DNA of 64,000 nt from Candidatus Latescibacterota bacterium (lineage in GTDB: Bacteria > Latescibacterota > UBA2968 > UBA8231), in the NCBI GenBank assembly GCA_965243025.1, contig CBDETY010000003.1:4960001-5024000 (forward strand), written 5' to 3'. Position 1 is the stretch's first letter; the number at the start of each line of letters is the position of its first letter. Position numbers and translations under genes: made by a program. Positions 1-64,000 of the stretch are shown here, piece by piece. The notes under the pieces were generated by a model that saw only the letters and a program-made list of their open reading frames with translations, did not search any database and was not told where the DNA came from.

Positions 1-185
1 TCAGGCACCGCCGCGGCCAGACGATCGGTCCCCTCGCGGGCAAGCGGGTAATCGAGGGTTATCACGACACGAGGTGGTTTTACCGGGGCTCTTCTGGGTT
101 CGGGAATGGTCGTTGTCCGGCGTTCCTCGTCGGCAGCGGCGGCCGCCGGGAAGAGCATTGCCAGCAGTATCTGCCTGGAGACCAT
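1..185 (-). CDS. Partial CDS running off the left edge; possibly the N-terminus of a D-2-hydroxyacid dehydrogenase-like protein
   Basis: Manual translation from ATG at 185 gives MVSRQILLAMLFPAAAAADEERR...PPRVVITLDYPLAREGTDRLAAAVP, open to the window edge. It starts directly after the stop of the 187-1695 gene. The product call is weak. Confidence 0.45.
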   Translation of the reverse strand, partial: MVSRQILLAMLFPAAAAADEERRTTTIPEPRRAPVKPPRVVITLDYPLAREGTDRLAAAVP

Positions 186-186
186 C

Positions 187-1695
187 TCAGCTCAGAACAG
201 TCGGCTGCAAGTCCGGAATGTCGATGTCAACCGGGAAGTAGGGGCGCTGGAGCTTGCGGAAAGCCACGTTGCGAACCGAGGCCGGAGTCGGTCCGGGGGT
301 GTCGAGAATGAAAACGGCGGAAGCGGCGTCCGCGTAGACGTTGCGGAAGTTCATGGGGTTCTTGACGACGACGAACTTGGCTGCCAGCGGGTCGATGCCG
401 ACGCTGCGGAACTGTTCGTCCGCCCAGTCGTAGGTGGCGTGGGTGTTGACGAGCACGCGAATGCGGCCGGCGGCGAGTACGGCGGTCGGCCCCATGTCTC
501 CCTCGACGTTGTCCCAGATGCCGCCGGCATAACGGAACTTGCCGTCGCTCAGGTGCACGACCCGACCGCTCACCTGGGCGGGATCGCCCCATTTGGGATC
601 GAGGCGGTGCCCGAGGTCGAGGGTGAGCTCGGCGCCGGCCCCGGCCTCGTGGCAGCGAGCCGCGGCTTCGGGGTCGACGACGGGAACCAGCGAGTCCGGG
701 GCCCCCTCTCCCAGGGCCAGCAATGCCTTCAGGGTGGCGACGCTGTCCCCGCTCGCTCCGCCCCCGGCGCAATCGGCCGCTTCGACGAGAAGCACCGGGC
801 CGCCTGCGGTTTGCAGTCCGCGTTCGATCGCCGCTGCCGGGGCATGGGTTTCCTGCTCGAGATCGTGCCGTGCCTGCCAGTATCGATCCGCTATCTGCCG
901 CGCCATCCGCTTCGCTTTGTCCAGGTCGCCATCGGTGACGACCAGGCCACCGCTTCCCATTCCGGGAGCGTCGAGGTAGGGGTGAACGAGAAAGACGGAG
1001 ACCGAAAGCACCCCCTCGGCCTGCTCGAACCGCTTGCCGAAGCTCATCAGGCGGCCGAACGGTTCGTCCGCGGCGGTGGAGCCGCGGACCCCGCCGGTGA
1101 GCACGGGCACCTTGGCCATCGCCATTGTCGGGTTGCAGCGCCCGGAAACGGCGTCGACCAGGAGACGGGCTCCGCGCTGGCCGGTGGAGAAGGCATCCCG
1201 GTGCGGGTAGGTTTCCCAGGCGACGAGGCCGTCGGCGCTGCGAACCATGGCGGCCGACACGTGCGCGTGCAGATCGAGGGTGGCGACAATCCGGACGCCG
1301 TCCCCCACGCGTTCGCGAACCGCGGTGATCAGGTCTCCCTCGAGGTCGTCGATGTCTTCGGCGGCGGCGGCCCCGTGCAGCAGCAGCAGCACGCCGTCGA
1401 CCGGGAGCGCGTCCTGGAGCCGGCGCAGCAGCTCGCTTTTCAGGGTCCCGTAGCACGAGGCGGTGAGGTAACCCCCCGGGCAGGTGCTGGCGTTCAGCAG
1501 GGGGGCGATGTCACAGCCTGACTCCCGCAGTACCGTCAGTCCTCCGCCCACCACCCCGGAGTCGAGGCTCAGCATGTCGTCGCCGTACTGCAGGTCGTAG
1601 CGCTCGAACCAGTCGAGGTCTATGGGGGAGCCGCCGATGTGGTTGCACTCGGTGAGTATGGAACCGACGGCGATGCGACCGGAAAGGGCTGACAT
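187..1695 (-). CDS. M81 family metallopeptidase (MlrC-like)
   Basis: Motifs ILTECN, LLLLHGAAAA, ATLDLHAH, WETYPHRD, ADCAGGG and DTPGPT. Start reassigned to ATG at 1695 (MSALSGRIAVG). Confidence 0.9.
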   Translation of the reverse strand: MSALSGRIAVGSILTECNHIGGSPIDLDWFERYDLQYGDDMLSLDSGVVGGGLTVLRESGCDIAPLLNASTCPGGYLTASCYGTLKSELLRRLQDALPVDGVLLLLHGAAAAEDIDDLEGDLITAVRERVGDGVRIVATLDLHAHVSAAMVRSADGLVAWETYPHRDAFSTGQRGARLLVDAVSGRCNPTMAMAKVPVLTGGVRGSTAADEPFGRLMSFGKRFEQAEGVLSVSVFLVHPYLDAPGMGSGGLVVTDGDLDKAKRMARQIADRYWQARHDLEQETHAPAAAIERGLQTAGGPVLLVEAADCAGGGASGDSVATLKALLALGEGAPDSLVPVVDPEAAARCHEAGAGAELTLDLGHRLDPKWGDPAQVSGRVVHLSDGKFRYAGGIWDNVEGDMGPTAVLAAGRIRVLVNTHATYDWADEQFRSVGIDPLAAKFVVVKNPMNFRNVYADAASAVFILDTPGPTPASVRNVAFRKLQRPYFPVDIDIPDLQPTVLS

Positions 1696-1703
1696 GGCTG
1701 GTT

Positions 1704-5220
<3,517 letters not shown>

Positions 5221-5254
5221 GATTCCGGGAAGGGAAGTAGCCTGGATCCGGTAT

Positions 5255-6074
5255 CTACGGCGCCAGACTGGCCTTGATGCGCCCCCAGGTCACATCCACC
5301 ACGGAGGTTGCGTCAGTGCCTGGTTCTGCCGGAAGCAGAATTCCGTCCGACCATCCCGGGGTGTCGATCAGCTCATGGAACCCTGAGAAATCCCCGAGGA
5401 CGTACAGATCCTGGGTTCTTCTGATTCCATCGTCACTGTCCAGGTCGACATCATTCACACTTATTCGAAACCCTATGGTTTTTTGCGCCCACAGGTCTGA
5501 AACGAGGCTGTCTTCGGGCTTCTTCCACAACAGCATGTCGAAGGCGGTGGCGTAGAATTCAACCACCCAGACGGAGGGGTTCTCCCCGTTCGCGGAGCCG
5601 CCCCCGTTCCCGTAAGGAGGGTTGCTCCACCAGTCGCCGAACCGGCCCGTGTCTGTCAAGTCCAGATTCGGGGTCTCCGGGCTGAGGTGGAACTGCCTCA
5701 TAATGTTGGGCTGTCTGGTCACAGATGCCGCCGTCTTCGGAAAAAGAGCATGAACCATCACTCTGGGGGGAACCGTCGTGATCGCCGTCGATGAACAGTT
5801 CGATGCGATCCTGGAAGAGAAAGGCGTCGGGATAGGCAATGCTGTCGCCGAAATAGCGATCGTCGAAGGTGAAGTCGAGCGCGGTCAGGGAAGGCTCTCC
5901 AAACAGCTCTTCCCATTCGTCGATCCGGCCATCGGTCACGTCGATCCGGTTCTCGTCAGCTACTTCAAAAAACGGGTAGATGCGATCTCCGACATGAGAG
6001 GTCCCGGGGGTCGGTGTTGCAAGGGTAAAGCCAGGAAGGAGACCGGATACCCGAGCCTGAAAACGGGTGGTCAT
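5255..6074 (-). pseudogene. Frameshifted putative secreted protein with a C-terminal TWGRIK motif
   Basis: ORF 5559-6074 (HVGDRIYPFFE...IDGDHDG...QTAQHYEAV) and ORF 5255-5839 (..PNLDL..DWWSNPPYG..GENPSVWVVEFY...VTWGRIKASLAP) join into one protein if one base is removed from the G4 run at 5670-5673. Confidence 0.6.
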
Positions 6075-6137
6075 TTCAGCGGATGGCAGTTGTAGCCGCG
6101 TCCGTATTGGGAATCGAACAAATCCCTATCAAAGCCA

Positions 6138-7370
6138 TCACTCCAGCACCATCTGCTCGCGCTCGAGGCGGGCGAACATTCCCCGGTACTCCGGACTGCC
6201 GTCGTCGTCCCAGTAAGTGGTCGAAATCGGCGAGTCGTAGCTCATGGGAATGATGCGGCTGCGGTCGGGCCGCACCATGAACAGGGAGTTGTCCGGGTCG
6301 GCGAGGTTGTACATCCGCGCGCCGTTGGCGAACGTCGAACTGATGATCCACCTCTCCTGTCGCGGCAGCGAGAGGCCCTTCAGGCGCTCCAGCTCCTCCC
6401 GGTCGAGGGACACTCCGAGGCCGGGGCTTTCCGGCACTTTCAGGAACCCGTTCACCGGCTCCGGCCGTTCGTTGGTGACGTCGCTCTTCCAGGTTTCGCA
6501 GTCGCTGAAGAAGTGAAAGGCGGCGGTCGGAAAGGCGGCCATCATGTGAACGGTCATCGCCCTCGTGATGTTGCCCCCGACGTTCTGCAGCATGAAGGGG
6601 CAGTTGCCGGCGGCGAACAGGCCGGCCTTGCGGATGGCGTCGCCGATGTGGGCATGGCCGAGCATGCAGGCGTCGGCAGGCTTGCGGAAAATCTCGTACG
6701 TCGCCCCCAGCGGAAAGTGATGCAGGACGATCGGCAGCCGGCTGCGCTCGCGCAGATCGATGTAGCCGTCGACGTCGCCGGGGGGCAGCGGGTCTTCGAA
6801 GCAGCCGGCGATTTCGTACTCCGACAGGCGCTCGAGCAGGTCGGGCATGTGATCGTCGGTGCCGTGCATGGTGAAGTCGTAGTGGATGCGGAATCCCGGC
6901 GGGGCAACCTTCTGCATCGCCTCGGTCTGGTCGAAGACGTTCTCGAAAGGGGACAGGTGGTACTTGAGCCAGGTGTACCCCTGGCGGGAGTACTGTTCGA
7001 CGGCTTCGGCCATGCGCTCCGGGTGCGTCGAAACCGTCCAGCTGCCGACCGGGACCCAGGAGCGGTACTTCTGGCCGATCAGCTTGTAGACCGGGACTCC
7101 CGCGGCCTTTCCCATCAGGTCGTACATCGCCGTGCCCAGGCCCAGGGAGGTCTCGTCTCCCATCCAGTCGAAGGGGTTGGTGCCGATGTACTGGTCGATG
7201 GTTTCCCGCGGTTCGGTGCGCCCGCTCTCGCCGAGGCCGACCAGGCCCTCGTCGGTCTGCACCTCGTAGACGGTGCGCCGCGAGGGGCCGTAATAATGGT
7301 TCAGCTGGTAGGCGATCCAGTCGACGTACTCCAGCTGGATTTCGTGCACGTCGATGGCGGTGATCTTCAT
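6138..7370 (-). CDS. Enolase-superfamily (mandelate racemase/MLE-like) protein with atypical ligands
   Basis: Motifs MKITAID, TDEGLVGLGES, TAMYDLMGKAAGVPVYKLIG, FEDP and PESPGLGV. Confidence 0.85.
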   Translation of the reverse strand: MKITAIDVHEIQLEYVDWIAYQLNHYYGPSRRTVYEVQTDEGLVGLGESGRTEPRETIDQYIGTNPFDWMGDETSLGLGTAMYDLMGKAAGVPVYKLIGQKYRSWVPVGSWTVSTHPERMAEAVEQYSRQGYTWLKYHLSPFENVFDQTEAMQKVAPPGFRIHYDFTMHGTDDHMPDLLERLSEYEIAGCFEDPLPPGDVDGYIDLRERSRLPIVLHHFPLGATYEIFRKPADACMLGHAHIGDAIRKAGLFAAGNCPFMLQNVGGNITRAMTVHMMAAFPTAAFHFFSDCETWKSDVTNERPEPVNGFLKVPESPGLGVSLDREELERLKGLSLPRQERWIISSTFANGARMYNLADPDNSLFMVRPDRSRIIPMSYDSPISTTYWDDDGSPEYRGMFARLEREQMVLE

Positions 7371-7507
7371 TTGTTCCGCTCCCTTGATCTCAGGAGGTCA
7401 GTTCGAAGTCGCTTTGAAGAGGAAGGAGCCAGTCGACTGCTGAACCGACTACCGGATTGTGGGCCCGGAACGGAACGAGTGGACCGGGGAGATCCGACCA
7501 TGCCGGA

Positions 7508-9046
7508 CTAGGCGCCTTCCCGCAGGGGGAGCTCGAAACAGGCCGCCTCCTCGTTGTTGCGCACCAGCAGATAGGGTGCGGCAAGTGCGGGGTTGTTCCA
7601 CGTCTTCGAGCCCAGCGCCTCGAGGCGGGCCCGTTCGACATGCCGCTCCGGGTTCGCTTCGACGAGGACGACCTCCCCGGACTCGGCCTGGATCAGCAAC
7701 AGGTCCTCCACCAGGATGAGCTGGCCGTGACCGTAGCGGCCCTTCTTCCAGCGCCGCTCGCCCGAAACCGGGTCGAGGCAGACGAGAACGCCGTCGTCCA
7801 GTCCGTAAACCGAGCCGTCGTGGAAAACGACGTTGGTGAACTTTGCCTTGAGTCGCGGCGACTCCCACCTGAGGGAGGCGCTCAGCCCGCCGCCCGGGGT
7901 CGCGGCGACGTCGTACAGCCTCGAGCCGATGCCGTACCCGCTCGACACCAGGACCCGGTCGCCCGGAAGCGGGACCGGCTGGGCGACGCACTCGGTGCCG
8001 CCCGGCCAGGGCTGGCGCCACAGCACCTCGCCATCGAGCGGCGAGTGCGAGACCACCGCTTTTCTGGCAAAGACCAGGATCTGACGGCGCCCCGCCAGCT
8101 GCGCCAGCGACGGTGAGCTGTACCCCGCCTTTGCCCGGCCCCCGGTCCAGACGACATCCCCCCGGTCGGCGTGATAGGCTGCCAGGGAGCGGCCTTCGAC
8201 GCCCCCCGGGCTGACGACGACGAGGCTGTCGAGAACAAGTGGGGATGCGCTGATTCCCCAGATCGGGGCCTGGCCTTCGTTGTCGGCGACGATGTCGCGC
8301 GACCAGCGCAGGCGTCCGGTCTCGAGATCCAGGGAGTTGAGAATTCCGGTGGCCCCCATCGTGTACACGCGATCCCCGGCGATCGTCGGCGTCGCCCGCG
8401 GCCCGATGCCGGCCAGGGTCGATTCATACCGGGTGCTGTCGGCGTGGGCCCATACCACCTCTCCCGTCAGGAGGTCGTAGCAGACCACCGTTTCCAGCGG
8501 CCCCCGTTGCTCCTGGGTCACGGCGCGGCCGTGCGCCACCGCAAAGGCCGACCAGCCATCGCCGACCTCGCGCCGCCACAGTTCCCGGGGCGGGCGCCGC
8601 TGCCAGTCGGGATCGAGGTGGACGCCGCGCAGGCGGGCGTTGCGGCCGGGCCCCAGGAACTGCGGGTACCAGGCGCTGTTCTCCTCGACCGTCCCGGCGC
8701 CGCCGGAGGGCAGTCCGGGACCGCCGGAGGACCATCTCCAGGCGAGGATGGGGATGAAATCGCCGCTGACCCCCTCGATGCGGAACAGGGCCCCGAACAG
8801 CGTCAGCAACAGCGCGGCGATGCCGAGGCTGAGCCACCGGCGGATCCAGGGCAGCCTCGAGAAGAAGAGCAGCCAGACGGCGAGGGCGAGGAGTCCCAGG
8901 AAAAGGATCTGGAAGGCGACGAAAGTCTGGCCCTGGCGGTGTGGGACGTCTCGCAGGCCGTTGGCGACCAGGCCGGCGGCACACAGGAGGAGGATCCCCG
9001 CCGCCGGCCACCAGCGCAAACCTCCCCTATCGGCCTGGCCGGACAT
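7508..9046 (-). CDS. Membrane-anchored PQQ-like beta-propeller repeat protein
   Basis: Three N-terminal TM segments, then WYPQFLGPGRN, GPRATPT, GYSSP, the repeated CxDxxxGxxxW pattern and KTWNNP. Confidence 0.85.
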   Translation of the reverse strand: MSGQADRGGLRWWPAAGILLLCAAGLVANGLRDVPHRQGQTFVAFQILFLGLLALAVWLLFFSRLPWIRRWLSLGIAALLLTLFGALFRIEGVSGDFIPILAWRWSSGGPGLPSGGAGTVEENSAWYPQFLGPGRNARLRGVHLDPDWQRRPPRELWRREVGDGWSAFAVAHGRAVTQEQRGPLETVVCYDLLTGEVVWAHADSTRYESTLAGIGPRATPTIAGDRVYTMGATGILNSLDLETGRLRWSRDIVADNEGQAPIWGISASPLVLDSLVVVSPGGVEGRSLAAYHADRGDVVWTGGRAKAGYSSPSLAQLAGRRQILVFARKAVVSHSPLDGEVLWRQPWPGGTECVAQPVPLPGDRVLVSSGYGIGSRLYDVAATPGGGLSASLRWESPRLKAKFTNVVFHDGSVYGLDDGVLVCLDPVSGERRWKKGRYGHGQLILVEDLLLIQAESGEVVLVEANPERHVERARLEALGSKTWNNPALAAPYLLVRNNEEAACFELPLREGA

Positions 9047-9081
9047 GTCGTTCTGCCAACGGAGCGGGGTCTGGAAAAACC

Positions 9082-9939
9082 CTACTCCATCTCACCTTTC
9101 CGGGCCTTGTCCTGAAGCTCGTAGAGCGACGCGGTCACTCCCCCTTTGTAGAGCGGTACCGGGAAGCGGGTCATAGTGAAGCGGGCGAACGGCATGGGCT
9201 CGCCGCGGACGAGCCGCACCGAAGCCTCGGTTCTGGAAGTCATTTCCCCGGTGTAGACGGGATAGGCGTCGGCGGCGCGGTAGCTGAGTATGAGGGTGCG
9301 GCGGGGGCGGTTGGAGCGGTTGGTGGCCGAAGCGTGCGGGGTCATGCAGTGCATGAAGATGGCCGTTCCCGCCCTTCCCCCGACTCCGACGGCCCCGGAG
9401 TCGTCCACCGCACCGGTGACGCGGCCCTCAAAGAACCGGTCTCCCGCATGAGGCATGAGGTCGTCCTGGTGGCGGCCCGGGATCATCCGCAGGAAGCCGT
9501 TCTCCTCGTCGGTGTCGTCGAGGTAGAAGAGTACGGCCAGCGAGTCGCGGTTGGTCAGGGGGTAGTACGAGAGGTCCTGGTGCCACTCGACGACCGAGCC
9601 GATTTCGGCCGGTTTCATGTTGAGCTTGCTGTAGTGGAAGAGGATGTTGGGGCCGAGAAGCTGTTCGAGGCAGTTGAGGAGCTTTTCGGACTGCGAAAGA
9701 TCCCGGAAGCGCGGGTAATGGGAGCAGGGCTCGTACAGGCGCCGCACGCTGGTGCCGTCAGGAGGCTGGTTCGGCTCCATCTCCATGCGCGTCTCGTCGT
9801 GGTCGGCGAGGGTGTTGCCGGCGCAGATCGATTCGACGTCGTCGAGAATGTTCTCAACTTCCCGGGGAGACAGGAGTCCTTCGAGAAAAGTGAAGCCGTC
9901 GCGGCGGTAAGCCTGTACCTGCTCGGGGGAAAAATGCAT
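9082..9939 (-). CDS. Phytanoyl-CoA dioxygenase (PhyH) family Fe(II)/2OG enzyme
   Basis: Motifs YRRDGF, WHQD (HxD), ENGFLRMIPG, distal His (TPHAS) and NRSNRPRR. Confidence 0.9.
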   Translation of the reverse strand: MHFSPEQVQAYRRDGFTFLEGLLSPREVENILDDVESICAGNTLADHDETRMEMEPNQPPDGTSVRRLYEPCSHYPRFRDLSQSEKLLNCLEQLLGPNILFHYSKLNMKPAEIGSVVEWHQDLSYYPLTNRDSLAVLFYLDDTDEENGFLRMIPGRHQDDLMPHAGDRFFEGRVTGAVDDSGAVGVGGRAGTAIFMHCMTPHASATNRSNRPRRTLILSYRAADAYPVYTGEMTSRTEASVRLVRGEPMPFARFTMTRFPVPLYKGGVTASLYELQDKARKGEME

Positions 9940-9956
9940 GGGGGAGCCTCCTTTTT

Positions 9957-10790
9957 TCAGATCGGGAAACCGGCTTTACGGAGGAATTCGGCCACCTGTC
10001 TCCAGTAGTCGTCCCAGTCGGTCGGGCAGTCGCCGTGGCCGCACGTGTAGGTGAGAAGCGTTCCCTTCCCGGCCTCCGCCGCTAATTTCCGCCCTTGCTC
10101 GTAGGGGATCAAGCGATCCTCGGTGCCGTGGAGAACCAGAACAGGGCCGGGATAGGACCGCACCACCCCCAGGTTGTCGAACGGGTCGAGGACGAGAAAC
10201 CGGGGGATCATGAATTCACCTGCCATGTCGCGGACGCTGGAAAAGGTCGAGAACAGGATCATCGCCCTGCTCGGCCGCTTCGCCGCAAGCGCACAGACAG
10301 CCCCCCCTCCGAGGGAACGGCCGAAGAGGAGAATGCGCTCGCCGTCGACGTCCGGGCGCGCGACCAGGCTGTCGTAGGCGGCGACGAACCCCTCGGTAAC
10401 GCTGGCCTCGGAAGGAGAACCGTCCGAGCGGCCGTACCCGGGGTACTCCACCAGGTACACGGCCATTCCCAGGTCGAGGAAGCGCATGAACTTGCCGGGA
10501 TAGGTCGCCGGGTAGTCGTCGATCAGCTCCGTGTTGCCGTGGGCGATGACGACCGCGGGCCAGGGGCCCTCGCCGCCGGTGGCCGGCGGGAAGAACCAGG
10601 CTTCCACCTGTCCGAAGCCGGTCTCGATCTGCAGCACTTCGGCGCCGAAGGGGCCGAGCTCCACCGGGGCGGGCTCGGAGATCTGGTGGCGTGGGAACAG
10701 CATGGCGCGCTGGCCGGCGAACAGGACCCCGCAGTACAGGGCATAGATACCGGCGAGACCGAGGGCAATTGTTATCACGGAGAACCTCAT
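9957..10790 (-). CDS. Alpha/beta hydrolase with an N-terminal membrane anchor
   Basis: Motifs HGN, EYPGYGRS, GRSLGG (nucleophile), HGTED and GHGD. Confidence 0.88.
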   Translation of the reverse strand: MRFSVITIALGLAGIYALYCGVLFAGQRAMLFPRHQISEPAPVELGPFGAEVLQIETGFGQVEAWFFPPATGGEGPWPAVVIAHGNTELIDDYPATYPGKFMRFLDLGMAVYLVEYPGYGRSDGSPSEASVTEGFVAAYDSLVARPDVDGERILLFGRSLGGGAVCALAAKRPSRAMILFSTFSSVRDMAGEFMIPRFLVLDPFDNLGVVRSYPGPVLVLHGTEDRLIPYEQGRKLAAEAGKGTLLTYTCGHGDCPTDWDDYWRQVAEFLRKAGFPI

Positions 10791-10802
10791 TCCATCTGCG
10801 GG

Positions 10803-11516
10803 TCAGCAGCCGAGAAGCCCGGCAAGCTCGGCAAAGTCAGGTGCGGTCATGTCGAATGGCCGGTTCGCTTCCCGGTCGAGGTTTCCGACCGGGCCGTACT
10901 CGAGCGGCCGGGGCACGAAGGCGGTGCGGAAGCCTGCCGCCCGCGCTCCCTCCAGGTCGTGAACGTGGGCGGCGACCATCAGGATCCGATGCGGGGGCAG
11001 GTCGAGCAGATCCGCGGCAGTTTCATACACTTCCGGGTCCGGTTTGTAGTGCCGGGCATTTTCCGCCGACAGAACGCAGTCCCAGGGCAGGCCGGCGTGC
11101 CTGGCCATGTTGACCAGCAGGGCGACGTTGCCGTTTGAAAGGGCGGCGACCACGTACCGGGAACGCAGGCGCCGCAGCCCCTCGACGGCGTCCGGCCACG
11201 GGATCAGCCGGTGCCACACGCGGTTGAGGTGGTCGATCTCTTCTTCCGTCAATCCCCGGATGCCGAATTCTCCGAGGAGGCGGTCGAGGATCATTCGATG
11301 CAGGGCGTCGATCTTCGTCCACGGCAGCTGACCGCGCCGAACCCGGTCCATCGCCGGCTCGTACCCGCCCCTCCAGGCGTCGGCGAACGCCGCCCAGTCG
11401 ACGTCGATTCCCTTTTCCCCGGTCAGCCGTTCCCCTTCGCGGACGATGCTGGTCCGCCAGTCGACGACGGTGCCGAAGACGTCGAAAGTCAGGGCCTTTA
11501 CTTCGGGAAGCAGCAC
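10803..11516 (-). CDS. Haloacid dehalogenase type II
   Basis: Motifs FDVFGTVVDWR, LSNGN, YKPDPEVY and MVAAHVHDL. Confidence 0.92.
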   Translation of the reverse strand: MLLPEVKALTFDVFGTVVDWRTSIVREGERLTGEKGIDVDWAAFADAWRGGYEPAMDRVRRGQLPWTKIDALHRMILDRLLGEFGIRGLTEEEIDHLNRVWHRLIPWPDAVEGLRRLRSRYVVAALSNGNVALLVNMARHAGLPWDCVLSAENARHYKPDPEVYETAADLLDLPPHRILMVAAHVHDLEGARAAGFRTAFVPRPLEYGPVGNLDREANRPFDMTAPDFAELAGLLGC

Positions 11517-11519
11517 CGG

Positions 11520-12758
11520 TCAGTGCCCCAGGTTCCGGTCGGCGAAGTCGAGGTACTGCTCCCAGTCGAACCGCAGAACGTCGTGTCTGCCCTCGCGCAG
11601 GTGGTAGCCGATGCCTCCGTGCATCGGGGTGTCAACGGCCGGCATTTCCAGGCCGGAAAGACCATCTGCCCCCAGCAGCCGGTACACGGGGTCGGCGTGA
11701 ACGCAGGCGAGGAACTCGCCGCGCGGGTCGGCCCAGAGGTCTTGGGCGGCGCTTGCGACGTACACCGGACGAGGGGCTGCCAGGGCGATGAGCATGTGCT
11801 GATCGACAGGAAGCTCATCCTCGCGGCCGTTGTAGCGTCTGAACCGGTCGCAGAACCAGTGCGGGAACCTCGTGTTGATGAAGGCGACGTTTTCCCCGTA
11901 GCGCCGCCGCGACAGGGCGGCTCCGCCGCACCCGGAGTTGTTGCTGACGACCATGGCGAAGCGCTCGTCGCAGGCGCCGGCCCACAAGGCGGTCTTGCCG
12001 AGGCGGGAGTGCCCCATCACCGCCACCCGGCTCGCGTCGACGTCGGCATCGGTTTCCAGGTAGTCGCGGACGCGGCAAAGGCCCCAGGCCCAGGCGCCGA
12101 TCGTGCCCCAGTCCCCGGGGGCGGGACCGGTTTGCCCGTCAAGGGAATAGAGAGGGTGCACCCCGTTCCGGTAGCCGTCGTCGAAATCCGGGTCGAAATC
12201 CCCGCAGTAAGCGGTCGCCAGCCCGTAACCGCGGCTCAGGAGCAGCTCTACCTGCCAGCGGTGCGCCAGGGTGCCCCTCGTGCGGTCGTTGGCGCGGTTG
12301 TCCTCGACTCCCAGGCTGTCGCTGTTGCGAACCCAGCTGTCGGTAAGGAGAATCGCCGGATCGTCCTTCACGGTCTGGTTGCCGAAGAAGTTGAGACCGG
12401 CGAACACCGGCACCGGTTGCGAGCGTGAAGCCGGCAGGTAGAGCACAATCCCCGCCTTGGCGACGTGGCGGTCGGTCTTCCAGGTCAGCGAGATCTGCCG
12501 GCGGGTCGCCCAGTCCCCGAGGGCCCCCTCCTCGACCACCTCGACAGCTGTGGCTATTTCCGGGTCGGCGGGAGGACCGGGTGTCCTGCCGTACACGTGA
12601 TCCTCGAACAGACGCAGGATTTCCCGCCGCCGCCGCGGCCATGCGGCTGCGCCGACGGGGGAGCCGTCCTCGAAATGGAGGGGATCGGGCAGCTCGTGCT
12701 CCGGAACCGCTTCCTCGTCGTAGTTGATCGGTATCCGGGATGCGGCGTCGGCGCTCAC
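11520..12758 (-). CDS. CE15 glucuronoyl esterase-like carbohydrate esterase
   Basis: Motifs NYDE..VP..ELPDPL, IGAWAWG, GHSRLGK, SGCGGAAL, DQH and DLWADPRGE. Probable GTG start at 12758. Confidence 0.88.
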   Translation of the reverse strand: MSADAASRIPINYDEEAVPEHELPDPLHFEDGSPVGAAAWPRRRREILRLFEDHVYGRTPGPPADPEIATAVEVVEEGALGDWATRRQISLTWKTDRHVAKAGIVLYLPASRSQPVPVFAGLNFFGNQTVKDDPAILLTDSWVRNSDSLGVEDNRANDRTRGTLAHRWQVELLLSRGYGLATAYCGDFDPDFDDGYRNGVHPLYSLDGQTGPAPGDWGTIGAWAWGLCRVRDYLETDADVDASRVAVMGHSRLGKTALWAGACDERFAMVVSNNSGCGGAALSRRRYGENVAFINTRFPHWFCDRFRRYNGREDELPVDQHMLIALAAPRPVYVASAAQDLWADPRGEFLACVHADPVYRLLGADGLSGLEMPAVDTPMHGGIGYHLREGRHDVLRFDWEQYLDFADRNLGH

Positions 12759-13555
12759 GGTTTTCGCAGCAGCTCCATGGCCGCCTCCACGTCGGGAAGC
12801 AGGCAGGTGTAGCGGTCTCCCCTGGGGCCGGCCTGCCCGCGCACCAGGAACACCGGATGGGGGTGGGTGTCCAGGTCGACCCAGGCGGTGTCGGTGCTGC
12901 AGTAGCGGATCGTGTACCCCGCCCGCCGGCCCCGGCTGCGGTTCTCGTCGCTGCCGTGGAGAATGAAGGAGTCGTGGATCGACAGGCTGCCCGCGCTCAT
13001 CTCGAGCGTTACCGCCGACTCCTCCAGTTCCCTCGAGACCGGCACGCTCCTGTGAAGCATCTGGTCGGCGCCGGAATCCACCGTCTCCAGCTCTTTCCAG
13101 CCGCGGTGGGAGCCGGGGATGACCTTCATGGCGCTGTTGGCGGCATCGGCGTCGTCGACGGCGAGCCACAGGGTGATGACATCGGTGCCGTGCACGCTGG
13201 GCCAGTAGGTGTTGTCCTGGTGCCAGCCGACTTTCAACGGGCTGGCGGGCGGCTTGATGAAGACGCTGGAGAAGACGAGGATGAGATTGGGCCCCAGTAT
13301 CGATTCGATTGCGTCGAGAACGCGGGGATGGCGGCAGAGGTCGAGCCAGCGCAGGTCGCGGACATGGGGCTCGCCGACGTAGTCGCCCCGGTCCATGGAC
13401 CCGTTGCGGCCAGCGGGCGGCGGCAGCGGAGCGGCCAGCGCCTCGTCGAGCATGGCCCCCAGGCGCACGGTCTCTTCAGCGGACAGGACGCCGCGGAACA
13501 GGCAGTATCCCAGCTCGCCGAACCGCGCCGGGTCGGTGTTCAGATCGCTCGGCAT
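12755..13555 (-). CDS. PhyH family Fe(II)/2OG dioxygenase
   Basis: Motifs WHQDNTYW, WLAVDD, IPGSH and ILHGS..N.S..RRAG. Start placed at ATG 13555. Confidence 0.9.
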   Translation of the reverse strand: MPSDLNTDPARFGELGYCLFRGVLSAEETVRLGAMLDEALAAPLPPPAGRNGSMDRGDYVGEPHVRDLRWLDLCRHPRVLDAIESILGPNLILVFSSVFIKPPASPLKVGWHQDNTYWPSVHGTDVITLWLAVDDADAANSAMKVIPGSHRGWKELETVDSGADQMLHRSVPVSRELEESAVTLEMSAGSLSIHDSFILHGSDENRSRGRRAGYTIRYCSTDTAWVDLDTHPHPVFLVRGQAGPRGDRYTCLLPDVEAAMELLRKP

Positions 13556-13571
13556 CTCCTCAACTGGCGCA

Positions 13572-14348
13572 TCACACGCAGCCGGGGTATTCCCTGCCCG
13601 CAAGCAGCGGGTAGTCCGGTTTTTCCGCAGGCGCCCCCGTCCATCGCGACCGGGCGGTCATGTAGTGGGTGGCCATGCCGCGCCGGAAGTGAGGCGTCCT
13701 GTTGGGCCCGGAGCGATGCAGGATGAGGGAGTGGTGGAAGGAGCAGCCGCCCGCCCTCATGGTGATCGGCTGTTCGCCGTTCGCGGATTTCGCCTCGTCG
13801 ATGGCGCTGTCCGGGATGCGCATGTCGAGGCGGCCCCCCACCTTCCAGGGCTCGCTGTGGTCGAGAGCCCCGTTCCTCTGGCTTCCGGGCACGACCCACA
13901 TGCAGCCGTTGTCGAGGGTGACGTCGTCGAGGGCAACCCAGGCGGTGACCAGGGCCATCGGCTCGATTTTGAAGTAGGGCGAGTCCTGATGGTAGGTCTT
14001 CTCGATCCCGCCTGGCGGTTTCACGAACAGCTGATCGCCATACAGCTTGAGGTCGGGTCCCAGCAGGGAGGCGACCGCCTCCAGCAAGGCGGGCTTGCGG
14101 GCGTGGTCGAGGAAGAAACCGTCGCTGGAACTGGGGTGGTTGATCTTGCGCAGGTTGAGAATGTCGCGTCCCTGATCTTCCGACCCGGGCTCGAACTCGA
14201 TCTTCCCGGGGGGAAAGTCGACGCGACCACAGGCGATCTCCTCGGTTCTCTGCCGAAGCGCCGACACCTCTTCGCCGGATATCATGTCCTCCACAACGAG
14301 GAAACCGTCTTCCTGGAAACGGGAAACCTGATCGGATGTAAGTTTCAT
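13572..14348 (-). CDS. PhyH family Fe(II)/2OG dioxygenase
   Basis: Motifs FQEDGF, YHQDSPY, NGCMWVVPGS and LHRSGPN. Start placed at ATG 14348. Confidence 0.9.
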   Translation of the reverse strand: MKLTSDQVSRFQEDGFLVVEDMISGEEVSALRQRTEEIACGRVDFPPGKIEFEPGSEDQGRDILNLRKINHPSSSDGFFLDHARKPALLEAVASLLGPDLKLYGDQLFVKPPGGIEKTYHQDSPYFKIEPMALVTAWVALDDVTLDNGCMWVVPGSQRNGALDHSEPWKVGGRLDMRIPDSAIDEAKSANGEQPITMRAGGCSFHHSLILHRSGPNRTPHFRRGMATHYMTARSRWTGAPAEKPDYPLLAGREYPGCV

Positions 14349-14464
14349 ATGTCGTCGCTCACGGGAATTGCCGCCAATCCGGCGTGCTGCATTCGCAGCT
14401 GGTTGCCGCATTGGGAGGCCTTGTCGGGTGGCCTATATTGTCGCCCTCGGAAAGGAGGTTAGCA

Positions 14465-14917
14465 ATGTCGGATGAAGTGCGGACAGGGAGTCCGGCCCCT
14501 GAATTCGAGCTGCCCGCCAGCACCGGGGGCACCTTCAACCTCGCCCGGCATCGCGGCCGCAAGGTCGTGTTGTTCTTCTATCCGAAAGACGATACCCCCG
14601 GGTGAACCCGGGAAGCGATCGGTTTCCGTGATGCGAAACCGCGATTCGACGCCCTCGACACGCTTCTGGTCGGCATCAGCCAGGACGATCTGACCAGCCA
14701 CGAATCCTTTATACAAAAGCACGACCTGAACGCGGTCCTGCTGGCGGACACGGACGGCTCCGTCTGTGCGGCGTACGGTGTCTGCACCGGCGGGAGTTTT
14801 CAGCGCTCGACCTTCGTCGTTGACGCGCGCGGCAACCTGGCGGCGGTCATGCGCGGCGTCGACCCGGTTGAGCACATTTCCGAAGTCGAGCTTTTCATCC
14901 GTGAGAACCTGCACTGA
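14465..14917 (+). CDS. bcp: Bcp/PrxQ peroxiredoxin, selenocysteine at the peroxidatic site (UGA codon 47)
   Basis: RBS AAGGAGG precedes ATG 14465. The frame reads FYPKDDTPG-TGA(14603-14605)-TREAIGFRD...VGISQD...HESF..K...LLAD.DG...YGV...RSTFVVD..G and is open to TGA 14915-14917 (150 aa). The UGA occupies the Cys of the TPGCT motif. Confidence 0.88.
14612..14647 (+). promoter_or_regulatory. Putative bacterial SECIS hairpin
   Basis: CGGTTTC (14620-14626) pairs with GAAACCG (14635-14641) around CGTGATGC. The stem extends imperfectly over 14612-14647 and starts 6 nt after the UGA. Confidence 0.65.
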
Positions 14918-14958
14918 CCGCAGTCCCTGAGGACTTTCCCCCAAAGGGAGGAAACGGA

Positions 14959-16320
14959 ATGAATCTTAGTGACGATGCCGGCGGCGATGGCGGCGCCCGC
15001 GCCGGCCGGGCGCCGGTGCTGACTCGAAGGTCGCTGCTCCGCGGCGGGCTTGCCGGCCTGCTTGCGGCGCCCTGGGCGAACTTGCTGAGCGCCGCACCCG
15101 GACCGGCCGAGGCGGAGGACTATTCAGAAGGGGACCGGGCGCATACGGCCGGACTTCGGGAGGACGAGATCGTCCTCGGCATGTCCGCGGCGTTTTCCGG
15201 TCCATCCCGGGGGTTGGGCAGCGAGCTCTACCGGGGAGCGAGGGCCTACTTCAACCACGCCAACGCCAACGGCGGCGTCGGCGGCCGCAAGGTCGCACTC
15301 AAGCTTTACGACGACGGCTACCAACCCGACCCCTGCGTCCGCAACACCATGAAACTCATGCTCGAGGATCGCGTTTTCCTCCTGTTCGGTTACGTGGGCA
15401 CACCGACGGTGACCCGGGTGCTGCCCCTTTTGAAGAAGTTTCAGGACGAGCTGGTCTACCTGTTCTTTCCCTTCACCGGGGCCCAACCCCAGCGGGAGCC
15501 CCCATACGGCGACTTCGCCTTCAATCTGCGGGCGTCCTACCGCCAGGAGACGGCCGGGCTCGTCGACAACTTCGTGCGGGTCGGCAGGAAACGGATCGCC
15601 GTGTTCTATCAGGCCGACGCCTACGGGCGCAGCGGCTGGGCCGGAGTCCGGGGGGCCCTGGAGGCCCACGGCGAGCGGCTTGTCGGCGAGGCGACCTACC
15701 GCCGCGGACAGAGGTTCACCGGCAGCATGAGACGGCAGGTGGAGATACTGCAGGCAGCTTCACCGGAAGCGGTGATCTGCATCGGTTCGTACGCCGCGTG
15801 CGCCGCCTTCGCTCGCGACGCCGTCGACCTCGGCCTCCGGGTTCCGATAGCCAACCTCTCCTTCGTCGGGAGCGAGAACCTCCTTCAGCTGCTCAGCGAG
15901 GGCCGTGAGGATGCCGGGGAATACACCCGCTTCCTGGTCAATTCCCAGGTGGTTCCCAGCTACGAGGATACTTCCATTCCGGCGGTACGCGAGTACCGCG
16001 AGCTGATGGCCCGCCACGATCCCGAAGTCCCCGGGGAGCTTGTACGGGAACCCTACAGCCCCTTTCCGCAGAGCTTCGTCAGTCTGGAGGGGTTCCTCGA
16101 CGCCAAGCTGATGACGGAGATTCTGCGGCGCCTGGGGGAAAACCCCGACAGGGCCGGGCTGGAAGAAGCGGTTTTCTCGGTGCGGGACTTCGATCTCGGG
16201 ATCGGCGAGAAGGTCTCTTTCGGGCCCGCCCGGCGGCAGGGACTCCAGACCGTCTACTACACCGTCGTCCAGGACGGCCGTTTCGTGACCCTGGACGACT
16301 GGCAGACCTGGCTGGGTTGA
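14959..16320 (+). CDS. Periplasmic ligand-binding protein (LivJ/PBP1 type), Tat-exported
   Basis: TRRSLL twin-arginine signal, plus GMSAAFSGP, NANGGVGGRK, YDDGY.P, GYVGTPT and FNLRASY. Confidence 0.88.
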   Translation: MNLSDDAGGDGGARAGRAPVLTRRSLLRGGLAGLLAAPWANLLSAAPGPAEAEDYSEGDRAHTAGLREDEIVLGMSAAFSGPSRGLGSELYRGARAYFNHANANGGVGGRKVALKLYDDGYQPDPCVRNTMKLMLEDRVFLLFGYVGTPTVTRVLPLLKKFQDELVYLFFPFTGAQPQREPPYGDFAFNLRASYRQETAGLVDNFVRVGRKRIAVFYQADAYGRSGWAGVRGALEAHGERLVGEATYRRGQRFTGSMRRQVEILQAASPEAVICIGSYAACAAFARDAVDLGLRVPIANLSFVGSENLLQLLSEGREDAGEYTRFLVNSQVVPSYEDTSIPAVREYRELMARHDPEVPGELVREPYSPFPQSFVSLEGFLDAKLMTEILRRLGENPDRAGLEEAVFSVRDFDLGIGEKVSFGPARRQGLQTVYYTVVQDGRFVTLDDWQTWLG

Positions 16321-17066
16321 CGATGAAAATTCAGAAACTCTTCCAGAAAACGCGCTTCGGGATCTTCGCGCTATTCGGGCTGATCGTCCTGTCGACCTCC
16401 AGCCTTTGCATCTACACCGTCGACACCCAGCTGTCCGCGGAGTACGAGGCCAACTGCAGGAACATCGCCAAGAGCATCGCCGACTCGAGCGTGGACATAC
16501 TCCTGAACCGCAACCTGGCGACCCTGCAGTCGCTGATCGACCAGTTCGTCGAGATCCAGGGAATCCGCTACATATACATCACCAGCGAATCGGGCGAGTA
16601 CCTGGCGCATACCTTCGTGCCCGGCATCCCCGAGGAAATCCTCGCGAGCGATCCGTCCAGCACCGAGCCGGTCGAACGGAACATTCCGGGAATGGGTGAT
16701 TTCATGGAAGTCGGCAGCCCGATCCTGGCCGGGGTCGCCGGCACGGTGCACGTGGGCATGGATCTCGACATCGTCGCCCTCAAGATTCAGCGGGCAATCG
16801 GCCAGCAGGTAATCCTCATCTGCATCTTCCTCGTCGTCGGAGTCCTCGCTTCGATCTGGTTCGTCAACCTGGCCGCCAAGCCCCTGGGTGGATTGCTCGC
16901 TTACGCCGTCGAGCTTTCCGGAGGCAGTGCGGAGGAAAAGGCGCCGGAGGGAGAGCTGCTCGCCCGCGAGGACGAGGTCGGGGATCTGGCCCGGCTCTTC
17001 CGCCACGTTTCCGGACGATCCCCCGGCCCGGAAGAGCCGGACGAGCTTTCGGAAAGGGCCGGTTAG
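16317..17066 (+). CDS. Membrane sensor-like protein (TM, periplasmic domain, TM, HAMP) with no output domain
   Basis: Two TM helices flank a ~130-aa extracytoplasmic domain. KPL...REDEVGDLARLF is HAMP-like, and the ORF ends ~20 aa later. Overlaps the upstream stop (TTGA). Confidence 0.75.
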   Translation: MTMKIQKLFQKTRFGIFALFGLIVLSTSSLCIYTVDTQLSAEYEANCRNIAKSIADSSVDILLNRNLATLQSLIDQFVEIQGIRYIYITSESGEYLAHTFVPGIPEEILASDPSSTEPVERNIPGMGDFMEVGSPILAGVAGTVHVGMDLDIVALKIQRAIGQQVILICIFLVVGVLASIWFVNLAAKPLGGLLAYAVELSGGSAEEKAPEGELLAREDEVGDLARLFRHVSGRSPGPEEPDELSERAG

Positions 17067-17082
17067 TCAAGGAGGCGGGCGG

Positions 17083-18387
17083 GTGCGAATTCCGCGAAGC
17101 GCCATCGCGCTCTTCTGCACGGTTCTGCAGGTCTGCTTCGGAACGGTGTACGCGTGGAGTTTTTTCCAGACGATACTGGTACGTCAGGTCGGCTGGACCC
17201 ACACCGAGACAGCCTGGGCTTTCAGTATCGCCATCTTCTCCCTTGGAGTATCAGCGGCCTGGGCGGGAAACATGCTTCCCCGGTTGGGGCCGAAGTGGCT
17301 CGCCCTGGCCGGCAGCATACTGTTCTCGGGCGGGTACCTGATTGCCGCCGGGGCCCTTCACCTGGGGTCCGTACCGTTCTTCTACCTGGGTTACGGGGTG
17401 ATCGGCGGAGCGGGAATCGGCCTGGGATACGTGACGCCGGTCGCCACCGTGGCGAAGTGGTTCCCCGACCGCAAGGGACTGGCCACCGGCATCGTGGTGA
17501 TGGGCTTCGGGGTGGGAGCCTTCCTTCTCAGCAAGGGGTTGGCCCCGTTTCTGATCCTGCGCACAGCAGGAGACCTTCCGCTCGTGTTCATGTGGCTCGG
17601 GATCGTGTTCGCCTGCATCCTGATTCCCAGCAGCCTCGCCCTGAGCGACCCCCCTGCAGGTTCCGTTCCCCAGGCCGGCGGCACGGACGAGCCCCCCGGG
17701 TTCGCGGAGCCGGAGTCCTCCAGTCCCTACCTGCGCACAACGCAGTTCGCCATCATGTGGATCGTCTTCTTCTTCAACATCGCCGCGGGGATCTCGGTGA
17801 TCAGCTTCCAGTCCGAGCTGCTTCAGGAAATCTGGGGACTGGCGGATACCTCGATCGAGCCCACCACTCTTGCCGAGTACGGCGCGACGCTCATCGCGGT
17901 CAGCTCGATCTGCAACGGCCTGGGGCGTCTCTTCTGGGGGTTGCTTTCCGACCGCTTCGGCAGGGCAATGGTTTTCCGGGTACTGCTGGCCAGCCAGATG
18001 CTCGTCTTCGGGATTCTCATGACGGAAACCAACCCCTGGGTTTTTTCCGTGCTGGTCTGCTACGTGCTGCTATGTTTCGGGGGCGGCTTCGCCACCATGC
18101 CACCTTTCGTTCTCGACGTGTTCGGAACGAAAAAGATGTCGACGATCTACGGCGCGGTTCTGACGGCGTGGGCTGCCGCCGGGATCTTCGGGCCGTTGTA
18201 CGTAGGGTATTTGAAGGACGTGTATCCCGACAGAGCCGTCATGTACTGCTTCCTCATCGGAATCCTCATGCTCGGCGCCGGGTACCTGTTCTCCTACCTG
18301 CTGAACGATCAACGGATTCGCCTGGGCAAACCGACCCTGGAAAGCACCCTTCACCGCTACGGTATTCCGGCCGCGGCGAGGGGCTGA
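17083..18387 (+). CDS. OFA (oxalate/formate antiporter) family MFS transporter
   Basis: Motifs GTVYAWSFF, GYVTPVATVAKWFPDRKGLATG, NGLGRLFWG..SD and FGGGFA. GGAGG RBS precedes GTG 17083. Confidence 0.9.
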   Translation: MRIPRSAIALFCTVLQVCFGTVYAWSFFQTILVRQVGWTHTETAWAFSIAIFSLGVSAAWAGNMLPRLGPKWLALAGSILFSGGYLIAAGALHLGSVPFFYLGYGVIGGAGIGLGYVTPVATVAKWFPDRKGLATGIVVMGFGVGAFLLSKGLAPFLILRTAGDLPLVFMWLGIVFACILIPSSLALSDPPAGSVPQAGGTDEPPGFAEPESSSPYLRTTQFAIMWIVFFFNIAAGISVISFQSELLQEIWGLADTSIEPTTLAEYGATLIAVSSICNGLGRLFWGLLSDRFGRAMVFRVLLASQMLVFGILMTETNPWVFSVLVCYVLLCFGGGFATMPPFVLDVFGTKKMSTIYGAVLTAWAAAGIFGPLYVGYLKDVYPDRAVMYCFLIGILMLGAGYLFSYLLNDQRIRLGKPTLESTLHRYGIPAAARG

Positions 18388-18441
18388 CACGAGGGCGAGG
18401 GGTCGGGGACGGCAGGCAGGAAGCCATTGGCCCTGACCAAG

Positions 18442-18470
18442 TTGACAGACTCAGGGCAAGCCTGTATAAA
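18442..18470 (+). promoter_or_regulatory. Sigma-70 promoter of the squalene synthase-ispH operon
   Basis: TTGACA (18442-18447), 17-nt spacer, TATAAA (18465-18470). Confidence 0.75.
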
Positions 18471-18517
18471 TTCCCACAGAACGCGAACTGAATCCGAAAA
18501 GCAGAAACAGGGTCGAG

Positions 18518-19642
18518 ATGACGGGGTCCTGCTCGACAACGGCGATGAACGGCGATTTCGTCTACCAGACGGACATCCTGCAAGGAGTGTCCCGAACCTT
18601 TGCCCTGACGATTCCGCAGCTTCCCGGCCCGCTGCGCGACGTGGTCGGCAACGCCTATCTCCTGTGCCGGATCACCGACACCATCGAAGACGAGCCGTCG
18701 CTGTCCCCGGTTCAGAAGCAGGCCTTCTCCGGACGCTTTGTCGAGGTCGTTGCCGGCAGGGAGGATCCCGGGCCTTTCGCCAGCGAGCTCGGCGCCTTGC
18801 TGTCCTCTTCGACCACCGAAAACGAACGTGACCTGATCGCCAACACCGCCCGGGTGATCCGCATCACCCACGGGTTTCGCCCGGCCCAGAGAAGCGCCCT
18901 GGAACGCTGCGTAAGGATCATGTCCCGGGGGATGGCGGAGTTTCAGCTGAACGCAACCCCGGACGGCCTGCAGGACCTTCCGCATCTCGACCGTTACTGC
19001 TATCACGTCGCCGGGGTGGTCGGCGAGATGCTCACCGAACTGTTCTGCGAATACTCCGAGGAGGTCGCCGAACGCCGCGAAGAGCTGCTGTCCCTCGCGG
19101 TTTCCTTCGGACAGGGGCTGCAGATGACCAACATCCTCAAGGATGTATGGGACGACCGGCGCCGGGGAGCCTGCTGGCTGCCCCGCGACATCTTCCTCGA
19201 GGCCGGTTTCGACCTGAGTACCCTGCCGGGGGGGCAGGGAAATCCCGGTTTCGCCGCAGGGCTGCTGGAACTGGTGGGGATCGCCCGGCAGCACCTGGCG
19301 AACGCCTTGCGGTTCACGCTGCTGATCCCGAACCGCGAAACCGGCATCCGCCGTCACTGCCTCTGGGCGTTGGGGATGGCAGTGCTTACCCTGCGCCGGA
19401 TTCACTCGAACCCGTCGTTCAGGGACGGACAGGAAGTCAAGATTTCACGAAAGAGCGTGTGGGCGGTCGCTGTCGTCACCAGCGCAGTCGTGCGTTGGAA
19501 CACCGTTCTCGAGTTTCTCTTCAAGGTGTTGACTCGAGGCCTGCCCGGCGCCGGTGAAAAAAGGCGGATCGGGGGAAAGCACGTACCTTATTCCGACAGC
19601 CGCGAAGGCAGTAGTCTGAAGAGCGTACCGGGTCAGCCATGA
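18518..19642 (+). CDS. Squalene/phytoene synthase family protein (FDFT1-like type)
   Basis: Motifs [29 protein letters not shown] and [20 protein letters not shown]. The start may be ATG 18545. Confidence 0.88.
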
Positions 19643-20598
19643 AAGAGGGAAAGATGCGAGTCATACTAGCTCAACCGCGCGGGTTTTGCGCCGGCGTTGA
19701 ACGCGCGATCGAGATCGTCGAAGCGGCGCTGAAACAGTACGGCCCCCCGATTTACGTGCGCCATGAAATCGTCCACAATCCGCGAGTCGTGGAGAACCTC
19801 AAAGCGAAGGGCGTGCGGTTCGTCGAACAGATTGACCAGATCCCCAACGGGGCAATCACCGTGTTCAGCGCCCACGGGGTATCGGAGAAGGTCGAGCAGG
19901 ACGCATCGGTGCGGGGCCTGCGGCCGCTCGATGCCACCTGCCCCCTGGTCTCCAAGGTGCACAAAGAGGGCCAGCGCTACTCTGCCAAAGGGTACGACAT
20001 CATTCTCATCGGTCACGAGGACCACCCCGAGGTCGAAGGCACCATGGGCCAGATACCGGGGCCGGTGCTGTTGGTCAGTGACGTGGAGGGAGTGGAAGCA
20101 CTCGAGGTCCGCGATCCGGAGAAGGTCGCCTACATCACCCAGACCACCCTTTCCGTCGACGATACCCGGGAAGTCATCTCGGCCCTGAGGCGGCGGTTCC
20201 CCGACATCGTCGGACCGGACGTCAAGGATATCTGCTACGCGACCCAGAACCGGCAGGCGGCGGTGCGCGCCCTCGCCGAAGAGGTGGACCTGGTGCTGGT
20301 GGTGGGTGCGCAGAACAGCTCCAACTCGAACCGCTTGTGCGAAGTCAGCAACGACAGCGGTGTTCCGAGCTACCTGATCGAGGATCCGTCGAAAATCGAT
20401 CCCCAATGGCTGCAGGGGAAGGAATGTATCGGCATTACCGCCGGAGCCTCGACCCCCGAGGAACTGGTGCACGAGCTGATCGAGCAGCTGCGGGAGTACG
20501 CCGACCTCGAAATCTCGACGATGGAAGGAATTGTCGAGAACGTTCGCTTCAGCCTGCCGGCCGGCCTGGAAGAGGCTGCCGTGCCCGAACAGGCGTGA
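19639..20598 (+). CDS. ispH: 4-hydroxy-3-methylbut-2-enyl diphosphate reductase
   Basis: Motifs [47 protein letters not shown] and TAGAST. Confidence 0.97.
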
Positions 20599-20611
20599 CG
20601 GAGCGCGGCCG

Positions 20612-21880
20612 CTAGAAGTTGTAAGTCAGCCCGAGGTCAGCGAAGCTGTCCCGTCTTGTCCAGTAGTTGAAGAGGTCTTCCTCGTCGGTGCTGAGGAGCC
20701 AGATGGTCTCCAGCTGCAGGGACCACCTGTCGGACAGCCGCCTGGCAAACTCAACAGCCATTGCGCGGGTAGCGCGTTCCACGTCCCCCAGAATACTGGC
20801 TACGATCTCCGTACCCTGAACATCGTTGAGCGCAAGACGAGAGGCGAAGAAGAGGTCGTTCTCGAGCGTATTGGGTGAGCGGCCCGGGGTCGCGTCGGGG
20901 CCGCGTCCATCGTAACTCCATTCCCCCAGCAGGCTGAGATCGGCAGCGGAGCCCAGCGCGGAATAGAAGGTGTATTCCCCGCCGAGAACGGAGCCGACGT
21001 AACCCTCTTCCCTGCCGGACAGGTTCCGGGCGCCGGCGCGGTGAATACCCTCCAGCTTTAACAACCAGGAGCCTGCGGTCAGCTGGGCGTCTATTCCCAC
21101 CTGGCGGATCTGCGCGTAGGACTGAACCAGGGCCTCGCGGCCCAGGTCTATTTCCAGAGAAGGCTCCCGGCTGGTGCCCTGGAAATAGCTCAATCCGAAG
21201 TCGATGGACCGGAAACTGTGGCTGTAGCGGGCGGCGAGATCGAGGTGTCGCTCGCCGGCGCCGCTTTCGTATTCGACACGCTCGTCATCGACGACGAGCG
21301 GGAGACGCAAGCGGCCGGCCCCGCCCGGAAAGGTGCGCGCGCGGTGCCAGGGCAGTCCGAACAGTTCCAGCGCCCCCCAGTTTGCGGACCAGGTGAAATG
21401 GACCATGGGTTGCCCGAGCCTGGCCTCCCCGGCCGGGTGTTCGACCAAATCGACCTGGTTGACGATATCGACCAGGTGCTGCGATTCGGCGACTCCCCAG
21501 AATACCCGGGCGACGCCGGCGCGCAGCTCCCATTCCCCCTCCCCGATTTCTCCGAACAGCAGCAGGTAGGCTTCGCGCAGATCCGCACGGGTGCGGCGTG
21601 GGTCGGTGTTGTCGTAGCGCAGGAACGGGGCCAGAGTCAGGCTTCGTCCCCCCGAGTCCTCGAGGTAAAGCCTGGGGGAGGCGGCAAACCCGCTCGCATG
21701 CCCGCCCTGGCCTTCATGAAGGGCAGTTTCGGGGAACCACCGGGTTTCGATGCTCGAGCGTCCGGAAATCCGGTGATGATCCACACCGATGCCGGCATTC
21801 GCAACGGCGGCGAGGAGCGGTGTCAGAACCCAGGCCGCCCCGGCAGGGATGCGCCACAGACCGGCGCGGAGCAGCATCAA
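20612..21880 (-). CDS. Outer-membrane beta-barrel protein partnered with the MMPL/LolA-like system
   Basis: Signal peptide, DLREAY, VFWGVAES..LVDIVNQ and a C-terminal beta-signal LTYNF. Overlaps the upstream gene. Confidence 0.75.
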   Translation of the reverse strand: MMLLRAGLWRIPAGAAWVLTPLLAAVANAGIGVDHHRISGRSSIETRWFPETALHEGQGGHASGFAASPRLYLEDSGGRSLTLAPFLRYDNTDPRRTRADLREAYLLLFGEIGEGEWELRAGVARVFWGVAESQHLVDIVNQVDLVEHPAGEARLGQPMVHFTWSANWGALELFGLPWHRARTFPGGAGRLRLPLVVDDERVEYESGAGERHLDLAARYSHSFRSIDFGLSYFQGTSREPSLEIDLGREALVQSYAQIRQVGIDAQLTAGSWLLKLEGIHRAGARNLSGREEGYVGSVLGGEYTFYSALGSAADLSLLGEWSYDGRGPDATPGRSPNTLENDLFFASRLALNDVQGTEIVASILGDVERATRAMAVEFARRLSDRWSLQLETIWLLSTDEEDLFNYWTRRDSFADLGLTYNF

Positions 21881-22704
21881 CGGGCCCGTCTGAGCCCGGT
21901 CCGGGAGAAGTCGCGGTCGTCGAGGTCGGTCCGGAACTGGAAGTCCGTCCAGCTGAGAACGGTGCTTTTCCCGGTCAAATGGTTTTCCATTTTCATCTCG
22001 CCGGCGCGCCAGTAGCGGTCCAGGTACTGCCCGTAGTTCCCCAGGGTGAGCGTCTTGAGGTGGGCGTCCTTGCGGTCGTAGTACTCCACCTTCCAGACGC
22101 GAAGCTCATCCCTGTCGCGCCATACCACCTGGCGCTTGTAGCCCGATTTCCTGTCGCCGGGATAGCGCTCGGAGACCGTGCAGGTCAACTCCCCGCAGGC
22201 CTCTTCGCGCAGGTACCGGTAAGTGAACTTCTCGACCTCCTGGGCGGTCATGTCTTCATAGGCGAACTCACTGCCCATGAAGGAACCGGACCGGTTCGAA
22301 GAGCTGATGCGCTTTACCCGGTTCAGCGCGGGAAGGTACAGCCATTGATCGTCGGCGCCTTCCCTTTTGGCGTGTACCAGCAAGGCGGTCCCCTGGATGT
22401 CGCGAGGCTCGTCGAACACGAACAGGCTCTTGTCGCCGTCTCCCGGTACTTCGAGAACCTTGACCCGGAGCTGACGCCGGCTCTCCTGCCCGTGCTTGTT
22501 GCGCAGGACCATGGTCTGGCGGGCGGTGAAGTTGCCGAAACCTTCTTCCCGGGCACGGGAATCGCGGGCGATCTGCAGCCCGGCCGCTTCGGCGGTGGGA
22601 TTTTGGGAATGAACGGGTACCGATAAACCAAGGCTGCCCGGAACGGCCAGGCAGAACGCCAGGAAACGGGCCGCTGGCAGCAGGGGGAAATCAGAGAGAT
22701 TCAT
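21877..22704 (-). CDS. Outer-membrane lipoprotein-sorting (LolA-like) periplasmic protein
   Basis: Motifs F..P.DI.GTALL, DDQWLYLPAL.RVKRI, SGSFMGSEFAYED and KVEYYD. Start placed at ATG 22704. Confidence 0.88.
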   Translation of the reverse strand: MNLSDFPLLPAARFLAFCLAVPGSLGLSVPVHSQNPTAEAAGLQIARDSRAREEGFGNFTARQTMVLRNKHGQESRRQLRVKVLEVPGDGDKSLFVFDEPRDIQGTALLVHAKREGADDQWLYLPALNRVKRISSSNRSGSFMGSEFAYEDMTAQEVEKFTYRYLREEACGELTCTVSERYPGDRKSGYKRQVVWRDRDELRVWKVEYYDRKDAHLKTLTLGNYGQYLDRYWRAGEMKMENHLTGKSTVLSWTDFQFRTDLDDRDFSRTGLRRAR

Positions 22705-24983
22705 GGATTTCTCCGGTCGACGGCTATCAGCAGTGTCGGAAGAAGAAGGAAGTCCGCTACAAGCGCGAAGACGATGGTGATCGTTACCAACAGGCCGAGT
22801 GCCCAGCTGACCTCGAATCCCGATGTGGCGAACACGAGAAAGCCGGCCGAAAGAACTGCGGTCGTCGTCGATAAAGCATGGCCCACGGTGTGGAAGGTGG
22901 AGCGCACGGACTCCTGCGCCGAATTGCCCTCCCTGCGGGCCTTGAGATACTTGCTCAGAAAATGAACCGTATCGTCCACCACAATTCCGAAGACAACGGC
23001 GATGACCACCGAGGAGGCGATACCGACGTGGCCGACGAGATAACCCCAAAGGCCGAAGCTCATGACGGCGGGAATGAAGTTTGGGAGCAGACTGAGGAGC
23101 CCGATCCGAACGCTCCTGAAAATCCAGATCAGGATGAACGAAATGAGCGCCATGGCAACGATCGTGCCGCGCAGCATGCTGTTGATGTTGCGAAGCGAAA
23201 GGTGGGCGAAGACGACGCTCAAGCCCGATGCTTCACGGGCGAACTCCGGTATGTTGGCATCGAGCCATTCCTGGGCTCTCGTGTCGAGTTCGCGTATTTC
23301 CCGGGACCAGGCATTTCTGGTCACCACGACCATGCGCGTGGCTGATTTTGCGACGTCGATCCGGTCGTTGAGGTCGCTGCCGAAAGGAAGGGAAAGTTCG
23401 TAGAGCAGCAGGTACTGGGCTGCGAGGTTGGGGTCTTCCGGCAGGCGATGGAATGCAGGGTCGTCGCCGTGCATGTTTTTGTTGAGGCGCTTCATGATGT
23501 CGGAAAACGCCTGGACATGGGTCACTTCCGGTTGCTGGCGGTACCACTCGGCGAAAGCGTCGACCTTGCGCAGGTAATCCGGATCGGTAATGCCGCCCTC
23601 GCGTCCTGCACTCAGCGAATACTCCAGCTTGTCCAGACCGGTCAGGTTGTCAATGACAAAATCCGTATCGCGCCGGAACTCGTACCGGTCGTCGAAGTAC
23701 TGCGCCATGTTGTCGCTCAGCTCGATGCGGGGAATGCCGATTACCAGGACCACGACCACCGCCGAGACGGAGCAAAGCAGGACTGTACTCCGAGCGATGA
23801 CGAAGTCGGCGAAACGGTCGAAGAAGGCAGTCCCCTCGGACTGGAAGCGGGGCGGGCGCAGTGGCAGAATCGAGAGCAAAGCAGGCAGGAGCGTCATGGT
23901 GTACAGGAAAGCGCACAACACGCCGAACGCCACGTAGTTGCCCAGGATGTGAAATGGCGGGGAATCAGAGGCGTTCAGGCTGAGAAATCCGATCGCCGTC
24001 GTGACCGAGGTGATAAGAACCGGGGAGGCATTGATGCGGATCGATTCGACAATCGCCGCCTTTTTGTCCAGGCCTCGTCTCATGCACAGTAAAACAGTTG
24101 TGACGATGTGGATTGAATCCGCGATGGCTATGACCATGACGATTATCGGCACGCCGGCGTTGGTAGGGCTGAACACCACGCCGTTCCAGCCGGCGAACCC
24201 AATGGTGGTATTTATGACGAATACCAGCATGGCGACGATGGCCACGGTGCCGAGAAGCGAACGCAGAAGGACGATTGTGGCACCTGTGATGATGACGAAC
24301 ACGACAGGTGTCAGGGTCTGCAGGTCGTCCCGGGTGGCATCGGCGAAAGTCCGATGCTGAACGACATCGCCGGTCATGTAGTAATCGATATCGGGGTGGC
24401 TCGCCCGGGCCTGGTCCAGAAGCGAGTCGAGATAATCGGTGATTTCGACCACGGCCTGGTCCTGGTTTTCCGGCAGGACGAAATTGACGGCCACTCCGGT
24501 CGTGCTTCCGTCATGGGAGACCAGACGACCGGCAATTTCAGCCGCGTCCAGGGCGATCCTCTCGATACGGGCAACGTCCGTATCGGTCAGTGAACGGGCG
24601 TCCTCGACGAGCGGGGCGACAATGAGCTCATCCTCGAAGGCTTCGCTGTGGGTATAGTTGGTAAGAGAGTTGACGCGGCTGGAATACGGCGCGCGCCACG
24701 CAGCATCGGTCAGTTCCTCAATCGCGCCGAGCACCTCCCGGGTAAACACCGAACCCTCGTCCGGGGAAACGGCAATCAGGGCGGTATTGGAAACGGAGTA
24801 GGTGTTTTCCAGAGCGTCGAAGGCGGCGAGTTGCGGATTGTCTTCGCTGAAAAGGACCCGGTAATCGTTGGTAACGGTGATGAAGCGGCCGCCGGCGGCC
24901 ATGGCCAGCATGACCAGAGATGCGAGCAGAACCACCGGCCACCGATAGCGCAGGATGGCGGAAGTGTAGCTGTCCAATCGCAA
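22701..24983 (-). CDS. MMPL/RND family transporter
   Basis: Two repeats of a large periplasmic loop plus TM bundle; IAIADSIH, ITSVTTAIGFLSL and GIVVDDTVHF. Confidence 0.92.
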   Translation of the reverse strand: MRLDSYTSAILRYRWPVVLLASLVMLAMAAGGRFITVTNDYRVLFSEDNPQLAAFDALENTYSVSNTALIAVSPDEGSVFTREVLGAIEELTDAAWRAPYSSRVNSLTNYTHSEAFEDELIVAPLVEDARSLTDTDVARIERIALDAAEIAGRLVSHDGSTTGVAVNFVLPENQDQAVVEITDYLDSLLDQARASHPDIDYYMTGDVVQHRTFADATRDDLQTLTPVVFVIITGATIVLLRSLLGTVAIVAMLVFVINTTIGFAGWNGVVFSPTNAGVPIIVMVIAIADSIHIVTTVLLCMRRGLDKKAAIVESIRINASPVLITSVTTAIGFLSLNASDSPPFHILGNYVAFGVLCAFLYTMTLLPALLSILPLRPPRFQSEGTAFFDRFADFVIARSTVLLCSVSAVVVVLVIGIPRIELSDNMAQYFDDRYEFRRDTDFVIDNLTGLDKLEYSLSAGREGGITDPDYLRKVDAFAEWYRQQPEVTHVQAFSDIMKRLNKNMHGDDPAFHRLPEDPNLAAQYLLLYELSLPFGSDLNDRIDVAKSATRMVVVTRNAWSREIRELDTRAQEWLDANIPEFAREASGLSVVFAHLSLRNINSMLRGTIVAMALISFILIWIFRSVRIGLLSLLPNFIPAVMSFGLWGYLVGHVGIASSVVIAVVFGIVVDDTVHFLSKYLKARREGNSAQESVRSTFHTVGHALSTTTAVLSAGFLVFATSGFEVSWALGLLVTITIVFALVADFLLLPTLLIAVDRRNP

Positions 24984-25143
24984 GTGGGAAACCTCGGGTT
25001 TTACTGAAGAGGGGGGGCGGCCGGCTCACCCACCGGAGCAGAGGAGGGTATCGGCACCGCGGTCCGGGGGGAGCTACGGTTCACCTGGACGAATCCCTGG
25101 CTTTAAACAAACGGGGAATGGGCACAAAGCCTCGAAATCAAAG

Positions 25144-26328
25144 TTACCAGGGGCTTGATTCCGATGCCTTTACGTGATCTGGCATCCGGTAACTCATGCC
25201 GGTCGTTTCGGACTCGTCGTACACCGAGATTTCGAGCATCTGGCAGAAGTTTTCGGACCTGAGCAGTTGCTTGCTCTTCACCAGGCGGCGGAAACGTTGT
25301 TTCATCCGGTACGCAAACAGCGCGCCGAATTTTCTGGTCTTGGGGAACTGCAACTGGTCGGCGAGCTCGTTGCCTATCAGGGCCCGCGAAAGAGTGTAAG
25401 CGAGTTGCATTACAGCCTGCTGTTCTTCCGGGTCGGAAATACCCGCAGTCAATGGGATTGCCCCGACCAAAGCGTTCGCCATGGTCGCCGAATCCTGGTC
25501 CGGGGTCGGCTCGCACATGTGGGCGACCTTGAATATTTCCGCGGCATCGTTCCTGTCGGTAAAGAGGATGCTTTCAGGCACTCCCATGACGTAGCCGGTA
25601 TAGCGCCAGATATGCATGACGCTCTCCTGCTCTTCCGCGTCGAACGTAGCGCCCACCGATGCGGCGTGCTGCAACAGACGCATGGAAAAGACGGTCGTGG
25701 ACAAACCCAGGTGCGCCGCGTGCAACGGCGTGCCATAGGCTTCGAGGTCCCATACGCCGGAGTTCGCCAGCAGGTGCCTCACCCGGGCGTGAACGAAACG
25801 AAGGCGCATCGACAGCTTCCATCCGTCGCCGTTCCTGCGCAGGCCGCCTGGAAAAAACACCTCCAGCAGATGCCGGTTGTTCTGCATCAGGCGCCTTTTC
25901 GCCGTCGACCGGTTCAACACGCGCCCGGTAGTGGCGAAGGATTTGGCGATGAGCGTCGAGAAGCCCTCTATCAGCACCCCGGTGACGAAAGCGACGAGCA
26001 CCCGTGTCGCATTCAGGTGGAAGGCGCGAACACCGGGTCTGAAGGTTTCGTAGTCGAACCAGGGAGGGTTCTCGTTGTCGACTTTGTCGAAGAAATCCCG
26101 CATTACCTGCGGGGCGGTACGCAGAACCTCGCTTTCCTGGTCTATCCCGGCTTTGATGAACCGGTGCAGATCGGTTGGCGGCAGGGAGGCGAGCTCCTCC
26201 ATGACCGGGTCCAGCTCGGGATCCCCGATGGCCGTGTTCCCGATATAGTTGTCCGCTTTCTCCTGGTTGTGGAGACGGGCTTTGGCGTACCCATCGATGT
26301 ATGCGGAAGGTGGGGTTAACGGTTTCAT
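25144..26328 (-). CDS. MpaB/Lcp (DUF2236)-type heme oxygenase
   Basis: Motifs GDPELD, PPWFD, TGR...RRL, GWK..RLRFVHARVR (heme His) and HIWRYTGYVMGVP. Confidence 0.82.
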   Translation of the reverse strand: MKPLTPPSAYIDGYAKARLHNQEKADNYIGNTAIGDPELDPVMEELASLPPTDLHRFIKAGIDQESEVLRTAPQVMRDFFDKVDNENPPWFDYETFRPGVRAFHLNATRVLVAFVTGVLIEGFSTLIAKSFATTGRVLNRSTAKRRLMQNNRHLLEVFFPGGLRRNGDGWKLSMRLRFVHARVRHLLANSGVWDLEAYGTPLHAAHLGLSTTVFSMRLLQHAASVGATFDAEEQESVMHIWRYTGYVMGVPESILFTDRNDAAEIFKVAHMCEPTPDQDSATMANALVGAIPLTAGISDPEEQQAVMQLAYTLSRALIGNELADQLQFPKTRKFGALFAYRMKQRFRRLVKSKQLLRSENFCQMLEISVYDESETTGMSYRMPDHVKASESSPW

Positions 26329-26608
26329 GCTGCTGGCAGCGTTGTGAGAAATCCCATTGTCCGACTGGCTGCAGGAGGTTGCCGGGAACGGTTCTTCCGA
26401 GGTTACTGCCGGGATGTTTCGGGTGGAGATTTCAACCTGAAGGGCCGGTGAATTCTGGTGGTGCAGGGGGGGTCTGCGTAATTGACGCTGATTATACGGA
26501 TTCCTTCGAGGATCCGCTACATATCAGGACGCGGATCCGGTCCAGGATGCCGGTCTTCAGGGATCTGGAGATCTGCCGCTCCCGGCCCCCCGGGAGCTGC
26601 GGGCGGAC

Positions 26609-26944
26609 TCACTTTTCCAGAATGAATTCGCAGCCGAACCCGACGGTTTTTTCTTCGAGCAGCTGCAGCGAGAGCTCGGGGAATTTGAGGATCCGCCAGC
26701 CGTCCCGCATGGCCTCGCCGACCGATGCGTACGGCCAGTCTCCGGGATTGTCGGGACCCTCGAGGAGCTCGCCGTTCTCGACCAGCGCCATCCCGATGAC
26801 CTCGGAGTCGATCGCCGTCGAACGGCACTGCAGATAGAGCAACCTTTGCGTCCGGTTGCCATCGAGGACCAGCTCCAGGTCTTCCTCGGTGAGGGATCCC
26901 GCCCGTAATTTCTCCAGCCACTGCAATACCGTCTCGCGGTCCAT
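26609..26944 (-). CDS. Small hypothetical protein
   Basis: Protein-like 111-aa ORF (QRLLYL...WPYASVGEAMRDGWRILKFP...CEFILEK), divergent from the tautomerase gene. Confidence 0.65.
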   Translation of the reverse strand: MDRETVLQWLEKLRAGSLTEEDLELVLDGNRTQRLLYLQCRSTAIDSEVIGMALVENGELLEGPDNPGDWPYASVGEAMRDGWRILKFPELSLQLLEEKTVGFGCEFILEK

Positions 26945-27000
26945 ATCATCAATCACCGTTCCACACCGGCGGACTGCACGCCGGAAGGAGAAACGCCAAC

Positions 27001-27189
27001 ATGCCATTCATCGAGGTCAAGATGCTGTCGGGTCGTTCGGATGACCAGAAGAAGAAGCTTGCCGCCGCCATCACCGATGCCATCGTCGACATTTGCCAAT
27101 CCCCCCGCGACGGCACCATGGTCGTGATCGAAGAGTACGAGTCGGATCACTGGGCGGTTGGCGGGCAGATGGTTTCCGAACGGGGGTAA
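27001..27189 (+). CDS. 4-oxalocrotonate tautomerase family protein
   Basis: N-terminal catalytic Pro (MPFIEV), GRSDDQKKKL, V.IEE and WAVGG. AAGGAG RBS upstream. Confidence 0.92.
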   Translation: MPFIEVKMLSGRSDDQKKKLAAAITDAIVDICQSPRDGTMVVIEEYESDHWAVGGQMVSERG

Positions 27190-27210
27190 CCGTGCGCCGG
27201 GAGGTCGCAG

Positions 27211-28230
27211 TCAGAACTCGTTGCGCACCTTTGCCGGCGCCCCGCTCCGCAGGGACTCCCAGCAGGAGAGGCCCGTCGACACGATCCGGGCGCCGTCCCG
27301 CACGCCCACCCACGGCGTCGCCCCGTTCAGGACGCAGTCGGCCATGTGGCGCATCATCACCTGCATTTCGCCGTAATGGCCGTGGCTTCCGGAGAATTCG
27401 GTGGTGTGTTCCGACATCGGAACGAGGCCCCGCGGGTCGAGCGCCTTGCGGTTGTCGCAGATGGTCCCCCTGGTCCCGTACAGGGTAAGACTGACCCCGC
27501 CGACGCCCGGGGGATGCACCATTCCCAGGAAGGCCGCCACGCGGCCGATGGCGCCGCTGGCGAAGCGGACGTTGATGACGAAGTTGTCCTCCTGGGGGTA
27601 GTCCGGGGCCACCCCGCTGCGCAGTCCGTAGCAGTGCACTTCCTCGATGTCCCCGAAAAACCAGCGCAGCAGGTCGATCGGATGGCAGGCGCCCCCGAGG
27701 ATGAGGTCCTGCGGCATGGTGAGACGCCACGGCGAGTAGTCGTACACCGGCCGCAGGTCGTGGATGTAGTGGGCCTCGCCCAGAAACAGCTCGCCGATTT
27801 CTCCCGCGTCGCAGGCGCGCCTGGCCTCCATCAGGTCGTAGCGCCCGCGCATCGTCTGCGTGACCAGGAGCACGAGCCCCGAGCGGTCGACCGCCTCGAC
27901 GACCGCCTCGACCTCCGCCATGGTGTAGACCATCGACTTGGTGACCATCACGTGCTTGCCTGCGTCGAGGGCCTTGAGGATCTGTTGCGCGTGCAGAGGT
28001 CCCGGTGTGTAGATGCCGATGATGTCGAGGTCGTCCCGGGCGACGAGCTCGTCGTACTCCGCAGTCGCCCGGTCGATCCCGTATTCGCGGGCGACGCTGT
28101 CCAGCAGCTCGGGCCGGGTCTCGCACAGGGCGGTCACCCGCATCGGCAGATCGCCGCTCTGCGGGTCGTTGGCCCCGAGAAGGGTGCGCCCGTGGCCGAG
28201 TCCGGCCAGGCCGATTCTCAGCTCGCTCAT
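27211..28230 (-). CDS. Gfo/Idh/MocA family oxidoreductase
   Basis: Motifs IGLAGLGHG, TPGPLH, AGKHVMVTK, GEIGE and GACHPID. Start placed at ATG 28230. Confidence 0.9.
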   Translation of the reverse strand: MSELRIGLAGLGHGRTLLGANDPQSGDLPMRVTALCETRPELLDSVAREYGIDRATAEYDELVARDDLDIIGIYTPGPLHAQQILKALDAGKHVMVTKSMVYTMAEVEAVVEAVDRSGLVLLVTQTMRGRYDLMEARRACDAGEIGELFLGEAHYIHDLRPVYDYSPWRLTMPQDLILGGACHPIDLLRWFFGDIEEVHCYGLRSGVAPDYPQEDNFVINVRFASGAIGRVAAFLGMVHPPGVGGVSLTLYGTRGTICDNRKALDPRGLVPMSEHTTEFSGSHGHYGEMQVMMRHMADCVLNGATPWVGVRDGARIVSTGLSCWESLRSGAPAKVRNEF

Positions 28231-29054
28231 CGCGCCCCCTGCCCCGCCAGTTCCGGGTACTGCGGTCCCTGGACGACCTCCCCGACCGCGACGTTTTCCA
28301 CCCGCGCCATGCGCTCGTTCCAGCTGTCCCCGAGACGGCGCGTGGTCCCCGGCATGAGGTGCAGGATGTAGCTGTAGCGGGGGTTTCCGGTGCTGTTCCC
28401 GTACGACCCGTGAAGGGTTCTGCAGTGGTGGAAATGGCAGTGGCCGGCCTTCACCTCGCAGGGAACCGGAGCGAGGTCGGCCCCCTCGGGAACACCTTCC
28501 TGCTCGAGCACCCAGTGCGGGTCGCCGACATCGACGTCCTCGCGGCTGAACGGCATCTCCCAGCGGTGACTGCCCGGGATTACGCACATGCAGCCGTTGG
28601 CCGTGGTCGCGTCGTCGAGGGCGATCCAGCAGGTGAACAGCTCGGGGGGGCCGACGTGGTCCCAGAAGGTGTAGTCGCGGTGCCAGGCGAGCACCGCGTC
28701 CTGCTCGCGCGGGGGCTTGTAGATCATCTGGTCCTCCCAGACGCGCACCGGCGCTTCGGCCAGGTCGTGGGCCAGGCTGCCGATCGCTTCGTTTTTCAGG
28801 ACTTCCGCGAAAACCGGGTCGTGGCGGAACAGGTTGACGATCTTCTGCGACGGGAGCTGGCCCCTCGCCCGGGAGCGCTCCACGGTTTCTCCCTTCAGGT
28901 GCGCGGGGTGGTCGACGCTGCCGTCGAGAAGCCCGTCGATGCGGCGCTTCAGCCCGTCGATCTGACCGTCGTCGAGAACGCGCGGGCCGACTGTGTACCC
29001 CATGTCCCGGTACTGCCGGATCTGTTCGCCGGTAAGGTGCATCGGTCCTCTCAT
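28227..29054 (-). CDS. PhyH family Fe(II)/2OG dioxygenase
   Basis: Motifs WHRD, WIALDD, NGCM.VIPGSH and TLHGS..N...PR. Confidence 0.9.
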   Translation of the reverse strand: MRGPMHLTGEQIRQYRDMGYTVGPRVLDDGQIDGLKRRIDGLLDGSVDHPAHLKGETVERSRARGQLPSQKIVNLFRHDPVFAEVLKNEAIGSLAHDLAEAPVRVWEDQMIYKPPREQDAVLAWHRDYTFWDHVGPPELFTCWIALDDATTANGCMCVIPGSHRWEMPFSREDVDVGDPHWVLEQEGVPEGADLAPVPCEVKAGHCHFHHCRTLHGSYGNSTGNPRYSYILHLMPGTTRRLGDSWNERMARVENVAVGEVVQGPQYPELAGQGAR

Positions 29055-29482
29055 GCAGCAGTTTCCTCCGGGCCGACCACGGCGACTGCGTCGATCTCGA
29101 TCATGGCGTCCTCGTGGGCGAGCCCGGAAACCTGCACCAGGGTCGAGGCAGGCAGCCGGCAGCGGTCGAAAAACTCCAGGCGCACCTCGTGAATGGCGCG
29201 GAAGTCGCTGAGATCGGTGACGAAAACCTGAACGCGCACCACGTCGTCGAAGGTCGCCCCTCCCGCTGTCAACGCCTTGCCGATGTTGAGCAGCACCTGT
29301 CTCGTCTGCGCGCGCATGTCGCCTGCGCCGACGATGTTCATGTCGTCGTCGAAGGCCAGCTGCCCCGACACGAACAGCAGATTCCCCCTGCCGGCGCGGA
29401 CCGCGTTCGAAAACGCCACCGGTCCTGCGAAGGTGCCCTCCCTGGCGACCGGGCCGGGCATCGGGTACACGGTATTACTCAC
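29051..29482 (-). CDS. RidA/YjgF family protein
   Basis: Motifs FSNAV, LFVSGQ, QTRQVL.NI, PASTLVQV..L and IEIDAVA. Probable GTG start at 29482. Confidence 0.9.
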   Translation of the reverse strand: MSNTVYPMPGPVAREGTFAGPVAFSNAVRAGRGNLLFVSGQLAFDDDMNIVGAGDMRAQTRQVLLNIGKALTAGGATFDDVVRVQVFVTDLSDFRAIHEVRLEFFDRCRLPASTLVQVSGLAHEDAMIEIDAVAVVGPEETAA

Positions 29483-29484
29483 AG

Positions 29485-30585
29485 TCAACTCCCCGCCGCC
29501 GCCTCTTTTTTGCGGCGTTCCAGCTCTTCGGGGAAAGGCCGGCGCAGGTCGTAACGCCCCTCCGCCAGCACCGGCAGGCTGCCGTCGGCGATCATCAGGT
29601 CGAGCGGGCATTCGCGGGTCTGCAAAGGCATGGTCACCACGTTTTTAGTACGCAGCGATTCGAAGATCCCCATCAGGATCTCCAGCGTTGCCCGCCCCTG
29701 GCGGCCGTTGCCGCGGTGGTCGGCCGCCTTTCCCTCGATCCAGGCGATCAGCTCCCGGTACTGCGTCGTCCGCACAGGGGAGGGCTCGATCTCGATCCAC
29801 GAGGCGTGATTCAGGCGCTGCAGAAAGATCCGTCCCGACGGAATCGGGCCCTGGTTTTCGGCGCGGATCTGGCCCTCGGTGCCCGAAATCACCGGCATCC
29901 CCGCCGCCGGCTCCGGCAGGTCCCCTTCATACACCGCGCGGGCCCCGCCGGCAAAACAGACCAGGCCCATGCACAGGTCTTCGCAGGGACTTCGCCGTTC
30001 CCAGCGGTCGGTGGTGCGCGAGAAATTCCCGATGACCCACTCGGTTTCCGGATCGCCCAGCATGTAGCGCCAGCTGTCGACGGCATGGGTGCCGGTGTTG
30101 AGCAGCCCGGCATTCGGCTTGGCGCGGTGGTACAGCATCGTCGGCTCGCCGATGGCGCCTTCGGCGACCAGCCGGCGAATCTCGTTCACGGCCGGGGTGA
30201 AACGGCCGTGATGTCCGATGGCGAGTTTGACGCCGTGCCGGTCGCAGGCTTCAATCATGTCGTCGGCCCCGCCGAGACAGTCCGCCATCGGCTTCTCGCC
30301 GATCACCGCCTTGACGCCGCTGCGGGCGGCGGCAACGGTTACCTCGGCGCGTACCCCCTGCCAGGTCGGCACGCTGACGATGTCGAGATCCTCCTTTTCG
30401 AGCATCTCCCGGTAGTCGCCGTAGAGGGCGGGGATTGAATGCGCTTCCGCAAGTGCCTGCGCCGCGGCGGCGTCGATGTCCGAGGCCGCGACTACAACCG
30501 TCTCTTCGAGGTCGGCGAACGCCTGGGCATGCGAGCGGCCCATGCCGCCGCAGCCGACGATTCCGACCCGGTACTTCTCGTCCAT
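29485..30585 (-). CDS. Gfo/Idh/MocA family oxidoreductase
   Basis: Motifs VGIVGCGGMG, EKPMA and GTHAVD. Start placed at ATG 30585. Confidence 0.9.
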   Translation of the reverse strand: MDEKYRVGIVGCGGMGRSHAQAFADLEETVVVAASDIDAAAAQALAEAHSIPALYGDYREMLEKEDLDIVSVPTWQGVRAEVTVAAARSGVKAVIGEKPMADCLGGADDMIEACDRHGVKLAIGHHGRFTPAVNEIRRLVAEGAIGEPTMLYHRAKPNAGLLNTGTHAVDSWRYMLGDPETEWVIGNFSRTTDRWERRSPCEDLCMGLVCFAGGARAVYEGDLPEPAAGMPVISGTEGQIRAENQGPIPSGRIFLQRLNHASWIEIEPSPVRTTQYRELIAWIEGKAADHRGNGRQGRATLEILMGIFESLRTKNVVTMPLQTRECPLDLMIADGSLPVLAEGRYDLRRPFPEELERRKKEAAAGS

Positions 30586-30704
30586 GAGTGCTCCAGTTTT
30601 GTTTTCGGGCAGCCCGGGGCCGCCGGAACAGGGCTGCAACAACAGGCAGGCGGGGAGTGGGACGGGCGCTCCCACAGGCCGGCCGGAATGGGCTACATCA
30701 TACG

Positions 30705-31550
30705 ATGACGGGGATAACGCGACAACAGATGGCCGCCGCGCTCGGTGAAACCGGGGTGCGCAGGGGCTCGGTGCTGTTCGTGCACAGCTCGCTGAGCAGT
30801 ATCGGCACCGTCGCCGGCGGAGCGTCCGAGGCGGTTGCGGCGATCCGGGAGGTCCTCGGGGCCGCCGGCACCCTGGCGGTGCCGGCGTTTACCTTCTCCC
30901 ATCCCGGCGGCCCGGTTTTCGATCCGCGGCGGGAGCGTTCGCAGATGGGGGCGGTTTCCGAGGAGGTGCGCTCCCTTCCGGAGGCCAGGCGCAGCCGCCA
31001 CTACCTCCATTCCGTCGCCGCCGCGGGCCCTCGGAGCGAAGAGCTCACCTGCCGCCACGGCGCCTCCGCGTGGGCGGCCGACGGCCCTTTCTGGCAGCTG
31101 TTCGAGCTCGACGCCGACATCCTGCTGCTCGGGGTGCCGTACACCCGCTGCACCCAGTTTCACGTCGTCGAGCAGATGGTGCAGGTGCCGTACCGCCAGT
31201 GGGTTCCGGTCGAGGCGCGGGTAGTCGAGGCGGACGGCAGCCGCAGGAGCCTGCCGACCTGCGCCTACACCCCGAAGAAGGGGTTCGCGGGCAACGACTT
31301 CAACAAGTTCGGGCGCCTGCTCGAAGGACGGGGACTGGTGAGGAAGGGAAGGGTGGGCAACGCCGTCTGCCGCCTGCTGCGGGCGCGCGACGTGCTGGAG
31401 GTGGGCGTCGCCGAGTACCGGAAGGATCAGTCCCTGTTCGTGAAGACGGGCGGCGGCCTCACTCCCCTGTCGGACGGGGTGCTGGTGGCCGGAAACGGCA
31501 CCGAGAGATGGGTCGCCGACCCGTCGCAGGTTTATCCCGCCGACTCCTGA
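30705..31550 (+). CDS. AAC(3)/YokD-family N-acetyltransferase
   Basis: Motifs VHSSLSSIG, GTLAVPAFT, MGAVSE, RS.H..HSVAA.G and LLLGV.Y..CT.FH. Confidence 0.85.
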   Translation: MTGITRQQMAAALGETGVRRGSVLFVHSSLSSIGTVAGGASEAVAAIREVLGAAGTLAVPAFTFSHPGGPVFDPRRERSQMGAVSEEVRSLPEARRSRHYLHSVAAAGPRSEELTCRHGASAWAADGPFWQLFELDADILLLGVPYTRCTQFHVVEQMVQVPYRQWVPVEARVVEADGSRRSLPTCAYTPKKGFAGNDFNKFGRLLEGRGLVRKGRVGNAVCRLLRARDVLEVGVAEYRKDQSLFVKTGGGLTPLSDGVLVAGNGTERWVADPSQVYPADS

Positions 31551-32254
31551 ACCCACTCGACCACCGCCGCGACCATGGCCGCGGCGGCCCCGTCGCTGAA
31601 GACGTGGTCGGCGCCCTCGATCTCGACGAGGCGGGGCGTTGTTTTTTCCGCCCGGGCCAGGATGTCGCGGGAGTCCTCCGGCGGCACCACGTCGTCCTCG
31701 CTGCCGTGGACCAGAAGCCAGGGGACGCCGATCGCAGCCCCGCGGTCGACGACGCTGGAGATTGCGGCCATGTCGTCCATGAAGACCTGCGACAGGGGGC
31801 AGTCCTCCTCCTCCCACATGAACCCGGAGCCGGGAACGACGCCGCCGAACTCCCGCCGCGCGAACGCTTCGGTGTGAACCATGCCGGCAAGCGAAACCAG
31901 CCAGCGCAGGCGTTCGTCCTCGCTGGCGCGGATGACGCCCACCGCTCCCCCCATGCTGTGGCCGATGTAGCCGGCGCGGCGGTCCCCGACGGCGTCGAGG
32001 ACGGCTCCCAGGTCGGCGACTTCCTTGCTGATCGTGCAGTCCTGAAAGCGGCCCCCGGAAATGCCGTTTCCTGAAAACGAAAAGCGCAGCGCCGAAATGC
32101 CGGCCGCGGCCAGGCCTTCGGCGAGGGCGGTCACGAAGGGGCGGTCCTTGTTTCCTGTAACCCCGTGTCCCAGTACGGCGAGGCGGTCGCCGCCGGCATC
32201 GTGACAGGTATAGTCGATCTCTTCCCCGTGCCCGTTGGTGATTCTTCCGAACAT
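31532..32254 (-). CDS. Alpha/beta hydrolase
   Basis: Motifs HGVTGNKD, RFSFSGNG.S.G, GHSMGG, HGSEDDVV and GADH. Start placed at ATG 32254. Confidence 0.88.
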   Translation of the reverse strand: MFGRITNGHGEEIDYTCHDAGGDRLAVLGHGVTGNKDRPFVTALAEGLAAAGISALRFSFSGNGISGGRFQDCTISKEVADLGAVLDAVGDRRAGYIGHSMGGAVGVIRASEDERLRWLVSLAGMVHTEAFARREFGGVVPGSGFMWEEEDCPLSQVFMDDMAAISSVVDRGAAIGVPWLLVHGSEDDVVPPEDSRDILARAEKTTPRLVEIEGADHVFSDGAAAAMVAAVVEWVQESAG

Positions 32255-32363
32255 GCGGTTTTTCCCTTTCCGATTGACTGGCCCCGGATGCGCCGAGCCC
32301 TTGCGGCGGGGCAAGGCGGCCCCCCTCTCCGGCAGTGGAACCCGCTGGCTGGGAGCGGGCGCT

Positions 32364-33401
32364 TCAGCCGCTGTTGACTTCGATCTGGCGGTCGGCTCCC
32401 CGCAGGGGCAGCGCCGTCCAGGCGGCGTCGCGGCGGTGGGAGGCGTGAAAGGCGACGATGGTTTCGAGGGTGTCGACCGCCTCCTGCGCGTCGTAGGGAA
32501 AGGGGCCGTTGCCGTCGAGCCAGTCGACGATCTCCCCCACGGCGACGTCCATGGACGGTCTCTGCGGCCCCGAAGTGAGGCGCTCACTGCCGCCGTCCGA
32601 CTCGATTGAAATCCTGTCGGACTCGCAGACCGCCCTGGCCCTGGCCCCGTTGAGGCAGAAGCGCATCGGGATGGTCGCGTAATCGGCGGCGTCGACGGTG
32701 ACGATCACCCCTCCTTCGAGGCGGAGCAGGCCCCAGCCTCCCGGATCGCTGAAGGCCGGACCGCGGCAGTCCGGCCTGCCGGCGAGATCCAGGGTGCCGG
32801 ACACGGCTTCGACCCTGCGGCCCGAGAGCATGCGCACGGCGTCGAACACGTGGGTGCCGACGTTCCCCAGCCGGCCTGACGGCCATTGCACCGAGATCGA
32901 AGTCAGGTCGCCGAGATCCCCGGCGGCGATGCGGTCCCGCAATGCGCGGAAGTCGGCGGTGAAGCGGCGGTTGTGGTTGACGGCCAGCAGCGTCCCGGAT
33001 GCCGCGCAGGCATCGAGCATCGCCTCGGCGTCGGCCATGGTCCGGGCCACCGGTTTTTCGCAGTAGACCACCTTTACCCCGGACCGGGCGCAGGCGACGG
33101 CGACCTCGGCGTGCTGCGGGGCGTAGGTGGCGACGCTGGCGATGTCGATCCGCTCCCGGTCGAGGAGCTCGCGCCAGTCGGCGTAGGTGCGGCAGCCCCC
33201 GGAGCGTTCGGCGAAGCGCTGCCGCCGGCCCTCGTCGCGGCTGCTGCCGGCGACCAGCTCGATTCGGGGATGCCGCGAAAGGGCGCTGAAGTGGGTGCCG
33301 TCGAGATCCTCCACGCGCTGCCCGAGGGCGTCCCCAGAGACCTGGTCGCCTCCGCCGATGAAACCGAGGCCGACGATGGCGGCGTTGTAGGTGTCAGGCA
33401 T
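32364..33401 (-). CDS. Gfo/Idh/MocA family oxidoreductase
   Basis: Motifs IVGLGFIG, CEKP, VNHNRRF and GTHVFD. Start placed at ATG 33401. Confidence 0.9.
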   Translation of the reverse strand: MPDTYNAAIVGLGFIGGGDQVSGDALGQRVEDLDGTHFSALSRHPRIELVAGSSRDEGRRQRFAERSGGCRTYADWRELLDRERIDIASVATYAPQHAEVAVACARSGVKVVYCEKPVARTMADAEAMLDACAASGTLLAVNHNRRFTADFRALRDRIAAGDLGDLTSISVQWPSGRLGNVGTHVFDAVRMLSGRRVEAVSGTLDLAGRPDCRGPAFSDPGGWGLLRLEGGVIVTVDAADYATIPMRFCLNGARARAVCESDRISIESDGGSERLTSGPQRPSMDVAVGEIVDWLDGNGPFPYDAQEAVDTLETIVAFHASHRRDAAWTALPLRGADRQIEVNSG

Positions 33402-34506
33402 CGCCGCGGTCCCCTCCCTGGCGTTCCACGAGATCGGCGAGCACCTCTTCGTCGACCTCGACACCCCAACCCGGTTTTTCCGGCACGTCGATATGTCCGC
33501 CGGAGGGTTCCGGCACGCCTTTCAGCAGCGGCACCACGTCGTCGGGGCGGCGCGGGTACTCGAGCATTTCGAAGTTGGGGGTGCAGGCCCCCAGGTGCAG
33601 GCCGACCAGGGTCGAGATGGGACCGTTGGGATTGTGGGGAAGCACCCGCACGTGGTAGGTCTCGGCCATGGCGGCGATCTTGCGCCCCTCGGCGAAGCCG
33701 CCGCAGTGGCAGAGGTCGGGCTGAATGTAGTCGGCGGCCTGTTTTTCGAGCAGGTCGCGGAACCCCCAGCGGGTGTAGAGCCGCTCGCCGGTGGCGATCG
33801 GAACGTTCACCGAGGCCGCCACCTTGGCCATCTCGTCGACGTTCTCCGGCGCTACCGGCTCCTCGAAGAAGAAGGGATCGAACTCCTCGAAACGGTGGGC
33901 CATGCGGATCGCCATGTTGGGACTGAGGCGCCCGTGCCCCTCGATCAGCAGGCCGGCGTCGGGACCGATCGCCTCGCGGGTGGCGCGCACGCGGTCGACG
34001 GCGAGGCGCATCTCCTGCGGGCTCATGGACTGGTGGGCGTTGCCGAGGGGATCGAACTTGACCGCCGGGAAACCCGCGGCAATGGCCTCGGCCGCGGAAG
34101 CGGCGAAATCGCCGGGGGTCGTGTCGCCGAAGCGGGTGTGGGTGTACAGCTTGATGCGGTCGCGCACCCTTCCTCCGAGCAGCTCGTACACCGGCACGCC
34201 GAGCTGCCTGCCCTTGATGTCCCACAGCGCCTGCTCGACCGCGCTTACCGCGGAGTACCAGATCGGTCCGCCGCGCCAGAAGGTGTCGCGGATTCCGAAC
34301 GCCAGCCAGAAGGCCTCGATGCGGCCCGGGTCGCGCCCGACGAGGTCCATCTGGCCGACCGCATGCGCCACCGTGTCGCGGTGGCAGTCGGAGGCGACCT
34401 CCCCCAGTCCGGTTACGCCCTCGTCGGTATGGACGAGCACGAGGTACCCCAGCTCTGCGTGCCGGAGGGCAGGCACGCGCACGGTCTGAACGCCGGTGAT
34501 CTTCAT
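33394..34506 (-). CDS. Galactonate dehydratase (DgoD)-like enolase-superfamily enzyme
   Basis: Motifs TDEGVTGLGE, FWRGGP, EQALWDIKG, IEGHGR, FEEP, ATGERL, QPD and PHNP. Confidence 0.88.
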   Translation of the reverse strand: MKITGVQTVRVPALRHAELGYLVLVHTDEGVTGLGEVASDCHRDTVAHAVGQMDLVGRDPGRIEAFWLAFGIRDTFWRGGPIWYSAVSAVEQALWDIKGRQLGVPVYELLGGRVRDRIKLYTHTRFGDTTPGDFAASAAEAIAAGFPAVKFDPLGNAHQSMSPQEMRLAVDRVRATREAIGPDAGLLIEGHGRLSPNMAIRMAHRFEEFDPFFFEEPVAPENVDEMAKVAASVNVPIATGERLYTRWGFRDLLEKQAADYIQPDLCHCGGFAEGRKIAAMAETYHVRVLPHNPNGPISTLVGLHLGACTPNFEMLEYPRRPDDVVPLLKGVPEPSGGHIDVPEKPGWGVEVDEEVLADLVERQGGDRGDA

Positions 34507-34572
34507 TTGGAATAGGCTGGAGGTCGGGGGGTATGCCGAGGGCTACAATTCTCGCCGCAGGGAGGAGGGGGG

Positions 34573-35839
34573 TCAAGAAACAGAGTGGCGCTCGCTCTGC
34601 ACGTCGCGCAGCGACCCGAAGCGGCGCAGCCGCGGCGAGGCGGCTGCCGTGATGGCGACAACCAGGATGGAGCCGATACCGCCGCTGACCACTGAGAAGA
34701 CCGGGCCGAACCAGTGCGCGACGAGACCCGACTCCATGCCGCCGAGGTTGTTGGAAGCGGAGATGAAGACGCTGTTGACCGCGGTGATGCGCCCCCGCAT
34801 CTCGTCGGGGGTCAGCAGCTGAACGAGGGTGTGGCGGATCACCATGCTCACCTGGTCGAAGGCGCCGGTGAGAAACAGCATGGCCAGCGACAGCCAGAAC
34901 GACAGTCGACAGGCCGAAGACGATCGTCGCCATCCCGAATCCGGCGACGCACAACAGGAGATTGCGGCCGCTCCTCCGCATCGGCGGCAGGTGGGCGAGA
35001 AGGATGGCCATGCAGAAAGCCCCTGCGGCCGGGGCGGCGCGAAGCCAGCCGAGGCCGCCGGGTCCCACCTCCAGGATGTCCCTGGCGAAGATGGGAAGCA
35101 GGTAGACGGCGCCGCCGAACAGCACGGCGAACATGTCGAGGCTGACCGCGGAGAGCACCAGCCGCGAGCGCCAGATGTAGCGGACACCCCCGAGAATCAC
35201 GGCGGCGGAGGTGGGGGCCGCCGGGCGGCGGTCTCGCTGCAGGCGGATGCGGCCGAACATGAAGATGAAGACGAGGGAGCCGGCGGCGGCGCAGAGATAG
35301 GCGGCGGGAACCGACCAGACGATTACCAGTCCGCCGGCAGCCGGACCCAGGACCGATGTCAGCTGCCACATGCTGCTGTTCCAGGTGACGGCGTTGTGAA
35401 AGACCGCCCGCGGCACGATCTGCGGCAGCAGGGCGGTGCGCGCCGGGCTTCCGAGGACGTTGGATGCCGCATCGAGAAGCAGCAGGGCGTACATCGCCTC
35501 GACCGGTCCCTCGGCGATCGACAGGGCCGCCAGCCCCAGGGAGGTGAGGGTGGCGCCGGTCAGGCTGAGCAGGGCCACGCGGCGCCGGTCGAAGCGGTCG
35601 GCCAGGTACCCCGCGGGAAGCGCCAGGGCCATCCAGGGCAACGCCTGCACGAGGCCGACCATCCCCAGGGCCAGGGCCTCGCCGGTGCGCTGGTACATCT
35701 CCCAGCCGACGGCTATTTCCTGAACGTGGGTGCCGACGGCGAGACCGACGCGGCCGTACAGGTAGCGGCGGAAGTCGGCTACCCTGAAGGCGGCGTACGG
35801 ATCGTGAGTCCCGGGGCCCATCCCCTGACCGCGGCTCAC
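34573..35839 (-). pseudogene. MFS transporter (EntS/DHA3-like) interrupted by a one-base frameshift near 34904
   Basis: The N-part reads ...GYLADRFDRR...LDMFAVLFGG...ATIVFGLST and the C-part reads SFWLSLAMLFLTGAFDQVSMVIRHTLVQLLTPDEMRGR...SN.LG..ESG. Removing one base from ACT-G-TCG restores a single reading frame. Confidence 0.75.
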
Positions 35840-35900
35840 GCCCGCCCGAGGCCGGCAGGCCGAACCTGCCCGAAAGCGGTCGGCCGCCGCTTTCCCCGGC

Positions 35901-36809
35901 TCATTCCAGGTCGAGCGACTTGCTCAACTGCCAGGTCCAGTCGACGACGCGGTAGCCGTGATTGCTGTAGAAGAGAAAGGCGCGGTTGTTGTGGCGGGCG
36001 GTGCTGATGGCGGTGTGGCGGTATCCGGCGGCGAGCATCTCGTTGCGGGCGCGGAACAACAACAGCTTTCCCAGGCCCCGGTGCTGGTACGGCTCCTCCA
36101 CACCCAGCCAGTTGACGAAGCCGTAGTCCTGGGCATCGGGGTGCCGCGAGTAGTCGCCGCCGCAGGCGATCTCGCATTCTCCCATGGTTTCGCCGTCCCG
36201 CTGCGCCACGACGCGGCAGCCGGGGCGCAGGCCCCTTTCCCGGGGCCAGGCGACCGTCAGGTCGAAGTCGAGGTCGAGGCGCGGCAGCCCGGCCGCTTCG
36301 TAGTCGAGCCCGTTGAGAAAGACCTCGCCCCCCGTGAGCCGGTAGCCGTTGAACTGCAGCAGGGCGCTGACGTGATCGAGGCGGTCGGAGAGGTAGGCGT
36401 GGGGAAAGCAGTAGAAGCGGTAGCGGTAACTGGAGTCGAAGGCGCAGACCTCGGTCAGGGATCGCGCCGCGAACGCACTCTCGGCCGCGGCGAGCAGTTT
36501 CTGGCCGGCGGCGCGGCAGCCGCGCTCGTAGCAGAGAAAGCAGATCGCCCCGCGAGGAGCCTCCTCGGGGTCCCGGCGGTCGATGCCGGTGTGCGCGAAT
36601 CCGACGACCTCACCCCCGAGGGCGGCCACGGACAGTGCCTGGTCCTCGACAGGGGGTCCTCCGTCGCTTTCGCCTCCCGAGACCGCGGCGACCGCCCCGG
36701 CGAAATCCGCCTCCTCCACCGGCCAGCAGTTGGGCACGCCGGCGACGCCGCGGTTGAAGAGGCCGGCGACGTCACCCAGCATTTCCGTCCTGTAGTCGAG
36801 GATTTCCAC
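35901..36809 (-). CDS. Tandem-domain GNAT N-acetyltransferase
   Basis: LGVEEPYQHRGLGK acetyl-CoA motif and N.RA..FY...GY. Confidence 0.82.
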   Translation of the reverse strand: MEILDYRTEMLGDVAGLFNRGVAGVPNCWPVEEADFAGAVAAVSGGESDGGPPVEDQALSVAALGGEVVGFAHTGIDRRDPEEAPRGAICFLCYERGCRAAGQKLLAAAESAFAARSLTEVCAFDSSYRYRFYCFPHAYLSDRLDHVSALLQFNGYRLTGGEVFLNGLDYEAAGLPRLDLDFDLTVAWPRERGLRPGCRVVAQRDGETMGECEIACGGDYSRHPDAQDYGFVNWLGVEEPYQHRGLGKLLLFRARNEMLAAGYRHTAISTARHNNRAFLFYSNHGYRVVDWTWQLSKSLDLE

Positions 36810-36815
36810 AGCCGG

Positions 36816-37094
36816 TCAGGAGTTTCCCAGGCGTTTCTCCAGCTCACCGCGGCGTTCGAGCTCGTCGAGCGCCTCCTCGGTGCCCAGGTACTCCCCGTCG
36901 ACGAAGATCTGCGGGATCGTGCCGTCCCCGCCCGTTCGGCGCAGCATTTCCCTGTAGTTTGCGGTCGGCAGCTTGAAACCGAAGTAAAAGCGGATCGGGA
37001 TCCTGGTGTAGCGAATCCCCTTTCGCCGCAGCATCAGCCGCGCCTTCCAGCAGTACCCGCAGAACGGGCTGAGGTAGATTTCGACTTTCGGCAT
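36816..37094 (-). CDS. Glutaredoxin (Grx3-like)
   Basis: CGYC active site and TIPQIFVDG. Start placed at ATG 37094. Confidence 0.85.
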   Translation of the reverse strand: MPKVEIYLSPFCGYCWKARLMLRRKGIRYTRIPIRFYFGFKLPTANYREMLRRTGGDGTIPQIFVDGEYLGTEEALDELERRGELEKRLGNS

Positions 37095-37480
37095 ATCCAC
37101 GGAAAGAAAGCATCGCGAAGCCGGCGCTCAAAGGCACCATTGCCAACCGGGAAGTGGACGCGTCGACCAAATGCGACCCGGAAAACCCGGGAAACGCGGA
37201 GCCCCCGCCGCTGTAACCTGCCGGAAACGGGGTGTGTGCCGTGCGTTGCATACAGCCGCCGGACCGGTCCGGAGAATCCCGCTTTCGGCGACCGCGTCGA
37301 TGCAGCTGGGTCCGGAAACCCCGGGGATCCCCTACAAAAAAACTGACCCTGTACCAGATTACTGAGTGCGGCCGTTGCTTCTCGATCCGGCGGACGCATG
37401 GTCGCCTCCCCTGCACGTTTTCCCCAACCGCCAAGTGCGGCAACAAGTTGGCTCGAAGAACCAGTGTCATACCCGGTTTT

Positions 37481-37496
37481 TGGCACGGGATTTGCA
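37481..37496 (+). promoter_or_regulatory. Sigma-54 (-24/-12) promoter
   Basis: TGGCAC-GGGAT-TTGCA is an exact match to TGGCAC-N5-TTGCA, 44 nt before the GTG start at 37541. Confidence 0.8.
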
Positions 37497-37540
37497 CGTT
37501 GGGAGCAGGTGCAATTGGAGCTTATCGCGGGAGGAAGATC

Positions 37541-37765
37541 GTGGCCCACTACAGGTACAAAGGCGCGGAAGGAAGAGCCGGCGAGATAACCGTCATCGAG
37601 GACAGCAGCCTGTTTACCAGGGACACCAGGGGTAACTGGTCCCCAGGCTTCGAGTTCATCGACAGCCACACCGTGAAGGCGCACCCGTTCATCATCGACG
37701 CCCTGATCGAAGATGCCGAGCGCCTGTGGTCGATGGAGGAAGTGCTCGCCGAGCTGGCTGCCTGA
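37541..37765 (+). CDS. Small hypothetical protein (74 aa)
   Basis: GGAGGA RBS, GTG start, high GC at third codon positions and an upstream sigma-54 promoter. Confidence 0.7.
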   Translation: MAHYRYKGAEGRAGEITVIEDSSLFTRDTRGNWSPGFEFIDSHTVKAHPFIIDALIEDAERLWSMEEVLAELAA

Positions 37766-37839
37766 GCGCACCTTTCCCGGGGGTTGCTGCAGTGCGGGGA
37801 AGCCCAACCGCGGCGGCAGGCTCGAAGGGCTTCGGGGAG

Positions 37840-39468
37840 TTACAGCGCCGCGGCCCGCTCGCGCAGCAGGTATTTCCGGATCTTTCCGGTCGATGTTTTT
37901 GGAAGCTCGCCGAAAACCACCGTCCTCGGGGCCTTGAAATGAGCGAGGTTGTCGCGGCAGTATCCGATGAGCTCGTCGGCGGTGACCGGTTCCGCTGACG
38001 GGGCAAGGGCGACGAAGGCGCAGGGGGTCTCGCCCCACTTGTCGTCGGGCCGGGCGACCACCGCGGCTTCCATCACCGCGGGGTGGCGGTAAAGGACCTC
38101 TTCCACCTCGAGGGTCGAGATGTTCTCACCGCCCGAGATGATGATGTCCTTGGAGCGGTCCTTCACCTCGACATATCCGTCCTCGTGGACGACTCCGAGG
38201 TCGCCGCTGCGGAACCACCCCCCGGCAAAGGCGGCGCGCGAAGCCTCCCCGTTCTTGAGGTAACCCTTCATCACGGTGTTTCCGCGCACCATGATCTCCC
38301 CGATGGTCGCCGCGTCCGCGGGGACCTCCTCCAGGCTTTCCGGATCGCATACGCGCACCTCCTCGAGCGTCGGCATGGCCACCCCCTGACGGGCGATCCG
38401 TTCGGCCTGCGAATTTTCGTCGAGACCGTCCCAGTCCTGCTGCCAGGCGCACAGCGTCGCCGGGCCGTAGGTCTCGGTCAGTCCGTACAGGTGGTGCACC
38501 CGGAACCCCATCTCCGCCATGCCGGCGATGACCGCGCTCGGGGGGGAGGCTCCCCCGGAGGCGACCTGCACCTCGTGGTCGAAACGCCGTTTCACCTCGT
38601 CCGGGGCGTGGATGAGCATGTTGAGCACCACCGGAGCCGCGCACAGCTGGGTTACTCCATGACGGGCTATTGCGGCAAAGATCGCCGCCGGTTCGGTCCT
38701 GCGCAGGCAGACCTGGGTGGCCCCCGCCGCGGCCAGCGCCCAGGGGTGGCACCATCCGTTGCAGTGGAACATCGGCAGCGTCCACAGGTATACGGTGCGC
38801 GGGCTCAACTGCAGGGCCATGACGTTGCCGAGCGCGTTCAGGTAGGCGCCGCGGTGGTGGTAGACCACCCCCTTGGGGTTGCCGGTGGTGCCGGAGGTGT
38901 AGTTGAGGGAGATCGCCTGCCATTCGTCTTCGGGCGGTTCCCAGGCGAAGTCGGGGGCGCCCCGGGCGCGGAACTCTTCGTATTCGACCTCGCCGACGGC
39001 GCCGCTCCCGCCCTCCCCGTCAGCGAACTCGTCATCGATGGCGACGACCAGCGGCGCTTTCCCCTTCAATCGGGAGAGCGCCTCGGCGGCGAGGCCGGCC
39101 AGCTCGCTGTCGACGAGCAGCACCCTGGCTTCCCCGTGGGAGAGGATGAAGGCCACGGCGGCGGCGTCGAGGCGGGTGTTGATCGTGTTGAGGACCGCCC
39201 CGCTCATTGGCACGGCAAAGTGGGCTTCCACCATGGCCGGAACGTTCGGCGCGAGCACCGATACCGTGTCGCCAATGCCGACGCCGGATTCGCGCAGCGC
39301 CGACGCCAGCTGGCGGCAGCGGCCGTACAGGGTGCCGTAGTCGCGCCCATGCCCGCCGTAGATGACGGCATTCCTGGCGGGGTATACCCGGGCCGCCCGC
39401 GCCAGGAAGCTCAGGGGCGTCAGCGGCACGTAGTTGGCGGGCCGTCGCTGCAGGTCTCTTTCGTACAT
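37840..39468 (-). CDS. Acyl-CoA synthetase (AMP-forming)
   Basis: Motifs PLTPLSFL, YTSGTTGNPKGV, LPMFHCNGW, YGLTE, SGD, DRSKDIIISGGENI and LPKTSTGK. Confidence 0.93.
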   Translation of the reverse strand: MYERDLQRRPANYVPLTPLSFLARAARVYPARNAVIYGGHGRDYGTLYGRCRQLASALRESGVGIGDTVSVLAPNVPAMVEAHFAVPMSGAVLNTINTRLDAAAVAFILSHGEARVLLVDSELAGLAAEALSRLKGKAPLVVAIDDEFADGEGGSGAVGEVEYEEFRARGAPDFAWEPPEDEWQAISLNYTSGTTGNPKGVVYHHRGAYLNALGNVMALQLSPRTVYLWTLPMFHCNGWCHPWALAAAGATQVCLRRTEPAAIFAAIARHGVTQLCAAPVVLNMLIHAPDEVKRRFDHEVQVASGGASPPSAVIAGMAEMGFRVHHLYGLTETYGPATLCAWQQDWDGLDENSQAERIARQGVAMPTLEEVRVCDPESLEEVPADAATIGEIMVRGNTVMKGYLKNGEASRAAFAGGWFRSGDLGVVHEDGYVEVKDRSKDIIISGGENISTLEVEEVLYRHPAVMEAAVVARPDDKWGETPCAFVALAPSAEPVTADELIGYCRDNLAHFKAPRTVVFGELPKTSTGKIRKYLLRERAAAL

Positions 39469-39487
39469 GGTGTGAAACCCCGGGTCG

Positions 39488-40681
39488 TCAGCCGTCTCCG
39501 CCGAACCCGGGCGGCTCCCGTTTCAGGGGCTTGTCCTCCCGGTAGCCGAGTGCGTACTCGGCCTGCAGGACCTGGTGAATCTCTTCGGTCCCCTCGTAGA
39601 TGCGGGCCCCGCGGGCGTTGCGCAGGTAGCGCTCCACCGGGTACTCGTCGCTGTACCCGCGCGCCCCGTGAATCTGCACCGCGGCGTCCGCCGCGGCGAA
39701 GGCGTTGCGGCAGTTGATCCACTTGGCCAGCGAGACCTCGCGGGTGCAGCGCCGGCCGCGGTTTTTCAACCAGGCGACCTTGTTCCAGAGCAGGCGGCCG
39801 ATGTCCCTGCCGGCGGCCATCTCGGCGATTTTCTGCTGCACGAGCTGCTGCCTGCCGATCGGCCTGCCGAACGCCTGCCGTTCGCGGGCGAAGCTCGAGC
39901 CCGCCTCGAGGCAGGCCTCGATCAGCCCGACGGCTCCGGCCGCCACCGTGAAGCGCCCGTTGTCGAGGGCGCTCATCGCGATCCTGAAGCCGTCTCCCTC
40001 GTCCCCGAGGCGGTTTTCCACCGCGACAGCCGCGTCGCGCAGGGAAATGCCGCCGGTGGTGCCGGCGCGTCCCCCGAGCTTGTGCTCGATGCTCGACGTC
40101 CGCAGTCCCGGGTTGCCGCGTTCCACGATGAACGCGGACAGACCGCTGCTGCCCGGGCCCGGCCCGGTCCTGGCGAATATCAGAAAGTGATCGGCGGCGC
40201 CGGCAAAGCCGATCCAGCTCTTGTCCCCGTTGAGGATGTAGGCATCACCCTCGCGCCTGGCGCTGCACCGGAGTGCCGCTACGTCGCTGCCGGCTTCCGG
40301 TTCGGTCAGCCCGAAGGCTGCCAGCTTCTCGCCGCGCGCCTGCGGCCGCAGGTAGCGCCGCTTCTGCTCTTCGCTGCCCCATTGCAGCAGCGCCAGCGAG
40401 TTGAGGCCGAGGTGAACGGAGAGCAGTACCCGGAAGGCGGTGTCGGCGCGCTCCAGCTCCTCGCACAACAGCCCGAGGGCGAGGAAGTCCTCCCCCCGGC
40501 CACCTTCGGACCCGGGGATGCACAGTCCGAGGAATCCCTCTGCTGCCAGCTTTGCGACCATGCCCTCCGGGAAGCATCCGGCCCGGTCCCAGGCCCGGAT
40601 ATGGGGGGCTATCTCACGGTCGCAGAACTCCCTCGCCCGGCGGCGCAGTTCGTAATGGTTCCTGTCGAGGGAGAACTCCAT
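39488..40681 (-). CDS. Acyl-CoA dehydrogenase
   Basis: Motifs FGLTEPEAGSD, NGDKSWI, R.AFGRPIG, QIHGARGY and IYEGT. Confidence 0.92.
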   Translation of the reverse strand: MEFSLDRNHYELRRRAREFCDREIAPHIRAWDRAGCFPEGMVAKLAAEGFLGLCIPGSEGGRGEDFLALGLLCEELERADTAFRVLLSVHLGLNSLALLQWGSEEQKRRYLRPQARGEKLAAFGLTEPEAGSDVAALRCSARREGDAYILNGDKSWIGFAGAADHFLIFARTGPGPGSSGLSAFIVERGNPGLRTSSIEHKLGGRAGTTGGISLRDAAVAVENRLGDEGDGFRIAMSALDNGRFTVAAGAVGLIEACLEAGSSFARERQAFGRPIGRQQLVQQKIAEMAAGRDIGRLLWNKVAWLKNRGRRCTREVSLAKWINCRNAFAAADAAVQIHGARGYSDEYPVERYLRNARGARIYEGTEEIHQVLQAEYALGYREDKPLKREPPGFGGDG

Positions 40682-40756
40682 GGGTTTCCATCCGGTTGCG
40701 TCCGAAGGTTGCTCGACGGGGGCGTCGATCCCCCCGGGCAGGTGCCGGCAGCGCGG

Positions 40757-42253
40757 TCAGCCTGCGTAGCCGGCCTTGCGCATCTCCTCTCCCAGCGGTC
40801 TGGGAAACCGGCGCCGCCAGCCCCGGGCGCCGAACCGGGGATCGGCGGACATGTCGGAGACGTACACCTGCTTGTCGAGGTGGCCGAACTCTATCGAGCG
40901 CATGACCTGCGAGGTTATTGCGGCGTCGAGACCGCGGAACAGTTCCCCCCCTTCCCCGCGCTGCAGCAGGTCGCGCTGCTCCCCCGGGTCTTCGGCGAGA
41001 TCGAACATCAGCGACTCGCCTGTCGAGTACTTGGCCAGCCTGGTGCGGCCGTCGTACGCCATCCAGGCGCCCCCGAGCATGCCGATCAGAACGTCGCGTC
41101 GCCGCGTCGGGAGGCCGAGACCGGGAAGCGGCAGCGAGTCCATGAATCCCGGCGGATCGACGCCGGCGAAAGCGAGCAGGGTGGCGGTGACGTCGGTCAG
41201 CGACACCAGGTCGCTGCAGCGGCTCGCAGGCGGAAGACGGGAGTCCCCGCCGCTGCTTCGAGGCGGCCTGACGACGAGCGGAATGTGGCAGCTGCTCTCG
41301 AAGAAGGTCCCCTTTCCGATGAGGTTGTGGTCGCCGAGGCTGTCCCCGTGATCGGAGGTGAACAGGACCAGCGTGTCGTCGAGGGTCCCGTTTTCTTCCA
41401 GGACCGCCAGAATCTCACCGACCTGGTCGTCGATCTGCTTCACCATCGCCGCGTAATGGGCGCGAATCCTGCGCTTGTGGGCCTCGGTGAACTCGCTGTA
41501 GTCGACGCCGTTCCAGGGAAGCTTGTTGCCCTCGACGTTGAGGCGGCGGAGTTCGGGGTGATCCCCCTCCACTTCCGGAACCGCGGCAGGCATGTCCGCC
41601 TCGTCGAATTGCGCGAGGTATTCCGGGGTAGGGTCGTACGGGCAGTGAGGCCCCGGAAAGCTCACCATCGCGGCGAACGGCCGGCTGCCGCAGGTGCGCA
41701 GAAAAGCGGCGGCCTCGCGGCCGACGAAGCGGTCCCAGTAGCACTCCCAGGGGAGCAGGCTGACGATCGCTCCGCGGTTCTCGAAATATCCCTCGTGCTC
41801 GTTGCCGTGGTACTTGCGGAGGCCGCGGCGGGCGAGGAAGTGGAAGTAGTCGTCCTCGATCAGGAGCCAGCGCTTGTCTTCGCAGATGACGCGGTGGTCG
41901 AAGCCGAGCGCCTCGTCCCAGGGATAGAAATGCATCTTGCCGATGGCGCCGGTGAAGTACCCGGCAGCCGACAGCATAAGGGGCCAGGTGGGCAGACCTG
42001 CTTCGGCGTGGTCCGGGCGCAGGAACTGGCCGTTGTTGGTTACCCCCGTCTTGACGGCGTCCAGGCCGGTCAGCAGGGCGACGCGGGCGGACACGCAGAC
42101 CGGATGGGGGCTGTAAGCCTGTTCGTACAGCACTCCCTCGCGCGCGATGCGGTCGATGTTCGGAGTTGCGACGAATGGGGCGCCGTAGCAGCCGAGGAAG
42201 TCGTGGCGCAGCTGGTCGGCGATGATGAACAGGAGATTCGGTCTGGCCGGCAC
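40757..42253 (-). CDS. Sulfatase (Cys-type, formylglycine-dependent)
   Basis: Motifs PNLLFIIADQLR, TPNID, CVSAR.ALLTG, GKMH, PH.PY and TSDHG. Probable GTG start at 42253. Confidence 0.9.
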   Translation of the reverse strand: MPARPNLLFIIADQLRHDFLGCYGAPFVATPNIDRIAREGVLYEQAYSPHPVCVSARVALLTGLDAVKTGVTNNGQFLRPDHAEAGLPTWPLMLSAAGYFTGAIGKMHFYPWDEALGFDHRVICEDKRWLLIEDDYFHFLARRGLRKYHGNEHEGYFENRGAIVSLLPWECYWDRFVGREAAAFLRTCGSRPFAAMVSFPGPHCPYDPTPEYLAQFDEADMPAAVPEVEGDHPELRRLNVEGNKLPWNGVDYSEFTEAHKRRIRAHYAAMVKQIDDQVGEILAVLEENGTLDDTLVLFTSDHGDSLGDHNLIGKGTFFESSCHIPLVVRPPRSSGGDSRLPPASRCSDLVSLTDVTATLLAFAGVDPPGFMDSLPLPGLGLPTRRRDVLIGMLGGAWMAYDGRTRLAKYSTGESLMFDLAEDPGEQRDLLQRGEGGELFRGLDAAITSQVMRSIEFGHLDKQVYVSDMSADPRFGARGWRRRFPRPLGEEMRKAGYAG

Positions 42254-42264
42254 GGTCGCGAAGG

Positions 42265-43161
42265 TCAGGTGGTCTTTTTCGCCAGCGGTCGCGCCGAAAG
42301 ATAAACCCCCGCCAGAACCAGGACGAGTCCGGCCGGAAGCTGCCAGGCGAGAGGCTCGGAAAGCAGCAGGACACCGAAAAACATTGCGGAAACGGGGTTC
42401 AGTCCCAGAGTCGCGGTTACCTGTCCAGCCTCGGCGCGGCCCAGGGCCCAGTGGTAGAGGAAGGACGGGACCGCACTGACGACGATGCACAGGTAGACGA
42501 GAACGAGCCATTGCAGGGAGGAAAGCTCCGGGACCGGCTCGATCCAGTCCGCCGCCAGCGATACGGAGAACATGGCGAGCCATCCGCTGGCCATGAAGAA
42601 GGCCGTTACCCGAACCGGCGGGTAGCGCTGCAGGAAGGGACGGCTCAAGGTGTTGAAAAGGGCGATCAGCCAGACCAGCCCGAGGACGATCGCGTCCCCC
42701 CGCAGGGTATCCTGTTCCGGGGTTGCCGAGGTGGACTCACTCACGACGACGGCGACCCCGGCGAAGGAGAGCAGGGCCCCGAGCAGCTTGTTGCGCGTAA
42801 GCGGCTCGCGGCGGAGCGCCGCTGCCGCCAGCAGGGTGGCGACCGGGGCAAGGGCAAGCTCGGTGGCGGCCCGGGTTGCCGTGGTGTGCTTCAGTGCGGT
42901 GGCGAACCCGGGTCCGAACAGCGCGAAGAACATTACCCCGAGCAGGGCGATCGGCAGCAGGTCGCCCCGTTCGAACCGGGGACCCGGGGCCAGAAGCGCC
43001 GGCGGCAACAGGCAGAGGACGCCGGCGCCGGTGCGGATCAGGGCCAGGGTGACCGGGTCGATGGAGGCAACCATGTAGCGCATGGCGACCGCCATCGTAC
43101 CGCCCAGGATGCAGGCGGTCGATGCAGCCAGAACCGGTACGAAGCGGCTGGAAGCGTGCAA
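42265..43161 (-). CDS. DMT/EamA family transporter
   Basis: About ten hydrophobic segments in two EamA repeats (LRREPL..., LNPVSA...LLSEPL). The start is uncertain; TTG 43161 used. Confidence 0.85.
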   Translation of the reverse strand: MHASSRFVPVLAASTACILGGTMAVAMRYMVASIDPVTLALIRTGAGVLCLLPPALLAPGPRFERGDLLPIALLGVMFFALFGPGFATALKHTTATRAATELALAPVATLLAAAALRREPLTRNKLLGALLSFAGVAVVVSESTSATPEQDTLRGDAIVLGLVWLIALFNTLSRPFLQRYPPVRVTAFFMASGWLAMFSVSLAADWIEPVPELSSLQWLVLVYLCIVVSAVPSFLYHWALGRAEAGQVTATLGLNPVSAMFFGVLLLSEPLAWQLPAGLVLVLAGVYLSARPLAKKTT

Positions 43162-43342
43162 ACGGTCGGTGCGGACGACGGGTGATGGAGTGAGTCCCGG
43201 CTGTCCGGCCGGCTCCGAAGCGAGGTGGCAGGCCGGAGGAACCCGAAGGGACATCAGCCTAACCAAACCTCGGGACCGCCGCCACGATTGCTTGACCGCT
43301 GCATGGCGAGGCAGACAGTTTCGTCGAAAAGGAGGGAAGGAC

Positions 43343-44290
43343 ATGAACCAGGTGAAACACCAGGGCAAGGCGGCGATCGTTACCGGCGGGGCCACCGGGA
43401 TCGGGGCGGGCATCGCCCGCAAGCTGGCTGCCGACGGCTCGCAGGTCCTCATCGTCGACATCGACGAGGCCGGGGCGGACGCCAGCGCCGGGCGCATCAG
43501 GGAAGCCGGAGGCACGGCGTCCTCGATGCCCGGCGACGTGTCGCAGGAAGAAGTTGCCCGGGGAATGGTGGAGCGCGCCGTCGACGAGTACGGGCGCCTC
43601 GACATACTCGTTCAGAACGCCTACGGGGTGATCGGATTTTCCGACGGCAGCGCCCTCGAGGTGGACGTCGAATCCTGGCGCAAGGGAATGGACCTGCTGG
43701 TTATGGCCCATTTCCTCGGCGCCAAGTACGGGGTGCCGGCGATGACGGAGTCGGGGCCGCCCCCCGGGTTCGACCCGGGGCCGTGGGAGGGCCGCGGCCT
43801 GCGCCACGGATCACCGCCGCCCATGGAAACAGGGCGCATCGTCAACATCTCCTCGGTGCACGGCCTGCTGCAGGCGGCCGGGACCATGGTGTACGAATCC
43901 GGGAAGGCCGCGGTCATCGGTCTCACGCGCCAGATGGCGATCGACTTCGGGCCGCTGGGAATCACAGTCAACGCCATCGCCCCGGGGCACATCGTGACCG
44001 AGGGGCTGGAGAAGCTGTGGTCGGAGGTGGCCAACGAAGACGGATTCCGGCTGCACGAGCTGCAGTACCCGGTGCGGCGCACCGGGGTGCCGGAGGACAT
44101 CGGCAACGCAGTTTCCTTTCTCTGTTCGGAGGAGGCGGCTTTCATCACCGGCGTGGTGCTTCCGGTCGACGGCGGGCTGAGCATACAGCTGCAGGAGAAC
44201 ATCGTTCTGGAGCTCAAGAGCTACATCCAGGAGCACCCCGGACTGAAGACTTTCTTCGACGGGGGCTACGGCGCCGGAGACCGGAAGTAG
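43343..44290 (+). CDS. SDR family oxidoreductase
   Basis: Motifs TGGATGIG, QNA, NISS, YxxxK (YESGK) and VNAIAPG. GGAGG RBS precedes ATG 43343. Confidence 0.92.
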   Translation: MNQVKHQGKAAIVTGGATGIGAGIARKLAADGSQVLIVDIDEAGADASAGRIREAGGTASSMPGDVSQEEVARGMVERAVDEYGRLDILVQNAYGVIGFSDGSALEVDVESWRKGMDLLVMAHFLGAKYGVPAMTESGPPPGFDPGPWEGRGLRHGSPPPMETGRIVNISSVHGLLQAAGTMVYESGKAAVIGLTRQMAIDFGPLGITVNAIAPGHIVTEGLEKLWSEVANEDGFRLHELQYPVRRTGVPEDIGNAVSFLCSEEAAFITGVVLPVDGGLSIQLQENIVLELKSYIQEHPGLKTFFDGGYGAGDRK

Positions 44291-44356
44291 GCTCACCAGT
44301 CCGGCGGGATGGCATGGACGGGCGCCCTGCCCGATGCTTCCGGGCTGTGATTCCCG

Positions 44357-45613
44357 TCAGTCGGCGAGGATCTGGATGCTGGCGAAAGGGAACAGGGCGA
44401 CGCGCGCGTTGCCTGGCAGCCTGGCCGCGAGCTGGGACATCAGGTCTCCCCAGTCGCGGAAGAGTATTTCCCGGGAATGTCTTTCGTGGAAGTCCGCGGC
44501 GGGAAAATGCTGCGACCAGACCAGCGCCTGGTCCGGTTTGCCGATCCGGGGAGGCGGGAACTCGGCGGCGGGCCGGGATCTTTCCTTTTCCAGGAAGCGC
44601 TCGTAGTTCATGCGGTCGTACAGGCCGTGGTAGGAGATTCCGTCGCAGGCCGGGTTTATCGCGACCGTGTAGGCGCGGTCGAAGTACCGCCGCGGCCAGA
44701 ACGCCTTTCCGGTCTGAATCGGGTCGGAGTCGAGAGGGTAGCAGTTCACTACGAGGAGATCGGTCCGGCGCCGCACCTGCTCCGGGATGGCGGTTGCGTA
44801 CGTTTTCCTGGCGAACGCGGCTGCCTTGCGGTGAGCGGCGACCAGATCGCCGACGAACAGTCCGGCCACTTCGCGCCTGTGATTGAGCACGGCGTTGACG
44901 ATGACGTCGAGCCCGACAAGCCGGGCAACCTCTTCGGAGGCGTCTCTCGCGTCGCGCTGATCCACCTGTTTCTCGAGGTCGCCATGGCCGCGGCCCGAGT
45001 AGAAGGTGTGAAAGCAGAACATCGTCGCGAACCCCGAGACGCCGGGGAGAATCAGCTTGGAACCGCCGCCGAATCCCATCGCGCCGTGCGGATAGAGGCC
45101 GCCGAGACAGATCTTGAACTCCGCGGCGGCCACCACCGGATCGATGAAGACGGGAGTCCCGTCTTCGAGGTTCCCCAGGCCGCGCAGTTTTCCGCTCATG
45201 AAGTTGTGACAGGTGACGGGGAAATCGCGGACGACGTCGGCCCCGACCTTCAGGGCCATCTCTTCCCCGGTCAGGGGGCGGTGCGAACCGCAGCCGACGA
45301 CGAAGCGGATCTCACCGGCGGGAACCCCGGCTTCGGACAGTTCCTTCAGGATCGCGGGGATCAGCTCGCTGGCCGGGGTCGGCCGGCTGAGGTCGTCGAC
45401 GACGATGACGGCGCTCCTTTTTCCGCGGGCGGCCTCGGCGATCCGGGGTGTGCCGATCGGCCGCTCGAAAGCAGCACGGCGTTGGGATTCCCCGAGTGCG
45501 GGGGCCGTATCGGGTGCGAGCACGGTGACCTCCCATCCCTCGGGAAAGGTCAGGGTGATCTCCTCGTCGCCGAAGAAGGCGCGGGAGAAGACGGTTGCCT
45601 GGTTGGCGGCCAA
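44357..45613 (-). CDS. LarA-family nickel-pincer-dependent racemase/epimerase (DUF2088)
   Basis: Motifs DDLSRP, GSHR, PH..MGFGGGSK.ILPG and Q.GK. Confidence 0.85.
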   Translation of the reverse strand: MAANQATVFSRAFFGDEEITLTFPEGWEVTVLAPDTAPALGESQRRAAFERPIGTPRIAEAARGKRSAVIVVDDLSRPTPASELIPAILKELSEAGVPAGEIRFVVGCGSHRPLTGEEMALKVGADVVRDFPVTCHNFMSGKLRGLGNLEDGTPVFIDPVVAAAEFKICLGGLYPHGAMGFGGGSKLILPGVSGFATMFCFHTFYSGRGHGDLEKQVDQRDARDASEEVARLVGLDVIVNAVLNHRREVAGLFVGDLVAAHRKAAAFARKTYATAIPEQVRRRTDLLVVNCYPLDSDPIQTGKAFWPRRYFDRAYTVAINPACDGISYHGLYDRMNYERFLEKERSRPAAEFPPPRIGKPDQALVWSQHFPAADFHERHSREILFRDWGDLMSQLAARLPGNARVALFPFASIQILAD

Positions 45614-45654
45614 GGGGTTATCTCCGGAAGCAGCGGTTGTCAGATTGCCACAAT

Positions 45655-46242
45655 ATGGAAATGCAGTCGCAATCTCCCAAGGAGAAATGGGAGTCCCGTT
45701 ACAAGGCGGCGGGGTTCGAACCCGACCGGCAGCCGGTGCCGTTTCTCGTGCGGGCGGCCGGTGACCTGAAACCGGGACGAGTCCTGTGCCTGGCGGCGGG
45801 CGCCGGCAGAAACGCCGTCTACCTTGCGGAAATCGGATGGACCGTGACCGCCGTCGACATCTCCCCCGCGGGGTTGGCGTGGTGCCGCCGACTCGCGGAC
45901 GAACGAGGCGTCGAAGTCGAAACGATCGCAGCCGACCTGCTTTCCTTCGATACAGGGGTGGAGAGGTGGGATCTGGTGACCAACCTGTACTTCCACGAAC
46001 CGGCGCTGTTCCCCTCGGTCAGGGCTGCGCTCAAGAGCGGCGGTCACTTCCTGTTTCAGACCTACGCGAAAGCCCAGGCGAGACTCGGCTGGGGTCCTGG
46101 CAATCCCGGCCACCTTGTCGAGCCGCAGGAATTGCGGCATGCGTTTACCGGCTGGGACCTGCTGCATTTTTGCGAAGCGGAGAACGAGGTCGAAAGCGGA
46201 AGGCGCGAGGCCGTCGTACAGCTGCTTGCCAGGAAACCGTAA
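45655..46242 (+). CDS. Class I SAM-dependent methyltransferase (TehB-like)
   Basis: Motifs KWESRY, LAAGAGRNAVYLA..GW.V.AVD.S and LKSGG. Confidence 0.85.
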   Translation: MEMQSQSPKEKWESRYKAAGFEPDRQPVPFLVRAAGDLKPGRVLCLAAGAGRNAVYLAEIGWTVTAVDISPAGLAWCRRLADERGVEVETIAADLLSFDTGVERWDLVTNLYFHEPALFPSVRAALKSGGHFLFQTYAKAQARLGWGPGNPGHLVEPQELRHAFTGWDLLHFCEAENEVESGRREAVVQLLARKP

Positions 46243-46383
46243 CCTCCTCCGGTAGTTGCCGCCCGGAAGCGGCGCACCAGGGGATGTCAGATCCGGGTCG
46301 GTTTCCGCTTTCGTCGGGTCAGGTGCGGCCGGTACAGGAAGGCCCCATCTCCAGAGGCCACAGTCGGGTCGGCAGGCAGCCGA

Positions 46384-47259
46384 TTAACCGAACTGTTCGT
46401 TCAGGCTCTGGAAGTCGCGGTAGAACAGCTGCGCAGCGCGCGACAGGTCTTTCTTCAGGGTCAGGTCGAAATAGTCGAACGCCTCGAACTCCACACTCAG
46501 GCAACCCCGGTAGCCGATCTGCTTCATGGCGCTGAAAAACCCGGACCAGTCGACGCGGCCTTCCCCGAGGAACGGAAACAGGAAGGTATCTCCCAGCACC
46601 TTGCCGGGAACTCCGGCGGTATCCTTGACGTGGCAGTGGAAAATGCGCTCCGCGAGCTGGTGGATGGTCCAGGGTACGGTGTTGTAATGGAGCGCCATGT
46701 GGGAGGGGTCGTAGTTGACCCCGAGGTGGCCGGAGTCGAAACGGCGCAGCAGCTCGGCCAGGGTGTAGTACTCGCGGCATACCATGCCGTAGACCGCCTC
46801 GACGGCGATCCGGACCCCCGCATTTTCAGCGACGGGAATGATCTCGTCGAAGGCCCCGCATACCATGTCCCAGGCCTCCCCTTCGGAGATTTCCCGGTGC
46901 AGGACGGGCGCTCCCAGACCCATGAACGGGGCGGGCCCGGTAAAGCAGTTGACCACCCCTATCCCCAGGTCGCCGGCGGCGCGGATGCACTCGCTCGTCA
47001 GCTCGATCTCGTCCCTGCGGACCGCGTCGTCTCGATGCACGAATTCCCGCTGAATCACCCATTCCGAAACCGTAAGTCCCCCCGCTTCCGTCGTCGCCAC
47101 GAGTTGCCGAAGCTGGGCCGGGCTCCGGGTTCGCGGATTCAGGTGCTGCAGTCCGTACTCGATGCATCGATATCCCGTTTCGGCCAGCATCTCGACGACT
47201 TCCTCGTCGCTCATGCTTCCCTGGTCGAGGTTGAGGAAGAATCCTACCTGGTTGTCCAC
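46384..47259 (-). CDS. Sugar phosphate isomerase/epimerase (xylose isomerase-like TIM barrel)
   Basis: Motifs IAVE, NYDPSH, HCHVKD, GEGRVDW and LSVEFE. Confidence 0.88.
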   Translation of the reverse strand: MDNQVGFFLNLDQGSMSDEEVVEMLAETGYRCIEYGLQHLNPRTRSPAQLRQLVATTEAGGLTVSEWVIQREFVHRDDAVRRDEIELTSECIRAAGDLGIGVVNCFTGPAPFMGLGAPVLHREISEGEAWDMVCGAFDEIIPVAENAGVRIAVEAVYGMVCREYYTLAELLRRFDSGHLGVNYDPSHMALHYNTVPWTIHQLAERIFHCHVKDTAGVPGKVLGDTFLFPFLGEGRVDWSGFFSAMKQIGYRGCLSVEFEAFDYFDLTLKKDLSRAAQLFYRDFQSLNEQFG

Positions 47260-47405
47260 GACGTGCCTCGGCTTTCTACCGTTGCGGGAATGCGTGCGGC
47301 AGTTTCACGATCAGGCCCCCGTCCAGACCGGGTAGTCAAAGGAGCGCGGCGGGGGAAAACCTCGTTGTTCAGAGGCTCTCGAAGGTGGCGGGAAGGGGAT
47401 ATTTC

Positions 47406-47494
47406 TGGTGCCGGGAGCCGGACTCGAACCGGCACGGCCGTAAACGGCCAATGGATTTTAAGTCCATCGCGTATACCAATTTCGCCATCCCGGC
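47406..47494 (-). tRNA. tRNA-Leu (TAA)
   Basis: GCCGGGATGGCGAAATTGGTATACGCGATGGAC-TTAAAA-TCCAT..., long variable arm, GGTTCGAGTCC T-loop and encoded CCA. Confidence 0.96.
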
Positions 47495-47536
47495 CCCGGG
47501 TGCGCGCGAGAATTGTGCGCAGGTATGGAAAGAAAA

Positions 47537-47610
47537 TGGAGGCGGCGCCCGGAATCGAACCGGGGATAAAGGCTTTGCAGGCCTCGGCCTTACCACTTGG
47601 CTACGCCGCC
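47537..47610 (-). tRNA. tRNA-Cys (GCA)
   Basis: GGCGGCGTAGCCAAGTGGTAAGGCCGAGGCCTGCAAAGCCTTTATCCCCGGTTCGATTCCGGGCGCCGCCTCCA. Confidence 0.96.
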
Positions 47611-47622
47611 TCGCAAAAAGCA

Positions 47623-47650
47623 ATTATACTGGCTCTGGAAGTGCTGTCAA
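47623..47650 (-). promoter_or_regulatory. Consensus sigma-70 promoter of the tRNA-Cys/tRNA-Leu unit
   Basis: Minus strand reads TTGACA, 16-nt spacer, TATAAT, ending 12 nt before tRNA-Cys. Confidence 0.85.
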
Positions 47651-47765
47651 CACTTGAACTTGCGGCAGATTTCGAGGTCAGAAGACGACCGTATGCCGGA
47701 CTTGCCGACCCCGCTTTCCTATATTTTGGCGGGTTCCCCAAGGGCTATTTTTCACAGGTAATTCC

Positions 47766-48560
47766 GTGAGGCAATACCTGCAACTGGTCGAGCGAATCCT
47801 CGACGAAGGGGTCGAAAAACCGGACCGGACAGGAACCGGGACTCTGGCAGTCTTCGGACACCAGATGCGCTTCGACCTCGGCGAGGGGTTTCCCTGCCTG
47901 ACGACCAAGAAGCTCAACCTGCGCGCCATCATCCACGAGCTGTTGTGGTTCCTGCAGGGGGACACGAACATCGCCTACCTGCGCGATAACCGCGTGGGCA
48001 TCTGGGACGAGTGGGCAGACGCTTCGGGGGATCTCGGTCCAATCTACGGAAAACAGTGGCGCTCATGGGCCGCCCCCGACGGGCGGACCGTGGACCAGAT
48101 CGGACAGCTCGTCGAAATGCTGCGCAGCAGTCCGCACAGCCGCCGCCTCGTGGTATCGGCCTGGAACGTCGGGGAAATCGACCTCATGGCACTGGCCCCC
48201 TGCCACTGCCTGTTCCAGTTCTTCGTGGCCGGAAACCGGCTGAGCTGCCAGCTCTACCAGCGCAGCTGCGACGTCGGGCTCGGGGTGCCGTTCAACATTG
48301 CCAGCTACAGCCTTCTGACCATGATGCTCTCCCAGGTTGGCGGATTCGATCCCGGTGACTTCGTGTGGACAGGCGGGGACGTTCACATCTACAGCAATCA
48401 CGTGGAGCCGCTGCGCGAACAGCTGCGACGCGACCCGCGCCCGTTGCCGCAGATGGTGATACAGGACCGCAACCAGGACATCTTCTCTTTCCGCCTGGAA
48501 GACTTCAGGCTGGCCGGCTACCGCCCGCACCCTCCAATTCCCATGGCCATCGCCGTTTAG
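47766..48560 (+). CDS. thyA: Thymidylate synthase
   Basis: Motifs DRTGTGT, TTKK, ELLWFL, SRR, MALAPCH, YQRSCD..LGVPFN and HIY.NH. Confidence 0.97.
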
Positions 48561-48562
48561 CG

Positions 48563-49459
48563 ATGACCCGGACGTCAGCCCGAGCCGTGTCCTCCTCCGC
48601 ATCCCAGGCGAGCGTCGCCATTCAGGGAGAGCGAGGCAGCAACAGCGAGCTGGCGGCTCTGGAGTACTTCGGCCCGGGTTTGGCCCTGGTGGCCTGTCCC
48701 TCCTTCGAAGAGCTGTTCGAAGCGGTGAGGGGAGGGCGCGCATCCTTCGGCATGGCACCGGTCGACAACTCCCTTGCCGGCAGCATCCACGAGGTCTGGG
48801 ACCTGTTCCTTCGCTGTCCGCTGCCGGTGGTCGGCGAGCTGTCCCTTCGCATCGGCCACTGCCTGATCGGCAACCCCGCCGGCGAGCTGTCGCGCACTCG
48901 CCGCATCTCTTCTCATCCACAGGCGCTTGCCCAGTGCGAGGATTTCCTGTCGAACCTGGACGGGGTCGAACTGCGGGAGGTGTACGACACTGCCGGCGCC
49001 GTCGCCATGATCAAGGAGGCAGGGAAGCCCGGGGATGCGGCCATCGCACCGGCGCAGGCAGCTGCGGATCACGGTATGAAGGTCCTTGCCTCGGCCATCG
49101 AATCGCGCACGGACAACTACACCCGCTTCCTCGTGATCTCCGGCGTACCGGGGGAGAGCCACAGCGGCGAGATGAAGACGAGCGCCGTGATACGCCTTGC
49201 GGATTCGGCCCGCGGCCTGGGGGAGATCCTGACCTGTCTGACATCGAGGCAGCTCCGGCTCCACAAGGTGGAGTCGCGAAAACGGCTCGGCGAGCCGTAT
49301 CTCTACGACGTGTACGTCGACTTCGCGGGAGCTGTGGGTGAAGAGGCGGTCGACCAGGCGCTGGCCGAGGCGGAAGGAATCGCTGCCTGCGTCACGGTAA
49401 TCGGGTCCTACCCGAAGGGAAGAAGGGTGGAGCCACGCCTTCATCCGGTGGATCGATAG
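48563..49459 (+). CDS. pheA: Prephenate dehydratase with ACT domain
   Basis: Motifs QGERGSNSE, PVDNS.AG, SHPQALAQC, DTAGA, N.TRF and ESR. ATG at 48563. Confidence 0.85.
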   Translation: MTRTSARAVSSSASQASVAIQGERGSNSELAALEYFGPGLALVACPSFEELFEAVRGGRASFGMAPVDNSLAGSIHEVWDLFLRCPLPVVGELSLRIGHCLIGNPAGELSRTRRISSHPQALAQCEDFLSNLDGVELREVYDTAGAVAMIKEAGKPGDAAIAPAQAAADHGMKVLASAIESRTDNYTRFLVISGVPGESHSGEMKTSAVIRLADSARGLGEILTCLTSRQLRLHKVESRKRLGEPYLYDVYVDFAGAVGEEAVDQALAEAEGIAACVTVIGSYPKGRRVEPRLHPVDR

Positions 49460-49484
49460 CGGACCGGCGCCCGGACGGTCGGGG

Positions 49485-49652
49485 CTAGTGTCCTGTCGCA
49501 GAAATATGTCGACATCGGGAAGCCGATCCATCCCGGCTCACGGCGTTGCCTTCGCTCCCCGTACGCCCTCGGTACGACTCGCTCAGGCGCCTTGTGAGCC
49601 GGGCGCCTCGGCCTCCCGATTTTGTCAATCTATCTCTGCGACGGGACACTAG
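49485..49652. mobile_element. MITE-like non-autonomous element, long copy flanked by CTAG on both sides
   Basis: CTAG at 49485-49488 and 49649-49652. TIRs GTGTCCTGTCGCAGA / TCTGCGACGGGACAC match at 14 of 15. Nested inner inverted repeats at 49514-49526/49608-49620 and 49532-49541/49594-49603. Confidence 0.8.
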
Positions 49653-49999
49653 TCCGCGGCCAGCTTCTCGACCTCGGGGCTCTCGTTGCCGATGCGCCAG
49701 ACCCCGCTGACTCCGTCGCCGTCGAAGTCGGCCCGGACGGTGACGGAAAATCCCTCCGGACTCCAGTGAACCTCGCAGTCGCATTCCTGAAGCCAGGACA
49801 GCTGGCTGCGGTACGGCTCCGCCCGCGGATTGAAGAACTCCTGGTGCTCCCTGCGGTATTCCGCCTGCATCAGGTGAAACGCCTCCAGGCGGGCGGCAAG
49901 CTCGATCTCGTCCACTTCTTCCGGCTTGAGCTGTGAGAAGTGAAACATCACGATTGCCGCGAGAACCAGGAGTGCTCCGACGGTCTGGAGGTAGCGCAT
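49649..49999 (-). CDS. Small membrane-anchored protein with a pilin-like C-terminus
   Basis: N-terminal TM, a helix (LMQAEYRREH) and ADFDGDGV.GVWRI. The stop codon lies in the CTAG bordering the repeat. Confidence 0.6.
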   Translation of the reverse strand: MRYLQTVGALLVLAAIVMFHFSQLKPEEVDEIELAARLEAFHLMQAEYRREHQEFFNPRAEPYRSQLSWLQECDCEVHWSPEGFSVTVRADFDGDGVSGVWRIGNESPEVEKLAAD

Positions 50000-50006
50000 T
50001 CGTGGT

Positions 50007-51650
50007 TCACCTGAACTCGAGGTCGACTCCCTCCGCCGTTTGTCCTCTGCGAACCGCTACCATTTCGGCTGAGATCGAGACCGCTTCAGCTGGCGTGAAG
50101 GGATGGGGAGTGCCGGCATCCGCTACGAGATTGCCGTTCAGGTCTGCAAACGCCATCACCGAGTACTTCCCGGGAAGCACCTTCCCGAGGGAAAATGCTC
50201 CGCTGCTGTCGCAACCGGCGATGTAGGTGCGTCCATCCGGAACACCTCTGGCCAGCACCATCACCTCGCCCAGGTCGAGGAGGGAGTCCGCGGTGACCGT
50301 CCCGGAGAGCGACGGCAGCTCCGAATCCGGCGCCACCTCGAAGTCGAACTCGGCCAGGCTGTCCGCCGGGGCGTGTCCGGCGCGGTCGCTCAGCTGTCCC
50401 AGTCGGCCGCGCAGGGAGTAATGTCCCGGTCTCAGGGGTTCCCGCGGAATCAGCACCAGCCGTGTCGGAGTCTCCCATGTCCAGGTACCGTCTACCAAGG
50501 CGGTCGAATCGGTTTCGATCCAGAAATCGCCTGCAGGAGTATCCGTGGCCATCCCTTCGTCGAACTCGATGGCCAGTGAGTCGCCTGGGGCCCCCACTTT
50601 CGAGGGGCTTGCCGAGACGACGGATGGAGCCTTCTTGTCCTTCCGGGTGCTGGCGCGCCACGGCTGATCCCAGGACACCGGCTGTTTCTCGATGACGAGC
50701 TTGGCGAAACGGTAACTTGCCTCTGCCTGCTGTGGACCGGTCAGGACGTACAGCCGGGTTCGGTCACGCGCCGAGGAGTAGAATGCCGAAACCTCGAGCC
50801 CATCGATTTCAATCAGGGCGTCCAGGGGGTCTACCTCGCGATCGAAGGCCAGGAGAAGCCGGTTTTCGTCGAGTGCCTGCACCCGCTTCAGCCGGGGGGA
50901 AGGCAATTCTCCCTGGGACAGCAGCAGATCTCCTGCATGGACGTCTTCGCTCTGCGAGAGGTCGTGGATGCCTGCCGGCAGGGCAATGGGTTCTCCGGCG
51001 TCCCTGCGCGAATTGCGGTTTTCATCGCGGAAGGCGGTCACGAGGAAGCGTCCGGCCGAAAGGCGCATGAATTCGTACGAGCCGTCTCGCGATGATTGCG
51101 TCTCGTAATCCGGGGGATCGCTGCCCACGCGGCCGTCGAAGTGGCGGACGTCGTACGCCCACACGCGGGCTTTGGCTGCAGGTCTGTACCCCTCGTAGAC
51201 GCGGCCGCGAAGGCGCCCCTGGTTGAGTTCGGGCCCGGTGGCGAAGGCGAAGGTGTACGCTTCCGGCAGCGAGTTGCCGCGCCGGTCGCGTGCGTCCGTT
51301 CCGACAGTTACCACGTAAGTCTGCTCCTCCAGAAGGCGGCTGGCGGAGACTTCGAGGGTGGGTCCTTTCCAACGGAATTGCAGCTCGACCCGCGGAGCGA
51401 GAAAAATCGCCTCCTCCGTTCGCCTGCGGTCCATTCCCTCGCTGAAACGGAGGAAAATGGAGCTCTCCGGGGCAACCTCCGTTTCGTCGGCCTTCGGAGT
51501 ATGGCTGACGATGTCCGGGGCGGCCCGGTCGATCTCCCCCCCGGGGGGCCTTCCGACCTTGGCGCAATGTGCCGCAGCTACGGCGACAGTGACCAGGAGC
51601 GGCAACAGCGGATGGCGGCGAGGTTGTCGGTCCGCGAAAAAGGGCGGCAT
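50007..51650 (-). CDS. Lipoprotein with Ig-like (Big_5) domains
   Basis: Lipoprotein-type Cys in CAKVGRPPGG..D..AP, repeated I.FSE/FDE, D.RGN.L...YTFAFATG and AF.D.N.N motifs. Confidence 0.8.
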   Translation of the reverse strand: MPPFFADRQPRRHPLLPLLVTVAVAAAHCAKVGRPPGGEIDRAAPDIVSHTPKADETEVAPESSIFLRFSEGMDRRRTEEAIFLAPRVELQFRWKGPTLEVSASRLLEEQTYVVTVGTDARDRRGNSLPEAYTFAFATGPELNQGRLRGRVYEGYRPAAKARVWAYDVRHFDGRVGSDPPDYETQSSRDGSYEFMRLSAGRFLVTAFRDENRNSRRDAGEPIALPAGIHDLSQSEDVHAGDLLLSQGELPSPRLKRVQALDENRLLLAFDREVDPLDALIEIDGLEVSAFYSSARDRTRLYVLTGPQQAEASYRFAKLVIEKQPVSWDQPWRASTRKDKKAPSVVSASPSKVGAPGDSLAIEFDEGMATDTPAGDFWIETDSTALVDGTWTWETPTRLVLIPREPLRPGHYSLRGRLGQLSDRAGHAPADSLAEFDFEVAPDSELPSLSGTVTADSLLDLGEVMVLARGVPDGRTYIAGCDSSGAFSLGKVLPGKYSVMAFADLNGNLVADAGTPHPFTPAEAVSISAEMVAVRRGQTAEGVDLEFR

Positions 51651-51677
51651 ACGGGGCCGTTCGCCGGCAGCGGTCGG

Positions 51678-52673
51678 TCAGTGATCTCGCGGGTGACTGC
51701 CCGCGTATGTTTTCCGCAGGCCCTGCAGGACCTCTTGATCGTCAGCAGAGGGGTGGGCCGACGCAGGGGCCGCCTGTCCCAGCATTTCGGCGACGGCGCC
51801 GGCGTCGGCACCCGCCCCGAGCATGTGGTCGGCGCAGGCAGTTCGCAGTGCCCGGGGGCCGCCCCCGTTCACCGGGCTGAGCAGGCGTTCGACGATGCGC
51901 TGAACAGTCCTGCGGTGGAGTCGTTTACCCGAGGTGTTGAGAAAGAGCGCGCCCGCGTCGATATCGGCGATCTCCTTGTCGACCAGGAGGTCGGCCCGAA
52001 AAAGCAGGTAGTCCCCGACCGCGGCTGTGGCACGCGAACCGATCGGCACGAGCCTCGGCGCTTCCGGGGCCCCGACTTTCACCATCCCCGATTCGATCTC
52101 CAGAGAGGTCAGATTCAGGGCTACAAGTTCCCGGAGCCGCAGCCCTCCTCCGTAAAGGATTTCGACGATGGCGCGGTTGCGAACCGCGGCGAAGCTGTCC
52201 GCGGGGTTTTTTTCGATCGCCTCGGCCACGGCCTCCTTTCCGAGGCCGCCCCCTGCAGGTTGCGGTGAAGCATCGACTCTCAAACCGGCTGCAGGGTCGT
52301 CACCGCGAACGCCGCAACGGCGCAGGAAGCGGAACAGCGATTTCAACGCGGAGAGCTTTCGCTGTGCGGTTGCAGGTTTGAGTTTCCGCACCTGTTCGCC
52401 GAGGAACTCCGCTACCAGTTTGCGCCCGATGGAACCGAGCGATGCGTCCGCAGTGCGCGGATGAACGAAGAGGGTGAACTGGTTCAGGTCGGAGCGGTAA
52501 GCGGAAACGGTCGAATCGGGGCGCCCGCTCTTCCGAAGGTATTCGATAAAGTGGGCGACGCCGTCTTCGAGGGGCGCAGAGGGATTCGGTGGGTCTGCGA
52601 GCTGTGCTGTCGAATCGGGTGGCCGCCAGCTCTCCCCGGGATCAGGCGCGAGGCCCCGGCAGGTGCTGTTCAA
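51678..52673 (-). CDS. xerC: XerC-like tyrosine recombinase homolog with degenerate catalytic residues
   Basis: T..AY..DL.QF, AT..RKLSALKSLFRFL, RNRAIVEILYG.GLR..EL and a C-terminal Y..SHPR, directly downstream of topA with a TTGA start/stop overlap. Catalytic K, H-II, H-III and Y are missing. Confidence 0.8.
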   Translation of the reverse strand: MNSTCRGLAPDPGESWRPPDSTAQLADPPNPSAPLEDGVAHFIEYLRKSGRPDSTVSAYRSDLNQFTLFVHPRTADASLGSIGRKLVAEFLGEQVRKLKPATAQRKLSALKSLFRFLRRCGVRGDDPAAGLRVDASPQPAGGGLGKEAVAEAIEKNPADSFAAVRNRAIVEILYGGGLRLRELVALNLTSLEIESGMVKVGAPEAPRLVPIGSRATAAVGDYLLFRADLLVDKEIADIDAGALFLNTSGKRLHRRTVQRIVERLLSPVNGGGPRALRTACADHMLGAGADAGAVAEMLGQAAPASAHPSADDQEVLQGLRKTYAGSHPRDH

Positions 52674-54940
52674 GCGGCGGGAGTGTTTTCGAACCGGTTT
52701 TCGCACACGCGGCAGAGCAGCATCGGCGCTCCCTTCCGGCTGTTCTTTTCGTACAGAAGCGGCGCCTCGCAGTGAGGACAGGGGCCTTCCACCGGCTTGT
52801 CCCAACTGGCGAACCTGCAATCAGGGTACTGGTTGCAGCTGTAGAACACCTTCCCCTTCCGGGATTGCTTTTCCACCAGTTCACCGCTACAGTCCTGTTC
52901 CGGGCAGGAAATCCCGAGCGAGTAAGGTTTGACGTTTCGACAATCGGGGTATCCGCTGCAGGCGAGAAAGCGTCCGTACAGTCCCGTCTTGACGACCATC
53001 GGGGAGCTGCAGATCTCGCACTTTTCGTCGGTCCGCGCCTGCTCACGATCCTGTTCGAGAGGCTTGGTGTTCTTGCATTGCGGGTAACCCGGGCATGCGA
53101 GAAAACGGCCGTTCCTGCCCCATTTGACCACCATGTTGCGATGGCAGTCCTCGCAGACTATGTCGGTCTCTTCCTGGAGCGACCGCTTGAGCTCGCGTCG
53201 GCGCGAGTTCGCGTCCTTCAGGGAGTCGCTCCAGGATCCGTAGAACTGGCGCACCGTCTCCACCCAGTTTTCCTTGCCGTCCTCGATGCGGTCGAGCTCG
53301 TCTTCCATTCTGGCGGTGAAGCGGACGTCGAAGATGTTGGGAAAGGTCTCGATAAGGAGCTTGTTGACCGTTTGTCCGCGCTCGGTGCCCACGAAGTAGC
53401 GATCCTGCTTTTCCACGTATTCCCGGTCCTGCAGGGTACTGATGATCTGCGCGTAGGTGCTGGGCCTGCCGATACCTTTCGCCTCGAGCTCTTTTACGAG
53501 GGAGGCCTCTGAGTACCTCGGGGGGGGCTTGGTGAAATGCTGTTCCGGCTTCAGGGTCTGGGGGTCAAGAGGTTGTCCCGCGGCGAGATCGGGGGGCAGC
53601 TGGGTCCTCTCCCCTTCACCATCGTCTTCTTTGCTTTCGGTGTACAGCACCGAGAACCCGGGGAATTTCGTCCGCGACCCGGTGGTTCGCAGCAGGTATT
53701 CGGAAGCGGAAATGTCGACACTGGTAATATCGAGAACCTGGGATCCCATCTGCGACGCGACGAAGCGTTTCCAGATGAGTTCGTAGAGCTTGGCCTGGTC
53801 CGGGTTCAACCTGTTTTTCATTTCACCGGGAAGCAGCTCCAGGTACGTAGGTCGGATCGCCTCGTGAGCGTCCTGTGCTCCACGCCGGGTCTTGTAGGCA
53901 TTTGGTTTGGGGGGAAGGTAACTTTCTCCGTACGTCTTGCCGATATGTTCGCGGACCTCGGCGATGGCGTCGTCCGAGACTCGCACCGAATCGGTCCGCA
54001 TGTAGGTGATCAAACCACGAGTCTCCCCCTGCACCTCGATTCCTTCGTAGAGCTGTTGTGCCACGGCCATCGTGCGTTTGACGGTAAAGCGCAGTCGCCG
54101 CGCGGCGTCTTGCTGCAAGGTGCTGGTGATGAAAGGGGGTGAGGGGTGCCGCCGTTGTTCTTTCCGCTTTACCTGCTTGACCACGAAATCCGCCTTGCGC
54201 AAGTCGGCAACGATGGCTTCTGCCTGCTCCTGGTTCGATATGGCGAGTTTCTCGTTTCGGTGCTGCAGCAACCGCGCGGTAAATGCAGGGTATTCGCTGT
54301 CTCCATCCGGGCCGCCGGAAGCTGTGAGGGACTCCATTCTCTGTTTGAGCAGGGCATCGATCGTCCAGTATTCCTGCGGCTCGAAAGCGTCGATTTCAGC
54401 ATCTCGCTCGCAGATCAATCGCAGAGCAACCGACTGCACCCGCCCGGCCGACAGGCCCGCGTGTATGACCTTCCACAACAAGGGACTGATTTCGTATCCC
54501 ACCAGGCGGTCCAGAACGCGGCGCGCCTGCTGTGCGTTGACTTTTCTGAGGTCGAGTTTACCCGACTTGGCGATGGATTCGCGAACCGCCTTGGGAGTGA
54601 TTTCGTTGAACAGAATACGTTTGACCTGGCGGTCTTCCTTGTTGCCGATTGCATGGGCGACGTGCCAGGCTATAGCCTCACCTTCGCGGTCGGGATCGGT
54701 TGCGAGGTAGATCTCGTCCGCTTTCCGGGCCTCCTTGCGCAGGTCGGCGAGGATCTTTCCCTTTCCCCGGATGGTGACGTACCGTGGATTGAAATCGTTG
54801 TCGACGTCGACGCCCAATTCCTTTGGGGGCAGGTCGCGCACATGTCCCATGCAGGACTTGACCAGATAGTCCTTGCCGAGAATCTTGTTGATCGTGGTGG
54901 CTTTTGCCGGTGATTCAACTACAACGAGGGACTTTGCCAT
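52670..54940 (-). CDS. topA: DNA topoisomerase I
   Basis: Motifs VVESPAKA, ATDPDREGE, SAGRVQS, GLITYMRTDS, QDAHEAIRPT, GIGRPSTY and C-terminal Zn ribbons. Confidence 0.98.
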   Translation of the reverse strand: MAKSLVVVESPAKATTINKILGKDYLVKSCMGHVRDLPPKELGVDVDNDFNPRYVTIRGKGKILADLRKEARKADEIYLATDPDREGEAIAWHVAHAIGNKEDRQVKRILFNEITPKAVRESIAKSGKLDLRKVNAQQARRVLDRLVGYEISPLLWKVIHAGLSAGRVQSVALRLICERDAEIDAFEPQEYWTIDALLKQRMESLTASGGPDGDSEYPAFTARLLQHRNEKLAISNQEQAEAIVADLRKADFVVKQVKRKEQRRHPSPPFITSTLQQDAARRLRFTVKRTMAVAQQLYEGIEVQGETRGLITYMRTDSVRVSDDAIAEVREHIGKTYGESYLPPKPNAYKTRRGAQDAHEAIRPTYLELLPGEMKNRLNPDQAKLYELIWKRFVASQMGSQVLDITSVDISASEYLLRTTGSRTKFPGFSVLYTESKEDDGEGERTQLPPDLAAGQPLDPQTLKPEQHFTKPPPRYSEASLVKELEAKGIGRPSTYAQIISTLQDREYVEKQDRYFVGTERGQTVNKLLIETFPNIFDVRFTARMEDELDRIEDGKENWVETVRQFYGSWSDSLKDANSRRRELKRSLQEETDIVCEDCHRNMVVKWGRNGRFLACPGYPQCKNTKPLEQDREQARTDEKCEICSSPMVVKTGLYGRFLACSGYPDCRNVKPYSLGISCPEQDCSGELVEKQSRKGKVFYSCNQYPDCRFASWDKPVEGPCPHCEAPLLYEKNSRKGAPMLLCRVCENRFENTPAA

Positions 54941-55042
54941 TACTTTGTGCCGCGGTTTTCGATCAGCATCAAGCCGTTCATGTGTATAACCCGAGTATGC
55001 AGTCCGACACTTCTATGTTTCCGATGACGCCACATTTTTCCC

Positions 55043-55071
55043 AATATATAGAGCGCCTCTGAGCATAGCAA
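55043..55071 (-). promoter_or_regulatory. Putative sigma-70 promoter of topA-xerC
   Basis: Minus strand reads TTGCTA, 17-nt spacer, TATATT, ~100 nt upstream of the topA ATG. Confidence 0.45.
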
Positions 55072-55205
55072 ACTCCGGCGGGCCAGGTGCGAATTTGCTG
55101 TCCATGCTCCATCCCGTGATTGCATTCCCGAAATAAAAAAAAGACAAATGGATAAACATTTGGATTTGCAGGCTCGCGGACAATCGGCCGGCTCTCACCG
55201 TTGAC

Positions 55206-55976
55206 ATGGTCGCGATAAGAACTCCGGAGGAGATCGAGAAGATCCGCTCCAGTTGCCGTATTGTGTTTCTGGTTCAGCAGGCGTTGGTGGCAGCAGCGCG
55301 GCCTGGTGTTTCGACCCTCGAGCTGGACCGACTGGCCGAGGAAACCATTCGGAATAGCGGCGCCAGCCCCGCATTCAAGGGATATCACGGCTTTCCCTCC
55401 AGCATATGTGCTTCCGTTAACGACGAAGCAGTGCACGGACTCCCGAGATCCGGAGGGCTGCGCTCGGGAGATATCCTCAGTGTCGATGTCGGCGTCGAGC
55501 TGGACGGGTATTTCGGGGACGGCGCCTTTACCCTCGGGGTGGGTACGATTACGGGTGACCAACAGCATCTCCTCGACACTACCCGAACCGCTCTCGAGGA
55601 GGGTATCAGCAAGGCCCGGGCGTGCGGACGGTTATCGGATATTTCTCATGCCATCCAGTCCCGGGCGGAGGCCAACGGTATGTCCGTAGTCCGTGAATTC
55701 GGAGGCCACGGAATCGGGCGGGCATTGCACGAAGCACCCCATATTCCAAACTTCGGCTCCCCCGGACGAGGGCCGAAGCTGAAACCCGGTCTGGTCGTTG
55801 CCATAGAACCGATCCTCAGTATGGGGAAACCTGACGTAGTCGTTGCCGAGGACGGCTGGACGACTTCGACCCGCGATGGCGCAACTGTCGCCCATTTCGA
55901 GCATACCGTTGCAATCACCGAAGATGGCCCCGATGTGCTGACTCTGTCGGTGGCGGATTTGGGGGAAGCGCGGTGA
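55206..55976 (+). CDS. map: Methionine aminopeptidase type I
   Basis: Motifs C.SVN...VHG.P, DVG...GYFGD, GHGIG..LHE.P, AIEP and AHFEHT. Confidence 0.96.
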   Translation: MVAIRTPEEIEKIRSSCRIVFLVQQALVAAARPGVSTLELDRLAEETIRNSGASPAFKGYHGFPSSICASVNDEAVHGLPRSGGLRSGDILSVDVGVELDGYFGDGAFTLGVGTITGDQQHLLDTTRTALEEGISKARACGRLSDISHAIQSRAEANGMSVVREFGGHGIGRALHEAPHIPNFGSPGRGPKLKPGLVVAIEPILSMGKPDVVVAEDGWTTSTRDGATVAHFEHTVAITEDGPDVLTLSVADLGEAR

Positions 55977-56731
55977 AAATAACAATGTTGGGGACCGGCA
56001 CCTCGGTCGGTGTTCCCCGCATCGGATGCGACTGCCCGGTTTGCCTGTCTGAAAATCCCCGCAACAAGCGGCTTCGCTGTTCCATACTGATCGAGTTCGG
56101 GGACCGGGTCGTTCTTGTCGACACCACACCTGACCTGCGCACCCAGGCGCTCCGTTACGAAGTCCGCCGCCTCGATGCTGTCCTGTTCACGCATGGCCAC
56201 GCCGACCACCTGCACGGACTCGACGATCTGCGTTGCTACTGCTTCGACCGGGACGAACCGCTGCCCTGCTTTGCCGATCACAACACACTGGAACGCATCA
56301 ATCGGGTTTTCGATTACGCTTTCGATTCACCGTATCCGCAGTCGCTTCCGCGGCTGGACCTGCACGTGATCAACGGTACGATCACGCTGTTCGGCCTGCA
56401 GATCCAGCCCATTACCGTGTATCACGGAAGATTGCCGGTCTTGGCGTTCCGCATCGGGCAGTTCGCCTACGTGACGGACTGCAACCGGATTCCATCGGAA
56501 TCCATGGGCCAGCTGCGCGATCTCGACGTGCTTGTGCTCGATGCTTTGCGGCACACTGAACACCCGACCCACTTCAACATCGAAGAGGCGCTCGATGTCG
56601 TCGATGACCTGAGGCCTAAACGGACCTTCTTCACCCACATCGCCCACGACTTGGACCACGAAGCGACAAATGCGTCCCTTCCCGGGAATGTGGAGTTGGC
56701 GTACGACGGACTCGTCCTCGATGTGAACTGA
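55973..56731 (+). CDS. MBL-fold metallohydrolase (PhnP/YycJ-like)
   Basis: Motifs LGTGTS.GVP.IGC.C.VC, THGHADHLHGLDD, HPTH and THIAH. Confidence 0.92.
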   Translation: MKITMLGTGTSVGVPRIGCDCPVCLSENPRNKRLRCSILIEFGDRVVLVDTTPDLRTQALRYEVRRLDAVLFTHGHADHLHGLDDLRCYCFDRDEPLPCFADHNTLERINRVFDYAFDSPYPQSLPRLDLHVINGTITLFGLQIQPITVYHGRLPVLAFRIGQFAYVTDCNRIPSESMGQLRDLDVLVLDALRHTEHPTHFNIEEALDVVDDLRPKRTFFTHIAHDLDHEATNASLPGNVELAYDGLVLDVN

Positions 56732-56744
56732 CACCCGGATCGAC

Positions 56745-56789
56745 AAAGAAAAGGGGCGTGATCCAGTCGGATCACGCCCCCTTTTGTTT
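56745..56789. terminator. Bidirectional intrinsic terminator
   Basis: 12-bp stem GGGGCGTGATCC-AGTC-GGATCACGCCCC with A-rich 5' and T-rich 3' flanks, between convergent genes. Confidence 0.85.
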
Positions 56790-56826
56790 ACGGGACCGCG
56801 TTATCAGGATGCGGCCCATTCTCCCT

Positions 56827-59217
56827 TCAACACTTCGACCAGCCGCAGTGCCTGCAGTTGAGACAGTTGCTTTCGTGCACGACAGTCGAGCCGCACTCCG
56901 GGCAGGTGACGCTGGACCGGGGCCCTGCAGTTTCGGTACCGGAGCCCGGGAAATCCGCACGAGGTTCCGCTTCCCGTTGCAGGTAGCGCTCCAGAGCCCG
57001 GCCGATGGCGTCGGGGGCCGACAGGATCAGTTCGCCGTCTTCCCAGACAGGGGTGGGTCCGGAAATTCCCTTAAGGGACTTCACGATTTCCTGCGGGTCG
57101 ATGCCGGAGCGCAGCGCCAGCGAGATCAGTCGGCTTATAGCCTCCGACTGCGCGGCGGCGTTGCCTCCCGCCTTGCCGATGGTGCTGAACACCTCGCACA
57201 GCCCCTGGTCGTCCTCGTTGATGGTGACGTAGATGTTGCCCTCTCCGGTGCGGATGCGTTCGGTCACACCCTGGGTGACCGCCGGCCGTCGCCGCGGATG
57301 GTAGCCGCGCTCGCTGCGCCCGGAGGCAACCGGGGTTTCGGCTTCAGGAGGATCCTCCTTCTGCGGGGTATCCTCCTCCTCCTGACTGTCTTCGGTCTGC
57401 AGGATCCCCTGGCGGCTTCCCTCCCTGTAGACCGTCACACCCTTGAGGCCCTCCCGGTAGGCGGTGATGTAGATGTCGGCCACCGTTTCCGCACTCGTCT
57501 CCTCGGGCAGATTGATCGTCGAAGAAATGCTGCTGTCGGTGTATTTCTGGATAACCCCCTGCATCTTTACCCGGAAATACGGATCGATTTCGTGGGAACT
57601 GATGACGTAGTCCGGCAGGTTCTCGTCGTCGCCGAAGAGGCGCTGAATCAGCGGGTGATACACTTTGTACTCGCGAAAGGACTCGCCGTCCGCCTGTTTG
57701 ACGCGCCGCTTGTAGCTGGTGCAGAAAATCGGCTCGATGCCGGAAGTCGTCTGGGCGACGATCGATCCCGTGCCGACCGGAGGAACCGTGATGAGGGTGG
57801 CGTTGCGCAAGCCGTGTTCTCTTGCACGCTCCTGAATGGTCTTCGGCAGACTCTGAATGAACTTGCTTTGCGAAATGCCGTCCCAGTCGAACAGCTTGAA
57901 GGGTCCTTTTTCGCTCGCCAGGTCGATGGAAGTCTCGTAGGAGCAGTAACAGATCGTCTGCATCACTTTCTCGACCGTCTCGAGTGCCTCGTCCGAGTCG
58001 TACCTGAGCTTCATCAGTGTCAGCGCGTCCGCCAGGCCCGTGATCCCCAGCCCGACGCGACGGTCTGAGGCCACCGCGTCCCTGATCTTGGGAAGGGCGT
58101 GGTTGTCCATGTTGTAATCGATGACGTCGTCGAGAAAACGGGTCGCCACCCGGGTGCTCTCGGCCAGATCCTCGTAATCGAACGTACCGTCTTCGCTGAC
58201 AAACTTTACCAGGTTGAGGTTGCCGAGGTTGCACGCAGTGTACGAAGCCAGGGGTTGTTCGCCGCAGGGGTTGGTGCTGGTCAGCGGATTGGCATACTCG
58301 ACGTTGTGGTACTCCTTCATGGTGTCCCAGAAGATGATTCCCGGTTCGGCGCTGGCATGGGCATTGGCGATGATGGTGTTCCACAGGTCCCGCGCGCGCA
58401 CGGTGCGGTACACCTTTCCCCCCCACCTGAGGCCGAAGTCCGTGTCCCCGAGGACGGCCTCCATGAACTCGTGCGTAATCAGAACGCTGATGTTGGCGTA
58501 CTGCACTTTGGTGCGAGTTGCGTCGTTCTTGATCGTAATGAAGTCCTCGATGTCGGGATGATCGACCCTCAGAGTCAGCATCAGCGCACCCCGCCTGCCT
58601 GCCTGGGACACCGCGTTGGTGCTTTCGCTCAACAGGTTCATGAAAGCGGTGCACCCGGGAGACTGGTCGACGGTGGCGTTGACCGGTGCGCCCTTGGGCC
58701 GGAGCGACGACAGGTCGGTACCCACTCCACCGCCGGTTCGGTACACCATCGCCGACTCGCTCAGGCAGCGGTAAATACCTTCGAGGCTGTCCTGTTCGAT
58801 GGGAACGACGTAGCAGTTGGAAAGCGTGGGCTTGCGACGGGCCTCGTCACGGCCTGCCCCGTGCATTACCCGGCCGCCGGGGATGAATTTGAAGTCGAGA
58901 AGAAGGGTGAAGAAGCGGTTGTACCAATGTGCCTCCTCCTCTTCGACGGAGGCCATTGCCCGGGCGATGCGGTCCCACATTTGCAGGGGGCCGCTTTCCC
59001 CCGGAGCCAGGTACTTGCTGCGCAGAACATCGATCGCCAGATCGTTGTCGGCATAGTAGGTCTCTGCGTCGGCAGCTGTTTTCAGAATGTCGTCGTGGCC
59101 GTTGCGCCTGTAGCCGCGATCTTCCACCTGAGCCAGTAAGTCCTCGAGGCGATGGCCATTCTCCGCCGCGGTATCGTCAGTTCCGGAGGCCCCTGATTCG
59201 TAGATATTGGACGACAT
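56827..59217 (-). CDS. nrdJ: Class II (adenosylcobalamin-dependent) ribonucleotide reductase with a C-terminal TSCPD-like domain and Zn ribbon
   Basis: Motifs PGGR, LSNC, GGGVG, RRGALM, EPGI.F.D, TNPCGEQ, CNLG, PVGT, SSISST.N, KGVTVYR and the CPECG...C..CGWSKC tail. Start placed at ATG 59217. Confidence 0.93.
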   Translation of the reverse strand: MSSNIYESGASGTDDTAAENGHRLEDLLAQVEDRGYRRNGHDDILKTAADAETYYADNDLAIDVLRSKYLAPGESGPLQMWDRIARAMASVEEEEAHWYNRFFTLLLDFKFIPGGRVMHGAGRDEARRKPTLSNCYVVPIEQDSLEGIYRCLSESAMVYRTGGGVGTDLSSLRPKGAPVNATVDQSPGCTAFMNLLSESTNAVSQAGRRGALMLTLRVDHPDIEDFITIKNDATRTKVQYANISVLITHEFMEAVLGDTDFGLRWGGKVYRTVRARDLWNTIIANAHASAEPGIIFWDTMKEYHNVEYANPLTSTNPCGEQPLASYTACNLGNLNLVKFVSEDGTFDYEDLAESTRVATRFLDDVIDYNMDNHALPKIRDAVASDRRVGLGITGLADALTLMKLRYDSDEALETVEKVMQTICYCSYETSIDLASEKGPFKLFDWDGISQSKFIQSLPKTIQERAREHGLRNATLITVPPVGTGSIVAQTTSGIEPIFCTSYKRRVKQADGESFREYKVYHPLIQRLFGDDENLPDYVISSHEIDPYFRVKMQGVIQKYTDSSISSTINLPEETSAETVADIYITAYREGLKGVTVYREGSRQGILQTEDSQEEEDTPQKEDPPEAETPVASGRSERGYHPRRRPAVTQGVTERIRTGEGNIYVTINEDDQGLCEVFSTIGKAGGNAAAQSEAISRLISLALRSGIDPQEIVKSLKGISGPTPVWEDGELILSAPDAIGRALERYLQREAEPRADFPGSGTETAGPRSSVTCPECGSTVVHESNCLNCRHCGWSKC

Positions 59218-59357
59218 TTCTCCCTCTCTAGTGCGCGTCGCGCGCAGAAAATACGGGCTCCGCCTCTTGGTCAAGGACCGAGAGAGCACAGCCCCAAAAT
59301 CAGTATATACAGTAGGTTATGCGGGGAGGAGACACGAGGAAATCAGTTCCGCTGGAA

Positions 59358-59404
59358 CCACATTATCTCCTGCTGTCTACCAGACGGAACACAAGATATT
59401 GTGG
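59358..59404. promoter_or_regulatory. Tandem NrdR boxes
   Basis: ACACAAGATATTGTGG (59389-59404) fits the acaCwAtATaTwGtg consensus. A weaker box CCACATTATCTCCTGC lies 31 bp away (59358-59373). Confidence 0.7.
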
Positions 59405-59414
59405 AAACGCTTCG

Positions 59415-59444
59415 AATATACAGCCCTTGATTCTGGCGTGTCAA
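59415..59444 (-). promoter_or_regulatory. Sigma-70 promoter of nrdJ
   Basis: Minus strand reads TTGACA, 18-nt spacer, TATATT, immediately upstream of the NrdR box. Confidence 0.6.
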
Positions 59445-59609
59445 GGAATTTCAAGGGACTGGGGATCGAGCTTCCGAGGGGTTCGAGGAGGCTCGGAAAA
59501 CGCCGGATTCAACCGGGGTGATGCCTGACGGGGCCGCTGTTCTGTTTTCACGGGCAGGGCAGGCGTCGTTGCGGCCCCGCCGCGTACCGGCCGGAGGGAT
59601 GCCGCCTTC

Positions 59610-60065
59610 TCAGGGGGCCGGTGAGAGCTGCTCCAACTCGCGGACGAAATCGCTCCTGTCCCTGAATTGCCGATAGACCGACGCAAACCGGACATAAGCC
59701 ACCTCGTTCAACCTGCGCAACGCCTCCATGACCAACTCACCAACCTGAATGCTTGGAACCTCTTTCTCGGCAAGGTTTCCCAACTCGCTTTCGACCTGGT
59801 CGACGAGCTCTTCGATCTGATCGCTGGAGACAGGTGTCTTGTAGCAGGCGAGTTGGATTTTTCCGAGGAGTTTGCCACGGTCGAACGGTTCCCGACTGCC
59901 GTCGCGTTTGATGATGGTCAGCGGTGCGTGTTCGATGTATTCGTAGGTCGTGAACCGCTGATTGCAGTTGACGCATTCCCGGCGTCTGCGGATGGCCTGG
60001 CCATCCCGGCACGACCTCGAGTCAACCACGCGGTCGTCCTGATGATCGCAAAACGGGCAACGCAT
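59610..60065 (-). CDS. nrdR: Transcriptional repressor NrdR
   Basis: MRCPFC, V.DSR, IRRRREC..C..RFTTYE, ATP cone and VAYVRFASVYR. Confidence 0.97.
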   Translation of the reverse strand: MRCPFCDHQDDRVVDSRSCRDGQAIRRRRECVNCNQRFTTYEYIEHAPLTIIKRDGSREPFDRGKLLGKIQLACYKTPVSSDQIEELVDQVESELGNLAEKEVPSIQVGELVMEALRRLNEVAYVRFASVYRQFRDRSDFVRELEQLSPAP

Positions 60066-60249
60066 GTGCAACCTCCCGAACACCTCGTTGGGGTGCGCGA
60101 GGTGTCGTCATTCGGGGATGTGTGTCCCTACTGGCGGGGAGATGCTTGGAGGGATCCCGGTGGTTTCGAAAATCGATGCATCGAGAGCACCTCCGAGATA
60201 AAAATACTAAATGGCAGCAGTGGTCGCGTGGTCAGGTGCTGCCAAAGGC

Positions 60250-60936
60250 TCAATTGAGGCGGAATTTGAACGGGAGACTGACCCAGACCTTGACTGGTTT
60301 GTCGTTCTGGAGGGCAGGTGTAAACTCAGTCTTCATGGCGGCCGCCTTGGCGGCTTCGTGAAAGATTTCGTTGCCGACTACCTGCCCGATCGCCTCGACC
60401 TTTCCGTCTTTACCGATCAGGACGGTAACTGTTACCGAGCCCTCGATACCGGCCTTTCGGGCGATCACGGGATATTCGGGTTCGACCTGCTTCTTGCGCT
60501 TCGGTTTTTTCTCGACCTTCCAAAGGTCGACGATCTCCTCTTCCTCTTCTTCAACCTCTATGGTGGGAAGCTCCTCGAACTCGGGCGGGGGTGGCAAGTC
60601 GTCGAAAAGGTCGAGTTCGGTGGTTTCGATAGTAACGTCGTCAGGAATGTCTTCGCTGTCGGTGGGAATCGGGACGACCGGTCGTGGCGGGGGTGGCGGA
60701 CGCCGCTCCTGGCGGGTTTCCGGAATCTGCTCCAGTTCGATAATGACCGGCGCTTGCGGTTTTTCGTAGGCTTCGACTTCGAAGGACGGAAAGACGATGA
60801 ACAGCAGCGCGTGAGCTGCAGCCGAGGCCGCAACCGAGAGCCAGAAGGCCTTGGGATAGGTCTGCCGGAGATCGGCCTCCGGGGCTTTTCGACGCGGCAT
60901 TTTCCAGGGCCGCTGGGGGATGCCGGGGCTGGTCAT
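60250..60936 (-). CDS. tonB: TonB family energy transducer
   Basis: TM anchor with His, Pro-rich linker, PEYP..ARKAGIEG.V and F.PA.Q...PV.V. ATG at 60936. Confidence 0.88.
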   Translation of the reverse strand: MTSPGIPQRPWKMPRRKAPEADLRQTYPKAFWLSVAASAAAHALLFIVFPSFEVEAYEKPQAPVIIELEQIPETRQERRPPPPPRPVVPIPTDSEDIPDDVTIETTELDLFDDLPPPPEFEELPTIEVEEEEEEIVDLWKVEKKPKRKKQVEPEYPVIARKAGIEGSVTVTVLIGKDGKVEAIGQVVGNEIFHEAAKAAAMKTEFTPALQNDKPVKVWVSLPFKFRLN

Positions 60937-61352
60937 GGTTGCGGCTTCCTCTCCCGGTCGGTGGCGAAGTTGACGCGCAGCGCTTCGACCCTGCGCAGCT
61001 CCTGAAGGACATCCGAAATGACACCGAACTCGGCCTCGCCGTCTCCTTTGATGGAAATGATAAGCCGGGGATTCGCCATCAATTTGGAGTGGACGAGCTG
61101 CCCCACATGTTCGAGCAGAACCGTTTGGTCGTCGATATTGACTGAACCCGTCTTGCTTACCCAAACACTTGTTACGTGCCTTCGCATCTCGAGTTTTTCG
61201 ACACTTTGAGCATCAGGCAGTTCGACCGGGATGCCGCGGTAGCGGACGAACACCGTCGAAACCATGAAGAAGACCAGCAACAGAAAAGAGATGTCCGCCA
61301 TGGAAGCAGTCGGGATCACGCTTGCGACCTTGGCTTTGCGGTTGAACTTCAC
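60933..61352 (-). CDS. exbD: ExbD/TolR family protein
   Basis: IPTASMADISFLLLVFFMV and IKGD. Confidence 0.9.
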   Translation of the reverse strand: MKFNRKAKVASVIPTASMADISFLLLVFFMVSTVFVRYRGIPVELPDAQSVEKLEMRRHVTSVWVSKTGSVNIDDQTVLLEHVGQLVHSKLMANPRLIISIKGDGEAEFGVISDVLQELRRVEALRVNFATDRERKPQP

Positions 61353-61762
61353 TGCTCCGGCTCCGCGATCGAGATGCGGGTGGCACCCGCCAGCTTGAGT
61401 TCGTCGAGGACGTCGACAAACATTCGATACGTGGCACCACGTTCCGCTTTGAGCGAAATGATCAATTTGTCGTTTGCGGCGAGACGGCTCTGAATCTGGC
61501 TTCGGAGGTCACCAAACGAGACCAGGGTCAGGTCTTCGTTCTCGAAGAAAGCGATTTCGTCGCGCTCGTTGATCCAGACGTTGCAGATGTTTTTCTGCTT
61601 GATCTCCTTGCTCTCGCCCAAGGGCGGCAGATGCAGCGACAACCCCTTGTCCTGGTTCATCGTCGTCGTCACAAGAAAGAAGACGATGAGGAGGAAGGCG
61701 ATATCCGCCATCGAGGCGGTAGGTATCTCCGGGGGGACTCTGTGCCCTCGTTTCCAGTTCAT
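61349..61762 (-). CDS. exbD: ExbD/TolR family protein
   Basis: IPTASMADIAFLLIVFFLVTT and VLDELK.AG. Confidence 0.9.
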   Translation of the reverse strand: MNWKRGHRVPPEIPTASMADIAFLLIVFFLVTTTMNQDKGLSLHLPPLGESKEIKQKNICNVWINERDEIAFFENEDLTLVSFGDLRSQIQSRLAANDKLIISLKAERGATYRMFVDVLDELKLAGATRISIAEPEQ

Positions 61763-61810
61763 CCGTGCGGCCCGTCCTTGAGCGGCATCATCGCCGTCTG
61801 TTGAGAGGCG

Positions 61811-62425
61811 TCAGTCCCCCTGGCCGGTATCCGCCAGCAGATCGATGAATCCAGCCGTGTGCTCCTGCATGTCGGCGATGATGCGGTCGATCCTGGAAGC
61901 GAAAAAGTTGTGAAGGAACTGGATGATGATACCGACGATGAGACCGGACGCCGTAGTGATGAGCGCCTCCGAAATTCCGCCGGCGACCATCGACGGTTCG
62001 ACATCACCGGCCCTCTCGATGGCCTGAAACGCGGAGATCATCCCGCTGACGGTTCCGAGGAAGCCGATCATGGGGGCCAGGTTGGCAACCGTGGAGAGCC
62101 AGACCATTCCTCGTTCGAGAAAGGCCATCTCCACCGCCCCGGCATTGTCGATCGCTTTTTCAACGTGATCGATGCCGCGGTGCATGCGCAGCAAGCCGGC
62201 GTGTATGACCGAGGCGACCGGGCCCCGCGTTTCCGAGCAGATCCGCGCCGCCTCGTCGGGCCCCCCGGACCGCAGCGCATCCTCAAGGCTCTGGAAGAAC
62301 GAGTTTGCGTCGATACCTGCCCGGGTCAGGTTGATCATTCTTTCGATGGCGATGGCGATCCCCAGCACCAGAAGCACCACCAGCGGATACATCGCCCACC
62401 CACCATCCAGAAATAGGTCCCACAT
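61811..62425 (-). CDS. exbB: MotA/TolQ/ExbB proton channel protein
   Basis: GGWAMYP, APMIGFLGTVSGMI.AF and GGISEALITTA.GL. Confidence 0.92.
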   Translation of the reverse strand: MWDLFLDGGWAMYPLVVLLVLGIAIAIERMINLTRAGIDANSFFQSLEDALRSGGPDEAARICSETRGPVASVIHAGLLRMHRGIDHVEKAIDNAGAVEMAFLERGMVWLSTVANLAPMIGFLGTVSGMISAFQAIERAGDVEPSMVAGGISEALITTASGLIVGIIIQFLHNFFASRIDRIIADMQEHTAGFIDLLADTGQGD

Positions 62426-62472
62426 AATCTCTCCTCAGCTTGGGGCCGGCGTCGGCCCCGTTTGGGGGCTGA

Positions 62473-63690
62473 TCAGCCCCCCGTTTGGTCTTCTTCGTCA
62501 CCTCCGAAGAATTCCCGTTTCAGTTTCTCTTCTTCAGTTTCAGGCGGTCGCAGCTGCCAGATGCGCTGTTGGGCGATTTTTTCCCACTCGGGATCCTGTC
62601 GCGACCGTTCGAAGGCGGCAATCGCCGCATCTTCGTCTCCCTGCAATACCAACAGCTCTCCCTGAAGAAGCTGCAGGTGGCCGTGCTTCCCGTTGACCGC
62701 CAGGCCCCGGCGCAGCCAGGTCGAGGCAGCTTTCAGGTCCTTTCCCCTCAGGTGGAGCTCCACCAGTGTAGCCAATGGCCCCAGATCATGCGGTTGGGCC
62801 TCGACCATTCCCTCGAGCCCTTCCAGCTGCTGGGGCAGGTCGCCGGCTTCGGCAGCGACCGCAGCCATGCGGTCGAAGTAGGAGTAACTGCTGAGCGAGT
62901 CGAGGCGCACAAGCTTTCTGAGCGTCTCGTAAGCCCCGGGGCGGTCGCCGCTGCCGGTCTGCAATTCCAGCCTGCGGTTGAGGATTTCCACAGTGGAAGG
63001 CCCCGCCTCCGATGCCGGGGACGACAAGGCGCGCAAACTCCAGGAAAGAGCCTGCTCTGTGTCGCCATTGGCTTCGTGCATCTGGGAGAGCAGGTCGAAG
63101 ATCTGGCGCGCGTCGGCGCCGGTGTCGGAGGCAAGCCCCTCGTAGTGGGATATGGCGGCCTTGTGGTTTCCCTGAATGCGATGGAGGTCGGCGATCTCGC
63201 GCCTGAACTGGCGGTACTTGGAGACAGAGGGCTTGAGGCTGAGAACGGGCTCCAGGAAAACCCAGGCCGAATCGGCGTCTTCTTCCTGGCGCAGGTACAG
63301 TTGCGTCAACAGCACATTGCTGTTGACGTGCAGGGAGTCGAGGGAGACACAGATGAGCAGGTGGCGTTTTGCCGCTTCCGTATCTCCCTTTTTTGCGAGG
63401 AGTTTGCCGCTGAAATAGTGGGCTTTGAGATCGTCGGGCTTGTAGCTGATTACCTGCCCGTAGTACCGCAGCGCCTCGTCGGTCTGTTTCTTTTCGCGGG
63501 CGGTCTTTGCGAGAAAACGGTATTTCCGAAGGCTGTCCGCGGTTGCCGGTTCGTCCGCCTGCGCCCCTGTTACGGGCGCGGACAGTCCCAAGGCGATCAG
63601 GGCGAGAGGGATCGCCCGTGAAACGGACAGGGGAACTTTCGGAAGCCTGCGCGATATTCCTGCGAAAGCTTTGCGTGCCGGCAAATTCAT
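62473..63690 (-). CDS. Exported tetratricopeptide repeat protein
   Basis: Signal peptide followed by repeated helical A..YY/P/AHY..G patterns; first gene of the exbBD-tonB operon. Confidence 0.75.
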   Translation of the reverse strand: MNLPARKAFAGISRRLPKVPLSVSRAIPLALIALGLSAPVTGAQADEPATADSLRKYRFLAKTAREKKQTDEALRYYGQVISYKPDDLKAHYFSGKLLAKKGDTEAAKRHLLICVSLDSLHVNSNVLLTQLYLRQEEDADSAWVFLEPVLSLKPSVSKYRQFRREIADLHRIQGNHKAAISHYEGLASDTGADARQIFDLLSQMHEANGDTEQALSWSLRALSSPASEAGPSTVEILNRRLELQTGSGDRPGAYETLRKLVRLDSLSSYSYFDRMAAVAAEAGDLPQQLEGLEGMVEAQPHDLGPLATLVELHLRGKDLKAASTWLRRGLAVNGKHGHLQLLQGELLVLQGDEDAAIAAFERSRQDPEWEKIAQQRIWQLRPPETEEEKLKREFFGGDEEDQTGG

Positions 63691-63764
63691 TTTGGATGAG
63701 GAATATATCGCCGCTCTATGGAGCAGTAAACGGGCGAAAGGTTACGATTGAACGACTTCGGTTG

Positions 63765-64000
63765 TCAAATCCGGTATCCCCCTCCAGGCTCGCCGACCAG
63801 GGAGACCGCAGCCCATACCAGGCGCATCAGAAGGTCGCCGAGGATCAACCCCATGAAGAACGGACGCAGGCGGCGGTACTGCGCGGCTCCCCCGTATCGG
63901 ACTACGAGCAATTTTACTGCCCAACCGACCAGCGCCGACCCCCAGATCAGATAACCGATTCCGGTTCCGTAGACGAACCCGGCGGGGTGAAACGGAAGTT
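63765..64000 (-). CDS. C-terminus of a polytopic membrane protein (DUF6785-like), partial
   Basis: Manual translation gives LPFHPAGF...IWGSALVGWAVKLLVVRYGGAAQYRRLRPFFMGLILGD...GYRI*, stop at 63765-63767. The family name is from memory. Confidence 0.65.
   Translation of the reverse strand, partial: LPFHPAGFVYGTGIGYLIWGSALVGWAVKLLVVRYGGAAQYRRLRPFFMGLILGDLLMRLVWAAVSLVGEPGGGYRI

Follow-up and report, generated by a model that had tools for sequence, protein, structure and literature searches.

XerC and XerD are the textbook pair of obligate catalytic partners. The single-recombinase systems XerS, XerH and XerL are known, to our knowledge, solely as completed replacements. Binding without cutting is known from laboratory versions of XerC, the XerC-YF mutants of V. 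cholerae (PMC2533119) and P. aeruginosa (XerC-Y272F, PMC9431673). In these mutants XerD-initiated Holliday junctions were still formed, and a second, non-recombinase role was exposed (PMC2533119, PMC9431673), the P. aeruginosa XerC having a second function apart from its recombinase activity (PMC9431673). Among the single-recombinase systems (XerS/difSL, XerH/difH and the Legionellales XerL/dif), XerL has a palindromic dif, and in Coxiella a dif-like site immediately adjoins xerL on the virulence plasmid (PMC5357621, PMC9765430). In MrpR/YopR of SPbeta, as described in an excerpt of PMC10516654, the integrase fold is kept for DNA binding only.

The gene considered here, called xerC', lies in a window of 64,000 nucleotides of Candidatus Latescibacterota DNA, to which the coordinates below refer. 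The product, XerC' (P0001), resembles the XerC/XerD-dif system (TIGR02224; XerD 1a0p) in its two-domain Xer fold, its topA-xerC gene position, both catalytic Arg residues and the Y-x3-HPR tail, and its genome supplies the matching XerD, FtsK-gamma and a terminus-located dif with asymmetric arms. It differs from that system in the absence of Tyr, Lys, His-I and His-II, in a score of 155 against 335 bits, and in the replacement of the Tyr helix by a variable, probably disordered stretch. The XerC-YF mutants are single engineered substitutions, while the loss in XerC' is natural, concerns four residues, is fixed in entire genera and has recurred independently. MrpR and YopR differ in being phage repressors with no XerC orthology in the excerpted account, and are likened to XerC' by description only. 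No description of a naturally Tyr-less XerC was found in literature searches covering article texts; the words "inactive" and "pseudogene" are absent from the text of the Xer review PMC5357621, and a text search of PMC9226527 was likewise without a match. The features of the locus, all on the minus strand, are as follows.

52670..54940, minus strand: topA, 756 aa, directly upstream of xerC'; its orthologs stand upstream of xerC in the family.
52670..52673, minus strand: TTGA overlap, shared by the TTG with which xerC' starts and the TGA that ends topA, from reading of the ORF.
51678..52673, minus strand: xerC' ORF, 331 codons and TGA; an ortholog of xerC by position, its active site dead, from Pfam, NCBIfam and synteny.
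52575..52673, minus strand: Pro-rich N-terminal leader of about 33 residues, poorly conserved beyond the genus and modelled as disordered.
52317..52553, minus strand: core-binding (SAM-like) domain, residues 41-119; PF02899 match, pLDDT 87-95, invariant in the genus.
52323-52373, minus strand: ATAQRKLSALKSLFRFL, residues 101-117, inside the core-binding domain, from motif reading.
51774..52229, minus strand: catalytic-domain fold, residues 149-300; PF00589 match and Foldseek.
52137..52139, minus strand: Arg-I, R179 in GLRLREL (177-183), kept here and in 23 of 25 Tyr-less orthologs; from sequence.
52053..52073, minus strand: beta-hairpin loop GAPEAPR (201-207) against GKGxKER, catalytic Lys absent; alignment to 1a0p.
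51840..51857, minus strand: PRALRT (273-278) against PHxLRH, with His-I replaced by Arg, Arg-II (R277) kept and the next His replaced by Thr; alignment to 1a0p.
51774..51785, minus strand: MLGQ (297-300) against LLGH, His-II replaced; alignment to 1a0p.
51732..51773, minus strand: degenerate stretch AAPASAHPSADDQE (301-314) at the expected place of the Tyr helix, with no Tyr; alignments and pLDDT.
51681..51713, minus strand: end of the C-terminal helix and tail KTYAGSHPRDH (321-331), with the Y-x3-HPR motif common to canonical XerC orthologs.
50007..51650, minus strand: gene downstream of xerC', encoding 547 aa with a lipoprotein-type signal at the N-terminus; third in the conserved string of genes.

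The frame of xerC' is open throughout, from the TTG start (52673-52671), which overlaps the topA stop (TGA, 52672-52670), to its own TGA. This reading confirms the uninterrupted ORF, the topA-xerC position and the TTGA overlap given in the initial annotation. The TTG is the sole in-frame ATG, GTG or TTG upstream of the V95 codon, and database gene calls of close relatives start at the same residue. The openness of the ORF proves little by itself, since long chance open frames are expected in DNA of about 65% G+C; a spurious ORF of 390 aa is found on the opposite strand at 51096-52268. The case for a real gene is therefore carried by dN/dS and by the conservation of the frame as far as the C-terminal HPR. 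Contigs from the reads of four runs, belonging to four studies, cover positions 51600-52900, and none has an indel in the xerC' ORF. Two of the four match the window exactly, in the other two the xerC' ORF differs by nothing but substitutions, and the lone 1-nt indel, at position 51653, is intergenic. The compensating frameshift errors considered earlier are absent from these contigs, and the dead state of XerC' is no assembly error. No RNA run was listed among the sequencing runs that contain this sequence.

In most loci of the family topA is found upstream and the lipoprotein gene downstream of xerC (tblastn). The link between topA and xerC is ordinary conserved synteny. No pointer to a TopA-related function of XerC' was found in the evidence examined, and the TopA-coupled role that had been suggested gains nothing from this arrangement.

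XerC' scores above the Pfam thresholds for PF00589 (63.1 bits, threshold 27.1) and PF02899 (47.7 bits, threshold 22.3). Its best match among NCBIfam families is XerC, TIGR02224, at 155.2 bits, below the cut-off of 335.15. The domain scores and the fold are those of the tyrosine recombinase/phage integrase superfamily, and the Tyr nucleophile is missing. The gene position is conserved and is shared by the Tyr-bearing orthologs of sister genera; XerC' is a true positional ortholog of xerC. The predicted model has a pLDDT of 82.7, with values below 50 at residues 1-17, 19-22 and 302-309, and its top Foldseek fold matches are XerD 1a0p and XerA 5hxy.

In the HMMER alignment of XerC' with E. coli XerD (1a0p), GAPEAPR corresponds to GKGNKER, PRALRT to PHVLRH and MLGQ to LLGH. 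Replacements thus affect four of the six catalytic positions, and only the two Arg are left of the hexad R-K-H-R-H-Y. This bears out the four replacements and the missing nucleophilic Tyr described earlier; the motifs reported as kept (the N-terminal signature, Arg-I, Arg-II and the Y..SHPR tail) were all located. Having lost its nucleophilic Tyr, its catalytic Lys and the two His, XerC' is predicted to be unable to cleave DNA by tyrosine-recombinase chemistry. In Cre, as stated in the part of PMC2943603 drawn on here, only Tyr and Lys are strictly needed for more than 5% of wild-type activity. That XerC' still cuts DNA in an unconventional way, with another nucleophile or the Tyr of KTYAG, is extremely improbable. 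In its favor stand only the Ser, Thr and Y323 near the C-terminus, and Y323 is equally conserved in orthologs having a canonical Tyr of their own, so that it is part of the tail motif. Moreover, the Lys and both His are gone as well, and the former Tyr segment is variable and modelled as disordered.

The same replaced motifs are found in all 13 proteins that are at least 70% identical (P0001, P0004-P0015). A scan of public genome contigs with P0001 matched 592 stretches, none of which was confirmed as a related locus. A clade-wide loss, which the initial annotation had proposed to look for, is seen in the genus. Of 70 topA-linked XerC orthologs in the family, 25 are without Tyr, and the XerC orthologs of the sister families, taken as outgroup, are canonical (7/7). 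The Tyr-less orthologs keep Arg-II in 25/25 and Arg-I in 23/25 cases, but Lys in 2/25, His-II in 1/25 and His-I in 0/25; the Lys is present in 38 of 45 Tyr-bearing family orthologs. None of the 25 has a Tyr between the MLGQ position and the C-terminal helix. Across 11 genera they retain both Arg (Arg-I with the two exceptions), the core-binding domain and the C-terminal HPR, the last in frame in 25/25, with no frameshift seen. In 22 sequences, Tyr-bearing orthologs included, H327 and P328 of the tail are invariant and Y323 and R329 nearly so. Within the genus long stretches of XerC', including the core-binding domain, are invariant, and conservation is lowest in the former Tyr segment, which varies in sequence and length.

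The loss of Tyr arose at least four separate times in this one family. Mapped on a 65-row topA tree, the Tyr-less state needs at least four changes, three of which are forced by starred branches, and every member of one starred clade (15 rows, six genera) lacks the Tyr. G043 (genus g16) and genus g6 are Tyr-less as well and are not on this tree. In genus g10 xerC is deleted, and the lipoprotein gene directly follows topA.

The dN/dS values were obtained by NG86 with bootstrap bounds. They are 0.26-0.34 for xerC' in this genus and 0.13-0.31, 0.31 and 0.25 in the Tyr-less genera g18, g7 and g3, respectively, with all upper bounds at or below 0.64. Tyr-bearing genera have values of 0.05-0.32 for xerC, and the XerD of this genus has 0.20-0.31, close to xerC'. 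Neither a frameshift or stop nor a dN/dS near 1, the marks of a pseudogene, is found; purifying selection acts on xerC', whose product still has an intact DNA-binding domain, the two Arg and the docking tail at its C-terminus. The selective loss of chemistry claimed earlier is upheld by these values together with the parts kept over 11 genera, and the simple decay named there as the contrary outcome is not what the dN/dS indicates.

Slow neutral decay of xerC' toward a deletion of the g10 type, the frame being open only because stops are rare at high G+C, is in our view very unlikely. The g10 deletion itself, the length of chance ORFs in such DNA and dN/dS values somewhat above those of most Tyr-bearing genera would fit it. 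It is opposed by the low dN/dS in four Tyr-less genera, with upper bounds well below 1, by the absence of frameshifts in all 25 Tyr-less orthologs, the six-genus clade included, and by the long stretches invariant in the genus.

The genome of XerC' encodes xerD (P0002), ftsK with its gamma domain and ruvC, and has one dif site; the xerD, ftsK and dif whose presence had been left for checking were all found. The dif reads GAAAGTCACATAA-ACAACT-TTATGTAAATAAC and is a single site (G000:C3:1707061-1707093), at which the cumulative GC skew of this genome turns. Its arms are asymmetric, and a similar XerC arm is found in Tyr-bearing and Tyr-less genera. In the XerD of this genus the whole beta-hairpin loop (VRVRAGGRPRAVPLG) is devoid of Lys, and the His-I position is taken by Ala or Gly. 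In the family, Tyr is kept in 48 of 49 XerD and the hairpin-loop Lys is missing in 35 of 49, while the outgroup XerD are canonical (7/7).

These features bear on the possibility that XerC' provides the architectural or allosteric half of a XerC'-XerD synapse, in which only XerD, activated by FtsK-gamma, would exchange strands, and RuvC or another process would finish the Holliday junction. The XerD Tyr, the encoded FtsK-gamma and RuvC, the asymmetric arms of dif and the invariant tail of XerC' are in its favor. In addition, when V. cholerae XerC-YF was paired with wild-type XerD, Holliday junctions still formed and product was obtained in smaller amount, which was ascribed to other junction-resolving processes (PMC2533119). 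However, the missing hairpin Lys and altered His-I in the XerD of this genus, and the missing Lys in most XerD of the family, argue against it, the equivalent Lys being strictly required in Cre according to the part of PMC2943603 cited above. The V. cholerae yield without XerC catalysis was also "considerably decreased" (PMC2533119), and a conserved third recombinase at dif, described below, is given no account. A dif system where only XerD cuts, as in the initial annotation, is thus poorly supported, and we regard it as unlikely. The prediction of a complex between the C-terminal domains of XerD (125-305) and XerC' (145-331) scored 0.00 in both runs and is uninformative either way.

XerC' could also have left dif altogether and bind DNA at other specific sequences, for instance as a regulator. 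There is precedent in the non-recombinase function of XerC (PMC9431673) and in the recombinase-fold repressors MrpR/YopR, as far as the excerpt of PMC10516654 goes, and the conserved Arg residues and core-binding domain of XerC' agree with it. But no further copy of the XerC-arm half site was found in the genome besides the one at dif, which leaves no sign of a regulon built on it. Conservation of the partner-docking tail is as strong as in active XerC, and the topA synteny is unaltered. A role of this kind seems unlikely, slightly more so than cutting by XerD alone.

Matches to dif with at most one mismatch are scarcer in several Tyr-less genera (g7 0/2, g6 0/2, g12 0/1, g15 0/1 and g18 3/10), which counts against the explanation favored below; relaxed searches recovered sites in G016, G089, G091 and G021.

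A third Xer-like recombinase (P0068 type, type A) is found in 52 of 66 genomes of the family and in none of 44 genomes from three sister families. It is single-copy, its six catalytic residues are invariant in 30/30, and its median identity between genera is 63%, compared with 43% for XerC and 50% for XerD. The gene has a fixed locus between mutL and leuS, with a palindromic site on one side and the classical dif on the other; the palindrome is upstream of it in 25 of 30 loci, and mutL and leuS both flank it in 22 of 30. The placement of the mutL-leuS locus at the terminus comes from the GC skew of this genome only, where the locus is occupied by a Cre-like gene, P0003, with a near-palindrome upstream of it. 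The third recombinase is not XerS, since the XerS model gives 72 bits against a cut-off of 267. It resembles the single-recombinase Xer enzymes in being restricted to a lineage and having a complete active site, and XerL in particular in adjoining a palindromic site with a 6-bp spacer. It differs from them in coexisting with XerC, XerD and a classical dif where they act as substitutes.

The type A enzyme is absent from this genus, and the Cre-like P0003 stands at the mutL-leuS locus, at the turning point of the GC skew; this was counted against a takeover in this genus. A Cre-like gene is at that locus in this genome, G002 and G019. The Cre-like gene is multicopy and patchy (15/76 genomes), and may therefore be a selfish element. 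It was also considered as the cause of the family-wide decay of XerC and was rejected on the same distribution; apart from G019, this genus is the only place where it sits at the dif locus.

The explanation we favor, to which we give about an even chance, is that the chemistry passed to the third recombinase and that XerC persists as a non-cutting dif-binding protein. The extra intact recombinase that the family encodes at dif offers a reason why the chemistry of XerC could be dispensable. The dif-linked recombinase would perform the strand exchange for chromosome-dimer resolution, and XerC, and partly XerD, would thereby be released from catalytic constraint. XerC' and XerD would sit on the single dif as a non-cutting complex, with XerC' at the XerC arm. 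A candidate role for this complex is that of a stop or marker for FtsK, which, according to an excerpt of PMC2800217, halts at XerCD-dif independently of cleavage activity. The takeover is a correlation with n=1, since it rests on one phyletic coincidence in one family. The third recombinase is also found in genera with canonical XerC (g14, g13, g11 and g9), so that it would be permissive at most. The deletion of xerC in g10 also counts against this explanation, the protein being one that can be dispensed with entirely.

We also propose, tentatively and as a possibility on the doubtful side, that the family is undergoing a shift from the two-recombinase XerCD to a new single-recombinase system. 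The third enzyme would do all the chemistry at its own palindrome, while XerC' and the Lys-less XerD would form a purely structural dif complex, stopping or positioning FtsK about 1 kb off. If true, this would be a three-protein division of labour that is undescribed for any Xer system.

The family-wide and repeated loss, the g10 deletion and the additional intact recombinase at dif go beyond the initial annotation. Automatic naming would label both XerC' and the third recombinase "XerC/XerD" or "tyrosine-type recombinase/integrase", and such annotations should be read with caution. One family brings all stages together: a canonical XerC, a XerC without nucleophile under selection, genomes from which xerC has been deleted, a XerD whose catalytic loop is degenerate, and an added, far better conserved recombinase at dif. 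The non-cutting role of XerC, of which P. aeruginosa gives a hint, and the displacement of XerCD by a new dimer-resolution recombinase could both be tested here with cloned genes.

The reading frame of XerC' (P0001), the positional XerC ortholog, is intact, and its TTG start shares bases with the TGA stop of topA (TTGA), both as described in the initial annotation. The features of the locus and of the protein are as follows.

52670-54940, minus strand: topA
51678-52673, minus strand: xerC', 331 codons without interruption
XerC' residues 41-119: SAM-like core-binding domain (Pfam PF02899)
XerC' residues 149-300: integrase catalytic domain (Pfam PF00589, 63.1 bits)

The XerC model gives the best NCBIfam match to XerC', but its score of 155 bits is below the cut-off of 335. 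In HMMER the protein aligns with E = 4e-23 to chain 1a0p, the E. coli XerD of known structure. This alignment bears out the replaced motifs read from the sequence: GAPEAPR corresponds to GKGNKER, PRALRT to PHVLRH and MLGQ to LLGH. No Tyr is found from MLGQ to the last helix, and both arginines are retained, Arg-I as R179 and Arg-II as R277. The AlphaFold2 model, with 22 orthologs as input, has a mean pLDDT of 82.7, and residues 302-309, where the Tyr helix is expected, fall below 50; Foldseek ranks XerD (1a0p) and XerA (5hxy) at the top. Y323 of KTYAG had been named as a possible nucleophile. This residue is nearly invariant across the alignment, Tyr-bearing orthologs included, and is thus part of a tail motif and no replacement nucleophile.

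Frameshift errors do not account for the altered C-terminus. Positions 51600-52900 are covered by contigs from four runs, one in each of four studies: two match the window exactly, and the other two, from strain variants, differ by substitutions only. The sole indel among them lies at 51653, between genes. The replaced motifs are common to all 13 public-metagenome proteins with at least 70% identity to XerC'. The open frame alone carries little weight because the DNA has about 65% G+C; the opposite strand has a chance ORF of 390 residues. Function is therefore argued from orthology, the pattern of loss, selection and history.

The window is G000:C3:4960001-5024000 of the 6.8-Mb source assembly, which belongs to a GTDB family of 76 genomes in 18 genera. 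Matches to XerC' were found in 70 of them at E <= 1e-30, with one locus (the best match) taken per genome. At most of these loci topA is directly upstream of xerC and the same lipoprotein gene (50007-51650 in the window) is downstream. The motif table holds the 70 family orthologs, including the partial L033 and L075, and seven from sister families; L084-L086 were excluded as XerD matches. The loss is clade-wide: Tyr is missing in 25/70 family orthologs from 11 genera, namely g1, the source genus (3/3), g18 (10/10), g7, g3 and g6 (2/2 each), g2, g8, g12, g15 and g17 (one each) and g16 (1/6). All 25 retain the C-terminal HPR in frame, and the seven sister-family orthologs are canonical.

Catalytic residues kept in family XerC orthologs (Tyr-less; Tyr-bearing)
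Arg-I: 23/25; 45/45
Lys: 2/25; 38/45
His-I: 0/25; 43/45
Arg-II: 25/25; 45/45
His-II: 1/25; 45/45

No XerC ortholog was found in the two genomes of genus g10 (86% and 90% complete). At their loci, L286 (G024:C8) and L287 (G011:C6), the lipoprotein gene comes next after topA, xerC being cleanly deleted. One g16 genome, G042, has no XerC' match at 1e-30; in addition to XerD it has another Xer-like gene, which is fully canonical (L136, G042:C70:4625-6332).

Pairwise dN/dS values, estimated by NG86 with bootstrap bounds, agree with the proposal of selective loss and not with decay, since those for xerC' in g1 are not near 1. For the Tyr-less pairs no bootstrap upper bound exceeds 0.64.

dN/dS within genera
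XerC, g1 (source genus), Tyr-less: 0.26-0.34
XerC, g18, Tyr-less: 0.13-0.31
XerC, g7, Tyr-less: 0.31
XerC, g3, Tyr-less: 0.25
XerC, g13, Tyr-bearing: 0.10-0.32
XerC, g16, Tyr-bearing: 0.05-0.07
XerC, g9, Tyr-bearing: 0.11-0.18
XerC, sister-family genus, Tyr-bearing: 0.10-0.20
XerD, g1 (source genus): 0.20-0.31

A tree was made from the topA fragments adjoining xerC (65 rows), leaving off two short fragments and any locus whose neighbouring topA match was missing or fell below 50% identity. The Tyr-less state requires at least four changes on this tree, and starred branches force three of these. Every one of the 15 rows in one starred clade (g1, g2, g8, g12, g15, g18) is Tyr-less; further cases, G043 (g16) and g6, are outside the tree. 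XerC' is dead and under selection, its loss of Tyr has arisen repeatedly, and the gene has once been deleted. Full-text searches of the main articles turned up no account of an XerC ortholog that naturally lacks Tyr.

The source genome has six PF00589 places, and no second XerC was found among them: XerC', the XerD ortholog, three Cre-like paralogs of about 300 residues and one truncated fragment. The fragment (L002, G000:C3:4120651-4120845) is a 193-residue ORF in which an integron-integrase-like recombinase is represented by its C-terminal third only; it has HxLKH, LLGH and IYTH but lacks the Arg-I region. The XerD ortholog (P0002, G000:C3:6500032-6500946; L001/L087) adjoins uvrC and scores 284 bits against 329.6 for NCBIfam XerD. 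In g1 its hairpin loop reads VRVRAGG(R/N)PRAVPLG, without Lys, and Ala or Gly replaces His-I. In the motif table of 49 family XerD orthologs (L087-L135), Tyr is kept in 48 and Arg-I in 47, the hairpin loop is without any Lys in 35, and His-I is replaced in 23. Sister-family XerD is fully canonical (7/7). G009 lacks the XerD Tyr, and G016 and G008 have Thr at Arg-I.

The initial annotation proposed a dif system in which only XerD cuts. Its components are present, since XerD, FtsK with the gamma domain, RuvC and a candidate dif were all found, and V. cholerae XerC-YF with XerD still forms junctions and some product (PMC2533119). However, the source XerD has no hairpin Lys, and the abstract of the Cre study (PMC2943603) states that Tyr and the equivalent Lys are the only residues without which activity cannot exceed 5% of wild type. 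This makes cutting by XerD alone possible but less likely in this genome.

Along contig C3 the cumulative GC skew is lowest near 4.9 Mb; it forms a plateau at 1.64-1.70 Mb and then falls. The candidate dif, GAAAGTCACATAA ACAACT TTATGTAAATAAC (C3:1707061-1707093), is the only ATAA-N6-TTATG site in the plateau region, and each of its half sites, left and right, occurs once in the genome. ATAA-N6-TTATGTAAAT, with one mismatch allowed, is found in 58/76 family genomes. The right (XerD) arm hardly varies. The left arm has the loose form AAAG(T/C)C-N-(T/C)-ATAA in Tyr-bearing (g11, g14) and Tyr-less (g1, g3, g18) genera alike, which gives modest support to the suggestion that it is still bound. The g14 genomes have three or four dif-like sites clustered within about 25-45 kb (for example G060:C1:2376906-2400009, G064:C1:687244-713201 and G065:C1:1346128-1372714). 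These clusters resemble arrays of elements integrated at dif, and XerC is still canonical in such genera. At the mutL locus of G001 (L139, C11:194377-198294), only the XerD-arm half of dif is present, the left arm and spacer being missing.

Between mutL and leuS are a Cre-like gene (P0003, C3:1707168-1708094) and the candidate dif, the latter 65 bp beyond the gene's stop. Just upstream of the gene start is a near-palindrome, TTAGTTTTGATAA CGTGAA TTATACAAACTAA (locus G000:C3:1707061-1708143, L006/L137). The Cre-like family is patchy (15/76 family genomes) and multicopy, with 4-12 matches in g1 (4 in the source genome, 12 in G001, 8 in G002). A Cre-like gene holds the mutL-leuS locus in g1 and G019 instead of another, Xer-like recombinase, the P0068 type, which was met in relatives on tracing dif-like sites.

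The P0068 type (G004:C1:399598-400539, L176/L297, and 29 more loci, L298-L326) occurs in 52 of the 66 family genomes searched and 15/18 genera, at a single place per genome except in two fragmented assemblies. It is absent from three sister families (0/28, 0/3 and 0/13; 0/44 genomes). None of the six catalytic residues varies among the 30 sequences compared, and between genera the median identity is 63%, whereas XerC has 43% and XerD 50%. P0068 reaches none of the curated NCBIfam cut-offs (XerC 126, XerD 120, XerS 72 bits). The gene has both mutL and leuS as its neighbours at 22/30 loci. A palindrome (consensus tAtACTAaCGATAA-N6-TTATCGtTAGTaTa) precedes it at 25/30, mostly about 100-310 bp before the gene match and farther out at two, and a classical dif often follows 27-60 bp after the stop. 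A 401-residue chain in PDB, 9i5v_14, can be aligned with XerC' and with this third recombinase along about 270 residues; it has canonical Xer motifs, and its molecule name, 'Ribosome-associated translation inhibitor RaiA', seems inconsistent with the sequence.

An extra intact and better conserved recombinase is thus encoded at dif in exactly the family with a dead XerC and a degenerate XerD. On the most parsimonious reading, strand exchange would have passed to the dif-linked recombinase. This idea has weaknesses: a single evolutionary coincidence underlies it, several genera have the third gene together with a canonical XerC, the Cre-like gene of the source genome may be a selfish element, and the terminus position of the locus is known for the source genome alone. 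A takeover in this family would resemble the lineage-specific single-recombinase systems of the XerL type (PMC9765430). XerC' would in that case be retained for a role at dif other than cutting, and roles of that sort are documented. Besides recombination, XerC of P. aeruginosa serves a separate function (PMC9431673), and FtsK, according to the abstract of PMC2800217, halts at XerCD-dif irrespective of cleavage activity or synapsis.
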